DNA of 14,310 nt, taken from IMG/VR virus record IMGVR_UViG_3300012663_000706. The stretch is one strand, 5' to 3'. A model generated the notes under the pieces. It made no database searches. It was not told the DNA's origin and saw only the letters and a program-made list of their open reading frames with translations. This DNA comes from a virus. Lineage: Duplodnaviria; Heunggongvirae; Uroviricota; Caudoviricetes. The position numbers were made by a program, and so were the translations under genes. Positions 1 to 14,310 of the stretch are shown one piece after another; position 1 is the first letter of the stretch, and each line of letters begins with the position of its first letter.

Positions 1-635
1 ATTTCTTTGTCTAAATTATTATTAAGAGCAGATTTTGCAAGTGAAGGTTCAAAAACATGATATGCGTCTCTAGTAAAAGATTTAACAGCAAATTGTTGTT
101 TGTATTGAGAATCACTTAATGATAATAAGTCTAATAATTTAGTTTTTTGTTCTGAATTTAACATACCGTCAAACAGAACTGGTGGAGCTTGTACTCCGAA
201 TGTGGTTGCCCATTTACTTAAAACTTGAGAATCTGTAATAATTTTTCTAGCTTTTCCGTTTTCTCCAAGGGCTTGGATATGTGTAAGTATTAAATAGTTT
301 AATGGAAGAGTATCGTATTCGATTGATGCTACTCCATCTTCTGGCATGTAGTCAAAACCAAATTTCCAGTCGATTGGCATACTTTGCTTGGTCTCTGGTG
401 AGAGACTTTGAAAATATTTAATTGCGGTTTCGTATAAAGATACTAAAGTTCTATCAATAACGCTAAGTTCTTCGCTTGAGCCGTTCTTAAAGAATTCAAA
501 TCCATTCAAACCTCTTCTAACATATAGCGAAGGTGCAGCTATCTTTTCAGTAACTACAATTTTGTTGTTTAGCATATCATTAAATTCGTTAGAATTACAT
601 GATTGATAAAAGTCTCTTAGTTTTTGCAATGCCAT
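1..635 (-). CDS. Partial CDS (runs off window left edge, >=211 aa): degenerate RNA-ligase/nucleotidyltransferase-fold protein
   Basis: Not in the ORF track; hand-translated from ATG at 635, open to base 1: MALQKLRDFYQSCNSNEFNDMLNNKIVVTEKIAAPSLYVRR...WKFGFDYMP...YLILTHIQ...FGVQAPPVLFDGML...LNNNLDKE. VVTEKIAA resembles ligase motif I (K31 kept, DG replaced by AA); GFDY, LILTHI and PPVLFDG sit where motifs III, IIIa and the VPvL-x-G segment are expected. The start is 1 nt after the stop of the upstream ORF. The CDS is secure; the fold is inferred. Confidence 0.6.
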   Translation of the reverse strand, partial: MALQKLRDFYQSCNSNEFNDMLNNKIVVTEKIAAPSLYVRRGLNGFEFFKNGSSEELSVIDRTLVSLYETAIKYFQSLSPETKQSMPIDWKFGFDYMPEDGVASIEYDTLPLNYLILTHIQALGENGKARKIITDSQVLSKWATTFGVQAPPVLFDGMLNSEQKTKLLDLLSLSDSQYKQQFAVKSFTRDAYHVFEPSLAKSALNNNLDKE

Positions 636-636
636 T

Positions 637-1920
637 TTATCTTCCGTATTTTATAATACCCATTAATTGATTTATTGCTGCAAATGTACCAGTTAATTTA
701 TACATTTTGCCTTTATATTTAAATACTAGACCTTCGGTTGGGATAATCGAATCGATACCACCAATTCGTTCTAGTCTAGCTAATTCGCCTTCAACTTTTG
801 AAATTTGAGAAAGGTCGCCATTTTGTTTAATCTTGTCAGCTTCAGTTCTAATTTGATTGTGTAGTCGTTGCATTTCCTGATCAGGATTTGCAGCTAATAA
901 ATTAGAAACGTTTTTAAGAACGACAGATCCTAATTCTAAGAAGATGTTTTCGAAAGGTAAGATATTCTCTTTGTATTTCTTTTTAGCATCGTTCTTTTCA
1001 AAATCTTGTATCTTCTTATATCCTGCATCTCCAACTTGTTTAGCAACATCGCGGATATTTAATGATTTTTTGTCATCAAAAGCCCAACGTAATACTAAAC
1101 CTTCTTTGGTAGCATCATCTAAATCTGGGAAAGTTTTTGTAATAAGTTCTCTCCACCACATTTCATGATATTTAGAAACTGAATCAGTATCATTTAACTT
1201 ATAAACATTTTGTAGGGATTGTACTTTACCTAGGAAATATCCTTTTTTCTCTTCAAAGTCTACTGATTTTCCAATCACTAAAGTTTGAGGTGGTATAATG
1301 CTAAAAGTTTTTTGAACGTCGGCAGCAACTGAATTTAGAGCGCTTTGTACTTTTTTAGCAACTTTTGAATCAGAGCCAGTCTGATTTCCAGCACCATCGG
1401 TATGAACAATACCGTGGAATTGAATAACATCTCGATCATAATTAATTACGTTTGAATTTCCAGAATAAATTAACTCCATATTCATGAATGAAGCACCATT
1501 ATTAAAGTCTTCAACATCTTTACCTTTCAGTGAACTTAGAGCCTTGTCTAGGTCAGCTGCTGCAAAGGTGAATGTATCTCTTACTGCTGCAGATGGGTGA
1601 TCTGTGAACATACTCTGTATCTGAGATAGGTTAATAGGATTAGCCATCTGTCCCTTGTTTCTAGCAAAGAGAACTTTACCATCTTTAACGGTAACAAATA
1701 GATTTTGACCATCTGTTTTTTCGGTAGGAGCGTCTTCAAAATCTAAACGACCATCTAATGCTGAATCAATTAAAGTTTTAAAGTCTCCAAAAGTTAAATC
1801 ATTATCGTCGAATGGATGCATCATGTGACCTGCTGCTCCGCCTTCTAATACTAGAGAAGGGAATTTAGAATTCCATCTTTCTAGTAAAAATTCTTTATAT
1901 GTTTGTAGTGTATTCATCAT
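637..1920 (-). CDS. ATP-dependent RNA-ligase-like covalent nucleotidyltransferase (427 aa) with capsid-targeting-like N-terminus
   Basis: Ligase-superfamily motifs in order: I TEKTDG (K68), Ia VLFARNK, III MNMELIY, IIIa VIQFHGI, IV PTEGLVF, V MYKLTG. N-terminal EGGAAGHMMHPFD block. No obvious OB-fold C-terminal domain as in DNA ligases. Substrate unknown. Confidence 0.7.
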   Translation of the reverse strand: MMNTLQTYKEFLLERWNSKFPSLVLEGGAAGHMMHPFDDNDLTFGDFKTLIDSALDGRLDFEDAPTEKTDGQNLFVTVKDGKVLFARNKGQMANPINLSQIQSMFTDHPSAAVRDTFTFAAADLDKALSSLKGKDVEDFNNGASFMNMELIYSGNSNVINYDRDVIQFHGIVHTDGAGNQTGSDSKVAKKVQSALNSVAADVQKTFSIIPPQTLVIGKSVDFEEKKGYFLGKVQSLQNVYKLNDTDSVSKYHEMWWRELITKTFPDLDDATKEGLVLRWAFDDKKSLNIRDVAKQVGDAGYKKIQDFEKNDAKKKYKENILPFENIFLELGSVVLKNVSNLLAANPDQEMQRLHNQIRTEADKIKQNGDLSQISKVEGELARLERIGGIDSIIPTEGLVFKYKGKMYKLTGTFAAINQLMGIIKYGR

Positions 1921-1925
1921 AATCT

Positions 1926-1956
1926 AAAAAGACCTGAGTGTTTTATACTCAGGTCT
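1926..1956 (-). terminator. Intrinsic (Rho-independent) terminator-like hairpin
   Basis: Minus strand AGACCTGAGT-ATAAAAC-ACTCAGGTCT: perfect 10-bp stem (1947-1956 with 1930-1939), 7-nt loop, then a T-run (1926-1930). It lies 17 nt after the stop of the 916-aa gene. Confidence 0.75.
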
Positions 1957-1973
1957 AATATTTATCTGTTTTA

Positions 1974-4724
1974 TTAAGATTCCTGCGCGATCATTGCTTG
2001 TGCAATGTTGACTGAAATGTAACCTTCTTTTTTAAAGAATTCTTGAGCTAATTTTTTAACTTTATTGATTTGCGAACCTTTAATTCTGTTTTCAGCGCCA
2101 TCAGCTTCAGCGTTCCATTCAGAAACTGCTAATGAAAAGGTATCTTCAAAGTCTTTAGATTTATTTGCAAATTCTTTATTTCCTTGTCCTGAAGTATCAG
2201 TGTTATAATCTGCCCAATATTCAGTATCGATTGCTTCATAAATTTCAAATCCATTTGCTTTAATTTCTTTTTTAGCTTTGCGTAATTCAACTGCATTTTT
2301 TGCTTTAACTATCATTTCTTCAGAGTCCAGTCCGGGTTGTGCAACTGCATCAACTCCAGCCTCTTTTAATAAACTTTGAATGTAGTCAACATCGTCTTCA
2401 TCCGTGTTATAAGGAAAGGAAAATAAGAATGACGCAGCTTCATTAGTAACTGATTCTGCAAGAGAACTTGTTAATGTTCCAACGCATGCACCGTAATCAT
2501 CTCCACATTTTTTAAGAATACCATCAACTACTTCTCCAGCTTTTGCTTCGTCAAAGTCAGCACCAAATGCTTTCTTTAAAACAGAGAACGCATATTCTTT
2601 AAATTCTTCGTCAGATTTAACTTCTGCTTCAGTAACAACTGATTCTGCTACGTTTGATTCCCACCAGTTTTTAAGTTCTTCAAAACTAGATTTGCCCATA
2701 TTAGAAATCATGTATTCGATAATGTCATTATCATAATCTTCAGCTTCATCTCTGTAACCGCCTGGAGTATCGATATAATCTTTACCCATGATTTTCTTGA
2801 TTCTAACCTCTGGCATACCATCGATTTCCTCTAAGAACTCTTCAAAATCTTGAGTACTTTTAAACTTCTCAGCTTCATTAACTTTAGATTCATACATATT
2901 AATAATAGCTCCTAAGTCTGCAAGTTTAACTGCTTTTCCTTTTTCTTCACCACTATCATCAGAGAAGTATAAAACTCCAGCATCTAATAATTTTTTGAAA
3001 ACTTCTGCTTTAACAATACTAAAGTCAATAGCATCACTTGAATTTTCCCATGAATCTCCTACGTATTCTGGATCAATCCAACCCATACCTCTTTTAATAT
3101 CTTTAATCATTGAATCAAGATCCTTATCGAATTGCTTTGCTTCGTTGATTTGTTCTTTAACTATTTTAATAGAAGGGTTATGTTTAGACTCTTCTACTTT
3201 ATAAGTTTTACCATCAAATTCGAATTCTTTCTCTCCAGCTTCTTTAGCTTTTCTAACTGCATCTCCGAAAGCATTACCTTCTTCTACTTTGTAAGTTTTA
3301 CCATCGAATTCAAATTCTTTCTCTCCAGCTTCTTTAGCTTTTGTTACTGCATCTCCAAAGGCATTACCTTCTTTAACTTCTTCGTCATCTTCGTTAACTT
3401 TCTTAGCGCCTGCTACCTTGTATGTTTTACCATTAAATTCAAAAGTCTTTTCTCCTTTGTTTCTAGCAGCAAATAAGGCTCCAGTGAATGCGTTACCTTC
3501 AGTAACTACTAATTCTAGGTCTTTGTCCTTGTCGGTGATTGCGTCATCTAATTCAGCTTCTAACTTTTTCTTTTGAGCAGTTAAATCTTTTAATGTATTT
3601 AATATTGCTGCTTTTTCATCTCCTTGAGATTGTTTCCAAAGTTCAGCAGTATTTTTCATCTGATTGATAATCTTTGTGAAATCATTTTGGATTTTGTTAA
3701 TTGAACGAGCTTCGTCAACTTTAACAGTTGCTGATTCGTTTGCTTTACCAAATGCAGTATCTAATGTTAGACCAACATTTGGTTCTCCAATAGATTCTAA
3801 ATATTTACGGAATCCTAAAGTAATATCATAACCGTTCCATTGTCCTGCAGATGAAATATCTGAAGTCCATTTTCCTTGCCATGCTTCGATTTCTTTTTTA
3901 CCAATTGATACTGTAGTTCCTGATAAACCTGGAACATCAACAGTAATAGCTTTTCCATATGCATTAAAGAATGATTGGAAAGCTGCAAAACTTGCATCTT
4001 TAGCCTCATTGTAGAAATTAGCATCTTCCATAGCGTCCATATATAAACCATCTACAATTGCAACATGTTGCGCTTTGTCTTTAGTCAATAGAGGGGCTCC
4101 AGCAAAAATCTTTTGAAGTAATTTAAAAACTTTAGTTTCTGATCTTGCTTCGAAAATATATTCGCCATTAATCGGATCGAATGCTATAGTTAATACTCCT
4201 TCTTCGATGAATTCTGCTAAACCACTGTCTTCGCCATCTCCTTCCCAGAAGTTCTTAATCATCTGTTCTAGATCTTTTTTCTTACCAACATATTCAACTT
4301 CTGGCCAACCGCCTGCTGGGCCATTCATATTTACAATTTTCCACTTGATACCTTTTTTCTTACAAAAAGCAACTAAACCTTTTTCGTCTGGTTCCATTGC
4401 GTCTAATGTAACATTAGCTTCATCAAGTTCTGATTCTAGTTCTTCGCCATCTTTAGGATCTGCCTGTTTAGGTTCTCCTAAATCTTTAATATCATCTACG
4501 ATTTCTTCTTCGCGATCTTCGTTAAATAATTTAGAATATAGTGCTTTTCTTTTTTCTTCGTCTAATTCAGACATATCGCTTATTTGCAACTCGTCTAAAA
4601 TAGCAGAGATTTTTTCAAGAGATTTTACTCTTTTAACCTTGTTTTCCTGTTCAGTCTTAATTGCCGTTTCTTGGTTTCTCATTTCTGAGAAAGACTTGAA
4701 GGATGAAATTTTGTTTAGTTCCAT
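1974..4724 (-). CDS. 916-aa acidic modular protein, probable internal head protein / prohead-protease-processed polyprotein
   Basis: Long ORF, very Glu/Asp/Lys-rich. N-terminus MELNKISSFKSFSE resembles a T4 internal-protein targeting peptide. Recurrent [ILV]-x-E|[AGS] junctions, three copies of a ~30-aa EGNAF...FEFxGKTYKV module, and one coiled-coil segment. Function is inferred. Confidence 0.55.
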   Translation of the reverse strand: MELNKISSFKSFSEMRNQETAIKTEQENKVKRVKSLEKISAILDELQISDMSELDEEKRKALYSKLFNEDREEEIVDDIKDLGEPKQADPKDGEELESELDEANVTLDAMEPDEKGLVAFCKKKGIKWKIVNMNGPAGGWPEVEYVGKKKDLEQMIKNFWEGDGEDSGLAEFIEEGVLTIAFDPINGEYIFEARSETKVFKLLQKIFAGAPLLTKDKAQHVAIVDGLYMDAMEDANFYNEAKDASFAAFQSFFNAYGKAITVDVPGLSGTTVSIGKKEIEAWQGKWTSDISSAGQWNGYDITLGFRKYLESIGEPNVGLTLDTAFGKANESATVKVDEARSINKIQNDFTKIINQMKNTAELWKQSQGDEKAAILNTLKDLTAQKKKLEAELDDAITDKDKDLELVVTEGNAFTGALFAARNKGEKTFEFNGKTYKVAGAKKVNEDDEEVKEGNAFGDAVTKAKEAGEKEFEFDGKTYKVEEGNAFGDAVRKAKEAGEKEFEFDGKTYKVEESKHNPSIKIVKEQINEAKQFDKDLDSMIKDIKRGMGWIDPEYVGDSWENSSDAIDFSIVKAEVFKKLLDAGVLYFSDDSGEEKGKAVKLADLGAIINMYESKVNEAEKFKSTQDFEEFLEEIDGMPEVRIKKIMGKDYIDTPGGYRDEAEDYDNDIIEYMISNMGKSSFEELKNWWESNVAESVVTEAEVKSDEEFKEYAFSVLKKAFGADFDEAKAGEVVDGILKKCGDDYGACVGTLTSSLAESVTNEAASFLFSFPYNTDEDDVDYIQSLLKEAGVDAVAQPGLDSEEMIVKAKNAVELRKAKKEIKANGFEIYEAIDTEYWADYNTDTSGQGNKEFANKSKDFEDTFSLAVSEWNAEADGAENRIKGSQINKVKKLAQEFFKKEGYISVNIAQAMIAQES
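3191..3370. repeat. Two tandem 90-bp intragenic repeats (3191-3280, 3281-3370); a third diverged copy at ~3414-3500
   Basis: Direct alignment shows 7 mismatches in 90 nt. They encode EGNAFGDAV(T/R)KAKEAGEKEFEFDGKTYKVE; the diverged copy encodes EGNAFTGALFAARNKGEKTFEFNGKTYKV. Confidence 0.95.
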
Positions 4725-4751
4725 TTTAATAGTATTTTTTTACAATCTTAT

Positions 4752-4762
4752 CTTATATATTC
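4752..4762 (-). promoter_or_regulatory. Candidate late-type promoter box (GAATATATAAG)
   Basis: Lies in the 61-bp gap ~30 nt upstream of the 916-aa ATG. Similar RATAWATA boxes occur in other intergenic gaps, and it resembles the T4 late TATAAATA box. The AT-rich background limits significance. Confidence 0.4.
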
Positions 4763-4785
4763 GTATAAATTTACGAGTTATTATG

Positions 4786-6294
4786 TTATTCTGTTCCGTC
4801 GAACTTTACCAGTTTGATATCGTATTTGAATTGTTCTTGGTCATATATTCTCTGGCGCTCAACACCGTGTCGATAAAGGTAACAAGACCAATCAGGTGTT
4901 GATAAATTATCTACAAAATCAATGATTATTACCTCTTTCTTGGATTCGTGTTGTCTAAGTCCTCTACCAATTGATTGTCTAATGATGACTTCTGATTTAA
5001 ACGATTCTGTGAAAAAGATGCTATGGATCTTTTTAATTGAGATTCCGGTAGAAAACGTTCCATAAGATGCAACGATGACGATCTCTTCACCGGCTTCCAT
5101 TTTCTTTTTGTATTCTTCTCGAATATCAGAATCTGTCCCTCCGTCAACATAAAAAACCTTTTTCTGGCTTCGTTGGCGAAGAGCTTCGTATAGTTTTTTG
5201 CCATGTTCGATTCTGTGGAAAAGTACCAAAGAATTCCTTGGTATTCTGGAAATAAGATTGACAACAAAGTCAAGGCGTGCCTTGTTGTTGATGATATAAT
5301 TTTGTTCGAGTTGGAAAACATCTTTGCTTTCATATCTATTTTGTGCTAATTCTTGGAATGCTTTTTTAGTTGTTTCTGGCGCATAATCCATTTCGATAAC
5401 TTTAACTCTACAATTTGCAATATGTCCTTCCTTCTGTAAAAAAGCAGCTTTTACTTCCGTAATAACTGGTCCAGTTTGGGACATTAGAGTTAGCTTATCT
5501 ATCGTTCCTTCTTTTGGAATTGTTCCTGAAAGTCCGAATTTATATTGTGCATTTCGGCATTTTACAAGAATATCTTTGATTGATTGTGATTTTGCCTTGT
5601 GTGTTTCATCTACGATAACTGCGTCAAAATCGTCAAAATACTCTTTGTCTTTTTTAACAAGGGACTGATAGGTTCCTATTACGACATTAGCGTTTCCTTT
5701 AATTTTTTGACCTGCGTAGATCTGCTGTATATTGATTCTCACTTGGTTCCTCCAATTATAATCTATAAAGTCCTCGCTAGCTTGTACAACCAGTGAAACG
5801 TTAGGTACAATGAAGAGTATTTTAGATGCCTTCTGCTTCTCTAACATATAAGCAACAGTCATGAAAGAAATCATTGTCTTTCCTGCTGAAGTTGCTAATT
5901 CTGCTAAGCATCTTTTGAATTTAAGAATATTATAAGAGGCATCAATTTGATAGTCGTGAGGTGTTAGTTTATAACCATCGAAGAAATCCATAGCCCATGT
6001 CTCGAATCCTTCAGCTGTTATATTTCTATCAAATATTCGGGTTATCCCGTTTAATTTTAATTCGAAGTTGTATTCCTTACAAACATCCATGACTGTTCGC
6101 CATAAACCTGCAGGAATCCATTTGTTATCTTTAATGTATGAAATGTAGCCATCCCATATTCCCCTTTTTACAAGAGGGTTGAATCTCCACCCGTCGATTC
6201 TTTTTGTTAAACTTAAATTTATTTGTTCAAGTTCTAATTCGGAGGCTTCATCAATTCTTAAAAATCTATTATCGTCTGTTAGTGTAATTACCAA
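4786..6294 (-). CDS. uvsW: UvsW-like SF2 DNA helicase (502 aa, TTG start)
   Basis: Q motif TPHDYQ, Walker A LATSAGKT, motif II IVDETH, motif III GLSGT, motif V ASYGTFSTGISIK and motif VI RQSIGRGLR, with T4 UvsW-like length and layout. Adjacent to the uvsY-like gene. Confidence 0.92.
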   Translation of the reverse strand: MVITLTDDNRFLRIDEASELELEQINLSLTKRIDGWRFNPLVKRGIWDGYISYIKDNKWIPAGLWRTVMDVCKEYNFELKLNGITRIFDRNITAEGFETWAMDFFDGYKLTPHDYQIDASYNILKFKRCLAELATSAGKTMISFMTVAYMLEKQKASKILFIVPNVSLVVQASEDFIDYNWRNQVRINIQQIYAGQKIKGNANVVIGTYQSLVKKDKEYFDDFDAVIVDETHKAKSQSIKDILVKCRNAQYKFGLSGTIPKEGTIDKLTLMSQTGPVITEVKAAFLQKEGHIANCRVKVIEMDYAPETTKKAFQELAQNRYESKDVFQLEQNYIINNKARLDFVVNLISRIPRNSLVLFHRIEHGKKLYEALRQRSQKKVFYVDGGTDSDIREEYKKKMEAGEEIVIVASYGTFSTGISIKKIHSIFFTESFKSEVIIRQSIGRGLRQHESKKEVIIIDFVDNLSTPDWSCYLYRHGVERQRIYDQEQFKYDIKLVKFDGTE

Positions 6295-6309
6295 AACATT
6301 ATTTTATTT

Positions 6310-6750
6310 TTACAACTGTTTCATATCAATTCGGTTCTTAATTGCGAATCCGATATTATCAAGTGTTTTGATAGAATTAACAAAGAAATCTTTTTGATTC
6401 TCTAGTAATTCCTGCAATTGATAATCTTCTGATAGATCAGCTTCAATAAATCTGGCCCTTTGGCCATCTGAAAGTTTATAATCATAAGTATAGTAACCGA
6501 TCCATGCTGCTTTATATGATCGATCTATTTTAGCCTTTTGAGTTCTGATTTTAGAACTAATAGATCCAATCATATCAACAAGTATTTGTCGATAACTTAA
6601 TGCGTATGATGATACTTCAGGAAGATTGCTACCCGCCTTTAAATCGTCGGCAACTGCACGTATTTTAACAGTCCATTCAGTTCTTTGATTTGCCAAATAT
6701 TCGTCTACTTGTTGTAGTTTTGTCTGGTTCGCTTTAGTTTCAACTTCCAT
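6310..6750 (-). CDS. uvsY: UvsY-like recombination mediator (146 aa)
   Basis: All-helical pattern, UvsY-like size, C-terminal IKTLDNIGFAIKNRID resembling the UvsY C-terminal xGFAIKNxI motif. Immediately upstream of uvsW. Confidence 0.65.
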   Translation of the reverse strand: MEVETKANQTKLQQVDEYLANQRTEWTVKIRAVADDLKAGSNLPEVSSYALSYRQILVDMIGSISSKIRTQKAKIDRSYKAAWIGYYTYDYKLSDGQRARFIEADLSEDYQLQELLENQKDFFVNSIKTLDNIGFAIKNRIDMKQL

Positions 6751-6761
6751 TTATTGAGTTT

Positions 6762-6998
6762 TTAGAACAACGAGTTTTTGTTGTTCGGGTCTTGTTTAAT
6801 ATAAACACTACTTTTAATTTTTGCTTTGAATTTCGGAGCAACTTTAGTCTGCATTTTGGTGCCTTCATACTCGATTCTTGTAGAATCAAAGTCCATCATG
6901 GTCTTTAGTCCTTTGCGACTCTCTCTATCCTTTTCAAAATCTTCAAAATCTTGTTCTATCATATCTAGAACCTGTCTATTTTTATAAGTAATATGCAT
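6762..6998 (-). CDS. Hypothetical protein (78 aa)
   Basis: Fills the gap between primase (17-nt overlap) and uvsY on the coding strand. Acidic N-half, basic C-half, no recognised motif. Confidence 0.6.
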   Translation of the reverse strand: MHITYKNRQVLDMIEQDFEDFEKDRESRKGLKTMMDFDSTRIEYEGTKMQTKVAPKFKAKIKSSVYIKQDPNNKNSLF

Positions 6999-8061
6999 CT
7001 AACATTGAATTTGAAAAGTAATTATTTATTGTAGATAAACATTCACTTTTGTTTCGATACGCTGCTATTACTAAATCGTTTAAATCTTTTATAGGTTCTT
7101 TATATTTATCCATTTTACTGTCTTTGAGAAATTTGGACCATAAGAACACTGATTTTCCGGCTTTCAGTTTCTCCATCATTTTCTTTTTACCGGCTGGATC
7201 ATTATCAAACATATACCTGATGGTCGGTATCTGGTCAATTTCATGGGTATCTCTATGTACCGATGAGAGTGCAATAGAGTTATTCATAAACATTCTATCC
7301 AGAGGTCCTTCGAAAACCGTAACTGGTCTCATGAAATCTGTTTGTGTAATTCCGAATAGAGATGATATTTTACCAATCGACATTTTATCGTTCTCGTCTA
7401 TTTCGAGTGGTGTTCCCATCCATTCTAATATCTTATCAAGATCGTATGTTAAGTATTTAGAGTTACTTGTTTTAACAAGAGCTCTTGATTGCATTCCAAT
7501 TACTTTTCCGCCTGGTGCCAAATTCAAAACATAAATTCGTTTATCTTTTGGGGAAAAAAGGAAGTTTTCTAATTTGTTCGAAAGAAGTCTATTTCGTAAA
7601 TAGATCCAAGGCGCATCGCCTACTTCGATTCTTCGAAACTTTAACGCGTCTTTTAATTCATCGACGGTTGGAGCATGTTCTAATACCTTTTCAAAGATAC
7701 CATGCTGTAGTACTTCGACATGATTTGATTCAGCCTTATTCTCTTTGATCCACTCAATTACTTGAATTGAATCTTCAGTGCTATCAAACCTGACTCCATG
7801 GTCTTTTAATAAACTATAGACATCACCGTGTGCTGAGCAGTTAAAACAATGATATTGTAGAGTGTCCCAATAAATATTGCCTCTTTTCTTTTTATCATCG
7901 GAATAACTATCACCACAATAAGGACATGCCAGAGTTATTCGCCCTGGCATTTCCTTTATCATGGTCTTATTAGGATTGTTGTGCTCTTGTTGGAGTACTC
8001 TCTTTAATAAGATTTTGATTTTTAGTTTAAGTTCTTCTGATATTTTAGAGATCGAGGTCAT
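6982..8061 (-). CDS. T4 gp61-like DNA primase (359 aa)
   Basis: N-terminal Zn finger ACPYCGDS...YHCFNC; TOPRIM motifs VFEGPLD and YMFDNDPAG; C-terminal KDLND. Confidence 0.92.
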   Translation of the reverse strand: MTSISKISEELKLKIKILLKRVLQQEHNNPNKTMIKEMPGRITLACPYCGDSYSDDKKKRGNIYWDTLQYHCFNCSAHGDVYSLLKDHGVRFDSTEDSIQVIEWIKENKAESNHVEVLQHGIFEKVLEHAPTVDELKDALKFRRIEVGDAPWIYLRNRLLSNKLENFLFSPKDKRIYVLNLAPGGKVIGMQSRALVKTSNSKYLTYDLDKILEWMGTPLEIDENDKMSIGKISSLFGITQTDFMRPVTVFEGPLDRMFMNNSIALSSVHRDTHEIDQIPTIRYMFDNDPAGKKKMMEKLKAGKSVFLWSKFLKDSKMDKYKEPIKDLNDLVIAAYRNKSECLSTINNYFSNSMLDAYYL

Positions 8062-8980
8062 TCAAGAACGAGTCTAAATCATCTGAACTATCAACGTTTG
8101 CTGTCTCTTCTACTTTAGCTGCTGCTTTTGGAGCTGGAGTTGTATCGAAATCGAAATCAGTTGAGGCTGATTCTTCTTTCTTCGCAGCTGGTTTGGCTTT
8201 TGGCTTAGATACAATTTCATCCATTGCAGAACCTGGATTCAAATACTGACGAAGGATTGAGTTAACAAAGTCTCTTGTTTCATCATCCCATGCTTTGTAT
8301 TCGTATGGTTCTAAAGAAGGTGCTGCATCTAATTCAGCTTTGATTTTACCCATTGTGTCAGAAGTCTTTTCGGCTGGTTCGCCATCAATAACAACTGCTG
8401 ATTTGCTAGAAGCAAATTTAGACTTATCATAGTTATTGTACTCTCCTTGACGAGTAATAATCAATTCAAAGTTTTTGCCGTTGAATAGGTCAAAAATTTG
8501 GGTTGGTTCTCCGAATGCTGGTTTCAATTCTTCATCGATTTTCTCCTTGATTTTGTAACCAAATTTAAAAATCTTGTATTGTCCTTCGAATTCAGGGTGT
8601 TGTGGATCCTTAATAATTTTAATTAAGGCGTAGTACTGCTCACGTCTTTTCAATTTGTCAGCGATCTTGCGATCAACTGCTGAATCTGATTTACGTAGCT
8701 TGAAGAATGCTTCTGCAATAGGACACTTTTCTCCAATTGAAGTAGGAGAGTCAACAAGTTTACCTTCACCGGCTGCATCTGTCAACCAATGTACGTACTT
8801 TTTAACTAGTGAATTGCGGGGATTCTTTGGGTTAGGGACAAAACGAATTAACGCTTTGTAGGTTCCATCTTTACCTTCATCGGCTGTCGGTTTATAGATG
8901 TCATTTCCTGAGGAAGTATTTTGTACTTCGTGTGTGTTTACTGCATCAACGCTAAGGTTGAAGATGTCAAATTCTGCCAT
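8045..8980 (-). CDS. T4 gp32-like single-stranded DNA-binding protein (311 aa)
   Basis: YKPTADEGKDGTYKALIRFVP, CPI, KRREQYYALIKIIKDPQHPEFEGQYKIFKFGYKI, FDLFNGKNFEL and NYDKSKF match gp32 core blocks. Acidic C-tail DSSDDLDSFLNDLDL. Confidence 0.93.
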   Translation of the reverse strand: MAEFDIFNLSVDAVNTHEVQNTSSGNDIYKPTADEGKDGTYKALIRFVPNPKNPRNSLVKKYVHWLTDAAGEGKLVDSPTSIGEKCPIAEAFFKLRKSDSAVDRKIADKLKRREQYYALIKIIKDPQHPEFEGQYKIFKFGYKIKEKIDEELKPAFGEPTQIFDLFNGKNFELIITRQGEYNNYDKSKFASSKSAVVIDGEPAEKTSDTMGKIKAELDAAPSLEPYEYKAWDDETRDFVNSILRQYLNPGSAMDEIVSKPKAKPAAKKEESASTDFDFDTTPAPKAAAKVEETANVDSSDDLDSFLNDLDL

Positions 8981-9051
8981 GTCTTTAAGTCTTTAATTTT
9001 CTTTAAATTGTTTAATTCGTAAAATCTTTAAGGGCCCTTTAAATATTTAAA
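8981..9051 (-). promoter_or_regulatory. Gene-32-type translational operator candidate: A/U-rich leader with seven UUAAA repeats
   Basis: Minus-strand TTAAA copies at plus coordinates 9046-50, 9038-42, 9027-31, 9011-15, 9002-06, 8992-96 and 8984-88. The leader ends TTAAAGAC-TTAAAGAC-ATG with no SD. It mirrors the T4 gene 32 autoregulatory leader. Confidence 0.6.
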
Positions 9052-9060
9052 CGATAAGGT

Positions 9061-9088
9061 TTATATAGAGCAACTAAATAATGTTTCA
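9061..9088 (-). promoter_or_regulatory. Candidate two-element promoter for the SSB gene: TGAAAC-N16-ATATAA
   Basis: Minus strand TGAAAC (9088-9083) and ATATAA (9066-9061) directly upstream of the UUAAA leader. A near-identical arrangement occurs on the plus strand at 9176-9204. Confidence 0.4.
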
Positions 9089-9124
9089 CATCGTCATGTA
9101 AAAAGTGTCATTTTGTTGTTCTTT

Positions 9125-9133
9125 TTATATATC
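9125..9133 (-). promoter_or_regulatory. Candidate late-type promoter box (GATATATAA)
   Basis: Same RATAWATA motif as at 4752-4762, 10551-10558 and 1959-1966, in the non-coding gap upstream of the SSB gene. Confidence 0.35.
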
Positions 9134-9234
9134 TCAAATTATTTTCACTTTATTTTAAAAATAATTAGGAAATCTTGAAACAAAAGGGGGCAGGTGTAAT
9201 ATAAGATATGGGTTTCATGGTTGAGATAAGGTTC

Positions 9235-9879
9235 TTAGAGCGTTTCCAGCGTAGAAATGTACTTAGCTAGGAAGTAAGCATCAACCAAATCATCTAAGGG
9301 TTTCGGGACGGATTTCCCAATTTCAAGTCCCTTCACGTATTCGTGGAATTCGGATTTTCCCAAGTCTTCATCATTCAAGCGATTCTCGGTAAAAACGTCC
9401 CACAAGACTCTTTTATTCATATTCCCTTTTCCAGCATGCTTCTTAATAGTTGAAGGAGCGACAGTCAGAATATTACTAATATTATCAAATGAAGAAAGTA
9501 TCTTGTATTTGAAGATTGCAGCGGCCGCAGCCATGTCAATTAGATTATTGGTTCCACCATTTGAACCATAAGAAACACCTTCAAAGGCGAAAGTACATGG
9601 TGTATCGTCTATTTTAGATTTAATAAGACCGATCATTATGTCCGCCATATTAATAAAACGATTGAGCTTTAAAAGCTCTTGACTCGAAAAGTCTTTTGAA
9701 TTCTCGTATTCGGGTTGGGTTACCAAAGTAACTCCATCAAAAGTACCGATATGAGCTTGCATAACTTGGTCAGCCTTGCTGCCAGATTTTGCTTTTAAAA
9801 AAGAAATAAAGTTAAGTTCATTGTTAAGGACAACGACGCCTGGAGAGTTTAATGAGAAATCAATTCCAATATAATTCAT
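9235..9879 (-). CDS. ruvC: RuvC-like Holliday junction resolvase (214 aa from the ATG at 9879)
   Basis: RNase H-fold acidic tetrad: YIGIDFSLNSPG, FAFEGVSYG, PLDDLVDAY; also VAPSTIKK. The ATG at 9879 (1 nt after the upstream stop) is preferred over the track's 9921 start, which overlaps the upstream gene. Confidence 0.85.
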   Translation of the reverse strand: MNYIGIDFSLNSPGVVVLNNELNFISFLKAKSGSKADQVMQAHIGTFDGVTLVTQPEYENSKDFSSQELLKLNRFINMADIMIGLIKSKIDDTPCTFAFEGVSYGSNGGTNNLIDMAAAAAIFKYKILSSFDNISNILTVAPSTIKKHAGKGNMNKRVLWDVFTENRLNDEDLGKSEFHEYVKGLEIGKSVPKPLDDLVDAYFLAKYISTLETL

Positions 9880-9880
9880 A

Positions 9881-10249
9881 TTAGATTCTTTTACCAAGAG
9901 CTGCGCCAAGAGCGGCACCAACTAATCTTGAAGTGAACATATCATACATTAATCCACTTTGGATTCCTAATACTTTACAAATAGTTTTACCAATAGTAGC
10001 ACCAAGAGCAAATCCTGCTAAACCGCCGACAATAGAACCAAGAAGACCTTCATTGGTAAGTTCCTCATTGAATCTTTCGAAATCATAAGTACCATCTTCA
10101 TTTTTATATGTGACGATAAATTCTTCTAGAGCAGTATCAACTTTAGCTTCTAATTCCGGAGTCCATTCTGAAATAAGAGATTCTGATAGAATCTGTAAAT
10201 CTTTTTCAGTAACATCTTGTTCTAATAAATATTGTTCGAATGTTTTCAT
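9881..10249 (-). CDS. 122-aa protein: capsid-targeting-like N-terminus, acidic pro-region and C-terminal glycine-zipper membrane domain
   Basis: Starts MKTFEQYLLE. Residues 1-67 are acidic; residues 68-122 are hydrophobic with G71-G75-G79-G83-G87 and G111-G115-G119 zippers. TAATG-coupled to the upstream ORF. Confidence 0.65.
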   Translation of the reverse strand: MKTFEQYLLEQDVTEKDLQILSESLISEWTPELEAKVDTALEEFIVTYKNEDGTYDFERFNEELTNEGLLGSIVGGLAGFALGATIGKTICKVLGIQSGLMYDMFTSRLVGAALGAALGKRI

Positions 10250-10545
10250 TATTTAATTGCTTTAGTTAATTGGTCTGATAATTCGTAAGGATCGATTCTG
10301 AAAGTAAATCCAGCAGCATCATGTCCAGCTTCGAACCATAAACAGGTTGCTAGCATTGGAGCCGCAGTTTGTAAAGCGTTTTCAAGTTTCTCAACAACTG
10401 AATTTTTACCATTCTTATATACTACATCTAGAGTTTTAGAATCTGGTATAAAATTAATACCAAGACCTTTTCTATCTACGATTGTATGCACTGTGAATGT
10501 TAAATCCTCAATTTTAACTTTACCTTCTGTGATTAAATCTTTCAT
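10249..10545 (-). CDS. Hypothetical protein (98 aa)
   Basis: Coding-strand ORF coupled (TAATG) to the 122-aa gene. Starts MKDLITE|G and is preceded by an AATATATA box. Confidence 0.7.
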   Translation of the reverse strand: MKDLITEGKVKIEDLTFTVHTIVDRKGLGINFIPDSKTLDVVYKNGKNSVVEKLENALQTAAPMLATCLWFEAGHDAAGFTFRIDPYELSDQLTKAIK

Positions 10546-10550
10546 ATAGT

Positions 10551-10558
10551 ATATATTA
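10551..10558 (-). promoter_or_regulatory. Candidate late-type promoter box (AATATATA region)
   Basis: Minus strand GATAATATATACTATATG in the 22-bp gap before the 98-aa ORF. It is very close to the ATG, so any transcript would be nearly leaderless. Confidence 0.3.
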
Positions 10559-10567
10559 TCTTTAAAT

Positions 10568-11119
10568 TTAGTCTATTTCTAGCGCTAAACTATATTTATT
10601 GTATTTGAAATCACAAGTGAATGTGTTAAATTCTGCGACATTTTGACTCATATTTAAATCAAGTTCTGAAATAGAATGCATTATTGGTTGATGAAATTCT
10701 GCTGAGATAACATGAATTCCTTCAGCGTCCATGATTTGCAATTTTAAATTTTCAGTAAATTCCTTTCTGTTATCTCTACTATAATAATATAGAAGGGTGT
10801 CTTGCATAATCCAATAATTTATAAATCCGTCCAATAACTGCATAGTTATGGTAAACGATCTTTCAATTGTGTTTTGGATTGGAATAGCTCCTCTATGGTA
10901 AATAGTAGTACCATCATTAGGTGATTGTGTTACTGGATCAAATGTAATTCCAGGCATATTAATACCCTGTACACTGTAATTAATAAAGTCAATTGGCTCA
11001 GTAATAATATTACCCGGCATCCTGTTCAAATATTTTTTATATTTGTCAGCGACTTCTTTAGGAACGAAATTCCTTGGGAACTTGAAATTATAGAGGTTAT
11101 TTCTACTATTTAATATCAT
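10568..11119 (-). CDS. T4 gp3/gp19-fold tail tube terminator (tail completion) protein (183 aa)
   Basis: VQGINMPGI, FTITMQLLDGFINYW, LKLQIMDAEG..VISAEFHQP..SISELD and FTCDFKYNKY align by eye with T4 gp3 blocks (QSVPIPGI, LIVRFIVDE..SW, ITLYILD..VMSINFYKPWVSDLSEVE, TATIPYTYF). Confidence 0.75.
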   Translation of the reverse strand: MILNSRNNLYNFKFPRNFVPKEVADKYKKYLNRMPGNIITEPIDFINYSVQGINMPGITFDPVTQSPNDGTTIYHRGAIPIQNTIERSFTITMQLLDGFINYWIMQDTLLYYYSRDNRKEFTENLKLQIMDAEGIHVISAEFHQPIMHSISELDLNMSQNVAEFNTFTCDFKYNKYSLALEID

Positions 11120-13191
11120 TATATGATGTTGACTTTTCCATGGTATAATAGAGAGCTTGTAGCTCCATTAACCAAATTTATATAAAACATGTCAGGATTT
11201 AAGTTAGCATCTGATTCATCAAACCTTGCAGCAGTTGCTTTAGGTATTTTGAATAGGACTTCACCAACTCCCAAATCTACATCTGGAAAAGAAGGATCAA
11301 AACTTACGCTTGACATAATTGCTCCGCTTTTAAGAATCAATTCGATATTTTGTGCATTTACCAAACTAACTGATTTTGTAGTTCCACCATCAAGTTGAGC
11401 AATTTTAAATTTAACAAAATTATCTGAAACTTTAGAAAGAGTTATTGTTGCTTCTCCTTCTCTGTAAAATTGAATATTTGCAAGTTGATTAATCGTTGCT
11501 CCATTTAATGTTATGTTGCTTGTTCCTGCTAGAATATTAGTAGTATCAATTGCAACTGAAACATATTTAGTTTCTCCAACGCTAGGTCTAATAGAATTAA
11601 CATAATTCGAAAGTCCTCTATTTGAAGTAGTATCTGCTAGAGTATTATAGATTTTATTAACTCCAGTCGTATCCATATTAATTTGCGCTAATCTCTTACC
11701 GTATTTTGCAGGATTTCTATAAAGTAGAGATGACTGTTTTACGATTTGAGTATTGTCAGTTTCATTATAGATTCTTAATATGTAATTTATAATGAAAGAT
11801 GCAGCAACGTTTGAATTCTTAATAACTGGACGGAAAATAATCGGCTGATCAAACTGTTCGGTTTGTACGAATGTTGTTTGGAAAGTTTGTTCATAACTTA
11901 ATCCAAGTTGTTCTCTAATTTCAACATCATGGAATACGGTTAAGTCATCTCCTGAAGTTGAACCTCTTGTTAAGATATAATCTTCAAATTCGTTTTGACT
12001 TCCGTCTTTTAAACCATACAATATGAAATAGTCTCCGTCTGTCGCTTCTCTAATTACACCAGTAATATCTTGGAATTCGTCTTCTTGTGGAAGAGTTATT
12101 TCAATACCATGCGAAACGTCAGCATATTCAATTCCGTCAATTGTTGAAATCTTATCAATTAATTTAAAGTTGATTCCGTAACCAGTGGTTGAATCTAAAC
12201 GGTGTACTCCTCCTGTAATTGCATCAGCAAAGAATGCATCTTGAAAATCTTGGTTCTGATTATTATCAAACATGTTGACTAATGAAGGAACCTTAATCTC
12301 TATGAATTTAGAGTAGGCAACTCCAGAAAGAACAAATGGATTTGAATTTTGAATCTCAAAATTACTTGAGTTTTTATAAACAATTGAAGTAAAATAGTTT
12401 TCAACTTCAGAAATTCTAAGGGCTTTTACTTGAAATAAGAAACCATCGTAACCTCTAGCTGCAAAACTAAATCCTGAACGTAAATGCAATCTAATAGTAT
12501 CATAAAATACTTCATTAGAAGGAATCGTTTCAGGAGTTAAACTAGCAATAGATGTACCGTCCCATGTAGCAGTATTTAAATAGTCTAAAGAATTATTTAA
12601 TAGAGCAAATCTATTAGCTGAAGTATCGTGTTGAATTGCATAATACCTTCCGATTTCTCCACTTGCAGTTTTAATGGTATTTCCAGTATCTGCTAATGGA
12701 TTTGAAAACAGGGGATTAGCCTTGTCTCTTACGATAACTCTTCCAGTAGTATAAACTTTATCTGGAGTAAGAGTTGTATCGGTGTAATTGTAAGTATAAG
12801 AACCGTTTGTGTTAGGCGTATAAGTTAAAACTCCAGCAGCGTAAGAAGTAGAACCTCCTCCAGAAACTGTAAAATTCGTAGGGTCATTTAATAGACTTAC
12901 ATCAAATTTATAAGTTTTACCATTTTGTAATTGTAATTCTCTAGAAGCAAAATCGTTAACAACGATGTAGATTCCATCAACGTCAACAGTAAAGTTTACA
13001 ACATCTCCACCCAATTCATGAATCAAATATCTAGTTTGTGTAGTGTTTCCATCTACAGTATCTAGAAATTTAATCTTGCTACCATTATCATCAACCTCGA
13101 TTGAATAATCGTTTGCATTAGACTGGTCATGATAGATGAATTCCAGTAATATGTCTTGGTCTAATCCAATAAACTTAGATGATTTTGCCAT
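11119..13191 (-). CDS. 690-aa probable virion structural protein (tail/baseplate region)
   Basis: Beta-rich Thr/Asn/Ser composition, a LQLQNGKTYKFDV segment of the kind seen in phage structural beta-sandwich domains, and TAATG coupling to the gp3-like gene. No specific family recognised. Confidence 0.55.
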   Translation of the reverse strand: MAKSSKFIGLDQDILLEFIYHDQSNANDYSIEVDDNGSKIKFLDTVDGNTTQTRYLIHELGGDVVNFTVDVDGIYIVVNDFASRELQLQNGKTYKFDVSLLNDPTNFTVSGGGSTSYAAGVLTYTPNTNGSYTYNYTDTTLTPDKVYTTGRVIVRDKANPLFSNPLADTGNTIKTASGEIGRYYAIQHDTSANRFALLNNSLDYLNTATWDGTSIASLTPETIPSNEVFYDTIRLHLRSGFSFAARGYDGFLFQVKALRISEVENYFTSIVYKNSSNFEIQNSNPFVLSGVAYSKFIEIKVPSLVNMFDNNQNQDFQDAFFADAITGGVHRLDSTTGYGINFKLIDKISTIDGIEYADVSHGIEITLPQEDEFQDITGVIREATDGDYFILYGLKDGSQNEFEDYILTRGSTSGDDLTVFHDVEIREQLGLSYEQTFQTTFVQTEQFDQPIIFRPVIKNSNVAASFIINYILRIYNETDNTQIVKQSSLLYRNPAKYGKRLAQINMDTTGVNKIYNTLADTTSNRGLSNYVNSIRPSVGETKYVSVAIDTTNILAGTSNITLNGATINQLANIQFYREGEATITLSKVSDNFVKFKIAQLDGGTTKSVSLVNAQNIELILKSGAIMSSVSFDPSFPDVDLGVGEVLFKIPKATAARFDESDANLNPDMFYINLVNGATSSLLYHGKVNII

Positions 13192-13211
13192 TTTTGTGTT
13201 TTATAATAATT

Positions 13212-14030
13212 TTAAAATCTTAGCCATTTTGGGCTATAGAATAATCCAACTCCGATATTAGGACCCAAATTGACAACTTGTCCACTAGATAATGTAAATC
13301 CATATCCTAGTCCAACTCCAATTGACCATCCACCTTTCTTTGTAGGCTTGTTCAGTTTATTATTTATCAAGTTTATATTTTCAATTTCTCCGAATGTAAT
13401 TCCAGGGTAGTCAGTTGCTATTCTAATTTGTTCAACCCCTTCTTTAGTTTTCTCGGTCATTGCATATAGTTTAATAGTTTGACTAAATGTAAAATCTCCA
13501 GGAGAAGCTCCGAATTTCTTATCAATATAAGATACTTCTACCTTACCGTTGAATTTTCTAGTATTACCTTTTCCAAAATCATCATCTTTATTAAATGTAA
13601 TAGTTGCAGTAGTATCAGTTTTCTGATCAACGTTGGCAGGATCTCCGTGAATTTTACTTAAAATATCAATCTGTGTTTTAAGTAATGAATTAGCATTCTT
13701 TAGGTTTTTAATATCTCCCATCGCTGATTTAAATTCAGCTACGGTTTTAGCATTATTCTTTTCTAGTTCAGTGTGTGTAAGTTCTAAAGTTCTTTTAGAA
13801 GCTACAATTCCACCATTTTCTTTTATAAGAACTCTAACACTATCTTGTGTTGCCAATAGATTATTCAATTGTCTATTAGCCTCAGTCTGCGCAATTGCCT
13901 TTTCATTTTTCAAGTTTGAAATAGAATTACATTGCTTCAAGAATAAAAGTATGACAATTACACCAGCAATAAAGCTAATGGTACTCCTAGTCATCTTTAA
14001 ATTTTTTAAGTATTCTAACATTTTTATCAT
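13212..14030 (-). CDS. Membrane-anchored coiled-coil protein with C-terminal beta-hairpin; Rz/spanin-like candidate (272 aa)
   Basis: N-terminal TM segment ISFIAGVIVILLFL followed by KQC, a heptad-rich middle, and a C-terminal amphipathic WSIGVGLGYG...PNIGVGLFYSPKWLRF of the type I recall from Bacteroidota phage lysis-associated proteins. Confidence 0.55.
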   Translation of the reverse strand: MIKMLEYLKNLKMTRSTISFIAGVIVILLFLKQCNSISNLKNEKAIAQTEANRQLNNLLATQDSVRVLIKENGGIVASKRTLELTHTELEKNNAKTVAEFKSAMGDIKNLKNANSLLKTQIDILSKIHGDPANVDQKTDTTATITFNKDDDFGKGNTRKFNGKVEVSYIDKKFGASPGDFTFSQTIKLYAMTEKTKEGVEQIRIATDYPGITFGEIENINLINNKLNKPTKKGGWSIGVGLGYGFTLSSGQVVNLGPNIGVGLFYSPKWLRF

Positions 14031-14040
14031 TTTTATTTAA

Positions 14041-14310
14041 TTAACTATAGCTTCCTCCGCCTCCGCCTCCGCCGCTGTAACCGGTGTATGAACAGTCTCC
14101 AGTGCCAGATGCATTATCATATTCAACTGAATTTACAGCAGTACATGACGTTGCTAATCTTGTAAGAGTTCCTGCACTATGTGAATACTGAAACAATCCA
14201 AAACATGGATCTAAAGAAGCATATCCCGACTCATACCCATTATTTGTCCAATCTATTGAAACATAATTTTGATTACCTACGTGGGCATTATCAGCAACAA
14301 CGAAACATTG
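14041..14310 (-). CDS. Partial CDS (C-terminal 89 aa) of a Gly/Ser/Cys-rich probable virion or tail-fibre-type protein
   Basis: Hand translation is open from the window edge: QCFVVADNAHVGNQNYVSIDWTNNGYESGYASLDPCFGLFQYSHSAGTLTRLATSCTAVNSVEYDNASGTGDCSYTGYSGGGGGGGSYS*. TAA at 14041-14043, 10 nt before the next ATG. Confidence 0.7.
   Translation of the reverse strand, partial: QCFVVADNAHVGNQNYVSIDWTNNGYESGYASLDPCFGLFQYSHSAGTLTRLATSCTAVNSVEYDNASGTGDCSYTGYSGGGGGGGSYS

Follow-up and report, generated by a model that had tools for sequence, protein, structure and literature searches.

Packaged phage cargo is usually described gene by gene, and to our knowledge tailed dsDNA phages are not noted for polyprotein strategies. 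In phage T4, gp21 cleaves according to the rule L/I-X-E and cuts the core proteins into several fragments (PMC9026906). Polyvalent proteins, known from phages and conjugative elements and defined by Iyer et al. (2017, PMC5512222), are mosaic polypeptides that combine two to fifteen domains unrelated to one another. In the literature, we found no description of a cargo polyprotein cut in the way proposed below.

We analyzed a stretch of 14,310 nucleotides (hereafter the window) from an uncultured T4-like phage of the Caudoviricetes (IMG/VR record IMGVR_UViG_3300012663_000706). One of its ORFs encodes a large acidic protein (Table 1), which, as judged from its sequence, is a string of about ten small modules linked by the motif at which head-maturation proteases cut. 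These modules are probably swappable small proteins that are loaded into the capsid together. The gene is flanked by a ligase-like gene on one side and a UvsW-like helicase gene on the other; it is surrounded by replication genes, not head genes. It lies on the minus strand, a point that the original prediction did not mention. A total of 552 homologues were found. Homologues encoded in large related records showed 47-53% identity to the query in the best matching segment, and the record closest to the window (G001), a fragment of 18.8 kb, encodes no protease. A tblastn search with the whole polyprotein against 50,697 phage records, which include no cultured member of the clade, gave no match.

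Table 1. Features of the polyprotein gene in the window. The arrow marks the putative cut after Glu.
Feature	Residues	Positions	Strand	Description
Late-promoter-like motif AATATATA(AG)		4754..4761	minus	37 nt before the ATG of the polyprotein gene
Polyprotein ORF		1974-4724	minus	916 aa, 102 kDa, pI 4.6
N-terminal module, family m3	1-102	4419..4724	minus	conserved; ends LDE↓A
Module 8 (GPAGGWPEV)	103-175	4200..4418	minus	predicted autonomous beta-alpha-beta-beta-alpha fold; ends IEE↓G
17-aa hairpin and module 9	176-338	3711..4199	minus	internal E192 doubtful; ends VDE↓A
Module m2	339-409	3498..3710	minus	conserved frame module; two-helix, coiled-coil-like; ends VTE↓G
GNAF repeats (m0)	410-512	3189..3497	minus	three repeats, 30-43 aa each; helix and beta-hairpin
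Spacer	513-528	3141..3188	minus	16 aa; ends INE↓A
Module 5	529-617	2874..3140	minus	helical; ends VNE↓A
Module 6	618-694	2643..2873	minus	ends VAE↓S
Spacer SVVTE	695-699	2628..2642	minus	tandem sites E694↓S and E699↓A on either side
Module 1 (KKCGDDYGACVG)	700-757	2454..2627	minus	conserved frame module; ends LAE↓S
Spacer SVTNE	758-762	2439..2453	minus	tandem sites E757↓S and E762↓A on either side
Single module	763-830	2235..2438	minus	end-to-end homology with a stand-alone ORF of G004; ends IYE↓A
Module 4	831-916	1977..2234	minus	conserved C-terminal frame module; pLDDT 82-92

The original prediction had described a 916-aa protein with about ten modules delimited by Glu junctions. The ORF proved to be real, and all of the listed junctions are present: LDE↓A102, IEE↓G175, IFE↓A192, VDE↓A338, VTE↓G409, VKE↓G452, VEE↓G482, VEE↓S512, INE↓A528, VNE↓A617, VTE↓A699, TNE↓A762 and IYE↓A830. 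Beyond that list, we found VAE↓S694, LAE↓S757 and LKE↓A788. The polyprotein contains 15 strict [ILV]xE[AGS] sites, compared to 4.5 +/- 2.0 in 5000 composition-shuffled sequences, none of which reached 15; this 3.3-fold excess argues against a chance origin. The half-motifs were not enriched ([ILV]xE, 25 versus 20; E[AGS], 32 versus 26), so the signal sits in the conjunction of [ILV]xE with [AGS]. In the other 13 ORFs of the window, pooled, 9 sites were observed and 9.0 expected. All 120 homologues examined showed 3-5 fold enrichment, with a mean z of 5.9.

In an alignment of 52 diverged homologues, about twelve of the sites are conserved; Glu is invariant there, and P2 is unconstrained. The pattern hydrophobic-x-E↓A/G/S, which matches the gp21 rule, was kept in 44-52 aligned sequences at residues 102, 175, 338, 409, 482, 617, 699, 757 and 830, and the motif at the end of residues 176-338 was kept in 52 of 52. 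Tandem double sites, 4-7 residues apart, accounted for 29% of spacings. Two sites were weakly conserved (E192, 9 of 13; E512, 13 of 38) and are doubtful as cut sites. E788 is probably a chance site, because it lies inside a module with end-to-end homology to a stand-alone protein. Conserved motifs at domain ends could partly reflect linker ancestry.

Employing an AlphaFold model of the polyprotein, we compared the positions of the sites with the predicted domain boundaries. Eleven of the 13 testable sites were located in linkers with pLDDT <50, which make up 30% of the region (binomial p 8e-5); the sites fall between folded units rather than within them. Residues 103-175, excised exactly at two sites, were predicted to fold alone at pLDDT 94. 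Each GNAF repeat begins exactly at an E↓G junction (residues 410, 453 and 483), as had been noticed before. The pI of the modules is 4.2-5.1 throughout, except for one 43-aa repeat with a pI of 6.5.

The same sites mark the units of exchange between homologues. Ends of BLAST alignments were found 3 residues or less from a site in 56% of cases, versus 12% at random positions, and cutting 120 homologues at the sites yielded 53 module families of fixed length. The homologues share a constant frame, and the modules that fill it differ between them in number of copies and in order. Hence, orthologues lack colinearity: at the sites, modules have been acquired or lost, have been duplicated and have changed places, which agrees with the earlier proposal that they behave as units.

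Two polyprotein modules recur as stand-alone proteins, in each case directly after a T4-like capsid-targeting leader. In the relative G004, a 165-aa ORF beginning MKKVKLFEEFINE↓G has, at its residues 14-81, the counterpart of residues 763-830 of the window's polyprotein (E 2e-31), with sites at both ends of the match. In the related record G002, an ORF that adjoins the polyprotein gene encodes 182 aa, begins MKHIQLFEQFINE↓G and contains two copies of module m26. Leaders of this type, most of them ending in Glu at residue 13, are carried by as many as about 25 ORFs in a related genome. The canonical 13-residue leader of the clade, MK.I.LFE.FINE↓, is absent from the polyprotein itself; its N-terminus, M..NKISSFKSFSE↓M, is similar but one residue shorter, with Phe at P3 and Met (or Val) at P1'.

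The distribution of module 8 was established by an exhaustive profile search, a word-based search for stand-alone module 8 proteins having given only a fragment. The profile matched 413 representative proteins, of 68 to 1111 aa among the matches listed. One match, P0260 (2820 aa), was rejected as a false positive on Calx-beta-like repeats. Complete module 8 domains are directly preceded by hydrophobic-x-E in 119 of 132 cases and end with it in 120 of 132. Module 8 is also encoded by leaderless genes for 68-75 aa, and a distant 90-aa relative is present in an early region of cultured T-even-type phages. The modules are evolutionary units that are duplicated and exchanged among polyproteins, leader-tagged single proteins, the protease-scaffold protein and leaderless small genes.

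No module function was recognizable in family or fold searches. Pfam and PHROGs searches with the polyprotein and 52 homologues gave no significant Pfam family, and the sole PHROG match was to phrog_5922 (function unknown) at residues 124-163, within module 8. The model of the whole protein (pLDDT 54) had no match in BFVD or PDB at E<=0.001, and feature searches of the ESM Atlas gave no usable match. Assignments of module 8 as a KH, ACT or ferredoxin-like domain were rejected: the likeness is that of generic two-layer alpha/beta folds, at noise level (best Z 5.9, best Foldseek E 0.017).

Peptidase_S77, the family of gp21-type prohead proteases, was detected above the Pfam cut-off in all five large related records; by proxy from these relatives, the genome of the window phage should encode such a protease as well. 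The protease ORF of the relatives is fused to a site-rich, scaffold-like extension of roughly 450 aa. In genome-wide scans, the polyprotein homologue and the protease-scaffold ORF ranked first and second for site enrichment in four of the five relatives; the exception was G005, in which the polyprotein family is split.

The motif [AG]ATATATA is located ahead of the polyprotein gene both in the window and in all five relatives. In the latter, its distance from the gene is 30-42 nt, and the protease-scaffold genes have the motif within the same range; in G002, it is also found before the genes for portal, sheath, tube and fibre. The helicase and primase genes of the window are not preceded by it. 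A T4-type late promoter for the polyprotein was rejected, since TATAAATA is absent from the window; [AG]ATATATA fits instead. From the distribution of this motif, we infer that the polyprotein is expressed late with the head genes.

Taken together, the best reading that we infer is that the protein is cargo: a polyprotein made late and processed inside the prohead to about ten small, acidic products. It would be transcribed alongside the head genes and taken up by the assembling prohead core, probably via its conserved N-terminal module. A gp21-type serine prohead protease would cut after Glu in the hydrophobic-x-Glu↓(Ala/Gly/Ser) linkers, many of which, as tandem double sites, would release a spacer of 4-7 residues. 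From the protein of the window, about ten to eleven small, acidic products of 3-16 kDa would arise, together with short peptides from the spacers; derived from one translation product, the pieces would be equal in amount. They would stay in the head, enter the host with the DNA and perform there the jobs that other phages give to early gene products; by analogy, the modules may be host-takeover or anti-defence effectors. Loading into the prohead and cleavage by its protease are probable on the present evidence, and retention of the pieces in the head with subsequent injection has at best close to an even chance.

The same features have to be weighed against other explanations. Most fragments of T4 gp22, gp67 and gp68 exit the head before or during DNA packaging, and the polyprotein might likewise be a sacrificial accessory of the core or scaffold, cut in the prohead into fragments that leave by the time of packaging, the modules serving assembly through size, spacing or charge. 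Its many sites, strong acidity and coiled-coil-like module recall the T4 core proteins, and a GNAF module is found within the protease-scaffold protein of G005; acidity fits degradable core proteins as well as retained cargo. However, a scaffold-like extension is already provided by the protease ORF, the modules are predicted to be compact folded domains of 7-16 kDa rather than short peptides, and the parts of a geometric scaffold would not be expected to shuffle rapidly, to vary in copy number and to fall into more than 50 families. The leaderless module 8 genes and the early-region relative further suggest that module 8 works outside capsid assembly. We regard a purely sacrificial role as unlikely.

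The linkers could also be inherited joints kept for recombination in a multidomain protein of the polyvalent type that remains one chain, packaged or not. The DNA of the ESVV(N/T)E linkers is stereotyped at synonymous positions: Ser is encoded by TCA in 86% (n=44), versus 36% in the remainder of these genes, and a single form of 18 nt prevails. Moreover, polyvalent proteins are mosaic and sometimes delivered uncut (PMC5512222). At orthologous sites, however, Glu and the small P1' residue are fixed while P2 and the hydrophobic residue at P3 are free to change, which indicates selection on the peptide, not on the DNA. Moreover, many unrelated proteins have an N-terminal leader that ends with the motif, the protease-scaffold ORF is enriched in it, and the tandem double sites suit cleavage. 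Cleavage and recombination at the linkers are compatible ideas; a chain that is never cut is decidedly unlikely. As to where cutting takes place, the replication neighbourhood of the gene and the lack of a canonical leader would agree with a polyprotein processed outside the capsid, with the phage protease acting ahead of assembly or a different Glu-specific peptidase doing the cutting, so that small proteins are freed in the producing cell. We consider this highly improbable: the late-promoter-like motif is common to structural genes, the modules are interchangeable with proteins bearing a capsid-targeting-like leader, and T4 gp21 cleavages occur within the assembled prohead (PMC9026906).

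If the polyprotein is indeed prohead-cut cargo, a single gene would give rise to about ten capsid-delivered proteins in a fixed ratio, and the cleavage grammar would define the exact ends of every mature product, converting unannotated phage sequence (552 homologues; 413 representative module-8 carriers) into a list of small testable proteins. Cargo would evolve through cassette exchange at linkers, and the architecture would serve as a natural template for packing several proteins together into T4-type capsids. On a broader and rather speculative view, T4-like aquatic phages might maintain more than 50 small modules as a combinatorial library and deliver them ready-made along with the DNA, one at a time behind a leader or joined in cuttable polyproteins. 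Its members would be defence inhibitors or takeover factors, some of them acidic DNA mimics, and the stereotyped DNA of the linkers would let phages trade modules one by one. If so, the site grammar would bound hundreds of uncharacterised candidate anti-defence proteins exactly.

Among the described systems, T4 gp22, gp67 and gp68 resemble the polyprotein in being acidic and in having several gp21-type sites. The polyprotein gene, however, is outside the head cluster, the scaffold-like region of this clade is fused to the protease, and family searches detected no sequence relationship to these proteins. Polyvalent proteins likewise contain many unrelated domains, are mosaic and extensively shuffled, and are predicted to enter the host with the DNA (PMC5512222); the polyprotein, with about ten modules (53 families across 120 homologues), is within their range of domain numbers. 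Whereas polyvalent proteins have recognizable enzymatic or anti-restriction domains, in some cases joined to a peptidase within one polypeptide (PMC5512222), none of the known repertoire (ART, MuF, ParB, peptidases and others) was found among the 52 homologues, and release is proposed to occur in trans, by the prohead protease at stereotyped linkers.

The T4 proteins IPI, IPII, IPIII and Alt share with the polyprotein a gp21-family protease (here in relatives), the hydrophobic-x-Glu motif followed by a small residue, and fast-evolving cargo (PMC9026906, PMC3012670); in addition, this clade has a T4-like leader on many proteins, whose modules are interchangeable with those of the polyprotein. 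The original claim that one gene delivers internal head proteins is partly supported by the sites, module boundaries, shuffling and the protease in relatives, and three of the conditions named as refuting it (sites inside folded domains, site frequency at the shuffled level, colinear orthologues) were examined, each with an outcome in its favour. The parallel with T4 does not extend to charge: the products here are acidic, and the T4 internal proteins are described as basic (PMC9026906). T4 cargo genes each give one mature protein by one N-terminal cut (Alt, a C-terminal one too), after a leader of 10-13 residues; the polyprotein begins with a conserved module of 102 residues and combines about ten modules in a single gene, with 12-14 internal sites and tandem double sites. 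In the giant phages phiKZ and SPN3US, head and ejection proteins are likewise cleaved more than once: gp21-related proteases recognize short motifs and cut after their Glu, long propeptides have several such sites, and internal protein is abundant (PMC10052503, PMC9026906). There, the motif is A/S/G-x-E, the propeptide is degraded and one mature fragment remains, whereas in the polyprotein every segment between sites appears to be a folded, independently mobile module.

The 916-codon polyprotein ORF lies in a block of phage genes on the minus strand, among them a UvsW-like helicase, a primase, a gp32-type single-strand-binding protein and a RuvC-like resolvase. The protein matched no Pfam family, and its sole PHROG match was phrog_5922 (residues 124-163), a family 85 residues long and of unknown function. 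The original prediction described the protein as a chain of small modules separated by prohead-protease sites, and all the junctions that it listed were found in the sequence (the arrow marks the putative scissile bond after the P1 Glu). The sites exceeded the number expected from composition: there are 15 strict sites ([ILV]-x-E followed by A/G/S), compared to 4.5 +/- 2.0 in 5000 composition-preserving shuffles, none of which reached 15. Neither [ILV]xE alone nor E[AGS] alone was enriched in the polyprotein relative to the shuffles, whereas the residue following [ILV]xE triplets was small in 60% of cases versus about 23% expected; the excess therefore resides in the conjunction. As an internal control, the window's remaining 13 ORFs, pooled, contained 9 sites versus 9.0 expected.

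An AlphaFold model of the polyprotein, built from a 52-sequence alignment, was poor overall (pLDDT 54) yet resolved a string of small units. The proposal that the sites mark domain boundaries agreed with this model: 11 of 13 sites fell within segments of pLDDT <50, which make up 30% of the region scored (binomial p 8e-5; unresolved residues 132-340 excluded). Residues 103-175 (module 8), excised exactly at E102↓A and E175↓G and modeled with a 116-sequence alignment, were predicted to form a compact beta-alpha-beta-beta-alpha domain (pLDDT 94, pTM 0.83).

In the metagenome protein collection, we found 552 homologues of the polyprotein, 503-1116 residues long among the matches listed and several of them encoded on 130-255 kb contigs. 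Sites were enriched 3-5 fold in 120/120 listed homologues (mean z 5.9), all homologue statistics counting related sequences. Conservation was scored on an alignment of 52 diverged members, in which the pattern at residues 102, 175, 338, 409, 482, 617, 699, 757 and 830 was kept in almost all sequences having the position, but not at E192 (9/13), E512 (13/38) or E788 (1/5). At the conserved sites, P1 Glu was invariant, P1' small and P3 Ile, Val or Leu, while P2 varied freely (IDE, VNE, VDE, INE, IFE, ISE etc.); as read from the alignment, this is the behaviour of a short peptide recognition motif. In 29% of cases among homologues, adjacent sites were only 4-7 residues apart, with the tandem consensus hydrophobic-x-E↓S-V-V-(N/T)-E↓(A/G). 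Two such tandems, AE↓SVVTE↓A and AE↓SVTNE↓A, are present in the window's polyprotein.

When the homologues were split at all their sites and the resulting fragments clustered, we obtained 53 module families of near-constant length (e.g., 68, 69, 73 and 55 residues for four families). No Pfam or PHROG function was assigned to any module among 52 homologues. The architectures share a frame consisting of the N-terminal module, a coiled-coil-like module, module 1 and the C-terminal module 4. Module gain, loss and duplication had been predicted, and the 120 homologues were indeed not colinear: between the frame modules, others appear, disappear, repeat and change order ("5 6", "6 5" and "6 15 5" were all seen). 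The GNAF repeat occurs in 1-4 copies before or after the coiled coil depending on the homologue, and module 8, near the N-terminus in the window's polyprotein, is C-terminal in the related record G006. In an all-against-all comparison of the 120 homologues, 56% of internal BLAST alignment ends lay within 3 residues of a site versus 12% of random positions, a descriptive figure only, as the ends are not independent. On these sequence comparisons, the modules are best read as cassettes. In linkers of 49 homologous genes (loci L003-L082; window 2628-2642), the Ser codon of ESVV(N/T)E was TCA in 86% of 44 cases, which are not independent, versus 36% elsewhere. One 18-nt DNA form dominated; the commonest was GAATCAGTAGTTACTGAA. 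The TCA bias agrees in part with conservation of linker DNA as a recombination joint, and the stereotyped DNA could possibly serve as microhomology for module exchange.

Five large related IMG/VR records (G002-G006, 139-200 kb) were examined for the cognate protease; no cultured member of the clade was found in the collections used. The gp21 protease of T4 cuts after Glu in L/I-X-E, first observed as a Glu-Ala bond (PMC9026906). A Peptidase_S77 (T4 gp21) domain scored above the Pfam cut-off in all five records. Where complete, the protease ORF encodes 616-686 residues (that of G004 is truncated by the contig end); the C-terminal part consists of helical, acidic, site-rich sequence, with VNE↓A and VNE↓G directly downstream of the protease domain, and this extension of ~450 residues looks like a fused scaffold. 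In G002, G003, G004 and G006, the genome-wide scan placed the polyprotein homologue and the protease-scaffold ORF in the top two positions for site enrichment. In G005, the polyprotein family is split into two genes whose products rank first and second; the protease-scaffold ORF lies outside the top six, and its extension contains one GNAF module directly after VEE↓G.

Up to ~25 ORFs per related genome start with a leader like MK(H/K)(I/V)xL(F/Y)E(Q/E)F(I/L/V)NE, and in most of them this Glu is residue 13; per 32 residues, the pattern was only ~1-2% as frequent inside proteins as at N-termini. The leader resembles the 10-residue capsid-targeting sequence of T4, MKTYQEFIAE. Two polyprotein modules recur behind leaders. 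One, m26, is internal in three polyproteins and occurs twice, starting just past INE↓G, in a 182-residue ORF directly after the polyprotein gene (G002, G004). The other, window residues 763-830, matches residues 14-81 of a leader-tagged ORF of 165 residues at another G004 locus (E 2e-31), opening after INE↓G and closing at INE↓S; E788 is thus internal to a module, and E762 and E830 are true borders. A second, unrelated polyprotein family combines a short leader with the same tandem E↓S...E↓[AGS] linkers. The 427-aa ORF beside the polyprotein (window 637-1920, noted together with 3-635, minus strand) has a KxDG nucleotidyltransferase motif (EKTDGQN) and no Pfam or PHROG match; in G002, its homologue is the third gene past the polyprotein gene and belongs to the leader-tagged island.

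Coordinates of the polyprotein, promoter-like motifs, leaders and related ORFs
Feature	Location	Strand	Description
Polyprotein ORF	window 1974-4724	minus	916 codons
[AG]ATATATA(A) motif	window 4754-4761	minus	37 nt before polyprotein ATG
[AG]ATATATA(A) motif, further occurrences	window 9126-9133; 10550-10557	minus	
Leader-like start	window 637-1920	minus	ligase-like 427-aa ORF, MMNTLQTYKEFLLE↓R
Leader-like start	window 9881-10249		122-aa ORF, MKTFEQYLLE↓Q
Leader-like start	window 10249-10545		98-aa ORF, MKDLITE↓G
Leader-tagged ORF examples	G004 66248-69808 and 84499-87430		leader MK.I.LFE.FINE↓
Protease-scaffold ORF	L094:3158-5077 (G002); G003 114741-116735; G005 125939-127999; G006 64213-66063		gp21-type protease + ~450-residue extension
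Second polyprotein family	G002 81334-83673; G004 166180-168285; G006 36528-38414		leader MNFNEFLNE↓G
90-aa module 8 relative	L134:2399-2671 = NC_055726.1 149910-150182		Cronobacter phage Pet-CM3-4; 42% identity over 43 residues

A module 8 profile searched against 1.84 billion representative proteins (E<=0.001) found 413 proteins; the matches listed span 68-1111 residues, and module 8 occupies every possible position in them. A further match of 2820 residues was a false positive. Hydrophobic-x-Glu stands directly before 119 of 132 complete domains and forms the ending of 120 of 132, mostly as IEE↓S. Some proteins consist of a leader and module 8 alone, e.g., MKNVKQFESFINE↓A... Leaderless genes of 68-75 residues also occur, one of them on a phage-like contig of 163 kb, where its neighbours are small genes too. 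Cultured phages of the T-even type (Karamvirus) encode a distant leaderless relative of 90 residues in an early-gene region, where it is flanked by gene 32 and frd. A structure search of the Atlas independently aligned a 77-residue viral protein cluster to residues 103-176. A fold search with the module 8 model gave only noise-level likeness to small alpha/beta sandwiches, e.g., KH or ACT domains (top Z 5.9; lowest Foldseek E 0.017). One protein from the profile search (P0122, 764 aa) has five tandem copies with non-Glu linkers (IEPARGGRRASTQ...), which suggests a lineage using a module 8 array without this cleavage grammar.

The window does not contain the T4 late promoter TATAAATA. In G002, a different motif, [AG]ATATATA(A), precedes the genes for the portal, protease-scaffold protein, tail sheath, tail tube and fibre by 25-42 nt, and several leader-tagged genes also have it upstream. 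The polyprotein homologue has the motif at a distance of 37-42 nt in 5/5 relatives, whereas only 13-24% of ORFs have it, and none was found upstream of the window's helicase and primase genes. Judged from position only, it is probably the clade's late promoter in place of TATAAATA.

The polyprotein is best read as a late product cut in the prohead, with its modules as cassettes. It would enter the prohead core, where cleavage of ~12-14 linkers by the head protease would release short spacer peptides and ten or eleven small proteins (3.3-15.9 kDa); the pieces may then stay in the head and be injected. Alternatively, the polyprotein may be a sacrificial scaffold-like component that is simply degraded. 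The acidity of its modules (pI 4.2-5.1, except one 43-aa repeat at 6.5) is compatible with this role and unlike T4 internal proteins, which are described as basic (PMC9026906). We favour delivery over scaffold degradation because modules have equivalents among leader-tagged proteins, because module 8 has leaderless copies in other phages and a distant relative encoded in an early-gene region, and because the protease carries a separate scaffold-like region.

The T4 capsid-targeting sequence and its role have been described, and gp21-type cleavage after Glu, the capsid-targeting leader and fast-evolving internal proteins are already known (PMC9026906, PMC3012670). The concept that mosaic multi-domain proteins accompany invading DNA is not new either (PMC5512222), and multiple cleavage of head proteins is known from giant phages (PMC10052503). 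Within the full texts searched, no tailed-phage gene was described as stringing many independent modules between prohead-protease sites. To these known systems, the present analysis adds boundary statistics, a module-level census and stand-alone module equivalents for this polyprotein.
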